Source of the DNA: a virus
Lineage: Duplodnaviria; Caudoviricetes
Virus record (IMG/VR): IMGVR_UViG_3300017649_000008
Span: 1-40,545 of that record
DNA length: 40,545 nt
Reading direction: 5' to 3' (one strand)
A program made the position numbers and the translations under genes. This document shows, piece by piece, positions 1-40,545 of this stretch (within the stretch, counting starts at the first letter, position 1; each line of letters starts with the position of its first letter). The notes beneath the pieces were generated by a model. It was not told the DNA's origin, made no database searches, and saw only the letters and a program-made list of their open reading frames with translations.

Positions 1-55
1 CGACCGCGCCCCGATCGTCGGGGCGTCGAGGCGCTCCCCGCCGCGTGCGGGTCAT
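1..55 (-). CDS. 5' end of host TadE-like pilin/pseudopilin gene (truncated by window edge)
   Basis: ATG at 55-53 overlaps the stop of the upstream pilin fragment; reads MTRTRRGAPRRPDDRGAV, with the D-x-G prepilin leader typical of TadE-like proteins. Confidence 0.5.
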   Translation of the reverse strand, partial: MTRTRRGAPRRPDDRGAV

Positions 56-123
56 GACACCGTGAGCGCGCGACGGACGAGGTCGGTGAGGATGCCGCGC
101 ACCTCGTCGGAGCGCATGATCAC
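52..123 (-). pseudogene. 3' half of host Flp/DUF4244-type pilin gene, split by the prophage
   Basis: VIMRSDEVRGILTDLVRRALTVS* joins in frame to the 5' half at the right end through the shared core. Confidence 0.8.
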
Positions 124-150
124 CATCAAAGAGACACGACAGACGAGTCT
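117..150. other. Left attachment junction (core TGATCAC 117-123 plus attP arm CATCAAAGAGACACGACAGACGAG)
   Basis: Arm is an imperfect inverted repeat of the right-end arm (TCGTCCGTCGTGT / ACACGACAGACGA); overlaps the integrase stop codon. Confidence 0.85.
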
Positions 151-1550
151 CCCCAGGTGGTGATGATCTCGGCTGCCGCGCCGGCCCTGGTGAGGCGAAT
201 CTGTTCGACCATGAGCCGCAAAGCACGGTTCTGCTCCGCGACGGTCATGCTCACCCACTGGCCGCGCAGCGAAGCGACCTGTTCAGCGGTGGGCCGTTTC
301 GAGTGCGCTCTGCCGGCGGCGGCGATCGCCGCACGCAGCGGACCCATCTCCTGCTCGAGCTCGGCACGGATGCGCATGAAGGTCGTGTCGGGCAGGATCC
401 CCTTCACGTTCTGCCGGCCCGCGGCCGCGAGCTCGGCTTCGAGTGCTTCCAGGTCGTGGTTCATGCGCGCGACCTCGGCGGCTTCGAGCGCTTCCCGGCG
501 GCGCTGCGCGGGCGGCAGTTCCGGTTCGAACGTCATCAGCCAGTCCACGATGGGAGGCTCGAGCGTCAGCCCGGAGACGTACGCGCGCTGCGGGTGCTCC
601 CGGGTGAGACGGTCGCCGCACAGGTACCCGCCGTACCACTTCCCTCCGGTGACGGCTCCCTTCCCGTGCATGTGACCGCCGCATTCGCACCTGACCAGCT
701 GGGACAGAAGGTAGGGCGATGTGGTGGGTTTCGCGCCGGTGGTGCGGCGCCGTTCCCGTTCCCGCAGGTATTCCTCTCGGGTGTCCGCGCTGATGATGCC
801 GTCGTGCGCGCCCGGGTAGACGGATCCCCGGTACGGGATGAGGCCGGCGTGGATCGGTGAGTCCATGACGGTGAACGGTCGCGCCCGGGTCCACGGCTTC
901 CCGTTCGGGCCGGGGATGCCTTGCGTGTTCAGCCACTGCGCGAGCGCGGCGGACCCCTCCCCGGCGAGGTAGCGGCGGTACATCTCTACGACGACGGGCG
1001 CCTTCTCGGGGTCGGGTTCGATGCAGTCCTTCCCCCACAGCCACCCGAACGGGAGTCGCCCGGACGCGGGCAGGCCGCGGGAAAGGCGCCGTTGACGGAT
1101 GTCCTCCCACACTTCCCCGATGAGTTCGGATTGGTAGGCGGAGAACTCGGTCATCACGCCGCGCGCGAATCGACCGGATGCGGTGGCGGTGTCGATGGGT
1201 TCCGTGGCGGCTTCGATGCGGCCTCCGGCGATGTCGGTCCGGTCGATCGCGAGCGCCCAGTCCTTCCGGGACCGGGATAGGCGGGACCACTTCCACAGGA
1301 CGATGACGTCGGCGGTGCCCTGCTCGATTGCGTCCATGGTGCGCTGCACCGCGGGCCGCTTCCATGTGCGGCCGGTGATGCCGGGGTCCGCTTCGACCCC
1401 GACGACCTGGTATCCGAGCCGTTCGCAGTAGTCCCGGCACGCGGTCTCCTGCAGCTCGAGGCTGATCGACTCCTCTTTATATGTCGACTGGCGGAGGTAG
1501 ATGATCGCGCGTTCGGGGGCGTTCGGAACGGCGCGGAGTCTAGGAGGCAT
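126..1550 (-). CDS. Large serine recombinase (phage integrase)
   Basis: IYLRQS catalytic Ser motif, SRLSRS, recombinase domain, CxC...C zinc ribbon and coiled coil; 474 aa at the prophage end. Confidence 0.95.
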   Translation of the reverse strand: MPPRLRAVPNAPERAIIYLRQSTYKEESISLELQETACRDYCERLGYQVVGVEADPGITGRTWKRPAVQRTMDAIEQGTADVIVLWKWSRLSRSRKDWALAIDRTDIAGGRIEAATEPIDTATASGRFARGVMTEFSAYQSELIGEVWEDIRQRRLSRGLPASGRLPFGWLWGKDCIEPDPEKAPVVVEMYRRYLAGEGSAALAQWLNTQGIPGPNGKPWTRARPFTVMDSPIHAGLIPYRGSVYPGAHDGIISADTREEYLRERERRRTTGAKPTTSPYLLSQLVRCECGGHMHGKGAVTGGKWYGGYLCGDRLTREHPQRAYVSGLTLEPPIVDWLMTFEPELPPAQRRREALEAAEVARMNHDLEALEAELAAAGRQNVKGILPDTTFMRIRAELEQEMGPLRAAIAAAGRAHSKRPTAEQVASLRGQWVSMTVAEQNRALRLMVEQIRLTRAGAAAEIITTWGDSSVVSL

Positions 1551-1983
1551 GGACGGTCCTGTGGTGCCACTGCCCGGCGCCCATCCGGGCGCGGACGTAG
1601 GTGGTATCCCCGAGCCGCAGCAGCAGGGCCCGGTAGGCGTCGACGAGTTCGACGGTGACGGCCAGGTCGTGCGCCATGGACGGGCTGTGCCCGCCGCGGT
1701 GCCGTTCGGCTTCGGCGTACGCGTCGGGTGTGATGAGACGGAGCGCGGCCCATTCGTTCGCGCGACGCTCCTGCTTCGCGCGGACGGGGCCGTGCGGGCT
1801 GGGGTGGTCCTGGAAGACGTGGTGCGCGATCTCGTGCGCGAGGACGGACCGTGCGACCCGGCGGGGCATGCGCGGGTCGAGGCGGATCGTGGATGTCCCG
1901 TGATGGTACCCGCCGAGGTGGCGGCCTGCCTTTTCGATCACGGTGAGCCCCAGTTCCTCGGCAAGCTGAAGCAGGTCCTGCAT
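1540..1983 (-). CDS. ImmA/IrrE family metallopeptidase (anti-repressor)
   Basis: Start re-called at MQDLLQLAEELG (ATG 1983); LAHEIAH HExxH motif and ERRANEWAA; lies between repressor and integrase. Confidence 0.88.
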   Translation of the reverse strand: MQDLLQLAEELGLTVIEKAGRHLGGYHHGTSTIRLDPRMPRRVARSVLAHEIAHHVFQDHPSPHGPVRAKQERRANEWAALRLITPDAYAEAERHRGGHSPSMAHDLAVTVELVDAYRALLLRLGDTTYVRARMGAGQWHHRTVHAS

Positions 1984-2006
1984 TCGCGGTCTTCCCCCAG
2001 AAAGAT

Positions 2007-2510
2007 CTACGAGTCGTACTTGTCGTCGGTGTCGCCCGGGTCGTAGTGGATCGACTCGGAGGCGACTTCGGCTAGATCCTCGGGGATGCCTCCGACAGGC
2101 GCCTTCGGGCGGATGTGGGTGATGTTCGATCCAGGCTCGCTGGTGTCCTCGATGTGCGCGGGTTCGGTGAGCGTCTCGGTGGCGGCGCCGGCCTGGATGC
2201 GGCGGAGGATCTCGGCGGACAGTTCGAGGTCGGTGTACTTCTCCAGGCCCCACTCGCGGGGCACTTCGAACCGGCCGATCTCGTCTGCGGTGAGGTAGCC
2301 GACTTCGGCGAGGGCATGGAGGGGGCTGTCGCCGAGGTTGCGGGCGACGGCGATGACAGTTTCGGCTTTCACTCCGCCGGTACCGCTGCGCCACTTGGAG
2401 AGCTGGCCGTCTGTGACGCCGGCGAGCTTCGCGAAGTCGGCTTGGCTGCGCTGCCCCATCCTCCGGTGAAGGTATTGGGCCCATCGCGTCCGGGTGTCTG
2501 CTTCTGACAT
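2007..2510 (-). CDS. Immunity repressor (XRE HTH, ImmR/CI-like)
   Basis: MSEADTRTRW...SQADFAKLAGVTDGQLSKWRSG HTH; divergent from a Cro-like gene. Confidence 0.85.
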   Translation of the reverse strand: MSEADTRTRWAQYLHRRMGQRSQADFAKLAGVTDGQLSKWRSGTGGVKAETVIAVARNLGDSPLHALAEVGYLTADEIGRFEVPREWGLEKYTDLELSAEILRRIQAGAATETLTEPAHIEDTSEPGSNITHIRPKAPVGGIPEDLAEVASESIHYDPGDTDDKYDS

Positions 2511-2642
2511 GCCACCAACGGTACTCCGATATTGCATGCCTGCAATGACTTTTCTTGGGAGAACCTTGATTTTCCGCGGGCGACACGCCGCGACCGTGTA
2601 ATGAGGGTTGCAACGCGGGAACTGATACATAGACTTTCTTGC
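2511..2642. promoter_or_regulatory. Divergent lysis/lysogeny control region with palindromic operator candidates
   Basis: Lower-GC spacer with ATTGCA-TGCC-TGCAAT (2531-2546) and CTTTC-TTGCAT-GAAAG overlapping the cro start. Confidence 0.6.
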
Positions 2643-2897
2643 ATGAAAGATTCTTCGACGGGAGAAGGCCCCCGGATCACCCTGAACCGGGAGAACCTCG
2701 ACCGCCTTCGCCGCGCGAACGGCATCGGAACCGAAGCGGAACTCGCCCGGATCCTGCAGGTATCCCCCACCACGCTGTGGCGCGTGTCGAACGGTGAGGT
2801 GGCCCCCTCCAACCAGTTCATCGCCCGCGCGCTCACGGCGTTCCCGCACACCCAGTTCGCGGTCCTGTTCACGGTTCAGCAGCCGGCGGCCGCGTGA
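2643..2897 (+). CDS. Cro-like HTH regulator
   Basis: MKDSST...TEAELARILQVSPTTLWRVSNG HTH; first gene of the rightward operon. Confidence 0.82.
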   Translation: MKDSSTGEGPRITLNRENLDRLRRANGIGTEAELARILQVSPTTLWRVSNGEVAPSNQFIARALTAFPHTQFAVLFTVQQPAAA

Positions 2898-3073
2898 TGA
2901 AGACCCGCGAGCAGGCGCTACAGGACCTCTCCGACTTCCTCCACGAGGTCGGCGAGACCACCGCCCGTCTCACACCGAGACAGGCGGCAGAGCGGGCGTG
3001 GCATCCGGGCGGGCCGAGCATCGACGACCTGGAACAGCAGATCGCGCAGACGAGGGTGGCGCAGGCCGCCTGA
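2897..3073 (+). CDS. Hypothetical protein (58 aa, below ORF-track cutoff)
   Basis: TGATG overlap with cro; MKTREQALQDLSDFLHEVG...AQAA. Confidence 0.65.
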   Translation: MKTREQALQDLSDFLHEVGETTARLTPRQAAERAWHPGGPSIDDLEQQIAQTRVAQAA

Positions 3074-3131
3074 GAAACGGAAACGGCGCCCCCTGGCCGG
3101 GACGCCGCCTCACAAGAAAGGAGCCAAGCAG

Positions 3132-3386
3132 GTGGCTCAGACATCAACGGTACAGGACCAGGTCAACGCGGCCGCGGTCGACAAGCTGTCCGCCGCGAGG
3201 GGAAAGAGCGAGGTCGCTCACTACTTCCTCGTCACCGAAGACCGGGACACGGTGAAGGCGATCGAGTGGATCGACAAGGCGATCACCGACCTCGAAGCGG
3301 CGAAGACCGAGATCACCGCCGGGGCCGCACGTGAGCTGCGCCGCCCGGTGGAGATCACGGAGCAGTTCGAAGGGGCGGACCTATGA
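3132..3386 (+). CDS. Hypothetical protein
   Basis: AAAGGAG RBS upstream; coupled to the next gene. Confidence 0.65.
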   Translation: MAQTSTVQDQVNAAAVDKLSAARGKSEVAHYFLVTEDRDTVKAIEWIDKAITDLEAAKTEITAGAARELRRPVEITEQFEGADL

Positions 3387-3700
3387 GCGTCCTCATCGCA
3401 CTCCCCCGTGAAGACGACCACGGGAACGTGCTGAACGCGCCGCACCCGCCGGTGCCCGCGCTGCGGCACGTGTCGGTCGGGCTGGTCGACCCGTGGGACG
3501 CGATGACCCCGGGAGAGCAGCAGGACCACATCGATGCGTGCCCGAACCTCTGCGACATCTGCGACGGGCGCCGCGCGTTCGGGATCTGCGCGTCGTGCGG
3601 TGGCGTGACGGAGGAGACCGGCGAGTACGACCTGTCCCGGTGCTGTGGTTCGCGGGTGCACTTCCCCGGCCCGGACGACGACGACCGGAGGGCTGCCTGA
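3383..3700 (+). CDS. Cys-rich hypothetical protein (possible Zn-binding)
   Basis: ATGA overlap; several CxxC pairs. Confidence 0.6.
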   Translation: MSVLIALPREDDHGNVLNAPHPPVPALRHVSVGLVDPWDAMTPGEQQDHIDACPNLCDICDGRRAFGICASCGGVTEETGEYDLSRCCGSRVHFPGPDDDDRRAA

Positions 3701-3843
3701 TGGATTGGCGGACCGGCTCGGACGACTGGGAAGCGGAGCGTCGGCTTCTCGCCGAGGACGAAGCGTACGAGCGCGAGGACGACTGGCGCGAAGGGGACGA
3801 GTGGCAGGAAGAAGCCCTCACCGACACGGAGAGGAACCGCTGA
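3700..3843 (+). CDS. Small acidic hypothetical protein
   Basis: MDWRTGSDDWEAERR...; TGATG overlaps at both ends. Confidence 0.55.
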   Translation: MDWRTGSDDWEAERRLLAEDEAYEREDDWREGDEWQEEALTDTERNR

Positions 3844-3998
3844 TGCCCGCTCCCCTGTTCATGATCGTCGCCGCTCTGGTGCTGGTCCTCCCGATCGCGC
3901 TCGCGAAGGGCGGCCACAACGGCGCCACCGTCGTCGGCGTGATCCTCGTCATCCTCGCGATCGTCCTCACGATCGCGACCGCACCCTCCCGGAAGTGA
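3843..3998 (+). CDS. Small two-TM membrane protein
   Basis: MPAPLFMIVAALVLVLPIALAK...VVGVILVILAIVLTIA. Confidence 0.6.
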   Translation: MPAPLFMIVAALVLVLPIALAKGGHNGATVVGVILVILAIVLTIATAPSRK

Positions 3999-4002
3999 CC
4001 CC

Positions 4003-4317
4003 GTGATCTACCTCCACGACAAGATCCTCCCCGAGCAGACGCCCAGCACGGCCGCCGAGCTCGACGACCAGCAGCTGCGCGTCACCACCCGCGAGTACCG
4101 GGAGCACCGCGCGCACTACGCCGCGATCGCCGCATATCTCCTGAACCTCGGCGAACGGTTCGTCCCCGAAGCCCGCGAGTTCGCCGCCGAGTTCGCCCGC
4201 CTCACACTCGCTGTCGACATTCTCAACACCGAGGAGCGCGCCCGTCACTCCGTGCCCGACCTGATCGTCTCTCTCCAGGCGGTCGCCGCTATCCACGCCG
4301 AACGGATGCACCCATGA
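4003..4317 (+). CDS. Hypothetical protein
   Basis: Fits the operon; ATGA overlap with the exonuclease. Confidence 0.6.
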   Translation: MIYLHDKILPEQTPSTAAELDDQQLRVTTREYREHRAHYAAIAAYLLNLGERFVPEAREFAAEFARLTLAVDILNTEERARHSVPDLIVSLQAVAAIHAERMHP

Positions 4318-5204
4318 ACGCGTACACCGTCGTCTGCGACGGCACCGACCGTGACCTTTGGCTCGAGAAGCGCCAGGGAGGCGTCACCGCGACCGACATC
4401 GCGCGCCTCGCCCGCGGCGGCGCGAACACGTGGGCCGCCGTGCACGCCGAAAAGGCCGGCAAAGAACGGCACTTCACGAACGCGGCCATGGAGCACGGCA
4501 AGACCCGCGAGCCCGTGATCGCCCGGTTCGCGCAGACCATGTACGGCCTCTACCACTCGACCGCGCTCCTCGCCTGGAACCCAGAAATGCGGTTCCTGGC
4601 GACACCGGACCTCCGCGGCGCGGGGAAGCACAAGGTCGGCGACATCAAGACCACAGTCCACGACTGGAACAGCCTCGACGACGTCCCCGGCCGGTACATC
4701 GACCAGCTGCTGTGGCAGATGCTCGTCGTCGGCGAGAAGCACGCGGCGCTGATCTTCGAGCCCCACGAGAACGGGATCCCGCTCTACCCGACCCCGAAGA
4801 TGCTCGTCGTCGAGTGGGATTCCGCGCGGGTCGCGAAGCTTCAGGAGACCGCGTACGAGTTCCTCGCCGAGGACGACACACCGGACGAGGACGCCGCGAC
4901 TCTCGACGCGCTCCTCACCGATGCGGCGATGCGGAAGGAACTCGCGGACGCTGCGGCGCTCTCTTACCAGCGTGCCGCCGCGGCGATCGAGGAGTACCTC
5001 GGCGGGAAGCCGCGCCGGTTCGCCGGGTCGGTCGCGTCCCTCACCCGCTCGGCCGACGGTGTCTCGACGACTCTCGACACCGCCCGCCTCAAGAAGGACC
5101 GCCCCGAGATCGCTGCGGAGTACACCCGCACCGCCCCGCGGAAGGGCGCGCTCCGCATCACCCTCCACACCGACCAGGACGACCAGACAGGAGCAGCAGC
5201 ATGA
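4314..5204 (+). CDS. YqaJ-like viral recombination exonuclease
   Basis: WLEKRQGGVTATD, AMEHGKTREP, LATPD, GDIKT and YIDQLLWQM motifs. Confidence 0.85.
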   Translation: MNAYTVVCDGTDRDLWLEKRQGGVTATDIARLARGGANTWAAVHAEKAGKERHFTNAAMEHGKTREPVIARFAQTMYGLYHSTALLAWNPEMRFLATPDLRGAGKHKVGDIKTTVHDWNSLDDVPGRYIDQLLWQMLVVGEKHAALIFEPHENGIPLYPTPKMLVVEWDSARVAKLQETAYEFLAEDDTPDEDAATLDALLTDAAMRKELADAAALSYQRAAAAIEEYLGGKPRRFAGSVASLTRSADGVSTTLDTARLKKDRPEIAAEYTRTAPRKGALRITLHTDQDDQTGAAA

Positions 5205-5845
5205 CCGCCGAGATCGTCGGCCCCGAGTCCACGCTCAGGGCGCTACGCGAGCCGTTCAAGCCGGAGCAGATCGACAAGCTGCCGAAGATCCTGTCTCGCG
5301 ACGACAAGGACCGCGGCAAGTGCACGCCTGGCTCGAAGTACACCGCTGACGGGCACACCTGCAACGGCTACCACGCCCGCGCCGTGCACCTCGACTACGT
5401 CGGCCACGCGCAGGTCACCGCCCGTCTTCTCGACGTCGACCCACTGTGGACGTGGGAACCGTTCGCGATCGATGACCGTGGTCTGCCCGCACTCGACCCG
5501 AACGGCGGGCTGTGGATACGGCTGACCGTCGCAGGGATGACTCGCATCGGGTACGGCGACGCGCAGGGGAAGAACGGCCCGAACGCGGTCAAGGAAGCGA
5601 TCGGAGACGCGCTGCGCAACGCCGCGATGCGGTTCGGTGTCGCGCTCGATCTGTGGTCGAAGTCGGACCTCGGCGCCGCGGCGGACACGCACGCCGCCCG
5701 CGAGTGGGTGATCGAGGCCCAGGCTGCCGAGAACGTTGACGCGATCCGTGAGATCTGGAAGCAGGCCCGCGCGGCCGGCGCCGACGTCGACACCCTCGAC
5801 AAGATCACCGTCCTCGCGACGGAGCGCATGGACACGGGGGCGTGA
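5201..5845 (+). CDS. Rad52/Sak-like single-strand annealing protein
   Basis: Start re-called at MTAEIVG; LDYVGHAQVTARLLDVDP and KEAIGDALRNAAMRFGV; follows the exonuclease. Confidence 0.75.
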   Translation: MTAEIVGPESTLRALREPFKPEQIDKLPKILSRDDKDRGKCTPGSKYTADGHTCNGYHARAVHLDYVGHAQVTARLLDVDPLWTWEPFAIDDRGLPALDPNGGLWIRLTVAGMTRIGYGDAQGKNGPNAVKEAIGDALRNAAMRFGVALDLWSKSDLGAAADTHAAREWVIEAQAAENVDAIREIWKQARAAGADVDTLDKITVLATERMDTGA

Positions 5846-6240
5846 TGAACGACATCGCGAACATGTCGTCGGGCGAGCTCATCGAGTACAAGCCCGTCTC
5901 CCCGATGGAACTCGAACTCATCATCCGCGAGCTCGGCGACCGCCTCGAGCACGCCGTCCCCGTCCTCCGCGATCTGTGGGCGAAGCGGTACGCCGCCGAG
6001 CGCGCGTTCATCGAGGGCCACGCGAAAGCGATGCTGCAGTCCAAACAGTCAACCGTCGCGATGGCACGGAAGGAAGCGGACATCGCGACGCTCGGTCTGA
6101 AGCGGGACTTCGATGACGCGAAGGAGATCCTGCACGCCGCGGAGGCGCTGCAGAAGGCTCTCGCCGCGAAGCTCATGGGCTACCAGAACCTCAACAAGGC
6201 GCACATGCAGGCGTACAGCGCGGGAGGTGTCGGGCGATGA
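5842..6240 (+). CDS. Coiled-coil hypothetical protein
   Basis: Coupled ORF with helical composition. Confidence 0.6.
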   Translation: MMNDIANMSSGELIEYKPVSPMELELIIRELGDRLEHAVPVLRDLWAKRYAAERAFIEGHAKAMLQSKQSTVAMARKEADIATLGLKRDFDDAKEILHAAEALQKALAAKLMGYQNLNKAHMQAYSAGGVGR

Positions 6241-6548
6241 CTTCCCCACTGATCCACCGAGAGGCAACCCGCCGCGTGCACGTCCGGTACAAGGTCGAAG
6301 CGATCGTAGAGACCTTCCTCACGGTGTCGGACCAGCAGGTCCGCGAAGGACTCGACCTCGATCCCGACGAGGAGATCACCGACGACGTGCTCGCTGAGTA
6401 CGTCACCGAGACGACCGACGAGTCCGTGTGGGACCTCCGCAGCATCGAGTTCTGGGATCAGCTCGACGAGGTCGATATCGGCGAGGAGACGACGCACATG
6501 GTCGCGCCGCCGACGTTCGTTCCCCTCCCCGGGATGGAGGGACTGTGA
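6237..6548 (+). CDS. Acidic hypothetical protein
   Basis: ATGA/GTGA overlaps; GGAGG RBS. Confidence 0.6.
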   Translation: MTSPLIHREATRRVHVRYKVEAIVETFLTVSDQQVREGLDLDPDEEITDDVLAEYVTETTDESVWDLRSIEFWDQLDEVDIGEETTHMVAPPTFVPLPGMEGL

Positions 6549-6752
6549 GCCACCCGTTTCCGGCCCGGTACGACGGCGTCTGCGCGGCGGGATGCGAGAA
6601 CCGCATCCACCCCGGCGACATCGTCCGCTACGAGGACGACCGGCTCGTGCACGACGAGTGCGCCCCGAGGCCGGACCCGCTCGATCTGCGCCCGTCCGGA
6701 GGTCGTCTGCGGCACCTGCTGGCTGGTGAAGCCCTGCCGATGTGACGACTGA
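6545..6752 (+). pseudogene. Small Zn-binding protein with an apparent +1 frameshift near 6697
   Basis: MSHPFPARYDGVCAAGC...VHDEC...LRPS continues in the +1 frame as EVVCGTCWLVKPCRCDD*. Confidence 0.5.
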
Positions 6753-6837
6753 CCCCGAGACCGGGGACCGAGGTGTTAGCCGCACCTCGGTCCCCACACA
6801 CCGAATCGACCCCCTCCTGGCAGAGAAGGAACGAACG

Positions 6838-7266
6838 ATGCACGACAACAATGCGGCACCAGCCGCAATCCCCGCAATCCGCGGCGGCATCCCGTGGCAA
6901 CACATCCAGTTCACAGAGACGTGCTGGCTGTGGACCGGCCCGCGAAACAAGGGCTACGGGAAGTTCGCTGGGACCACAGCACACCGCGCCGTCTACGTCC
7001 GCAGCGGCAACACGATCCCGGCAGGGCTGGAGCTGGACCACCTCTTCATGAAGCCGCTCTGCGTCAACCCGGCGCACCTCGAACCGGTCACGCGCGCGGA
7101 GAACGCCCGCCGCCGCGCCGCCGCGCTGGTGAAGTGCGTCAACGGGCACGCCTACACGCCCGCGAACACCTACATTCGCCCCGACGGTCACCGCGACTGC
7201 CGCGCCTGCATCCGCCGCCGCGTCGCCGCGTACAAGCGCCGCCAGACGATCGGGCAGGCCGCGTGA
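6838..7266 (+). CDS. HNH endonuclease (HNH_3 type) with C-terminal Zn-finger
   Basis: CWLWTG...GYG...AHR...LDHLFMKPLCVNPAHLEPVT..EN, then CVNGH...RDCRAC; AAGGA RBS. Confidence 0.85.
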   Translation: MHDNNAAPAAIPAIRGGIPWQHIQFTETCWLWTGPRNKGYGKFAGTTAHRAVYVRSGNTIPAGLELDHLFMKPLCVNPAHLEPVTRAENARRRAAALVKCVNGHAYTPANTYIRPDGHRDCRACIRRRVAAYKRRQTIGQAA

Positions 7267-7412
7267 GCGCCCGGTGCGCCGGCGTCGACCGGTACGTGAT
7301 CACCACGCCTGCCGGGGAACCGGTGATCCAGACGAACAGCCCGGAAGCGGCCGCGCACTGGCAGGCGAAGCTCGGCGGCCAGGTCATCGACCGTGAGGCG
7401 GTGGCTGCCTGA
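7263..7412 (+). CDS. Hypothetical protein (49 aa)
   Basis: GTGA overlap; MSARCAGVDRYVITT...EAVAA. Confidence 0.5.
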   Translation: MSARCAGVDRYVITTPAGEPVIQTNSPEAAAHWQAKLGGQVIDREAVAA

Positions 7413-7591
7413 TGCCGCTGTCGTTCGCTCCCATTGAGCCTGTCGAGGTCGACGGGGAGAAGAAGTGGAACGCCCGCTGCCGCGCCTGTGGTGAGTGGGT
7501 GTGCGAAAAGCCGCAGGCAGTGAAGGCCGCAGTCGACTACTCCCGACGCATCCATGGCCCGGAGAAGCTCTGCACGCGAGGTGACGCATGA
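7412..7591 (+). CDS. Hypothetical protein (59 aa, CxxC)
   Basis: TGATG and ATGA overlaps; MPLSFAPIEP...CRACGEW. Confidence 0.55.
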   Translation: MPLSFAPIEPVEVDGEKKWNARCRACGEWVCEKPQAVKAAVDYSRRIHGPEKLCTRGDA

Positions 7592-8592
7592 CCGGCCGCG
7601 TCTGCTCGAATCCGGACTGCGCGCGCCCCGTTACGGCGCGCGGCATGTGCCGGATGCACTACCTCCAGAAGTGGCGGGAGGGCGCGCACACGGATGCACC
7701 CACGCGCGAGAAGCGCGCGCACCGCTGCCCCGACGACCACCCGCACGACCTCGAGACATGCTGGGCGACCCACGGGTGCAGGTGCCAGCGGTGCTCTCAC
7801 CTGCGGAAGATGGAGCGCCAGCGCCGCCGCAATCGGATGATGGCGTACGGGCGCTGGGAAGGTCGCGCGACAATACCGGTCGAGCCGGTGCGTCGGCACG
7901 TGCTGGAGCTGCGCGCCGCCGGCGGGTTCGGGCTCGAGCGGATCGCACGCGCGGCCGGCGTCGGCACGGGCGTCGTGTTCGACGTCGTGTACGGGCCGCG
8001 TGGCTCTCAGAAGGACCGCCGCGCGGAGCGCATCACCCGCGCCAGCGCGGAGAAGATCCTCGCGCTCACTCCCGAGCGCATCGACCCCGCGTTCGCTGAG
8101 GGGCGCGGCACGTCGCGCCGCCTGCAGGCGCTGGTCGCGATCGGCTACACCGAGTCGTATCTCGCGGAGCGTCTCGGCGTGCTGGTGGGCAACCTGAGCC
8201 CGCTCGTGATGAATCGGCGCCCCCGGGTCATGGCGACAACGCACACGGCCGTCGCGGCTCTGTTCGAGGAGCTCTGGTCGACGCGCCCGGAGGGGCCCCG
8301 TGCGGAGCGTGCGCGTCGCCTCGCCGCCGCGCACGGCTGGCTGCCGCCGCTGGCGTGGGACGACATCGACACCGACCCGACGCCCGAGGGCGACGTGGTG
8401 AAGCAAGGCCGCGCGTCCGCTGATGAAGTTCTCGATGACGTCGAGTTCCTCCTGGAAGCGGGTGAGTCGCCCGAGCAAGTCGCGGCGACGGTTGGCCGGA
8501 AGATCGGGACGCTCGCGAAGCTCGCCGAACGCAATGGCCGCCGTGACCTCGCGTCCGTGTTCTGGGCCATCGACAAGAAGGTGGCCGCCTGA
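7588..8592 (+). CDS. Zn-binding/HTH DNA-binding phage protein
   Basis: N-terminal CSNPDC..GMCRMHY and GCRCQRC, then HTH-like segments and WLPPLAWDDID. Confidence 0.65.
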   Translation: MTGRVCSNPDCARPVTARGMCRMHYLQKWREGAHTDAPTREKRAHRCPDDHPHDLETCWATHGCRCQRCSHLRKMERQRRRNRMMAYGRWEGRATIPVEPVRRHVLELRAAGGFGLERIARAAGVGTGVVFDVVYGPRGSQKDRRAERITRASAEKILALTPERIDPAFAEGRGTSRRLQALVAIGYTESYLAERLGVLVGNLSPLVMNRRPRVMATTHTAVAALFEELWSTRPEGPRAERARRLAAAHGWLPPLAWDDIDTDPTPEGDVVKQGRASADEVLDDVEFLLEAGESPEQVAATVGRKIGTLAKLAERNGRRDLASVFWAIDKKVAA

Positions 8593-8894
8593 TGGACGTC
8601 TACGACATCGCCCGCGTGACCCCGTCCGCTGAGATGCAGTGGTCGATCGAAACGCTGATCGCCCCGGAACCGTGGGTGCAGGACGCGCTCTGCGGCCAGA
8701 CGGACCCGGAAGCGTTCTTCCCTCCGAAGGGCAGCGCCGCGACCGACGCGAAGAAGGTGTGCGCCAGGTGCGACGTGCGTGCGGAATGCCTCGACTACGC
8801 GCTTCGCACGAACCAGCGGTACGGGATCTACGGCGGCCTCAGCGAGCGTGAACGGCGCAAGCTGCGGAAGGGCGGTACTCATGATCGCCGCTGA
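8592..8894 (+). CDS. whiB: WhiB family transcription factor
   Basis: ALCGQTDPEAFFP...AKKVCARCDVRAECLDYAL...GIYGGLSERERR. Confidence 0.95.
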   Translation: MDVYDIARVTPSAEMQWSIETLIAPEPWVQDALCGQTDPEAFFPPKGSAATDAKKVCARCDVRAECLDYALRTNQRYGIYGGLSERERRKLRKGGTHDRR

Positions 8895-9312
8895 TTTCTT
8901 CTCCGAGGCTGCCCGATTCTGGGCCAAGGTCGACCGCACCGGTGAGTGCTGGAATTGGCTCGGGGAGAAGAACAACCACGGGTACGGGCGGTTCGCGTTC
9001 TGGCAGGACGGGCGACGGGAACGGGTCCTCGCTCACCGCATGGCACTCGCTCTCACGGGAACCCCGCTCGCACCCGACATGGTCAGCCGCCATACGTGCG
9101 ACAACCCAGCGTGCGTCCGTCCTGATCACATTGTCGGCGGAACACAGGCGGAGAACGTCAGCGACGCTGCCGAGCGCGGGCGCCTCGACCTGCACGGGCT
9201 GACGGCCGAGATCTTCAAGGTGTGCCGCACGTGCGGGGTCGCGTTCCGGGGACGCCCTAACCGTCGGTACTGCGATGAACACCAGCCGGGCCGACGGAAG
9301 GATGCGTCATGA
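8881..9312 (+). CDS. HNH endonuclease
   Basis: RFWAKVD..ECWNWLG..GYG..AHR..RHTCDNPACVRPDH..GTQAEN. Confidence 0.88.
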   Translation: MIAADFFSEAARFWAKVDRTGECWNWLGEKNNHGYGRFAFWQDGRRERVLAHRMALALTGTPLAPDMVSRHTCDNPACVRPDHIVGGTQAENVSDAAERGRLDLHGLTAEIFKVCRTCGVAFRGRPNRRYCDEHQPGRRKDAS

Positions 9313-9635
9313 CCGCCCCGGCCCCGACTCTGCTGGAGCAGGCGACGATCGACCGGCTCGGGATCTTCGACGAGGAGATCCTGCGCGAGCTCGCGGAGCA
9401 CGCCGACCAGCCTCTGGAGTGCTCGATGCCGTCGTGCGCGAAGCCGTCCGCGTGGCGGGTGTCGATGCGCTGCTGCGACGCGTCGGCGGAGTTCTGCGAT
9501 GGTCACGGGCGCCGGGTGATCCGGAAGATGCGTCGCCGTCTGGCGCGGCCTGGTGTGCCGACGTGCACGATGTGCGAGCACGAGTTCCCGAAGGGGGCCA
9601 CGTTGGAGGAGATCGCAAGGGTGGTGCGGCGATGA
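9309..9635 (+). CDS. Cys-rich hypothetical protein
   Basis: Coupled ORF with multiple Cys pairs. Confidence 0.55.
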   Translation: MTAPAPTLLEQATIDRLGIFDEEILRELAEHADQPLECSMPSCAKPSAWRVSMRCCDASAEFCDGHGRRVIRKMRRRLARPGVPTCTMCEHEFPKGATLEEIARVVRR

Positions 9636-10030
9636 GCGCCCCTACCCCGGCGGTCCGGAAGGCGACCGTGACCCGCGACCAGTTCCGATGCGTCCTCTGC
9701 GGCGCGACCACCGCGCTCGAGTGGAACCACCGGGCCGCGGTCGGGATGGGCGGTAGCAAGCACCGTCCCGGCGCGGTGGAGGGCGTGATGCTCTGCACCC
9801 GCTGCAACACCGACATCGAGTCCGTCGCGGACCTGATGAAACTCGCGCTCTCGTACGGCGTGAAGATCCGCAAGTGGGCGGACCCGGTGAAGGTCCCCGT
9901 CTTCTACCCGCACGAGCACCAGTGGTTCCGCCTGGAGGGGCTGGACCGTCACCCGATCACCGCTGTCGTCGCGCTCGACATGATGCACGACGTCTACGGC
10001 GACGAGTACTTCGAATGGAGGGCTGCCTGA
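9632..10030 (+). CDS. HNH-fold nuclease (McrA-like)
   Basis: RDQFRCVLCG..LEWNHR..GMGG..MLCTRCN. Confidence 0.75.
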   Translation: MSAPTPAVRKATVTRDQFRCVLCGATTALEWNHRAAVGMGGSKHRPGAVEGVMLCTRCNTDIESVADLMKLALSYGVKIRKWADPVKVPVFYPHEHQWFRLEGLDRHPITAVVALDMMHDVYGDEYFEWRAA

Positions 10031-10809
10031 TGCCTCGCGACCCCCGTCTGTACATCACCCTGCCGATCGACATTCATCGGCACCCGAAGCTCCGCAACCT
10101 CTCTGCGGAGGCGAAGTGGGCGTTCGTTGAGATGAACATCGAGGCGATCATCGCTGGCAACGATGGGCGCTTCTCGGCGGAGGATGCCGAGTTCCTGTGG
10201 GCACCGGAGATTCTCGCGGCGTTGGTCGCATCGCACCCGTCGCGCCCGCTGGTTTGTCGCGACGGGAACGGCGGCGACTACGTGATCCGTGAGTTCGCGC
10301 AGCACCAGATGACGACCGCCGATCGCGAGAAGCGGGCGGAAATAAGCCGCGCGAACGGCGCGAAGGGTGGCCGCCCTCGCAAGAACCCGGAAGGAACCCA
10401 CCCGAAACCCAGCCGGGTTTCTCTTGGAACCCAGGCCGAACCCGCGGGAACCCGGTCAAAAGCAGAGTCAGAGTCAGAGTCAGAGTCAGAAGACTTCTAC
10501 TCACCTTCTAAGAGTCAGTCCAGTAGTAGACGCGCGAGCGTTTTGACTGACGCGATCGAAGTCCCGGAGATAACCCGCCGCCTCGCAGCACAGAAGGGCA
10601 TCACGTCCCTGCGGGCGGTCGTCGACTCGATCCACCGGCACACGGGCCTGCGGGTCGACGCGAACGGCGCGTTCCAGGTCGCGACGTCGCTGCTGGATCG
10701 GGCGAAGGAGTTCCCGAAGGCGCCGGCCCGGTACGTGTCGCGGGCGATCGAGCAGTCGCCGATCGAGGTGCAGCAGTTCATCCACGAACACGCACTGGAG
10801 GTGGCCTGA
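10030..10809 (+). CDS. Phage replication initiator / replisome organiser
   Basis: MPRDPRLYITLPIDIHRHPKL, NGAKGGRP, SESESE linker and internal repeats; position in the early operon. Confidence 0.65.
   Translation: MPRDPRLYITLPIDIHRHPKLRNLSAEAKWAFVEMNIEAIIAGNDGRFSAEDAEFLWAPEILAALVASHPSRPLVCRDGNGGDYVIREFAQHQMTTADREKRAEISRANGAKGGRPRKNPEGTHPKPSRVSLGTQAEPAGTRSKAESESESESEDFYSPSKSQSSSRRASVLTDAIEVPEITRRLAAQKGITSLRAVVDSIHRHTGLRVDANGAFQVATSLLDRAKEFPKAPARYVSRAIEQSPIEVQQFIHEHALEVA
10381..10490 (+). repeat. Iteron-like (G/A)AACCC array followed by (GAGTCA)4; candidate replication origin
   Basis: About six RAACCC copies plus one inverted GGGTTT at roughly 10-11 bp spacing inside the initiator gene. Confidence 0.5.
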
Positions 10810-11066
10810 TGGTCGCGGTCGAGGTGCAGGCGTCGCCGGGCCGCCCGGTCGAGCACTCGCACGCTGATGAGTGGGCGGCGGAGTGGATGCGGAACATCCA
10901 GGCGTCGCGGTACCGGCGGGCACGGATCCGTGCGGAGCGGTCGTTCCCGTCGCCGTGGGGCGAGCAGCTGCAGGCAGAGCGGGACTACGACCAGGAGACA
11001 GAGCAGCTGCGCCGGTTCGTCAGCTCTAACCCGTTCTCGGTGGAGGTGGGCCGTGCGGTGGTGTGA
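10809..11066 (+). CDS. Hypothetical protein
   Basis: TGATG overlap; GGAGG RBS. Confidence 0.5.
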   Translation: MVAVEVQASPGRPVEHSHADEWAAEWMRNIQASRYRRARIRAERSFPSPWGEQLQAERDYDQETEQLRRFVSSNPFSVEVGRAVV

Positions 11067-11223
11067 CGGGTTCGCGGAGTACCTGCAGTCGTACGAGGTG
11101 CGTCTGCACCGGCGGTTGAACACGTTCGGCGGTGTGGTGTGGCCGGATTCGTTCCCGGGTCTGATCGGTCCGGAGCGTCAATTACAGATCGCCTTGGCGG
11201 CGATGGGAAGGAAGTCATCGTGA
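11053..11223 (+). CDS. Hypothetical protein (56 aa)
   Basis: GGAGG RBS then GTG; GTGA overlap with the ASCH gene. Confidence 0.4.
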   Translation: MRWCDGFAEYLQSYEVRLHRRLNTFGGVVWPDSFPGLIGPERQLQIALAAMGRKSS

Positions 11224-11702
11224 GGATCCTCACCGTTCGGCAGCCGTGGGCGTGGGCGATCATCCACGGCGGGAAGGACGTCGAGAACCGAGTCCGCAAC
11301 ATCGCCGGTGCGTACCGCGGGCCTGTAGCGGTCCACGTCGCCGGGAAGTATGCAGAGGGCGGTCTCGACCTCGCGGCGCTCGACGACGCGTGCGCGGACT
11401 GGTGCGAGGCGAACGACCCATGTGTGGGTAAGCAGCACCCGTGGCAGGCGAACGTCGGGAAGATCATCGGCGTCGTCGACCTCGTCGACGTGCACCGCCC
11501 GCTCTGGGACGGCTCGTGCAGCACAGAACGCGAGGGCGCGTGCTCGCCGTGGGCTGAGATCGGCGGCTGGCCGTGGCATCTCGTGCTCGCGAACCCGCGC
11601 CCGCTCGCTGAGCCGATCCCTTACCGGGGTGCGCTCGGCCTGCGGACGCTCGACGACGACACGACCGCGCGGATCCTCGCGCAGATCGGAGAGACAGCAT
11701 GA
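11220..11702 (+). CDS. ASCH domain protein
   Basis: ILTVRQPWAWAIIHGGKDVENR...YRGPVAVH...GKIIGVVDLVD...PIPYRGALGL. Confidence 0.88.
   Translation: MRILTVRQPWAWAIIHGGKDVENRVRNIAGAYRGPVAVHVAGKYAEGGLDLAALDDACADWCEANDPCVGKQHPWQANVGKIIGVVDLVDVHRPLWDGSCSTEREGACSPWAEIGGWPWHLVLANPRPLAEPIPYRGALGLRTLDDDTTARILAQIGETA
11662..11689 (+). repeat. 28-bp direct repeat, copy 1 (CGACCGCGCGGATCCTCGCGCAGATCGG)
   Basis: Identical to 12468-12495. Confidence 0.9.
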
Positions 11703-12508
11703 GCCTCGTCTACGAAGACGATTACGTGCGGCTGTACCAGGGCCGCTGGCAGGACCACGACATCGCCGCGATCGCCGGGCAGGCGGTGGATGCGATCGTA
11801 ACCGATCCGCCGTACGGCGAGACGAGCCTGGAATGGGATGCGTGGCCGACCGGGTGGCCGTCGGACGCGGCCGAGCTGACGAACGCGCTCTGGTGCTTCG
11901 GATCGTTCCGGATGTTCCACGATCACGCGCCCGAGTTCGCGGAGTGGAAGCTCTCGCAGGAGATCGTCTGGGAGAAGCACAACGGGTCAGGGTTCCACTC
12001 TGACCGGTTCAAGCGCGTGCACGAGCTCGCGGTGCTCTGGTACCGGGGCGACTGGGAGAACCTGCACCACGTCACCCCGACAACGCCGGACGCGACGCCG
12101 CGCACGGTGCGGCGCAAGACGCGCCCGACGCACACGGGGAACATTGAGGCGTCCGCGTACAGGTCGGAGGACGGCGGGCCGCGGCTGATGCGGTCGGTCC
12201 AGTACGTGCGATCGGAGCACGGCCGCGCGATTCACCCGACTCAGAAGCCCGAGGGCATCGTCGCGCCGCTGATCGAGTACAGCGTGCCTCTGGGCGGCCT
12301 GGTCGTGGATCTGTTCGCGGGGTCGGGCACGACCGCCGCAGTCGCTCGATCGCTCGGGCGAAAGTGCATCGCGTTCGAGCTCCGCAAGGACTACGCGCAG
12401 GCGGCGGCCCAGAGGCTCGCACAGCAGCCACTCGACTTCGCCGCGCTCGAACTCACGAGCGACGAGGCGACCGCGCGGATCCTCGCGCAGATCGGGGGCG
12501 CTCCGTGA
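11699..12508 (+). CDS. DNA N6-A/N4-C methyltransferase (beta class, orphan)
   Basis: TDPPY motif IV precedes HPTQKP and DLFAGSGTT motif I. Confidence 0.92.
   Translation: MSLVYEDDYVRLYQGRWQDHDIAAIAGQAVDAIVTDPPYGETSLEWDAWPTGWPSDAAELTNALWCFGSFRMFHDHAPEFAEWKLSQEIVWEKHNGSGFHSDRFKRVHELAVLWYRGDWENLHHVTPTTPDATPRTVRRKTRPTHTGNIEASAYRSEDGGPRLMRSVQYVRSEHGRAIHPTQKPEGIVAPLIEYSVPLGGLVVDLFAGSGTTAAVARSLGRKCIAFELRKDYAQAAAQRLAQQPLDFAALELTSDEATARILAQIGGAP
12468..12495 (+). repeat. 28-bp direct repeat, copy 2
   Basis: Identical to 11662-11689; both encode TARILAQIG. Confidence 0.9.
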
Positions 12509-13119
12509 CGATCCTCTGTGTTGCGACATCAGGTCTCCCCGGCATCCCCCCGTGTGGCCGGCACCTGGAGTCCTGCCTCGGCGACTGCGCCGGGTGTGAT
12601 CCTCGCACTGCGGAGCGTGGGTTCCTGTGCGGGTTCCACTTCGACCGCCTCGAGCACGCGTACTCCCGGTGGGACGAGTGGGTGCGGGCCGTGCATCAGC
12701 TGGAAGGGGCGCGGGCGGTGCAGCGGGACACCGCGGGGGTCCGCACGCGGGCGGAGGGGCACGTGAACCTGACCGGCGTGTACCTCGCACTGGACGAGTG
12801 CGAACGACTCCTCGCCTCGTCTGCGGGGCATCCGTCGCTGGAGATGTGGGCGGGCACCCCGGAGGGCGCGGCCGACGCTGTCGGGTTCGCGTTCGCCGCG
12901 GAGCGCGCGTACCGGTCGCATGAGGTCCGGGAGCGGTCGCACCGGATCAAGCGGGTCCGGTGCCCGGAGTGCTCGCAGCTCACGATGATCTGGCGTCCGC
13001 CGCCGGTGTTCGGGGGGCATGTGACCGTCGTGTGCTCGAACGACGAGTGCTCGCACGTGATGGATCAGGACTCGTACGAAGCGATCGCAGCGATCGAAGA
13101 AACCAGGAGGACAGCATGA
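12505..13119 (+). CDS. Zn-ribbon hypothetical protein
   Basis: GTGA overlap; Cys clusters, RCPECSQ...VVCSNDEC. Confidence 0.6.
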   Translation: MTILCVATSGLPGIPPCGRHLESCLGDCAGCDPRTAERGFLCGFHFDRLEHAYSRWDEWVRAVHQLEGARAVQRDTAGVRTRAEGHVNLTGVYLALDECERLLASSAGHPSLEMWAGTPEGAADAVGFAFAAERAYRSHEVRERSHRIKRVRCPECSQLTMIWRPPPVFGGHVTVVCSNDECSHVMDQDSYEAIAAIEETRRTA

Positions 13120-13622
13120 CCGCACTCGAAGAAGCCCGCGCCGCAGAACGCGGCCTCACCATCACCATCGACTTCGCCGTGCGAATGGGTGGATGCCCTA
13201 CGCGGGAGATGTACGCCGCGCGCGACGCTCTCCGCGCTCTGATCGCTGAGCACGAGCGCCTGACCGCCCCGCCCACAGACGACACCATCACGGTTGTCGC
13301 TTCATTCCGGTCGGAGCCGTTCACGGGATCGAACGGAGTGAGCGTGGTCTACGTAACGCCCTACGCCACCATGCCGCCGTCGCTGATGGTCGATGGGTTG
13401 ATCCTCCCGCCGAGCAGCGTGACGGCGTTGCGTGAGTTCTTCCGCCGTCGGCGACCGATCACCGACGCGCAGGTGGAGGCCGCCGCACACGCGCTATTCG
13501 ATGCGAGCCAGGAACTTGATCAGGACAACGACTGGAGCGATCCGCTGCCCGACGAATGGCGTGAAGCGTGGCGCGACGCGGCCCGCGCCGTGCTTGAGGC
13601 CGCTAGGGAGGCTGACCGATGA
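13116..13622 (+). CDS. Hypothetical protein
   Basis: AGGAGG RBS; MTALEEARAAE... Confidence 0.6.
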   Translation: MTALEEARAAERGLTITIDFAVRMGGCPTREMYAARDALRALIAEHERLTAPPTDDTITVVASFRSEPFTGSNGVSVVYVTPYATMPPSLMVDGLILPPSSVTALREFFRRRRPITDAQVEAAAHALFDASQELDQDNDWSDPLPDEWREAWRDAARAVLEAAREADR

Positions 13623-13825
13623 CGGGGCAGACCGGAGACAAGTCGCGGACGCACTGCCGTGAGTGCCGCGAGGGAAGCGTCATGACCGGGCAGGTGCATC
13701 TCGCTCTCGCCGGTGATACGTTCAGCGCCCCCTGCCGTCGCTGTGGCAGACACCTGCATCAGATGAGCCGTGACGACGACTTCACCCTCGACCCGGACAC
13801 CGCAACCTGCGAGGTGACCAGATGA
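13619..13825 (+). CDS. Small Zn-finger hypothetical protein
   Basis: CREC...CRRC; ATGA overlaps. Confidence 0.5.
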   Translation: MTGQTGDKSRTHCRECREGSVMTGQVHLALAGDTFSAPCRRCGRHLHQMSRDDDFTLDPDTATCEVTR

Positions 13826-13989
13826 CCTCGAAGGGCGCCGTGCTGTATGTCGCGATCGAGTGCGACACCGTCTCCGACGCGCAGACCAGCCTCCGCCGGT
13901 TCATCACCGCCGGCCTGAACACCGACAGCCCGAGGGTGCATGTCTCCATCGGAGAACCCGACACCCTCCACACGAAGGAGCAAGCATGA
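13822..13989 (+). CDS. Hypothetical protein (55 aa)
   Basis: ATGA overlaps at both ends; MTSKGAVLYVAIEC... Confidence 0.5.
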   Translation: MTSKGAVLYVAIECDTVSDAQTSLRRFITAGLNTDSPRVHVSIGEPDTLHTKEQA

Positions 13990-14258
13990 ACATCAGAGAA
14001 GCCGAGGCGGGGATCCGGGCGATCCTGGCCGCGATCGACGACGAAGCACTACCCGAGCCCGACAAGATCGAGGAGCACCGGGGCGCGACCATTGCCTGGT
14101 TCGGCGGCACAGGCCACCACCTCGACACCGCACGCCGCGGCGACACACTCGATCCCGACGTGCACCGCGCCCGCGGCATCTGGCAGGCGATCGAGAGGGA
14201 AGCCGTCTACCGGCTCGACACGCAGCGCGCCGCCGCGCGAGCGGAGGGCGACCGATGA
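13986..14258 (+). CDS. Hypothetical protein
   Basis: AAGGAG RBS; MNIREAEAGIRAIL... Confidence 0.6.
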   Translation: MNIREAEAGIRAILAAIDDEALPEPDKIEEHRGATIAWFGGTGHHLDTARRGDTLDPDVHRARGIWQAIEREAVYRLDTQRAAARAEGDR

Positions 14259-14527
14259 AGGTGAAGGCGACATGGCACCACGTGATCGCGGTCACACGTG
14301 AGGTCGAGATCGACGAGGAAGCATTCACGGAGTGGAAGGACCGACGGTACGGCCCCGGCGCCGACACCGAGCTCGCACTCGCCGTGTGGATCGACACTCA
14401 GGACGCTGAATTCACTGCCGAGGTGTTCTCGGACTGGCGGACCGGCGACCCCCTGCCCGGTGACTTCGAGCTCTCGTTCTCCGACGTCATCGACGCGCAG
14501 ATCGTGGCCGAGGACGGAGGCGAATGA
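14255..14527 (+). CDS. Hypothetical protein
   Basis: GGAGG RBS; MKVKATWHHVIAV... Confidence 0.6.
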   Translation: MKVKATWHHVIAVTREVEIDEEAFTEWKDRRYGPGADTELALAVWIDTQDAEFTAEVFSDWRTGDPLPGDFELSFSDVIDAQIVAEDGGE

Positions 14528-14579
14528 TGGAGACGTGCCACTACGCGGAATGCCCGGACCACGCAGAGAGGAGCACGCC

Positions 14580-14942
14580 GTGACCCGCATCGAGGACCAG
14601 CACCACCTCACCTACCTCACCCAGTGGATGGGCGACCCGCAGCTGCCGCTCCAAGTGGCCCGAGCCCGCTATGACGTCCCGATGCCCCGCTCGTGGGAGG
14701 TGTTCGCACGCGAGACGCCGACATGCGATGTGCCGATCGCGGAGTTTACCGAGTGGGCGGAGGCACAGAAGTGGGCGGACGCGATGTCCTGCTGGGCCGC
14801 CGCCAACGGCGCGGACGTGCGCCGATACAAGCACGGGTACTGGCCGAGCGGCCGCTGGGGCGGCATCGGCTACTTCGACCGCAACGGCGGGTACCACGAG
14901 CTGCCCGATCCCGAACCGGCCGAACAGCAGGAGGCCGCGTGA
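14580..14942 (+). CDS. Hypothetical protein
   Basis: GAGGAG RBS; MTRIEDQHH... Confidence 0.55.
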   Translation: MTRIEDQHHLTYLTQWMGDPQLPLQVARARYDVPMPRSWEVFARETPTCDVPIAEFTEWAEAQKWADAMSCWAAANGADVRRYKHGYWPSGRWGGIGYFDRNGGYHELPDPEPAEQQEAA

Positions 14943-14971
14943 AGGAGTGGATCACCGTCGCCGAAGCCGCG

Positions 14972-15148
14972 TCAGCGTTCGCGAGCCGCCTTCATCGCAC
15001 CGGTGTGACTCATCCCCACGGCCGCACCGATCTCGCGCCACGAGTGCCCGGCCGCGTGCGCCTGCCGCATGAGCTCAGCGCGCCGCGCCGGCATCGCATC
15101 CATGCGCGCCTGGAACGCCTTGAGCGCCTCGATCGTGTCATCCGTCAC
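14972..15148 (-). CDS. Small HTH regulator (58 aa), probably leaderless
   Basis: MTDDTIEAL...AAGHSWREIGAAVGMSHTGAMKAAR; resembles 38022-38207. Confidence 0.75.
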   Translation of the reverse strand: MTDDTIEALKAFQARMDAMPARRAELMRQAHAAGHSWREIGAAVGMSHTGAMKAARER

Positions 15149-15211
15149 GGTAACCAAGGTTACCAGACGTGCTATTCTGGAAACCAGAGTTACCACACCT
15201 CAGGAGTCCCC
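15149..15211. promoter_or_regulatory. Divergent promoter/operator: GGTAAC-CAAG-GTTACC and GGAAAC-CAGA-GTTACC flanking an extended -10 TGCTATTCT
   Basis: Palindromes at 15149-15164 and 15179-15194; AGGAG RBS at 15202. Confidence 0.7.
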
Positions 15212-15673
15212 ATGAGCTTCGAGATGTACCGCTGCCCCGCCTGCAACGTCGTGTCACCCGCGTTCGACGGCGCCCCGTTCCAGTGCCGCAACGACAACTG
15301 CGGCGAGGACGCCGAGAAGCGCGCGAACCCGCCCGACCACGAGACCCGCGAGGGAGTCATGCGCGACCACGCGCTCGTGTACTACCTCGCCCTCGGCAAC
15401 CGCGTGAAGATCGGCACCACCACCGACCTCCCCGGCCGCATGAAGGCCGTCCCCCACGAGGAGCTCGTCGCATTCGAGTTCGGCAGCTACACGCAGGAAC
15501 GGAACCGACACCAGCAGTTCGCGCACGCCCGCATCACCGGAGAATGGTTCGACCGCTCAGACCCGGAACTCGCCGCGTTCATCGAGACCCTGCGAGCGGA
15601 CCTCGAGTTCCCCGACGACGTATCCAGGTCAGCAACCCGCGCCGTCAAGCGCCGCCTGTTGGGACTCGCCTGA
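15212..15673 (+). CDS. GIY-YIG (T5orf172-like) nuclease domain protein with N-terminal Zn ribbon
   Basis: CPAC...CRNDNC; LVYYL..RVKIGTTTDLPGRM...ERNRHQQF..RITGEWF. Confidence 0.75.
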   Translation: MSFEMYRCPACNVVSPAFDGAPFQCRNDNCGEDAEKRANPPDHETREGVMRDHALVYYLALGNRVKIGTTTDLPGRMKAVPHEELVAFEFGSYTQERNRHQQFAHARITGEWFDRSDPELAAFIETLRADLEFPDDVSRSATRAVKRRLLGLA

Positions 15674-15882
15674 TGAGCGCCGTGAAGCCGTGGGTCAACG
15701 TCGCCGAGGCTCGCCGCCTCACACGCCGCTCGGCGCGCACTCTCCGACGATGGCGCGCCGAGGGCCTCGTCCGCTGGCACTATGACGAAGACGAACTCAC
15801 GATCCTCATGAACACCAGCGATCTCCTCATCACCAGCGACACGAAGAGCGCCTACACGACACGCCCAACGTTCGGACGGTGA
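15673..15882 (+). CDS. MerR/excisionase-like HTH protein
   Basis: KPWVNVAEARRLTRRSARTLRRWRAEG. Confidence 0.65.
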   Translation: MSAVKPWVNVAEARRLTRRSARTLRRWRAEGLVRWHYDEDELTILMNTSDLLITSDTKSAYTTRPTFGR

Positions 15883-15961
15883 GCTCCACAATGTGACCCA
15901 TGTGTCCGGGGGACTATGGAAACGTGGCCTGAGAAGGCCCCCAAGAACTACAAACCCCCGA

Positions 15962-15995
15962 GTGAGCCCCGGTCACCCCCAGGACCGGGGCTCAC
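15962..15995. terminator. Strong hairpin at the early/late boundary
   Basis: GTGAGCCCCGGTC-N8-GACCGGGGCTCAC, 13-bp stem without a U tract. Confidence 0.55.
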
Positions 15996-16070
15996 CCCCT
16001 GGTACTTAGGCTGGCTGCGGGAGAAGCCCACCGAGCGCGAGCCAGTGCGCCAGCGGGCTCCCCTGCTCGA

Positions 16071-16280
16071 TCAGCGGTCGATGACTGAGCTGCCCGGCTG
16101 TGCACCGCCTGCGGTCAGCCGGAACGCCACCGCAAGGTCCCTCAGCCTTCCCGACTCGACCGCGAGCCCGTGCGTGCTGGATTCCTCACGGATCTCCGCG
16201 ACCGCATCCGTGATCGCATCCATCAACGCGATGTACGCCTTCTCCTTCGCACCCGAGGTGCTATTCGATTCAGTGGCCAT
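16071..16280 (-). CDS. Small hypothetical protein (reverse-oriented moron)
   Basis: GGAAAGGA RBS; MATESNSTSGAKEKAYIALMDAI... Confidence 0.5.
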   Translation of the reverse strand: MATESNSTSGAKEKAYIALMDAITDAVAEIREESSTHGLAVESGRLRDLAVAFRLTAGGAQPGSSVIDR

Positions 16281-16379
16281 TGCCATTCCTTTCCCCCGAG
16301 TCCCACGCTCGGAGCCGACCAGACTACGGCTGACCACCGACACTCCACCGGGCAAGAGGCCCTAACGAGGTGATCCCAC

Positions 16380-16898
16380 ATGGCGCGTTCACCGATGAAC
16401 CAGGAAACGCGCACCAAGGCTCGTGAACTGTTCGACGCCGGCTTGAGCCGTAACGCGATTGCCCGCGAGCTCGACCTTGACCCGGCGACGGTCACGCGCT
16501 GGGCGAAGTCGGAGGGGCTCGAGTTCGACCGCGCGGCGACCGCGAAGGCAACGCAGGCTCGGACGGTCGACCTCGCCGCCGGTCGGATCCGGCTCGCGGA
16601 GAAGATGCTGGCCGCGTCGGAGGCGATGCTGGACCGGATCGATGAGCCGTACCTGGTGTACAACTTCGGCGGCAAGGACAACGACTACAACGAGCACGAG
16701 CTCGACTCCGCGCCGGTGGAGGTGCGGCGGAACATCATCACGACCGCGGGGATCACGTTCGACAAGCTGTCCCGCATCGTGGAGCGGTCTGACACGGGCC
16801 TCGAGCAGGCGGTGGGTGTGCTGGATCAGATCGCGGACGGGTTCCGTGCCGCTGCGGAGCGGTACAGGTCGGAGACGTCAGCTGATGCTGCTGAGTGA
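16380..16898 (+). CDS. Terminase small subunit (N-terminal HTH)
   Basis: GLSRNAIARELDLDPATVTRW; directly upstream of TerL; GAGGTG RBS. Confidence 0.7.
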   Translation: MARSPMNQETRTKARELFDAGLSRNAIARELDLDPATVTRWAKSEGLEFDRAATAKATQARTVDLAAGRIRLAEKMLAASEAMLDRIDEPYLVYNFGGKDNDYNEHELDSAPVEVRRNIITTAGITFDKLSRIVERSDTGLEQAVGVLDQIADGFRAAAERYRSETSADAAE

Positions 16899-18174
16899 CG
16901 TCGAGCGGCTGGTGTCGCGGGCGCAGATCTTGTCGGTGGTGGATGCGGCTCAGCACAAGCTGGCGCTCTGGTACGGGTCGGTGTCGGCGGGGAAGACGGT
17001 CGCGTCGCTGTTCGCGTTCCTCCTGGCTGTCGCGGTCGCCCCGCGGACGGGGATCATCGTGGTCGTCGGGCGGACGTTGCAGACGATCTACCAGAACGTG
17101 TTCGTGCTGTTCCAGAACACGGCGATCTTCGGGTCGCTGATCTCGTCGCAGATCCACTACACCCCGGGTGCGTCGACCGCGCGGATTCTGGGCCGTGAGG
17201 TCATGGTGATCGGCGCCTCGAACAAGGAAGCCGTGGGCCGCATCCAGGGTGCGACGGTCGCGCTCGCGTACGTTGACGAGGCCGCCCTGCTCCCGGAGGA
17301 GTTCTGGAACATGCTGGTGTCGCGTCTCCGCGTCGCCGGCGCCCGCCTCCTCGCGACGATGAACCCCGCCTCGAGGAACCACTGGATCCGGAAGAAGTGG
17401 ATCGTCCCCGGCGTCGAGAAGAACCTGGTCTCGTTCCACTTCACGATGAAGGACAACCCGAACCTGTCGGCTGAGTACATCGCCGACATGGAGCGGTCGT
17501 TCTCCGGCGTGTTCTACGACCGGATGATCAAGGGCGAGTGGACGAACGCTGAGGGCGCCGTGTACCCGATGTGGGACCCGAAGCGTCACGTCATCCCGTT
17601 CGAGCAGCTCCCGCCGCTGCGGGACGTGATGGGCATCGGGATGGACTACGGCACCACGAACGCGACCGCTGCGCTCATGCTCGGCGTCACCGACGAACCC
17701 AAGCCGCGCCTGGTGCTGATGGACGAGTGGCGGTACGACCCCCGCGACCACGGCGACGTCCGCCTCACCGACGCCGCGCTCTCCAAGCGGTTCCGGGGCT
17801 GGCTGTCGAAGGATCACACCCCGTACCCGCTGACCGTGCACCCCCGGTTCCTGATGCTCGACCCGGCCGCCGCGTCGATGCATCAGCAGCTGCACCAGGA
17901 CCTGCGCGGCACCGGCTTGTCCCCGTGGCCGGCGGTGAACGACGTGCTCCCCGGGATCAAGACGATCGCGAACGCGCTCGACAACGACCAGCTGATCGTC
18001 ACCGACCGCTGCCAGGGGTGGATCTCGGAAGTCACCGAGTACCGGTGGGACAAGAAGGCGACCGACGAAGGCGAAGACGAAGTGGTCAAGGAAGACGACC
18101 ACTCCCTCGACGCCGGCCGGTACATCACCCACTCGACCGTGAACTACTGGAAGCCGCAACTCGCGGCCGCCTAA
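16885..18174 (+). CDS. terL: Terminase large subunit (PBSX-like)
   Basis: Walker A GSVSAGKT, Walker B AYVDE, TMNP, GMDYG and DDHSLDA. Confidence 0.93.
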   Translation: MLLSDVERLVSRAQILSVVDAAQHKLALWYGSVSAGKTVASLFAFLLAVAVAPRTGIIVVVGRTLQTIYQNVFVLFQNTAIFGSLISSQIHYTPGASTARILGREVMVIGASNKEAVGRIQGATVALAYVDEAALLPEEFWNMLVSRLRVAGARLLATMNPASRNHWIRKKWIVPGVEKNLVSFHFTMKDNPNLSAEYIADMERSFSGVFYDRMIKGEWTNAEGAVYPMWDPKRHVIPFEQLPPLRDVMGIGMDYGTTNATAALMLGVTDEPKPRLVLMDEWRYDPRDHGDVRLTDAALSKRFRGWLSKDHTPYPLTVHPRFLMLDPAAASMHQQLHQDLRGTGLSPWPAVNDVLPGIKTIANALDNDQLIVTDRCQGWISEVTEYRWDKKATDEGEDEVVKEDDHSLDAGRYITHSTVNYWKPQLAAA

Positions 18175-18193
18175 CCCGAAGGGGGTCCCACTG

Positions 18194-19783
18194 ATGCCGA
18201 TCCCCGCACAGAACACGCCGTGGCCGCCGAAGCCGTGGGATGTCGCGTACCAGGCGTACGCGGAGAACGAAGCCTGGTGGACGGGTGACACGAAGGCGCT
18301 CGAGCAGTTGTACGGTCGTGACCGGGCGGCGGCGACGCACACCCGCCGGGGTGAGCCGATGCGCGGCGGGCTGGTGGGCGCGGCGGCGCGGATGTTCTGG
18401 GGGCGCCCGGTCCCGGCCGGTGAGAACCGTGCCCGCATCCACGTGCCGGCCCCTGCGGATCTGGCGACGCTCGCGTCGGACCTGGTGTTCGCGGAGCCTC
18501 CGGAGGTGCAGCTTCCGAAGAAGCAGGCCGGCGGGACCGCGGACGCGTCGTCGAAGGCGCAGAACCGGCTCGACCTGATCGCGAACGGTGATGAAGCGCA
18601 CGCGATGTTCTCCCAGATGGGTGAGCTGAAGTCCGTGTTCGGCGCGACGGCGCTCGTCGTCCGCTGGGACACCGAGGTCGCCGATCATGTGTGGCTGGAA
18701 CCGTCCGCCGCGGACGTCATCATCCCCGTGTTCCGCTCCGGCCGGATGGTCGAGGTGACGCTGTGGTCGCAGTACGTGGACGGGTCGAAGTACCACCGGC
18801 ACCTCGAGCACCACACGGTCGGCGCGATCGAGCACGCCCTGTTCGAGGGCACGGAGACGAACCTGGGCCGTCGTGTGCCGCTGCAGGAACGCCCCGAGAC
18901 GGCGCTGTACGCGGACCTCGTGAACGACGCGTCGATCATCCCGACCGGCATCGACCGGCTCACCGCGGTGTACAACGCGAACATGCCGACCGCGGCATGG
19001 CGGAAGAAGGGCGTCCTCGCGTACACGGGCCGTTCCGACTTTGCGCAGCTGCACCCGCTGTTCGACTGGCTCGACGAGGCGTTCTCGTCGTGGGTGCGTG
19101 ACCTGCGTCTCGGCGCGGGCCGGATCCTCGTCCCTGATGCGGCGCTCGACGTCGGCCAGATCGGGCAGGGCGCGTCGTTCGACATGGGCCGTGAGGTGTT
19201 CGCGGGGCTGAACATGCCCGGCGACCCGTCGAAGATGATGATCGACAAGGTCCAGTTCGACATCCGTGTCGAGGAGCACGAGCGCACCGCGTTCGCGATC
19301 TACCGGGAGATTCTCCGGAAGGCGGGGATCAGCCAGTCCGCGTGGGGCGACTACTCGGGCGACGGGCAGGGCTCGGCGATGACCGCGACGGAGATCGACG
19401 ACCGTGAGAAGGCGTCCGAGCGCACCCGGGACAAGAAGATCCTGAACGAGCGGGTCGCGATCGCCCGGGCCGCGTCGGTCGCGCTCGAGATCGACGGGCT
19501 CGTCTTCCCCGGCAAGGGCGGCGGACGGTACGACGCCCCGACGGTGGTGTTCCCGGACGTGTCGCAGGAGGACCCGGAGCGGCTCGCCCGGACCCTGTCG
19601 CTGCTGGACGCGGCTGGTGCGATCTCCACGGAGCAGAAGGTGCGCCGCGCGAACCCGGACTGGGACGACGACCAGGTCGGCGACGAGGTCACCCGGATCC
19701 GCGCCGAGCGAACCGTGCCCGACCCGTACACCTTCACCGGCGACGACCCCGACGAGGATTCCCGCGAGATCGTGGAGTCGTAG
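18194..19783 (+). CDS. Portal protein (SPP1/A118-like)
   Basis: 529 aa after TerL; GRSDF, DIRVEEH and TATEI motifs. Confidence 0.88.
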   Translation: MPIPAQNTPWPPKPWDVAYQAYAENEAWWTGDTKALEQLYGRDRAAATHTRRGEPMRGGLVGAAARMFWGRPVPAGENRARIHVPAPADLATLASDLVFAEPPEVQLPKKQAGGTADASSKAQNRLDLIANGDEAHAMFSQMGELKSVFGATALVVRWDTEVADHVWLEPSAADVIIPVFRSGRMVEVTLWSQYVDGSKYHRHLEHHTVGAIEHALFEGTETNLGRRVPLQERPETALYADLVNDASIIPTGIDRLTAVYNANMPTAAWRKKGVLAYTGRSDFAQLHPLFDWLDEAFSSWVRDLRLGAGRILVPDAALDVGQIGQGASFDMGREVFAGLNMPGDPSKMMIDKVQFDIRVEEHERTAFAIYREILRKAGISQSAWGDYSGDGQGSAMTATEIDDREKASERTRDKKILNERVAIARAASVALEIDGLVFPGKGGGRYDAPTVVFPDVSQEDPERLARTLSLLDAAGAISTEQKVRRANPDWDDDQVGDEVTRIRAERTVPDPYTFTGDDPDEDSREIVES

Positions 19784-19785
19784 CC

Positions 19786-19905
19786 GTGTGGCTGCTGTGG
19801 TCCCTGATTGGAGCAGTGGCCGGCGGGATCGTGCTCGCCTGGGCCGTGCTCGCGGGGTGGGGGCTGTGGATGTACTGGCGCAAGCTCCGCGGGGACTTCG
19901 AATGA
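19786..19905 (+). CDS. Tiny single-TM peptide (39 aa)
   Basis: MWLLWSLIGAVAGGIVLAWAVLAGWGLWMYWRKLRGDFE; GGAG RBS; ATGA overlap with the next ORF. Confidence 0.5.
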   Translation: MWLLWSLIGAVAGGIVLAWAVLAGWGLWMYWRKLRGDFE

Positions 19906-20009
19906 ACCCGCCTCCCTGGATGATGCGGCAGAAGCGCCGCGAACTCGCCCGCGGTGTGGTCACGGGGCTCCTCGTCGTCGCCGTGCTGCTCTGGGGCATC
20001 TACAGCTGA
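19902..20009 (+). CDS. Tiny single-TM peptide (35 aa)
   Basis: MNPPPWMMRQKRRELARGVVTGLLVVAVLLWGIYS. Confidence 0.45.
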   Translation: MNPPPWMMRQKRRELARGVVTGLLVVAVLLWGIYS

Positions 20010-20018
20010 GGGGGCATC

Positions 20019-22094
20019 GTGGCGCTGTTCGTCCCGAACCCCGAAGCCGAGTCCGTCGAGGAGATCATCGAGCAGCTGTCCCTCGAGCTTGCCCGCGCGT
20101 ACCGGGAAGCTGAGGACGAACTGATCCGGGAGATCGCGATCCGCGCCGCCCGTGACATGGACCTCGCCGCCGGTCTCCCCGTTCCCACGTTCGGGCTCAC
20201 CCCGGAGAACCGGCGCCGGCAGAACCGGATCCTCGCGGAGCTCGCCGCGCACCGCGCGCAGGCGGTCCGTGAGCTGCAGGACATCGCCGTCGCGATCGTG
20301 GAACGGCTGCGCGTGTCGGACATGGCCCGCCGCATCATCGAGATCGCCGCGACCGAGGGGGAAGCCGCCGCCGCGGCGCAGCTCGGCCTCGCCGGACGCG
20401 AGCCGGGCACGGTGGTGCCGATCACGTTCCTCGGTACCCGCACCGGGATCTCTGCCGTGTCAATGTCGGGGTCGGCGTCGCAGGCGGTCGCGATGGTCGC
20501 GCTGTCGTTGCAGTCGCGCCTCGAGGTGCTGAATCAACGGATCACCCGGTACCCGCAGGACGCGTACCAGCGGATCGTCGCTTTGTATTCGCCGAACACG
20601 CTCCTCGGGATCACGACGTCGCGGGTGCAGCAGGCGCAGTCGGTGCAGCGGTTCCTCGCGGAGGGCATCACCGGGTTCGTCGACAAGTCGGACCGGCGGT
20701 GGACGATCGGTGCCTATGCGGAGATGGCCGGCCGTACGAGTGTGAATCGGGCGTACAACGACGCCGCGGTGTGGCGGATGCAGCAGTCCGGGATCGGGCT
20801 GGTCACCGTCGTCCGCGGTCTGGATTCGTGCCGGAAGTGCGCGGAGTGGGCGGGGAAGATCCTCTCCACCGACGGCACCCCGCCGGGCCCTGTGACGCTC
20901 CCCCACGCGACGAAGTCCGGCACGGTGACGGTCAACGTCGCCGCGACGGTCGACGGGGCCCGGAACGCGGGCTGGGGGCACCCGAACTGCTTCCCGGGCT
21001 GGGTGCCTGTCTCAGCGCCGACTGGCGTGACCGCGGCGGACTCGCGATGGTTTGAGGGCGAGCTCGTCGTCATCCACACCGCCGGCGGTCGAGAGCTCTC
21101 CGTCACCCCAAATCATCCGGTACTGACGGACGAAGGATGGGTCGCGGCGGGTGCGCTCGTGGAAGGCGACAACCTCGTCAGCTACAGCGGGGATGTCGAG
21201 CGGCCACTTACGAGTGACCCAGACCATGAGGGTGTTGAAGCCAGCATTCGCGAGGTCTACGAGGCGCTGCGGCAGTCGGGCCATGTGTCGGCCGTCGCGG
21301 TGCCAGGTGCCGCCGAAGACTTCCACGGCGACGGTTCCGCCGACGCCGAGGTCGAGGTTGTACTTGCCGACCGCCTGCTGCGGAGTGACGGCGAGCCCAC
21401 GGCCTTGCAGCTCCCGGCCGAGAGCGATCTCCTCCTCGGTCGCGTGCGAGAGCGCGAGTTGCTTGCCGTAGGCGCGGCGCTCGAGGTCTTCCATCGTGCG
21501 GGTCATCCCACGGACGGCGTCGTGCGCGGCGGCGGCGAGGCGGGCGCGCTCTTCGGGGCTGGTCTGAGCCATGCGGACACGCATGGACGCGGATTGGTCG
21601 CGGAGGTCGACGCCGGCGGCGCGGAGGCGGCGCGTGATCGTGTCGCGGGCGACACCGTGCTCGCGAGCGAGTTTCAGGACGCTCTCACCGGCCTCGTATC
21701 GACGGATCAGATTGTCAGTGTCGAGCGCAACGCGTTCGCTGGCCATGTCTACAATCTCCAGACTGCTGGGGGTTGGTATACCGCCGATTCTATCATCGTG
21801 CACAACTGCCGGTGCCGTCTCGTCCCCTACCTGCCGGGCTTGACGGTCCCGCAGGGCGACACGACGTACGACGAGGTCGCCGAGCGGGAACGCGCCGAGC
21901 AGCGGCGCTTGGAGCGGGAGATCCGCGCGGCGAAGCGTCGCGAGGCGACCGCGATGAACGACGCGGACCGTGCACGTGCCGCGCGGGAGGTTCGCGAGGC
22001 GCAGGCCGAGATGCGTGGGTTCATCGAGCAGACCGGCCGACACCGGCAGTCGTACCGCGAGCAACTTCACTTCGCCGATGGCCGGCGGTCCTGA
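20019..22094 (+). CDS. Minor capsid / head morphogenesis protein (SPP1 gp7/MuF-like) containing an intein
   Basis: After the portal; GFVDKSDRRWTIGAYAEM, CRKCAEWAGKILS, HPN|CRC split by the intein, QRRLEREIRAAKRR. Confidence 0.88.
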   Translation: MALFVPNPEAESVEEIIEQLSLELARAYREAEDELIREIAIRAARDMDLAAGLPVPTFGLTPENRRRQNRILAELAAHRAQAVRELQDIAVAIVERLRVSDMARRIIEIAATEGEAAAAAQLGLAGREPGTVVPITFLGTRTGISAVSMSGSASQAVAMVALSLQSRLEVLNQRITRYPQDAYQRIVALYSPNTLLGITTSRVQQAQSVQRFLAEGITGFVDKSDRRWTIGAYAEMAGRTSVNRAYNDAAVWRMQQSGIGLVTVVRGLDSCRKCAEWAGKILSTDGTPPGPVTLPHATKSGTVTVNVAATVDGARNAGWGHPNCFPGWVPVSAPTGVTAADSRWFEGELVVIHTAGGRELSVTPNHPVLTDEGWVAAGALVEGDNLVSYSGDVERPLTSDPDHEGVEASIREVYEALRQSGHVSAVAVPGAAEDFHGDGSADAEVEVVLADRLLRSDGEPTALQLPAESDLLLGRVRERELLAVGAALEVFHRAGHPTDGVVRGGGEAGALFGAGLSHADTHGRGLVAEVDAGGAEAARDRVAGDTVLASEFQDALTGLVSTDQIVSVERNAFAGHVYNLQTAGGWYTADSIIVHNCRCRLVPYLPGLTVPQGDTTYDEVAERERAEQRRLEREIRAAKRREATAMNDADRARAAREVREAQAEMRGFIEQTGRHRQSYREQLHFADGRRS
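21012..21746 (-). CDS. Antisense intein-nested HTH + Vsr/DUF559-like (EDxHD-type) endonuclease, 244 aa
   Basis: LIRRYEAGESVLKLAREHGVARDTITRRLRAAGV HTH; TEEE...QQAVGKYNLDL..VAVEVFGGTWH...LANAGFNTLMVW nuclease pattern; GGAG RBS. Confidence 0.8.
   Translation of the reverse strand: MASERVALDTDNLIRRYEAGESVLKLAREHGVARDTITRRLRAAGVDLRDQSASMRVRMAQTSPEERARLAAAAHDAVRGMTRTMEDLERRAYGKQLALSHATEEEIALGRELQGRGLAVTPQQAVGKYNLDLGVGGTVAVEVFGGTWHRDGRHMARLPQRLVDLANAGFNTLMVWVTRKWPLDIPAVADEVVAFHERTRRDPSFVRQYRMIWGDGELSTAGGVDDDELALKPSRVRRGHASRR
21756..21795 (-). promoter_or_regulatory. Antisense extended -10 promoter (TG-A-TAGAAT, 21795-21787) and RBS (TGGAG, 21760-21756)
   Basis: Embedded in the intein block F/G codons, upstream of ATG 21746. 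Confidence 0.6.
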
Positions 22095-22099
22095 TCTTC

Positions 22100-22452
22100 A
22101 CCATCCTCGGGTGTCAACGCGGCTCTTGCGCTTGATTCTCCCCGCGAAGGCTGCCCATGACGCGCGTTTCCTTTCCGCGCGAGGCAGACCTGCACCCGAT
22201 GAGCGCGCGGCGGCCCTGACCACAGGTCTGCAGTCGCCGCGCGCTCACCACACGCATCCCCTTGCCGGGGATGCGGTTCCTCGAAGAGCCGGACGACAGC
22301 GCCGGAGCGCCCCGGTAGGCGGGCATAGAGGCGGTCTGACCCTCCGTCAAACGGGTCCCCACAGTCCCCGCGTCGTCGCTGGCCCTGCACGGCGGCGACG
22401 CGGCCCCACGTCCACCCGCAGGGGGTGGCGCTGATGAGCAGGAGGCTCATAA
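22100..22452 (+). ncRNA. Candidate structured RNA / 5' leader of the scaffold-capsid genes
   Basis: About 350 nt with no credible ORF and many complementary segments, including crossing (pseudoknot-like) pairs. Confidence 0.35.
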
Positions 22453-22454
22453 CC

Positions 22455-23120
22455 ATGTCCCGCCAGACCAGCACTCTGGGCGCGCAGTTCGCGCCCGCGT
22501 TCCACCGCCCGTTCCTCCGGTACTTCAACGAGGACCACGGCGCCGCCGGCGCACCGCCCGCGGCTCCCCCGGCACCTCCGGCTCCCGCCGCTGAGACGCC
22601 GCCCCCGGCAGACCCGGCACCGCAGACGCCGCCCCCGGCTCCCGCACCGCAGCCCCCGGCCAGTCCCCCGGTCCCGACCCCTCCGCCCGCGAAGCCGGTC
22701 CAGTACCGCGGCGACCCGGACGAGTACGTCCGCGAGCTCCGCGAGGAGGCGAAGAACCACCGCATCAGCTACGAGAACGAGCAGACCGCGCACCAGGAGA
22801 CGCAGACGAAGCTCTCGACCGCCGAGACCCGCCTCACAGCCCTCGAACGCGAGAACTACATCCTCCGCAACGCCGGCAAGTTCGGCGCGAACCCGGACGC
22901 GCTGCTCGACTCCAAGTCCTTCCTCGACACCATCACGAACCTCGACCTCACGAATGAGGACGAGGTGAAGAAGGCGATCGAGACCGCGCTCGAGAAGAAC
23001 TCGGCGCTCCGCGCAACCCCGCAGATCCCCGGCATGAGTGGCGGGGGGCACCAGGGCAGCGGAAACACACCCAAGCAGATCACTCTCGACGGCGCCGTAT
23101 CCGCGGCGCTCGGCGGGTAA
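22455..23120 (+). CDS. Capsid scaffolding protein
   Basis: Pro/Ala-rich linker, YVRELREEAKNHR coiled coil, ALLDSKSF; precedes the major capsid gene. Confidence 0.8.
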   Translation: MSRQTSTLGAQFAPAFHRPFLRYFNEDHGAAGAPPAAPPAPPAPAAETPPPADPAPQTPPPAPAPQPPASPPVPTPPPAKPVQYRGDPDEYVRELREEAKNHRISYENEQTAHQETQTKLSTAETRLTALERENYILRNAGKFGANPDALLDSKSFLDTITNLDLTNEDEVKKAIETALEKNSALRATPQIPGMSGGGHQGSGNTPKQITLDGAVSAALGG

Positions 23121-23141
23121 CCCCCACCAGAAGGAGCCGAA

Positions 23142-24359
23142 ATGGCTGTCTCCCTCTCCGAATCCAAGAACAACGCCCAGACCGACCTCGACGTCGCCGT
23201 CATCGACGAGTTCCGCAAGACCGGTGTCATCCCGGACTCGCTGGTCTTCGACGACGCGGTGAACCCGTCCGGCGGCGGCGCGACCCTCACGTACGGGTAC
23301 CGTCGCCTCGTCACGCAGGCGACCGCCGACACCCGCGCGTACAACAACGAGTACACGCCGCAGAACGTCACCACCGAGAAGGTGACCGTCGACCTGGCGG
23401 TCATGGGTGGCGCGTTCGAGGTCGACCGTGTCCTCGCGAAGGTCGGCCCGGCCGCGTCGAGCAACGTGTCGCTGAACATCCAGCAGAAGGTGAAGGCGAC
23501 GAACGCGAAGTTCGCGGACGTCGTGATCAACGGCGACACCGACCTCGACGAGAACGGCTTCGACGGCCTGAACAAGGCCCTCTACGGGTCGGACACCGAG
23601 TTCAAGACCACCGCCGTGACCGACTGGTCGGGTTTCGACTCCGGCACCCGCGCGGAGCACGTCGCGCTCGACGCGATCGACGAGTTCCTCTCGCTGCTCG
23701 ACGGCGCCCCCACGGTCATCGTCGGCAACGCGAAGACCCTCGCCCGTGTCCGCGCCGCGGCCCGCCGCGCCGGCATGTACACCCGGAACCCGATCGACGG
23801 TCTCGTCGGCGCCGACGGTCGCCCGATCGAGCGTGAGTCGTACGGGAACATCGTGTTCGGCGACGCCGGCGCGAAGGCCGGGTCGAACGACCCGATCATC
23901 CCGATCACCGCGCGCGGCACGGTCTGGACGATCACGGCGCCCGAGTCCGGCAACTACAAGGTCACCGTTGACGGCCACACGACCGCGGACATCGCGTACG
24001 GCGCGAACGACGCCGCGATCAAGGCCGCGATCGAGCTGCTGCCGAACGTCGGCACCGTCACGGTGTCGTCGAAGAAGGTCACCTTCTCGCGCCTGGTCAA
24101 CGTGGCTGTGTCGGCCGGATCGGTCGCGGTCGACGGAGGCACCTCGGGCACCGGCCTGACCGACCTGTACGCGTACCGTGTCGGCCTCGACGGCTTCCAC
24201 GGTGTCTCGACGGTCGGCGGCAACCTCGTGCAGACCTGGCTGCCCGACTTCACCACCGCCGGTGCTGTGAAGAAGGGTGAGGTCGAGCTCGGCCCGGTCG
24301 CCGTCGCTCTCAAGGCGACGAAGGCCGCCGCGGTCTTCCGCAACATCAAGGTCCAGTGA
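23142..24359 (+). CDS. Major capsid protein
   Basis: AAGGAG RBS; strong codon bias; INGD....GFDGL and GEVE.GPVAVALKATKAAAVFRNIKV; position. Confidence 0.85.
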   Translation: MAVSLSESKNNAQTDLDVAVIDEFRKTGVIPDSLVFDDAVNPSGGGATLTYGYRRLVTQATADTRAYNNEYTPQNVTTEKVTVDLAVMGGAFEVDRVLAKVGPAASSNVSLNIQQKVKATNAKFADVVINGDTDLDENGFDGLNKALYGSDTEFKTTAVTDWSGFDSGTRAEHVALDAIDEFLSLLDGAPTVIVGNAKTLARVRAAARRAGMYTRNPIDGLVGADGRPIERESYGNIVFGDAGAKAGSNDPIIPITARGTVWTITAPESGNYKVTVDGHTTADIAYGANDAAIKAAIELLPNVGTVTVSSKKVTFSRLVNVAVSAGSVAVDGGTSGTGLTDLYAYRVGLDGFHGVSTVGGNLVQTWLPDFTTAGAVKKGEVELGPVAVALKATKAAAVFRNIKVQ

Positions 24360-24367
24360 CCCACTGA

Positions 24368-24404
24368 TCCCGGCGCGGCGTGACGTGCTCCGCCGCGCCG
24401 GGGT
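24368..24404 (+). terminator. Hairpin after the major capsid gene
   Basis: CCCGGCGCGGCG...CGCCGCGCCGGG. Confidence 0.6.
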
Positions 24405-24424
24405 CACCATCCGAGGAGGATCCT

Positions 24425-24826
24425 GTGCTGATCAAGCACCCCCGGCCAGACCTGGGCCGGCAGAAGGCGTTCGGTGTCGAGTTCATCGACGGTGTCGCGC
24501 GTGTGGATGAGCTGCACCCCGAGCGGGAGCTCGCGCTCCGTCAGCACGGGTTCACCATCGAAGACGAGTGGGTTCCGTGCGGTCGCGGCCCGTGCGCCGC
24601 TAACGACGGACACGCTGGCACCTGTGCGGAGGCTTCCGGCTGGGCCGATGACGACGTGACCGAGTTCGTCGACCTCGAGACGATGAGCAAGCAGGAGCTG
24701 ATCGACTACGCCGACCGTGTCGGTGTGGAGCTCCCGAAGCGCGCGAACCGTGAGCAGATCATCTGGATCCTCTCGTCCGACCCGGCAGACCCGGTCGACA
24801 ACCCTAACGCGATCCAGGAGGGGTGA
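24425..24826 (+). CDS. Hypothetical virion-associated protein with a Rho-N/HeH-like C-terminal motif
   Basis: GAGGAGG RBS; LETMSKQELIDYADRVGVELPKRANREQII. Confidence 0.6.
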   Translation: MLIKHPRPDLGRQKAFGVEFIDGVARVDELHPERELALRQHGFTIEDEWVPCGRGPCAANDGHAGTCAEASGWADDDVTEFVDLETMSKQELIDYADRVGVELPKRANREQIIWILSSDPADPVDNPNAIQEG

Positions 24827-25230
24827 TGGCGCAGCGCGTGTACGCGACCTCGTCCGACTACGTCACCTACACCGGCGACGAGCCGCCCGCGAAGATCGAC
24901 GCCCTGCTGCGGCGCGCATCCGCGCAGGTCGAGTCGCACATTCGCCTCGCTGTGTACGACGTCGACGACGAGGGCTACCCCACTGACGTGGACGTTGCGG
25001 ACGCGCTCCGTGACGCGACCTGCGCGTACGCCGCGTACTGGAACGACACCGGTGACATCACCGGCGCCGAAGCGGTCGCCGGGCCCGTGAAGATCGGGTC
25101 TGTGCAACTCGGGGGCACCGCCACTGGCGGCGCGTCGTCCCGGAACGTCGCCGACACCCGCCGCTCCGACGAGGCGATCACGATCCTCCGCAACGCGGGC
25201 CTGATCACGTCCGCGACCGCGCACAACTAG
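24823..25230 (+). CDS. Head-to-tail adaptor
   Basis: YAT..DY, LLRRASAQV, ALRDATCA and ILRNAGL; position. Confidence 0.7.
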   Translation: MMAQRVYATSSDYVTYTGDEPPAKIDALLRRASAQVESHIRLAVYDVDDEGYPTDVDVADALRDATCAYAAYWNDTGDITGAEAVAGPVKIGSVQLGGTATGGASSRNVADTRRSDEAITILRNAGLITSATAHN

Positions 25231-25239
25231 GAGGACACC

Positions 25240-25584
25240 GTGGCCCGCCTCCGCCCCAAGCACCTGCCCCACCGCGTCACCATCACCCCGCTCGCGACGG
25301 AGACCGCCGAGGGCGTCACAGTAGGCGACCCGGTGGAGAACGTGCCGGCGTACGTCGAGCAGAAGTCCCGGCTGCGGGTGGACCGCCGCGCCACGTCGGA
25401 GACGGTCGGGCAGGAGATCACCTCGACGACGATGGTCATCGTCCTCCCCGAACACGACGTACCGCCCCGCACGAAGGTGACCGTCTGGGCCGACACTCCC
25501 CGTGAGCGGACGTCGGAGGTCATCGACTCCGCGCTGTTCGACTACACGGGCACCCCGAACCACGTCGAGCTGTACCTCGAGTAG
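25240..25584 (+). CDS. Head-to-tail stopper
   Basis: Position and size; beta-rich; ends HVELYLE. Confidence 0.55.
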   Translation: MARLRPKHLPHRVTITPLATETAEGVTVGDPVENVPAYVEQKSRLRVDRRATSETVGQEITSTTMVIVLPEHDVPPRTKVTVWADTPRERTSEVIDSALFDYTGTPNHVELYLE

Positions 25585-25593
25585 GAGGCCGTC

Positions 25594-25962
25594 ATGGGAG
25601 TCCGTGTCGACGTGACCATGTCCGGCGCCGGGTTCGCGCGCGCGGGCGCCGAAGCGCTGCAGCGGCTCGCGCAGGGCGAAACGCTCGCGGCCGAGCGTGG
25701 CATGACCCTCGCCGTCGACCGCTCTCCCTGGGATCAGGGGACGCTCGCGGGCGCGCACAGCGTCCAGCCCGCGACAGACCCGGAGGAAGGCGCTGCCATC
25801 CTCGTGGACACCCCGTACGCGGCGCGGCTGCACGAGCACCCCGAGTACAACTTCTCGACGGACTCGAACCCGAACGCGCAGGGGAAGTGGCTGGAGAACG
25901 CGATCGTCGAGAACCGCAAGGAGCTCGGCGACATCATCCGGAGGCAGGTGGCTGGTGGCTGA
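25594..25962 (+). CDS. Neck protein (HK97 gp10/minor capsid-like)
   Basis: SPWDQGTLAG..DTPYAARLHE..GKWLENA. Confidence 0.65.
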   Translation: MGVRVDVTMSGAGFARAGAEALQRLAQGETLAAERGMTLAVDRSPWDQGTLAGAHSVQPATDPEEGAAILVDTPYAARLHEHPEYNFSTDSNPNAQGKWLENAIVENRKELGDIIRRQVAGG

Positions 25963-26383
25963 CGCTCCTGAGCTGATCCTGCGCCGCACTCTTGCTGGCC
26001 TGCTGCACACCTGGGGGCTCGCGGTGTACGCGCCGACCGGGCAGATACCGGAGAACGGCGTGAAGCTCGACCGGCCCCTCCCGACCACGGTGAACGCCGT
26101 CACGCTGCTCACCAGCCCGCCGACGACGTCGGACGGCCGCGCGGACGTCCTGTACCGGGTGCAGTTCTACACGCGCCGCACCGGCGGGCTCATCCCCATC
26201 GAGAACTGGGCCGCCGAGCTGCGCGACCGGCTCGATCAGACCGAGTACACCCCGAACGTCCTCGGCATCTCGTGGGCGTGGGAAACGTCCCGGCTGTACT
26301 TCGACCCCGACACGCAGGGCCGCGCCGCGGTCGCCTGCACCTACGCGTTCAGAGGGCGCCGCCATGTCGGAGGTTCGTCGTAA
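25955..26383 (+). CDS. Tail terminator
   Basis: Position before the major tail gene; VQFYTR and DTQGR. Confidence 0.6.
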   Translation: MADAPELILRRTLAGLLHTWGLAVYAPTGQIPENGVKLDRPLPTTVNAVTLLTSPPTTSDGRADVLYRVQFYTRRTGGLIPIENWAAELRDRLDQTEYTPNVLGISWAWETSRLYFDPDTQGRAAVACTYAFRGRRHVGGSS

Positions 26384-26456
26384 GGTCGTGCGAGAAGACC
26401 CCCGCACCGGGTGCAACCGGCCGGGGGCATGGCAACCACTGGATTGGAGTGGTCAC

Positions 26457-26963
26457 ATGAGCAATGGTAGAGCGCCCGTCAGCCGGAATGCATCGCTCGC
26501 GGAGCGCCTCGCACATGGCGGATGGAGGGAGATCATCCGCGTCGCTGAGCTCGGGCCCTGCTGGGAGTGGGATGGGCCGCGCAACGGAGATGGCTACGGC
26601 TACTGCAGCATCGGTTCCCGACGCTCGCGCGGTGCACACCGGCTCTCGTACGAGCTTCACATCGGCCCCATCGAAGCGGGCATGGTCATCTGCCACCGCT
26701 GCGACAATCCGCCGTGCATCAACCCGGACCATCTCTTTCCAGGAACGCACGGCGACAACCTCGCGGACATGCGCGCCAAGGGTCGCGAGCGGTACATCGC
26801 CGGCGACGGTCACCCAAGCTCGAAGCTGACAGACGAACAGGTGCGCGAGATTCGAGCACTCGCCGCGAGCGGCCAGAGCTACCCCACTCTCGCCGCTCGG
26901 TTCGGCGTCACCAGCAGCAACATCGGCCGCATCGTCCGTGGCCAGTCCCGACGCGCAGCCTGA
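26457..26963 (+). CDS. Free-standing HNH homing endonuclease with C-terminal HTH
   Basis: CWEWDG..GYG..AHRLSYELHIGPI...ICHRCDNPPCINPDHL..GTHGDN; SKLTDEQVREIR. Confidence 0.9.
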   Translation: MSNGRAPVSRNASLAERLAHGGWREIIRVAELGPCWEWDGPRNGDGYGYCSIGSRRSRGAHRLSYELHIGPIEAGMVICHRCDNPPCINPDHLFPGTHGDNLADMRAKGRERYIAGDGHPSSKLTDEQVREIRALAASGQSYPTLAARFGVTSSNIGRIVRGQSRRAA

Positions 26964-27094
26964 TCGTTCGCGTCCCGAACCGAATGGCCCCGCCTACACG
27001 GGGCCGTTCGTCGTCCCATCACGCCTTCCGCGGCCGCCGGCCGTAGGAACATCCCGCCGGAAGCGCCGGCACACTCACCCAGAAGGAGGCGGCC

Positions 27095-27853
27095 ATGGCC
27101 GACCACACTCTCTATGACACGATGGCGCCCTCCGCGGGGTCCGTCGCGCTCGCCCACCAGCGACTCATCCGCGTGAAGCAGTCGGGTGTGTTCGTGAACA
27201 TCACCGGGGACATCAACAACCTCGCGCTGAACCCGACGAAGATCGCCGTGCCCCGCGAGGTGTACGGGCAGAAGGGCCGCAACGGCGAGGACATCATCGG
27301 CTACAACTTCGCGCCGTCGTTCAACGTCGAGGTCGTCCGTGACCCCGTGACGAAGCAGATCGTCGCTGCGCAGGCGTGGTTCAAGGACCTCGTCGAGGCC
27401 GCGTTCTCCGAGGGCGAGGCGAACAAGCGGGAGTTCCAGCTGTTCACCGACGCGCTCGACGAGGACATGCCGGTGTTCCAGGGCACGTTCTCCGTCGCGT
27501 ACTCGGAGGCGAACACCGGGTTCGCGGACAAGGGTGTCGTCACGTTCACGCTCGCGAACGACGGCGTGGTGGAGCAGGTCCCCTCGCCGATCGCCGGTGA
27601 CGGGAAGCCGATCATCGAGTCGGTCGGGCCCTCGCTCGCCGAGGTCGGCGACCTGATCGTGATCCGCGGGTACAACATGACCGGCACCACCGGCATCTCG
27701 ATCGACTCGCAGCCCGCGTCGAACTTCACCGTCGTCGACCCGTACACGATCGTCGTCGAGATCCCCGCGTCCGTCACCGGTGCCGCCGCGATCGTCGTCA
27801 CGAACGCTGCGGGCGCGTCCGACTCGTTCAGCTACACGGCCGCCACGGCCTGA
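27095..27853 (+). CDS. Major tail protein with C-terminal IPT/Ig-like domain
   Basis: AAGGAGG RBS; position; PIIESVGP...GDLIVIRGYNM...IVVTNAAG. Confidence 0.8.
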   Translation: MADHTLYDTMAPSAGSVALAHQRLIRVKQSGVFVNITGDINNLALNPTKIAVPREVYGQKGRNGEDIIGYNFAPSFNVEVVRDPVTKQIVAAQAWFKDLVEAAFSEGEANKREFQLFTDALDEDMPVFQGTFSVAYSEANTGFADKGVVTFTLANDGVVEQVPSPIAGDGKPIIESVGPSLAEVGDLIVIRGYNMTGTTGISIDSQPASNFTVVDPYTIVVEIPASVTGAAAIVVTNAAGASDSFSYTAATA

Positions 27854-27876
27854 CCCGAGGGAGTTGCAGGGGACTC

Positions 27877-28335
27877 ATGACGGTCACAGCAGAGAAGGTC
27901 GGCCGCAACCTCGTGCTGACCATGGAGGGGGTGGAACCGTTCACGGTTCGCCCCCTCCCCGGCCTCGCCGGGATCCAGATCACCGACGCGTACATCCATG
28001 CCGCGGGGGGCATGTCCGCCGCGGACATGGAGGCCGCGTTCGTCATGGCGGTCGACGGGGCGCGGGAGAACACGATCACCGGCCGCTGGGAGCCGGTGCC
28101 CGCCGAGGAGCGGGCGAACTACAACCGGATCGCGAGGGAACTGTCGCAGGCGGAGGCGGAGGAAATCCTCATGCCCGCGTTCCTGTGGCAGACGACCCTC
28201 GGTATGGACGGCGTGAAGGCGTACCTGGAGGGTGGTGGTGGCCTCGCCGGGACCCTAAAAGCAACGGGGGCGCTGTCGCGCCGGCTGGGGCTCTTGGCCC
28301 GGACGACATCGCCCGAGGCATCCGCGACGGCCTGA
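27877..28335 (+). CDS. Tail assembly chaperone (G)
   Basis: Between the major tail gene and the tape measure gene. Confidence 0.75.
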   Translation: MTVTAEKVGRNLVLTMEGVEPFTVRPLPGLAGIQITDAYIHAAGGMSAADMEAAFVMAVDGARENTITGRWEPVPAEERANYNRIARELSQAEAEEILMPAFLWQTTLGMDGVKAYLEGGGGLAGTLKATGALSRRLGLLARTTSPEASATA

Positions 28336-28769
28336 TCATCCCGATCGGGAAGTCTGACGAGAACGGCCTGTACGCGGACTACGTGTACACGCCGGAGTGG
28401 AAGACGCAGCGTGCCGCGCAGCTGGCGCGCGCGGAGGCCACCGAACCGCCCGGGGGCGCGTCGATGGCGGCGAAGGAGTTCTGGCCTCTGGTGTGGCCGG
28501 AACTGTTCGAGCAGGTCGAGATCGACCTCGCGCAGGCGGGCCTCGTGCCCGACCTGGACGCCGCGCTCCGCACCCGGACGTGGCACTTCATCCGTACGGC
28601 GATCCTCCGCCTCCCTGACATCGAAGGCACGTGGGTGCAGAAGGCGGTGAGCGATCTTGTTCGACGTCGGAGCGCTGATCTTCAAGATCCAGGCGGCTGG
28701 GGCGCAGGTGTTCCAGCGGGACATGGACCAGGCCGACAAGGCCATCAAGAAGGTCGAGGGTTCCGCTAA
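28254..28769 (+). CDS. Tail assembly chaperone -1 frameshift extension (GT)
   Basis: The -1 frame is open past CCCTAAAA (28253-28260): KSNGGAVAP...WHFIRTAILRLP. Confidence 0.6.
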   Translation, partial: PKSNGGAVAPAGALGPDDIARGIRDGLIIPIGKSDENGLYADYVYTPEWKTQRAAQLARAEATEPPGGASMAAKEFWPLVWPELFEQVEIDLAQAGLVPDLDAALRTRTWHFIRTAILRLPDIEGTWVQKAVSDLVRRRSADLQDPGGWGAGVPAGHGPGRQGHQEGRGFR

Positions 28770-31488
28770 GTCCGCGAAGCCCGCTGTCGAGGGGCAGGGG
28801 AAGGCGACCGAGGAACTCGGGAAGAAGTCGTCCGACGCCGCGCCGAAGCAGGAGAAGCAGGCCAAGGCGACCGAGGCGCAGACCGAGGCCGCGAAGACCC
28901 TCTCCCGGGCGCTGCTCGCCGCCGGCACGGCTGTGGGCGTGCTGGTCGGCGTGTCGGTCGCGAAGTACGCCGAGTTCGATCAGGCGATGTCGAACGTGCG
29001 CGCCGCGACCATGGCGACCGCGGCGGAGCAGAAGCAACTCGCCGACGCTGCGCTCGAGGCAGGCGCCGACACGGTGTACTCCGCGGCAGAAGCGGCCGCG
29101 GCGCAGGAGGAACTCGCGAAGGCGGGCCTCACGGTCACGGAGATCGTCGGCGGTGGCCTCACCGGTGCGCTGTCGCTCGCCGCGGCCGGGCAGCTCGCAG
29201 TCGCCCGGTCGGCGGAGATCATGTCGACCACGCTGAAGCAGTTCAAGCTGCCCGCCGAGGACGCCGCGCACGTGTCCGACCTGCTCGCCGCCGGCGCCGG
29301 TAAGGCGATGGGCTCCGTCGAGGACCTGTCGCTCGCACTGTCGTACGTCGGCCCGGTCGCCGCAGGTCTCAACATCAGCATCGAGGAGACCGCGGGCACG
29401 CTGGCGTACTTCGCGGAGCAGGGCATCCTCGGTGAGAAGGCGGGCACGTCGCTGCGCGGCGTGATCATGTCGCTCACCGCCCCCTCCGCGATCGCCGCGC
29501 GCACGATGGGCGAATACGGGATCAACGTGTTCGACGCGTCGGGGAACATGAAGTCCCTCGCGGAGATCTCGCAGATCCTGAAGTCCCGGCTGGGTGGGCT
29601 CACCGAGGCGGAACGGTCCGCCGCGCTGGGCCGCATCTTCGGTAACGAGCAGATCACGGCCGCCCGCATCCTGTACGCCGGTGGCGCGAAGGCGATCGAG
29701 GACTGGACCGACGCGGTCAACGACTCCGGGTACGCCGCGGAGCAGGCCGCGATGCGGCAGGACAACCTCGCCGGCGACATCGAGAAGCTCGGCGGCGCGT
29801 TCGACACCGCGTTCATCAAGACCGGGTCCGGAGCGAACGACGTGCTCCGTCAGATGGTGCAGGGCGTTACCGCGCTCGTCGACTTGTTCGGTGAGGCGCC
29901 GGGCGAGGTGCAGACCACTGCGCTCGCGGTCGGTGTTCTCACCGGCGCGGTGCTGCTCGCGTCGGGCGCGGCGGTCGGGTTGAGGGTGAAGTGGATCGAG
30001 CTGAAGGAGCAGCTCGACAAGTCGAACGTGTCCATGGGGAAGACCGCGCTGATCGGCGGGGCTGTCGGGCTCGCGCTGACCGGTGTCGTCACCGTCGTCA
30101 CGATTCTCGCCCAGAAGCAGGCCGAAGCGCGCGCGAAGGCGCAGAGCTACGCCGACGCGATCGAGTCCGGCACACGCGCGGTCCGTGACCTCGCGGAAGC
30201 GAACCTGCAGGCCGAACGCACCCTCGGGTGGCTGAACTTCGGCTCCGCGTACGACAACGCCGACAAGCTCGGCATCAGCCTGGACCTCGTCACGGACGCG
30301 GTCACCGGGAACGTCAAGGCGATGGAGGAACTCAACGAGGTCCTCGACATCGCCACCGGCGGCGGGGACGCCGCGCAGAAGATGGCCGACGAGCTCGGCA
30401 TCAGCTACCTCGACCTGGCACAGTCCGCCGGCACCCTCCGGGAGCAGGTCGACGAGGAGCGTGCCGCTCAGGAGCGGGCGAAGGTGCTGCGGGAGCAGGC
30501 AACCCGTGCGACCGACGAACAGACCGCCAGCACCCGCACCGCCGCGGAAGCGTACCTGGAAGCCGCGGAGGGGGCGGAGGAGCTCGAGTCGCAGCTGTCA
30601 CAGCTGATCGACACGATCTTCGCTCAGAACAAGGCGAACTTGGACGCACGTGAGGCTCAGCGACAGTGGATCGAAGCGCTCGAGGACTTCGACGCCGCAC
30701 TCGCCGAGAACGGAACCAGCCTGGACCTGAACACGCAGGCCGGGCGAGACAACCAGGAGAACCTTGACACGATCGCTCAGCGGGCGATGGAGGTAGCCGA
30801 AGCCACCACGGCCGCTGGCGGGAGCTATGACGACTTCCGGGCATCGCTCGAAGGGTCGCGGCAGGCCCTCATCGACCGGATCCAGCAGCTTGGGTACGCC
30901 GGCGACGAAGCGGCGGCGATGGCGGATGAGATCCTCCGCATCCCGTCGCAGACGGAATGGAAGGTCGTCGCCGACACGTACGCCGCGCAGGAAGCCCTCG
31001 ACCGGTTCATCTGGAGCAACGACGGCCGCACCATCTCGCTGCGGGTCGCCACGCCCGGCCTGCGTTCCACGGTCGGCAACGACGGCGGCCCCGGCGGGTT
31101 CGCTGACGGAGGGTTCGCATTCTTCGCCGGCGGCGGTGTCCGCGAGAACCACGTCGCCCAGTTCGCCCGTGCCGGCGAGTGGCGGGTGTGGGCGGAACCG
31201 GAGACCGGCGGGGAGGCGTACATCCCCCTCGCCCCGTCGAAGCGGGCCCGCTCCGAGCAGCTCCTGAGCGAAACCGCGCGGATCTTCGGCGGCACGTACA
31301 TTCCCGCGGGCGCCACCGGGTACGCGAACGGAGCCACAGGCATCGCCACAGCCGCGCCCGCGGGGCCGGTTGTGCTGCATCTGTACGACATCGACGGCGT
31401 CATGCGAGGCGCCATGCGAGCCGAGATCAAGCAGTCCGCCGGCATCGTCTACGAAGCGGCCGCAGCTGAGAAGAACCGGAGGCGTTGA
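28657..31488 (+). CDS. Tape measure protein (TP901-type core)
   Basis: 943 aa, Ala-rich and helical; FDQAMSNVRA, GEKAGTSLR, MRQDNLAGDIEKLGGAF, WAEPETGGEAYIPL. Confidence 0.92.
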   Translation: MFDVGALIFKIQAAGAQVFQRDMDQADKAIKKVEGSAKSAKPAVEGQGKATEELGKKSSDAAPKQEKQAKATEAQTEAAKTLSRALLAAGTAVGVLVGVSVAKYAEFDQAMSNVRAATMATAAEQKQLADAALEAGADTVYSAAEAAAAQEELAKAGLTVTEIVGGGLTGALSLAAAGQLAVARSAEIMSTTLKQFKLPAEDAAHVSDLLAAGAGKAMGSVEDLSLALSYVGPVAAGLNISIEETAGTLAYFAEQGILGEKAGTSLRGVIMSLTAPSAIAARTMGEYGINVFDASGNMKSLAEISQILKSRLGGLTEAERSAALGRIFGNEQITAARILYAGGAKAIEDWTDAVNDSGYAAEQAAMRQDNLAGDIEKLGGAFDTAFIKTGSGANDVLRQMVQGVTALVDLFGEAPGEVQTTALAVGVLTGAVLLASGAAVGLRVKWIELKEQLDKSNVSMGKTALIGGAVGLALTGVVTVVTILAQKQAEARAKAQSYADAIESGTRAVRDLAEANLQAERTLGWLNFGSAYDNADKLGISLDLVTDAVTGNVKAMEELNEVLDIATGGGDAAQKMADELGISYLDLAQSAGTLREQVDEERAAQERAKVLREQATRATDEQTASTRTAAEAYLEAAEGAEELESQLSQLIDTIFAQNKANLDAREAQRQWIEALEDFDAALAENGTSLDLNTQAGRDNQENLDTIAQRAMEVAEATTAAGGSYDDFRASLEGSRQALIDRIQQLGYAGDEAAAMADEILRIPSQTEWKVVADTYAAQEALDRFIWSNDGRTISLRVATPGLRSTVGNDGGPGGFADGGFAFFAGGGVRENHVAQFARAGEWRVWAEPETGGEAYIPLAPSKRARSEQLLSETARIFGGTYIPAGATGYANGATGIATAAPAGPVVLHLYDIDGVMRGAMRAEIKQSAGIVYEAAAAEKNRRR

Positions 31489-32741
31489 TGCTCAGAATCG
31501 GGCGGGTCGGACGCGACGTCAACCTGCGTGTGTCCCGATGGGATGACCGCGACCGGACCACCCAGGTGGAGTTCTCCGTCCGCGGCATCGGGCACAGCGC
31601 GGCCACCACGCTCCGGGACCAGCTGCTCGGTTACGTCAACTCTCCCGACGAGGCGTTCGTGCCGGTGCTGTGGGACGACGATCCGTCGGTGGCGGGGTAT
31701 TACCGGGTCCTCAGCGTGTCGGTGACGCCGCACCGCGCAGGCGCGTTCCTCGGCTACTACGCGTTCGCGGTGACCATCGAGCGGGTGACCGGGTACGCGG
31801 CGCCGCTGATCGAGCTGCACAGCCTCGGCACGGTGCGCACGAACGAGCACTCCAGCGCGACTGCGACGCAGTCGTACTGCTTTCCCGCCGCGGCGCAGTC
31901 GATCGCTTTCCTCTCGGAGGCGTCCGGGTCGTTCATCCCGTTCGCGGCCGCCCGGACACGGGAGGGCGCACGGGGTGACGTGCTCTCATACGATCAGCTC
32001 GCGTCGCAACGGTACACCGCCCAGTTCTACGTGGATCCCGCCGGCTACTACGACGGCGCGGCGACGGTCCTCGCCGGCGACGACCTCGCCGTCGTCGTGG
32101 GGAGGCAGGTCCCGAACACTCCGGACTCGTGGCGTGTCACGAATGGGCTGTTCGAGGTCGAGCCCGACGGCAGCGGCGGGTTCGGGCTGCGGTGTCGGAT
32201 GTTCCTCGACGGGGCGTTTACCGACTGGGTGCCGTTCTCGATCATCTCGTCCGGCGTTCTCCTCGACCCCCGGGTCCCGCTGCCCGCACCGCACACGATC
32301 ACCATCCTCCGCAACGGTCCCGAGGAGGTCGCGATCCGGCTGCTCACGGCCGCGCCGTCCGCGTTCACCGGGAACGCGTACTCCCCGATCTACGTCGATA
32401 TCTCGCTGCGCCGCGGCGCCCGATGGGTCGGTGTGGAGCTGCGGTCGGTGTTCAACGGGTACCATGGTGTCCGCTGCCCGGCGCTCGCATCCGGCACGTA
32501 CACCGACAGCGAGTACTGGAACAAGGCGGTCGGGGCGGCGCGGATGGTCGTCGGGGGGCCCGAGACGATCGGGCAGACCGGGGATGACCTGTACCCGTAC
32601 CAGTCGGCGATCCAGAACGTCAAGGTGTGGACGTTCATGATCGGCCTCGTCGACGGCTCCGACTCGGACGACACCGTCGCGGACGCGTTCGCGGAGTACA
32701 TGTTCGCGGGGTCGCAGAAGCAGGCGGTGGTGGCGCAGTGA
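31485..32741 (+). CDS. Minor tail protein (distal tail position)
   Basis: Immediately after the tape measure gene; beta-rich. Confidence 0.6.
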   Translation: MMLRIGRVGRDVNLRVSRWDDRDRTTQVEFSVRGIGHSAATTLRDQLLGYVNSPDEAFVPVLWDDDPSVAGYYRVLSVSVTPHRAGAFLGYYAFAVTIERVTGYAAPLIELHSLGTVRTNEHSSATATQSYCFPAAAQSIAFLSEASGSFIPFAAARTREGARGDVLSYDQLASQRYTAQFYVDPAGYYDGAATVLAGDDLAVVVGRQVPNTPDSWRVTNGLFEVEPDGSGGFGLRCRMFLDGAFTDWVPFSIISSGVLLDPRVPLPAPHTITILRNGPEEVAIRLLTAAPSAFTGNAYSPIYVDISLRRGARWVGVELRSVFNGYHGVRCPALASGTYTDSEYWNKAVGAARMVVGGPETIGQTGDDLYPYQSAIQNVKVWTFMIGLVDGSDSDDTVADAFAEYMFAGSQKQAVVAQ

Positions 32742-33919
32742 CGGTCACGGAACGGCTGCGGGGCATCGGCGCGTGGTCGCTGAGCCTCCGCCCGGACACG
32801 CCGACGCAGGTCAAGAACCTGATGCTGCCGGAGGTGTCCGGGTACGGGCACATCGTGATCACCCCGAACCGGGTCGACCTGGGGGCGATGTCCGACGAGG
32901 ACGCGCTCGCGCTGTCCCGCTACACCGGCATCTTCCTCGCCCGCGACGAGCAGAACCTCACCCTGTCCGGGTACGGGGTGAACGCGTGGCTGGGCGACGG
33001 GAACAAGGGTCGCTCGTTCGGCCTGTTCGGCCCCGGCGCTGGGGCGGGGAACACGTACATCACGACCGGCGCGTTCTCGCAGTGGGTCGACGCGATCCTG
33101 CAGGACGGGTTTCTCACCGAGGGCACGATCTCGTCGATCTCCGGCACGTACACCGTCGTCCACGAGCGCGGGTTCTTCCGTGACGTGCTCGACGCGGTGT
33201 GCGACCGGTTCGGGGCGGACTGGGTGGTGCGCCCCGACTTCTCCCTCGACGTCGGCACGCAGGCGGACCTGTTCCGCGTCACCCCGGAGGCGCTCATCGT
33301 TCGCCACCGCGCGGACTCCGGCCGCGACATCGCCATCCGCGGCGTCACCGGTGAGCTCGATATGACCCGCGACGTCGAGGACTGGGCACGGCGCGTGATC
33401 TTCTGGTGGGACGATTCCGGCAGCCCGACCGCGTCGATCGCGGATGGCGGCGTCGCCGAGGCGGACGTCCCGTTCCGCGGGCCGACCGGCGGGCCGCCAC
33501 TCATCGACCGGATCGTCGACGGCTCCCGGGTGGATTCCTCCGGTGACGCCGCGGCGCTGGCCGCAGCGCACTGGGCGCAGACGTCCGGTGTCCGCGCGGA
33601 GATGACGCTGCGGTCCAACGAGTACGACATCGGCCGCGACGTCGCCGTCGGCGACAACGTGTACGTCTTCGACCACGAACGCGGCATCTTCGACCTGAAC
33701 AACCCGGTCACCTACCGGGGGCAGACGATCTACCCACGCGTGATCCGCTGCGTCGGGTACACGTGGCCGATCCGGCAGGGCATGGGCGTCTGGTTCCGCC
33801 GGTACCGGAAGGTCGGCGGGAACTGGGAACTCGAGTGGATCGACCTGACCCCGTACGTCGTCTGGGAGGACGGCAACACAACTGTCGAGGTCGGCGCGAA
33901 GCCTCGGCAGAAGCTCTAA
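32738..33919 (+). CDS. Minor tail protein (baseplate hub position)
   Basis: GTG start MTVTERLRGIG; VAVGDNVYV motif; position. Confidence 0.6.
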   Translation: MTVTERLRGIGAWSLSLRPDTPTQVKNLMLPEVSGYGHIVITPNRVDLGAMSDEDALALSRYTGIFLARDEQNLTLSGYGVNAWLGDGNKGRSFGLFGPGAGAGNTYITTGAFSQWVDAILQDGFLTEGTISSISGTYTVVHERGFFRDVLDAVCDRFGADWVVRPDFSLDVGTQADLFRVTPEALIVRHRADSGRDIAIRGVTGELDMTRDVEDWARRVIFWWDDSGSPTASIADGGVAEADVPFRGPTGGPPLIDRIVDGSRVDSSGDAAALAAAHWAQTSGVRAEMTLRSNEYDIGRDVAVGDNVYVFDHERGIFDLNNPVTYRGQTIYPRVIRCVGYTWPIRQGMGVWFRRYRKVGGNWELEWIDLTPYVVWEDGNTTVEVGAKPRQKL

Positions 33920-33943
33920 CAGAGACCATCGGAAGGGGTCAGA

Positions 33944-36085
33944 ATGACCGTCATCACCACCAACGACCACCCGATCGTGGACTCGTCAGGGCAGCCCGCG
34001 GAGGGACGCATCCTGTTCACCCGGTCCGCGCGCGGGATCGTCGACGGCGACCTGGTGACAACGACGCCGGGGACGGTGACCGTCAAGGACGGGCGGATCG
34101 CGAGACCGGCCACGTTCGACCTGCCCGCGACGGGTGAGGGTGAGGGCGTGCTCATCGTCGAGCTGTTCCGCAACCGTGGCGAGGAGGCGAAGGCCGTCTC
34201 GTTCTGGGTGGAGGTGCCCGACGAGGAGTCGATTGAATACGCGGACCTTCCGCAGATCACGACGCCGTCGGCGGGGGCCGACGTGCCGGCGTGGGCGCGG
34301 GAGCTGCTGGACGCGATCGAGTCCGTCGAGGGCGTGAACGACGTCATCGTGAAGGACCTGATCACCGACCCGGAGACCCAGACCGGAGCCGCCCTAAACG
34401 CCACGATTGACACGGCGGTTGGCCGGTTCAGCCTGCCGAACTACGGCGCGGCGATGGCCGCATTCCACGCCGGAACGCCCACCCGGATCAAGTGGCTCAC
34501 CTGGGGCGACTCAATGGCGCAGGGCATCTTCGAGCGGCTCGCGCCCCGGCTCCGGCTGCACCTGGGAGGGCAGTTCGCGGGCGTCTACTTCACCGGCTCC
34601 ACCCGCAGCGTCACCGCGATCACGTCCACCGGGACGATCACCGACGCGACGACCGCATATGACGCATGGCCTACCGGCGCTGTGTCCACGTTCGCGACCG
34701 GGGCGACCCGCACCTACGGCGTCGGCGGCGCGTCGACCGTGTGCGACACCGTGAAGGTGTACTACGTCAAGGAACCCGGGGCGGGCACGTTCAAGGTGCA
34801 GATCGACGGGGAGGACGTCGAGGGATTCACCAGCATCAGCGCCGCCGGAACGCTCGGCACGCTCGGCGTCGTGACGCTCGACGTCACCCGCGGCGCGCAC
34901 ACCGCGAAGGTGGTCAACCTCACCGGCGCGGTGCGGATCATCGGGCTCGGCTTCGAGGACTCCACCGTCTCCGGTCTGGTCCCCATCAACGTGTCCAAGG
35001 GTGGGCTGGAGCTGCCTGACGCGATGGGCGCGGCGACCGCCCGCGCCAACTTTGCCGCGTTCCTGGAGGACGTGCAGCCGACCATCATCACGCACGAGAT
35101 GAAAGAGTCCGCGACCTGGTACCAGGAACGCCTCACGCAGCTTCTCGACGTGTTCGCGGACGGTGCGCCGCTGGCTGACGTGGTGCTGGTGGCGACGCCG
35201 GAGATCGGCGGCACCGCGCACACCGGCATTCCCGAGCAGAACGCGACCCTCCGGGCGCTGGCGAAGCAGTACGGGCATCCGGTGTTCGACGCTGACATCG
35301 CGTTCGGGTCGTATGCGTCTGCGCTCGCGCACGGCCTCTACTCCGAGGGCGACACGGTGCACTACAACACCGCGGGCAAGGACTACCTCGCTGGACTGTT
35401 CGCCGCGGCGACGGCGCTGTTCGCCCGCGCCGCATCCACGCAGTCGCGCGACGTTAGCGCCGTGCTGGAACAGTCGTTCCGGCTCGGGCCTGACGTGGAC
35501 GACTACGTGAGCCTGATGGAGCAGCAGTCAGGGTTCGATGTGCTGTGGAAGCTGAAGCGGCAACTCGCGATCACCCCGCAGTCAGGGACGCCGGATGCGT
35601 CGTCGTGGCTCATCCGCCCCGACAACGGCAACAATCAGCAGATCCCGAACGGCGTCCGGGTGGGCACCACAGGGCCGTTCGTGCGGGGCATCAACGCGTC
35701 TGTCGCCTCGTTCATGACTGCGCGCGGCGGCGGTGTGCCGGTCGCGGTCAGCCAGCGCGCGTACATCTCCCAGGTTCAGACCATCGCATCGGCATCCGGT
35801 GCCGTCACCATCGACCTATCTCTCGGGACCGTCGTTCTGCTCACGCTGACCGGCAATGTCACGTCGTGGACGTTCTCAAACCCGGACGGTGCGGGGCAGG
35901 AGGTGGAGGTTCACTTCATCCAGGATGCCACAGGTGGCCGCACCCTGGCCGGGAAGGCGTCGACCATCGACCTGGCGGGCGGGGCGCTCACGCTCAGCAC
36001 GGGCGCGAACAAGCGCGATGTGATCCGGTTCCGGTTCGTGTCGTCGCGGTTCGTCGAGACGTCCCGATCGATGAACGTCGGCTGA
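33944..36085 (+). CDS. Tail fibre / receptor-binding protein with SGNH (GDSL) hydrolase domain
   Basis: WLTWGDSM block I, NVSKGG block II, DTVHYN catalytic DxxH; last structural gene before lysis. Confidence 0.7.
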   Translation: MTVITTNDHPIVDSSGQPAEGRILFTRSARGIVDGDLVTTTPGTVTVKDGRIARPATFDLPATGEGEGVLIVELFRNRGEEAKAVSFWVEVPDEESIEYADLPQITTPSAGADVPAWARELLDAIESVEGVNDVIVKDLITDPETQTGAALNATIDTAVGRFSLPNYGAAMAAFHAGTPTRIKWLTWGDSMAQGIFERLAPRLRLHLGGQFAGVYFTGSTRSVTAITSTGTITDATTAYDAWPTGAVSTFATGATRTYGVGGASTVCDTVKVYYVKEPGAGTFKVQIDGEDVEGFTSISAAGTLGTLGVVTLDVTRGAHTAKVVNLTGAVRIIGLGFEDSTVSGLVPINVSKGGLELPDAMGAATARANFAAFLEDVQPTIITHEMKESATWYQERLTQLLDVFADGAPLADVVLVATPEIGGTAHTGIPEQNATLRALAKQYGHPVFDADIAFGSYASALAHGLYSEGDTVHYNTAGKDYLAGLFAAATALFARAASTQSRDVSAVLEQSFRLGPDVDDYVSLMEQQSGFDVLWKLKRQLAITPQSGTPDASSWLIRPDNGNNQQIPNGVRVGTTGPFVRGINASVASFMTARGGGVPVAVSQRAYISQVQTIASASGAVTIDLSLGTVVLLTLTGNVTSWTFSNPDGAGQEVEVHFIQDATGGRTLAGKASTIDLAGGALTLSTGANKRDVIRFRFVSSRFVETSRSMNVG

Positions 36086-36158
36086 CCTAAAGACCTCATT
36101 TAGTTACGGGGCCCTGGCAGATCGCCGGGGCCCCTCGTCATGCCCGGGAGGTACCGCC

Positions 36159-36386
36159 ATGCCCGAAACGACGACCCGCGCCGAGGCGCGCGAAGCGATC
36201 CGGCAGGCGCTGCTCGACTGGCGCGCCGCGGGCGAACCGGACCCGGTGATCCCGGTGTACGCCGACGAGAACGGCGACGGGGTGCCCGACTTCTACGGGC
36301 TCGACGCGTTCGGTCAGCTGCGGCTCGTGCCCGGCGTCACCGTCGCCGAGAGCGTCGCCGCCCCGACCGGGACGGAGGGCCCGTGA
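36159..36386 (+). CDS. Small hypothetical protein with a DxNGDG Ca-binding-like loop
   Basis: GGAGG RBS; ADENGDGVPD. Confidence 0.55.
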   Translation: MPETTTRAEAREAIRQALLDWRAAGEPDPVIPVYADENGDGVPDFYGLDAFGQLRLVPGVTVAESVAAPTGTEGP

Positions 36387-37243
36387 TGGCGGAGTGGGCA
36401 TGGCGGGACGGGCAGCGGCTCACCCCGGCGATGGCCGCGGACTTCGACGCGCTGAACACGGAGTTCCACCGCATCACCGGGTGCTGGCTGCGGGTGAGCT
36501 CCGGGCTGCGCACCGACCAGGAGCAGATCGACATCTTCCTGTCCCGGTACGTGCCGTCCTGGCAGGTGAACGGCCGCCGCGTCTACGACTACCGGTGGTG
36601 GAACGGCGTCCTGTACGCCCGCATCTCATCCGCGGGGACCGTCGCCGCCCCCGGCACCTCGAACCACCAGATCAACATGGCCGCCGGCCGGTACGGGGCG
36701 CTGGACGTCTACGACACCGGATCCGACGCGGGCGTGCTCACCCGCGGCTCGTGGCGGGCGAACGTGTTCGACCAGATCGCGTGGCGCTACGGCTACGACT
36801 CCGAGGGTTACGCCTTCGGGGAGAACTGGCACAAGCGCTACAACCGCAACCCCTGGCGCCCGATCGCCGCTCCCGCCGGCGATGAGAAGCCCGCGCCCGC
36901 ACCTGAACCCGAACCGGAACCGGAAGACGAGGACGACGACATGTGGAAGCCGACCGTGCACGTACGCACCGAGGGGCCGTTCGAGGCGACCCTAGCCCAC
37001 CCCGAGTTCGGACTGGACCTCGACCAGCACACCGGCCCCGGCACCGGCGGGAAGCGCCTCACCGGCGACGGCAAGGCGACCGTGTACCGCGGGTTCATGG
37101 TCACCGCCGACAAGGCCCTCGCGACCGCCTGGGCGCGCATGTACACCAAGGGCAGCGGCCTGGAGACCTCCCGCACCGACCGGGCCGGGTACATCGCAAT
37201 CCAGGTTGAGGCATCGAGGGTCTCGGCCGAGATCGCGTCGTGA
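36386..37243 (+). CDS. Endolysin, peptidase M15 (VanY / L-Ala-D-Glu type)
   Basis: Start re-called at MAEWAWRDG; SSGLRT..EQ, APGTSNH..ALD and ENWH; PEPEPEPE linker. Confidence 0.85.
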   Translation: MAEWAWRDGQRLTPAMAADFDALNTEFHRITGCWLRVSSGLRTDQEQIDIFLSRYVPSWQVNGRRVYDYRWWNGVLYARISSAGTVAAPGTSNHQINMAAGRYGALDVYDTGSDAGVLTRGSWRANVFDQIAWRYGYDSEGYAFGENWHKRYNRNPWRPIAAPAGDEKPAPAPEPEPEPEDEDDDMWKPTVHVRTEGPFEATLAHPEFGLDLDQHTGPGTGGKRLTGDGKATVYRGFMVTADKALATAWARMYTKGSGLETSRTDRAGYIAIQVEASRVSAEIAS

Positions 37244-37599
37244 TCCTCGGGATGCCGCTCGAGCTGATCCTCGGCCTCCTCGGCCTCGGGGGAGTCGTGC
37301 TCACGACCACCGGCGTCATCATCGGCACGATCGTCTCCGCTCGCGCGCAGAAGCGAGCGGCGAAGGTGCAGGCCGCCGCGAATACGAACGTCGCCGAGAA
37401 CAAGCTAATCGACCAGCTGCAGGAAGAACTCGCCCGATACCGGGACGACAACGACCGGCGCGTGGCGCGGCTCGAGGTCGAAGTCCAGCAGCTCACCGAG
37501 GAGAACCGGGGGTACCGGGCGTTCATCGGCGTGCAGCGGGACCACATGGCCGCGCACGGTATCCCGCTCCCACCCTGGCCGGAAGGCCTTCCCCGCTGA
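37240..37599 (+). CDS. Lysis-cassette membrane protein (1 TM + coiled coil)
   Basis: N-terminal TM then coiled coil; follows the lysin. Confidence 0.65.
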   Translation: MILGMPLELILGLLGLGGVVLTTTGVIIGTIVSARAQKRAAKVQAAANTNVAENKLIDQLQEELARYRDDNDRRVARLEVEVQQLTEENRGYRAFIGVQRDHMAAHGIPLPPWPEGLPR

Positions 37600-37620
37600 A
37601 CAGACCTTGAGGAGGTCACC

Positions 37621-38025
37621 ATGAAGAAGGCTCTGCTCGGGTGGTTCTCACCCGAACGGCGCGTCGCGCTGTACGCGGTCGCGCTCGTCGTCCTGCCCGC
37701 CCTGGCCCGATTCGGGCTCATCCAGGAGTCCGCGGTCGAACCGTGGCTCATCGTCGTGCAGCTCGGCCTGCAGGTCCTCGCGGGCGTGCTGATGCTGACG
37801 AACCTGTCCTTCCAGGACGCGGCGACCTGGTTCGCGCGGGGCGGCCGCGCCGCGATCTACTCCGCCGGCGCGTTCCTCGCCCCTGCGCTCACCGCGCTCG
37901 GGCTGCTCACCAGCGAGCAGGCCGAGCAGTGGCTGCAGGGCCTCGCCGACATCCTGTCGATCGCGGCCGCTCTCGTCGCGGCGCTGTACATCAGCCCGAC
38001 GAAGACGCCGCAGCAGGGCGTCTAG
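37621..38025 (+). CDS. Holin (about 4 TM)
   Basis: Hydrophobic; internally duplicated R.A(L/I)Y motif; GAGGAGG RBS. Confidence 0.7.
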   Translation: MKKALLGWFSPERRVALYAVALVVLPALARFGLIQESAVEPWLIVVQLGLQVLAGVLMLTNLSFQDAATWFARGGRAAIYSAGAFLAPALTALGLLTSEQAEQWLQGLADILSIAAALVAALYISPTKTPQQGV

Positions 38026-38207
38026 TCCTGCCCCATCCGGGACGCCTTGATCGCCCCGTGCACGGTCATGCCGAGCACGGCGGCGATCTCCGGCCAGGTG
38101 TGCCCCGCCGCGCGCGCCTCGCGGATGAGGCGCGCGCGGTCGGCGTAGAGCTCGCTGACGGCGCGGTCGAGGTCGGCGTGCGCGCGGGCCAGGTCGTCGA
38201 GGCTCAT
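38022..38207 (-). CDS. Small HTH regulator (61 aa)
   Basis: MSLDDLARA...ARAAGHTWPEIAAVLGMTVHGAIKASR; resembles 14972-15148. Confidence 0.75.
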   Translation of the reverse strand: MSLDDLARAHADLDRAVSELYADRARLIREARAAGHTWPEIAAVLGMTVHGAIKASRMGQD

Positions 38208-38216
38208 GTGGACGAG

Positions 38217-38283
38217 TGTAACTGATAGTTGTTGCATGTAACTAGGAGTTGTGTAACCATGAGTTGCACAACCCGCAGTTACA
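38217..38283. promoter_or_regulatory. Four tandem AAC-N5-GTT operator-like palindromes (consensus TGTAAC-N5-GTTRCA)
   Basis: 38217-33, 38237-53, 38252-68 and 38267-83 in an AT-rich divergent spacer. Confidence 0.75.
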
Positions 38284-38306
38284 TACCCCGACCGAAGGAC
38301 CCCACC

Positions 38307-38984
38307 ATGAAGATCCGCCCGCTGACCGTCGCCGCAGTCCTCGTCGCCGCGACGATCGCATTCGCCCCGGCCGCAGCGCACGCCGACACGATCGAGCCGC
38401 CCGACGTCGTCGCCCAGATCCCCGTCGACGAGACCCCGGCGGAGGAGTCTCCGGCAGACGAGCCTCTCGACGAGACGCCCGTCGACGAGTCGCCGACGGA
38501 GGAGCCCCCCGCGGAGGAGGAGCCCGTCGACCCGCCCGCGCCCGACCCGATCCGCGTCGAGACCGCCCCGCCCGCGCCGACGTTCACCGACCCGTGCGGC
38601 CGGGACAACGTGCAGGTGACGCTCCCCGCCGACGCCGGCCCGTGGCTCTACTACATCCACCGCGACCCCGTCGGCGGCACCGGGTACGTCGGCGCGTACC
38701 TCCCCGAGGGGTACGTGATCGGCGACACCGGCTACCGGTACTGGTGGCCCGTATTCGAGTTCCGCGACTCGCAGCTGCCCTGCCCTCCCGACGAGGTCCC
38801 GCCGCCCGTCGTCGACGTCGAGCCTGTGGAGCCGATCGCCCCGGCCGTGCCGGTGTCCGCGCCGATGCTCGCCGAGACCGGCCCCGGCGACATGACCGGC
38901 ATCGCCGCTCTCGCGGGTCTCGGCGCGCTCGTCATCGGGCTGGGACTGTTCTTCCTGAACCACCGGGCACGCCGAGCACGCTGA
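38307..38984 (+). CDS. Secreted, sortase-anchored surface protein (LAETG)
   Basis: Signal peptide ending AHA/D, Pro/Glu-rich stalk, LAETG + TM + RARRAR tail. Confidence 0.8.
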   Translation: MKIRPLTVAAVLVAATIAFAPAAAHADTIEPPDVVAQIPVDETPAEESPADEPLDETPVDESPTEEPPAEEEPVDPPAPDPIRVETAPPAPTFTDPCGRDNVQVTLPADAGPWLYYIHRDPVGGTGYVGAYLPEGYVIGDTGYRYWWPVFEFRDSQLPCPPDEVPPPVVDVEPVEPIAPAVPVSAPMLAETGPGDMTGIAALAGLGALVIGLGLFFLNHRARRAR

Positions 38985-38988
38985 TGCC

Positions 38989-39093
38989 ATGCGCCGCGGA
39001 GTGCCGGCGCCGGTCCTCTGGTTCCTCGGCCTCGCGGACCTCGACCTCGCGCTGCTCGACTACCTGATTCTGATGCTGGTGCTCCGCACCTGA
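38989..39093 (+). CDS. Possible hydrophobic peptide (34 aa)
   Basis: MRRGVPAPVLWFLGLADLDLALLDYLILMLVLRT; ends just before a terminator. Confidence 0.3.
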   Translation: MRRGVPAPVLWFLGLADLDLALLDYLILMLVLRT

Positions 39094-39094
39094 C

Positions 39095-39142
39095 GACGCC
39101 CCGCGCGTCCCCCGCTTCGGCTGGGGACGCGCGGGGCGTTTC
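39095..39142 (+). terminator. Intrinsic terminator
   Basis: ACGCCCCGCGCGTCCCC...GGGGACGCGCGGGGCGT followed by TTC. Confidence 0.7.
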
Positions 39143-39269
39143 GTCGTGCCAGCCCCGGCCTCGGTTTAGGGGCGTATCCTGATGGTCCTCGCACAGACGC
39201 GAGACGGCCCCGCCGCTGTTGGCGCAGCAGACGGGGCCTGCCGAACCCCTGAGCTAGCAGGAGCCGACA

Positions 39270-39548
39270 ATGCACAGTACCGCTGTACCCACCCGCCTGA
39301 CCACGCACCCCGCCGTGACGGCCTTCCTCGCCCGCTACCGCGGCGACTCCCGGAAGACGTACACCGCCGCGATGACCCGCTACCTCACCTGGTGCGAGGA
39401 GCACGGCGTGGATCCGCTCGCCGCGACGCGCGCCGCAGACCCGCGCATGGCCGAGCGGTACGACCGGAACCGGCACAACCTCGACCGCCACGCCGTCTAC
39501 AAGCTCGGCGCCCACCTGTCCGGCATCGCTGACCGGATCGCCGCCTAG
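39270..39548 (+). pseudogene. Internally deleted tyrosine recombinase (N-terminal core-binding start fused to the C-terminal tail)
   Basis: FLARY..SRKTY...YLTWCEEHGVDPL joined directly to ADPRMAERYDRNRHNLDRHAVY; AGGAG RBS. Confidence 0.65.
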
Positions 39549-39555
39549 CGAGCGA

Positions 39556-39590
39556 GAACCCCGCGCCCGGTCCGGGCGCGGGGTTTCTTG
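39556..39590. terminator. Bidirectional terminator between convergent genes
   Basis: AACCCCGCGCCCGG-T-CCGGGCGCGGGGTT followed by TCTT. Confidence 0.7.
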
Positions 39591-39595
39591 TCGTC

Positions 39596-39868
39596 TCAGC
39601 GGGCGGCGCGGATGATCAACGACGCCACGAGCATCACAATCCCGACGGCGATCAACGCGACACCCACCCACACCCACAGCTGCGCCTGGGCGACACCATC
39701 AGCTCCGACCGGGAACCCCGCGAGAGCGGTCGCATACTGCTGGACCCGCTCGGCGCGCTGCACCGAATACGCGCCGAGCGCGCATGTGATTGCCCCGACA
39801 GCGACCGCAACGGCCCCGATCACGACCAGCGCCATGAACGCGGGATTCTTTGCCTGCTCATTCCCCAT
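39596..39868 (-). CDS. Two-TM membrane protein (accessory)
   Basis: Two hydrophobic helices; ends at the terminator. Confidence 0.6.
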   Translation of the reverse strand: MGNEQAKNPAFMALVVIGAVAVAVGAITCALGAYSVQRAERVQQYATALAGFPVGADGVAQAQLWVWVGVALIAVGIVMLVASLIIRAAR

Positions 39869-40092
39869 GCCCGCGAGCATATCGATCAGCTTCCTCGTGC
39901 GTCGATCCGCGCGATCTCCGCGAACGTTGCTCCCGTCTCGATCACCAGCACGGCCAGTTCGGACAACGAGACTCCCGCCTGTTCACGGTGCCCGTGCGGC
40001 ACCTCCGGGTTGATGGCGATCTGCACTTTCCAGCGGTCCAGCTCCTCTATCGCGTCTCGGGTACCGAATATCGGATGACGCTCACCACGGAT

Positions 40093-40112
40093 CGTAGTTC
40101 ATATGAACTACG
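40093..40112. promoter_or_regulatory. Perfect 20-bp palindrome CGTAGTTCATATGAACTACG (operator candidate)
   Basis: Upstream of the XRE gene at 40160. Confidence 0.6.
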
Positions 40113-40159
40113 CAGAGCGTCGGGCTACCCCCGGGAGTGGGTGCCGATAGCTTCGCCTC

Positions 40160-40405
40160 GTGACGCGGACTCCGACCGGCCCTCTCTCCGGGGCCATCGC
40201 CGAACAGCTCCGCGCCGCGTTCCACGAGTCCGGGCGCCGGCAGAGCGATGTCGGCGAGGCGGCCGGGGTGTCGCAGTCGCAGCTGTCGAAGATCCTCCGC
40301 GGTGTTCGGGTGCCCGACGTCGACACGCTCGACGCGATCTGCGCCGCTCTGCAGCTCGACGTCGTCGAGGTCGTGGCCGCCGCCGCCCGCAAGATCCGCG
40401 GCTGA
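40160..40405 (+). CDS. XRE family HTH regulator at the prophage right end
   Basis: RQSDVGEAAGVSQSQLSKILRG..PDVDTLDAICAAL. Confidence 0.85.
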   Translation: MTRTPTGPLSGAIAEQLRAAFHESGRRQSDVGEAAGVSQSQLSKILRGVRVPDVDTLDAICAALQLDVVEVVAAAARKIRG

Positions 40406-40406
40406 T

Positions 40407-40435
40407 GAGTTCGTCCGTCGTGTTCGGTTGATCAC
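40407..40435. other. Right attachment junction (attP arm + core TGATCAC 40429-40435)
   Basis: The pilin reading frame turns into unrelated sequence right after VI; arm is complementary to the left arm. Confidence 0.85.
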
Positions 40436-40545
40436 GACCAGGAGACCGGCGAACGCGACGGCGGCCATCGTGGCGATCGCGTATTCCGCGGTGGCGGCGC
40501 CGGTGTCGTCGGGCTGCCGTGGGAGGAACAGTCGCTCGGCGCGGC
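40429..40545 (-). pseudogene. 5' half of host Flp/DUF4244-type pilin gene
   Basis: ...PDDTG/AATAEYAIATMAAVAFAGLLVVI, with the Flp G-x4-EY prepilin motif. Confidence 0.8.

What the first reader, a model, noticed from the sequence alone, without database searches (positions are those of the whole stretch)
20988..21806. Intein whose putative homing endonuclease is encoded on the opposite strand, with its own promoter
Seen in sequence: the minor capsid ORF carries a canonical intein (C1 at 20988, TPNH, VYNL, HN/C at 21806) inserted in the HPN|CRC motif. The plus-strand central region, where an endonuclease normally sits, shows no LAGLIDADG or HNH motif and reads like antisense shadow text. The minus strand, in exact codon register, encodes a coherent 244-aa protein (21746-21012): an N-terminal HTH, a helical linker, then a Vsr/DUF559-like nuclease pattern (E..E, Q..VGKY.LD, VAVEVFGGTWH, L...GF..L.VW). 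It has a GGAG RBS 9 nt upstream and a TGnTAGAAT extended -10 written into the intein's block F/G codons. Its last ~60 codons overlap the N-terminal splicing blocks, so that stretch would be functional on both strands. Established knowledge: intein homing endonucleases are normally in-frame domains of the intein, and Vsr-like (EDxHD) homing endonucleases are known from phage introns. Inference: this is a two-strand selfish element. Protein splicing hides the insertion, while a separately transcribed nuclease provides homing or attacks intein-free competitor phages, uncoupled from late capsid expression. I know of no description of this architecture but cannot verify novelty.
Basis: partly seen in the sequence, partly recalled or inferred. 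Interest (0 to 1): 0.93.

Follow-up and report, generated by a model that had tools for sequence, protein, structure and literature searches.

The report
Intein with antisense Vsr-like nuclease gene
A phage minor-capsid gene carries an intein whose opposite DNA strand encodes a conserved Vsr-fold protein, likely the DNA-cutting enzyme that spreads the intein and likely transcribed from a promoter written into the intein's own end; the layout is real and common in phages but was described in a 2025 preprint.

Summary
The minor-capsid ORF (20019-22094) carries a 273-aa intein (20988-21806). Its opposite strand, codon against codon, encodes a 244-aa HTH plus Vsr-fold protein (21746-21012; best fold match Vsr 1cw0, Z 10.4). 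In 7 of 7 groups of relatives the central region is under purifying selection on the antisense strand (pN/pS 0.24-0.47) and near-neutral on the sense strand (0.77-1.02). Patchy distribution and a ~98% identical intein in ~84% identical flanks fit homing. The architecture is not new: Gosselin et al. (bioRxiv 10.1101/2025.01.02.630785) describe full inteins with anti-sense VSR-like endonucleases, minor-capsid inteins among their non-canonical cases, and this scan has met it on other DNA many times. Not in that preprint's main text: a -10 box in the block G codons (P=0.009 here; 32 of 43 in a replication set, controls 2 and 0 of 43), the start codon supplied by the block F His, and block B coding a nuclease beta-strand. 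Transcription, splicing and cleavage are untested.

The parts
20019..22094 (+). Minor capsid / head morphogenesis gene (Phage_min_cap2), 691-aa precursor
   Evidence: PF06152 E 3e-29; phrog_581 minor head protein E 1.3e-53
20988..21806 (+). Intein, 273 aa, Cys1 ... His-Asn, followed by Cys+1, at HPN|CRC
   Evidence: empty alleles at the same site in 44 of 49 relatives that span it
21012..21746 (-). Antisense gene, 244 aa: HTH, helical linker, Vsr-fold nuclease domain
21621..21719 (-). N-terminal helix-turn-helix (residues 10-42)
   Evidence: HTH_7 E 3e-4; GcrA DBD Z 7.1
21081..21449 (-). Vsr/DUF559-like nuclease domain (residues 100-222) with E106, D132, E142, H149
   Evidence: (1cw0_A Z 10.4, rmsd 2.5, 115 aligned; 3r3p_B Z 9.0, rmsd 3.0, 95 aligned)
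21105..21125 (.). Intein block B (TPNHPVL) that reads QYRMIWG on the other strand, a predicted beta-strand of the nuclease; dual-coded
21787..21795 (-). Extended -10-like box TG-A-TAGAAT in the intein's block G codons (predicted promoter, 40 nt upstream of the ATG)
   Evidence: (P=0.009); family-wide replication
21744..21759 (-). SD-like GGAG and start ATG, the reverse complement of block F codons; the ATG is the His codon CAT
   Evidence: (SD not beyond shuffles)

Best explanation
This is an intein in a phage minor-capsid gene whose opposite strand encodes a conserved HTH plus Vsr-fold protein, likely its homing endonuclease, likely made from a promoter inside the intein's 3' end. Shown: both frames are open and in register; selection acts on the antisense strand in the centre and on the sense strand in the splicing blocks; the fold is Vsr-like; -10 boxes in the block G codons exceed chance across the family; empty alleles exist and the intein is scattered over the host-gene tree. 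Inferred: (1) the 691-aa precursor splices to a 418-aa capsid protein (from class 1 residues); (2) host RNA polymerase starts near 21780 on the minus strand, so the nuclease is made independently of the late head operon; (3) the protein binds the empty HPN-CRC site through its HTH and linker and cuts or nicks near it; (4) repair from the intein-bearing genome during co-infection, or superinfection of a lysogen, copies the whole element with its promoter and start signals, since these lie inside the intein.
For: Fold: 1cw0_A Z 10.4, 3r3p_B Z 9.0, 3hrl_A Z 9.0 as the top three of 48,161 chains; profile hits 3hrl E 2.5e-6 and 3r3p E 0.0022. Selection: central region antisense pN/pS 0.24-0.47 versus sense 0.77-1.02 in 7 of 7 groups; blocks F/G sense 0-0.79. 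Frames: host frame open over the match in 51 of 51 loci and 80 of 80 further loci, antisense frame open in 79 of 80. E106, Y129, N130, D132, E142 invariant in 46 of 46. Promoter: P=0.009 here, P<0.05 in 18 of 46 (extein codon usage) or 16 of 46 (intein usage), and 32 or 20 of 43 new loci versus 2 and 0 of 43 control segments. Mobility: 6 intein-bearing rows among 50 need 6 changes, at least 5 forced by well-supported branches; run X3 holds the intein with 15-20 differences in 819 nt beside a C-extein with about 40 differences in 257 nt. The preprint reports the same fold matches and transfer-like patterns for two VSR-like clusters.
Against: No transcript, protein, splicing or cleavage data. 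The residues matching I-Bth0305I D222 and N208 are L158 and F144 here, and the D222 column holds no Asp among its six commonest letters in 46 or 117 rows; D222N stops cleavage in I-Bth0305I (PMC3239194). H149 is kept in only 28 of 46 of the diverse set. The window's box lacks a -35 and sits 5 nt from the family's commonest position; three close relatives (L002-L004) do not pass the shuffle test (P 0.10-0.22), nor do the 14 distinct inteins among L015-L032 other than L031. Foldseek alone gave no match at E<=0.001 (best 0.019). Among 13 differences in the ORF between the window and X3, 7 change the nuclease. Patchiness can also come from repeated loss.
Confidence: 0.7

Rival explanations
1. The nuclease is kept mainly because it damages co-infecting or superinfecting intein-free phages (interference competition), with homing as a side effect. 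Not exclusive of the best explanation.
For: The phage looks temperate (serine recombinase, IrrE-like protease, HTH_3 repressor-like gene), and a host-type promoter could fire in a lysogen. An intron endonuclease of phage PhiPA3 is reported to do this (PMC11620839, start of abstract seen).
Against: The intein is in only 5 of 49 extein relatives, not fixed as a strong benefit might predict. No direct data.
Confidence: 0.15
2. The protein is a real gene product but catalytically weak or dead, acting as a DNA-binding regulator; the intein moves by ordinary recombination.
For: D222 and N208 equivalents are absent; PHROGs matches only 'DNA binding protein' families.
Against: Three acidic residues at the Vsr metal site positions (E106, D132, E142) are invariant in 46 of 46 and 115-117 of 117 rows (the latter set partly chosen by those motifs). 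The near-identical intein in divergent flanks has sharp borders near the insertion site.
Confidence: 0.08
3. The gene is real and active, but the -10-like box in this copy is not used; expression comes from read-through of an antisense promoter outside the intein.
For: No -35 in the window; several relatives lack a significant box; the antisense frame is open up to 22070.
Against: Family-wide excess of boxes at two fixed positions, 45 and 26 nt upstream of the start, against clean controls; complete TTGACA-17-TATA(A/G)T promoters in L007, L134, L139.
Confidence: 0.06
4. The antisense ORF is a shadow of a GC-rich sense frame and not a gene.
For: An open in-register frame has probability about 0.2 in this genome.
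Against: Nuclease and HTH homology, fold, antisense-specific purifying selection, and open frames in low-GC relatives where chance is as low as 1e-13.
Confidence: 0.01

Closest known systems
Full inteins with an anti-sense VSR-like homing endonuclease in actinobacteriophages (Gosselin, Arsenault, Gogarten; bioRxiv 10.1101/2025.01.02.630785; abstract, sections 8, 12, 15 and passages read; supplements closed)
   Same: Contiguous intein, Vsr-like nuclease on the opposite strand, long helical stretch before the nuclease, matches to 1CW0 (their Z 10.6, here 10.4) and 3R3P; all their minor-capsid inteins are non-canonical. The 225-aa REQ3 minor-capsid intein they name carries a homologue of this protein antisense.
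   Different: [quoted passage not shown] Their survey covers actinophages; this family also occurs in Salmonella, Escherichia, Pseudomonas, Klebsiella, Vibrio and Edwardsiella phages.
I-Bth0305I / EDxHD homing endonucleases (PMC3239194; passages and section 17 read)
   Same: N-terminal DNA-binding region plus C-terminal Vsr-like domain; E170, D196, H213 map to E106, D132, H149.
   Different: Encoded in a group I intron; D222 and N208 are not kept here; N-terminus is a resolvase-type HTH rather than NUMOD repeats.
Vsr-like endonucleases between split-intein halves ('fractured genes', PMC2677866; search listing and passages read)
   Same: Vsr-like nuclease gene associated with an intein and expressed as a separate ORF.
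   Different: There the intein is split and the nuclease gene is free-standing between the halves; here the intein is contiguous and overlapped on the other strand.
Anti-sense LAGLIDADG inteins (Ssp DnaX, Cau SpoVR; known to me only as cited in the preprint) and the out-of-frame HNH of the ShiLan insertion (PMC11855218, passages read)
   Same: Endonuclease hidden in another frame inside an in-frame insertion.
   Different: Different nuclease families; ShiLan has no splicing domain and uses the same strand.
Annotated MuF inteins said to lack an endonuclease (Escherichia phage Snoke gp4; Methylococcus Mu gp30 intein, PMC517821 passage)
   Same: Intein in a head morphogenesis gene. Snoke's intein belongs to this family and has the open antisense gene, unannotated.
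   Different: The Methylococcus intein was not fetched, so its membership is untested.

Membership tests
Class 1 intein | Cys/Ser at position 1, block B TxxH, terminal His-Asn, Cys/Ser/Thr at +1 (features recalled from general knowledge) | tested here: met
   C1, T40-P-N-H43, H272-N273, C+1
Class 1 intein | In-frame insertion relative to empty alleles of the host gene | tested here: met
   44 of 49 relatives spanning the site are empty at HPN|
Class 1 intein | Protein splicing activity | not testable with these tools
   No assay
Inteins with anti-sense VSR-like HEN (Gosselin et al.) | Full, contiguous intein with no in-frame endonuclease | tested here: met
   sense pN/pS near 1 in the centre
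Inteins with anti-sense VSR-like HEN (Gosselin et al.) | ORF on the opposite strand whose product matches Vsr (1CW0) and 3R3P | tested here: met
Inteins with anti-sense VSR-like HEN (Gosselin et al.) | Sequence homology to inteins in their dataset | tested here: met
   REQ3 minor-capsid intein, 225 aa as in their text, antisense match E 2e-6. Their label for REQ3's nuclease is in supplements I could not see.
EDxHD homing endonucleases | Vsr-like catalytic fold | tested here: met
   3r3p_B Z 9.0, rmsd 3.0, 95 aligned
EDxHD homing endonucleases | E170, D196 and H213 equivalents | tested here: met
   E106, D132, H149 (alignment, numbering); His kept in 28 of 46 diverse and 113 of 117 closer rows
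EDxHD homing endonucleases | Final Asp (D222, Vsr D97) and N208 | tested here: not met
   L158 and F144 by profile alignment; columns are mostly F/L/Y/T/A and F/W/H. So it works like, but is not filed as, a strict EDxHD member.
EDxHD homing endonucleases | Cleavage next to the insertion site of the empty allele | not testable with these tools
   No assay; the flanks show weak dyad symmetry, 6 of 8 pairs centred at the junction
MuF / SPP1 gp7 minor capsid (IPR006528, TIGR01641) | Profile match above the curated cut-off | tested here: inconclusive
   TIGR01641 E 0.0024, below cut-off; Phage_min_cap2 above cut-off; shares the HxNCRC-type site with MuF-annotated phages

The most novel reading that the evidence does not exclude
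The splicing motifs double as the nuclease gene's hardware: block G codons form its sigma-70-type promoter, the block F His codon is its start, and block B codes one of its beta-strands. The element is then one inseparable two-strand gene, not a free-standing nuclease dropped between splicing blocks as the preprint's model has it. It is an old, very large family (about 1100 matching stretches estimated in IMG/VR) across Actinobacteria and Gammaproteobacteria phages, with a variant Vsr active site (E-D-E-H, no final Asp), expressed early or in lysogens while its host gene is late.
Probability: 0.5. Interest if true: 0.6.

Novelty: new member of a known kind. Interest (0 to 1): 0.36.

Why it matters
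The layout itself is published, so this copy adds little as a discovery. The added detail makes an open question testable: how a nuclease hidden antisense in an essential late gene gets expressed. The predicted start site, start codon and target allele are specific, and cultured phages carrying the family exist (Escherichia phage Snoke, Gordonia phages, Jerseyviruses). It also matters for annotation: many head-morphogenesis inteins read as endonuclease-less or decayed hide an intact gene under selection, and long natural sense/antisense codon-register overlaps with constraint on both strands are rare test beds for overlapping-gene evolution.

Tried and rejected
Single-sequence PDB search with the nuclease: 0 hits at E<=1; the profile was needed. 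Foldseek 'pdb': no match at E<=0.001, top rows Vsr and 3r3p at E 0.019. Consensus promoter scan: 0 sites, because it needs a -35. SD test: not beyond synonymous shuffles in the window (P 0.7-0.8) and P<0.05 in only 2 of 46 with extein usage, so I rejected the RBS as evidence of selection. Stop-codon avoidance in the window: uninformative (chance about 0.2). Block B codon test on all 46 inteins (42 of 44) was partly circular because one search pattern was QYRMIWGD; I repeated it on sets not chosen by that pattern (15 of 17 GenBank loci, 5 of 5 extein-selected loci). Sequencing runs: no RNA holder listed; the runs labelled RNA-Seq are probably DNA and are contigs, so they say nothing on strand or start. 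Genome-contig scan with the single protein gave 1 locus, the same contig as L008. Co-conversion tract search between L062/L054, L062/L053 and L074/L073: no clear step in mismatch density. Earlier-findings look-ups by sequence and by place returned nothing. No complex prediction was run.
Full report
Observation. The window is a 40,545-base virus record of 68.7% GC with a serine recombinase, an IrrE-like protease and an HTH repressor-like gene, so probably a temperate phage; an actinobacterial host is my inference from GC content and relatives. Between portal-like and scaffold-like genes lies ORF 20019-22094 (691 aa; Phage_min_cap2 E 3e-29). Residues 324-596 form an intein: Cys1 at 20988, TPNH, HVYNL, His-Asn ending at 21806, Cys+1. 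The reverse strand, codon against codon, reads 244 aa from the ATG at 21746 to the stop at 21012, with an HTH at residues 10-42 and an MTES_1575 restriction-endonuclease-like match at 109-182. GGAG lies 9 nt before the ATG and TG-A-TAGAAT at 21795-21787.

Is the antisense ORF a gene? An open frame alone is weak evidence here: given the phage's codon usage it arises with probability about 0.2. Four tests settle it. (1) Homology: tblastn finds 117 of 50,697 phage records (Salmonella 62, Gordonia 15, Pseudomonas 15, Klebsiella 8, Vibrio 3 and others), and a profile scan of IMG/VR confirmed 540 relatives among 600 candidate stretches in 36 of 64 parts, about 1100 matching stretches estimated in all. 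(2) Context: in 51 of 51 loci first examined the in-register host frame is open across the match; after dropping two partial loci and one duplicate, all 49 rows (window included) are inteins at an Hxx|CxC-type head-morphogenesis site or a variant of it. In 80 further loci, six of them repeats of earlier ones, the host frame is open in 80 and the antisense frame in 79; 55 were parsed automatically as full inteins and most of the other 25 show the intein motifs by eye. No free-standing copy was seen among these. In low-GC relatives chance of an open frame falls to 1e-4 to 1e-13. (3) Selection: in 7 of 7 groups of close relatives the central region has antisense pN/pS 0.24-0.47 and sense 0.77-1.02, and blocks F/G show the reverse in six groups (sense 0-0.79, antisense above 1.3 in five, undefined in one, 0.34 in one pair) (pairwise counts, not corrected for phylogeny). 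(4) Fold: the AlphaFold2 model (28 sequences, mean pLDDT 86) matches Vsr 1cw0_A at Z 10.4 (rmsd 2.5, 115 aligned, residues 100-222), I-Bth0305I 3r3p_B at Z 9.0 and 3hrl_A at Z 9.0, the top three of 48,161 chains; the profile finds 3hrl at E 2.5e-6 and 3r3p at E 0.0022. Foldseek ranked the same chains first but only at E 0.019.

Active site. By the profile alignment to 3r3p and the numbering in PMC3239194 (passages and section 17), E106, D132 and H149 match E170, D196 and H213. N208 and D222 align to F144 and L158. E106, Y129, N130, D132 and E142 are invariant in 46 of 46 distinct sequences, H149 is kept in 28; in 117 closer rows the counts are 115, 116, 116, 117, 117 and 113, and the D222 column shows no Asp among its six commonest letters (68 of these rows were found with patterns that include YNxD and AVE). 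D222N blocks cleavage in I-Bth0305I. So this is a Vsr-fold nuclease with a variant site, probably using E142 as a third acid (inference), and I do not file it as a strict EDxHD member.

Expression signals. The start ATG is the reverse of the block F His codon. In the first set the chosen start falls on a His codon in all 46 distinct inteins and is CAT in 43 (19.4 expected from extein usage, though I preferred ATG/GTG when picking); in an independent set, located from the intein motif alone, CAT is used in 25 of 34 (13.1 expected). The window's own exteins use CAT for 8% of His. The SD-like GGAG comes from the N-L-Q/E codons and is not beyond synonymous shuffles (window P 0.7-0.8). The -10 box is: scoring with a sigma-70 matrix (base frequencies recalled, not from a call) against 1000 synonymous shuffles, the window gives P=0.009 under both extein and intein codon usage, and 18 or 16 of 46 inteins give P<0.05. 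In 43 new, distinct inteins (from 55 parsed, after dropping duplicates, two mis-parsed repeats and two without the motif) 32 or 20 give P<0.05, against 2 and 0 of 43 for equal-length control segments from the intein centre and N-terminus (250 shuffles). The best boxes cluster 45 or 26 nt before the start. Guernseyvirinae-type phages have TGTGC-TATAAT from the I-I-A-H-N codons; L007, L134 and L139 have TTGACA-17-TATA(A/G)T; L010-L013 have -35/17/-10 arrangements in an insertion between blocks F and G. Against this: L002-L004 and the L015-L032 group do not pass, the window's box has no -35, and relatives are not independent samples. No RNA data could test it.

Dual coding. The antisense ORF ends at intein residue 2-26 in 48 of 49 rows and 7 codons into the N-extein in one, so it always reads through block B. 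Block B, TPNHPVL, reads QYRMIWG on the other strand, a predicted beta-strand (residues 208-213) inside the span aligned to Vsr. The Val/Ile codon after TxxHP ends in A, giving antisense Tyr, in 15 of 17 GenBank loci and 5 of 5 loci found by the extein alone, against 17% (70 of 402) for other Val/Ile codons of that region; the window's exteins use GTA for 1% of Val. Over the whole N-terminal overlap the antisense pN/pS is 0.53-0.80 in five groups but 1.14 in the window's own group and 2.27 in one close pair, so dual constraint is shown for block B, not for all 60 codons.

Mobility. Of 51 loci found with the N-extein, 49 span the site: 5 carry the intein, 44 are empty. On the N-extein tree the six intein-bearing rows need six changes, at least five forced by well-supported branches, and sit next to near-identical empty alleles (L062 with L053/L054, L074 with L073). 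In run X3, two abutting contigs of similar depth, which I take to be one genome, match the intein with 15-20 differences in 819 nt, the C-extein with about 40 differences and 2 gaps in 257 nt, and diverge from 30 nt upstream of the intein (X4 of the same study repeats this). That fits recent transfer of the intein; repeated loss would explain the tree but not this contrast. The 15 listed differences do not discriminate between strands (12 sense-synonymous; 6 of 13 antisense-synonymous).

Comparison with what is known. Gosselin, Arsenault and Gogarten (bioRxiv 10.1101/2025.01.02.630785; abstract, sections 8, 12, 15 and term passages read) report full inteins with VSR-like endonucleases on the anti-sense strand, with matches to 1CW0 (Z 10.6) and 3R3P, state that their minor-capsid inteins all have non-canonical endonucleases, and name a 225-aa intein in the REQ3 minor capsid, which I find is 225 aa and carries a homologue antisense. 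They cite older reports of anti-sense LAGLIDADG inteins, which I did not read. It is the only paper holding 'intein', 'anti-sense' and 'VSR-like' together in the library; searches showed no other description in their listings. This scan has also met the layout before: 105 earlier findings in at least 93 genomes hold my search words, and the eight shown reach the same verdict; these are unchecked notes, not support.

Verdict. Real, under selection, probably mobile, and a new member of a kind described in 2025. The details beyond the preprint's main text are the promoter in block G, the start in block F, the dual-coded block B, the variant active site and the spread into gammaproteobacterial phages. 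Interest 0.36; about 0.6 if the promoter and cleavage predictions are confirmed.

Noticed in passing
L071, L072, L076, L078, L093, L094, L095, L097, L103 (insertion site): 9 of 44 empty alleles read HPN-Asp-Arg-Cys instead of HPN-Cys. Asp at +1 would not support splicing, so these alleles may be closed to the intein; some sit beside near-identical Cys alleles (L093/L103 with L092). Could be resistance or a neutral swap of metal ligands.
   Followed up: no
L010-L013, intein C-terminus: These inteins have about 13 extra codons between blocks F and G whose reverse strand forms a -35/17/-10 promoter arrangement.
   Followed up: partly
L005, L007, L014, L031, L035, L038, L041, L043-L046: Longer inteins (295-327 aa) grow by about 50 codons that add a second HTH-like repeat to the antisense protein, while the sense frame stays open.
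   Followed up: partly
L037 (Rhodococcus phage REQ3): Ala1 intein of 225 aa whose antisense protein lacks the HTH (181 aa) but keeps the nuclease core.
   Followed up: partly
L035, L040 and hit H5 (Gordonia phages Angelicage, Keitabear, Affeca): The preprint names these phages in its paragraph on endonuclease VII-like inteins, but their MuF genes match the Vsr-like antisense protein here. It may refer to another intein; supplements not seen.
   Followed up: no
L048:1108-1917 (Salmonella phage PK2): One GenBank record annotates the antisense gene as a hypothetical protein; the other 16 fetched regions do not list it.
   Followed up: yes
L139: The only one of 80 loci with a stop inside the antisense match, although it has one of the strongest promoter-like sites: possibly a recently inactivated copy.
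   Followed up: no
window 126-2849: Serine recombinase (126-1550, minus), IrrE/ImmA-like metallopeptidase (1540-2613, minus) and HTH_3 repressor-like gene (within 2007-2849, minus): a lysogeny module.
   Followed up: partly
window 11699-12508, 4314-5204, 14693-15673: N6/N4 DNA methylase, YqaJ-like recombinase domain and a weak MUG113 (GIY-YIG-like, label recalled) match.
   Followed up: no
L180: The N-terminus of this intein does not show the usual Cys1 block at the expected distance from block B; not examined further.
   Followed up: no
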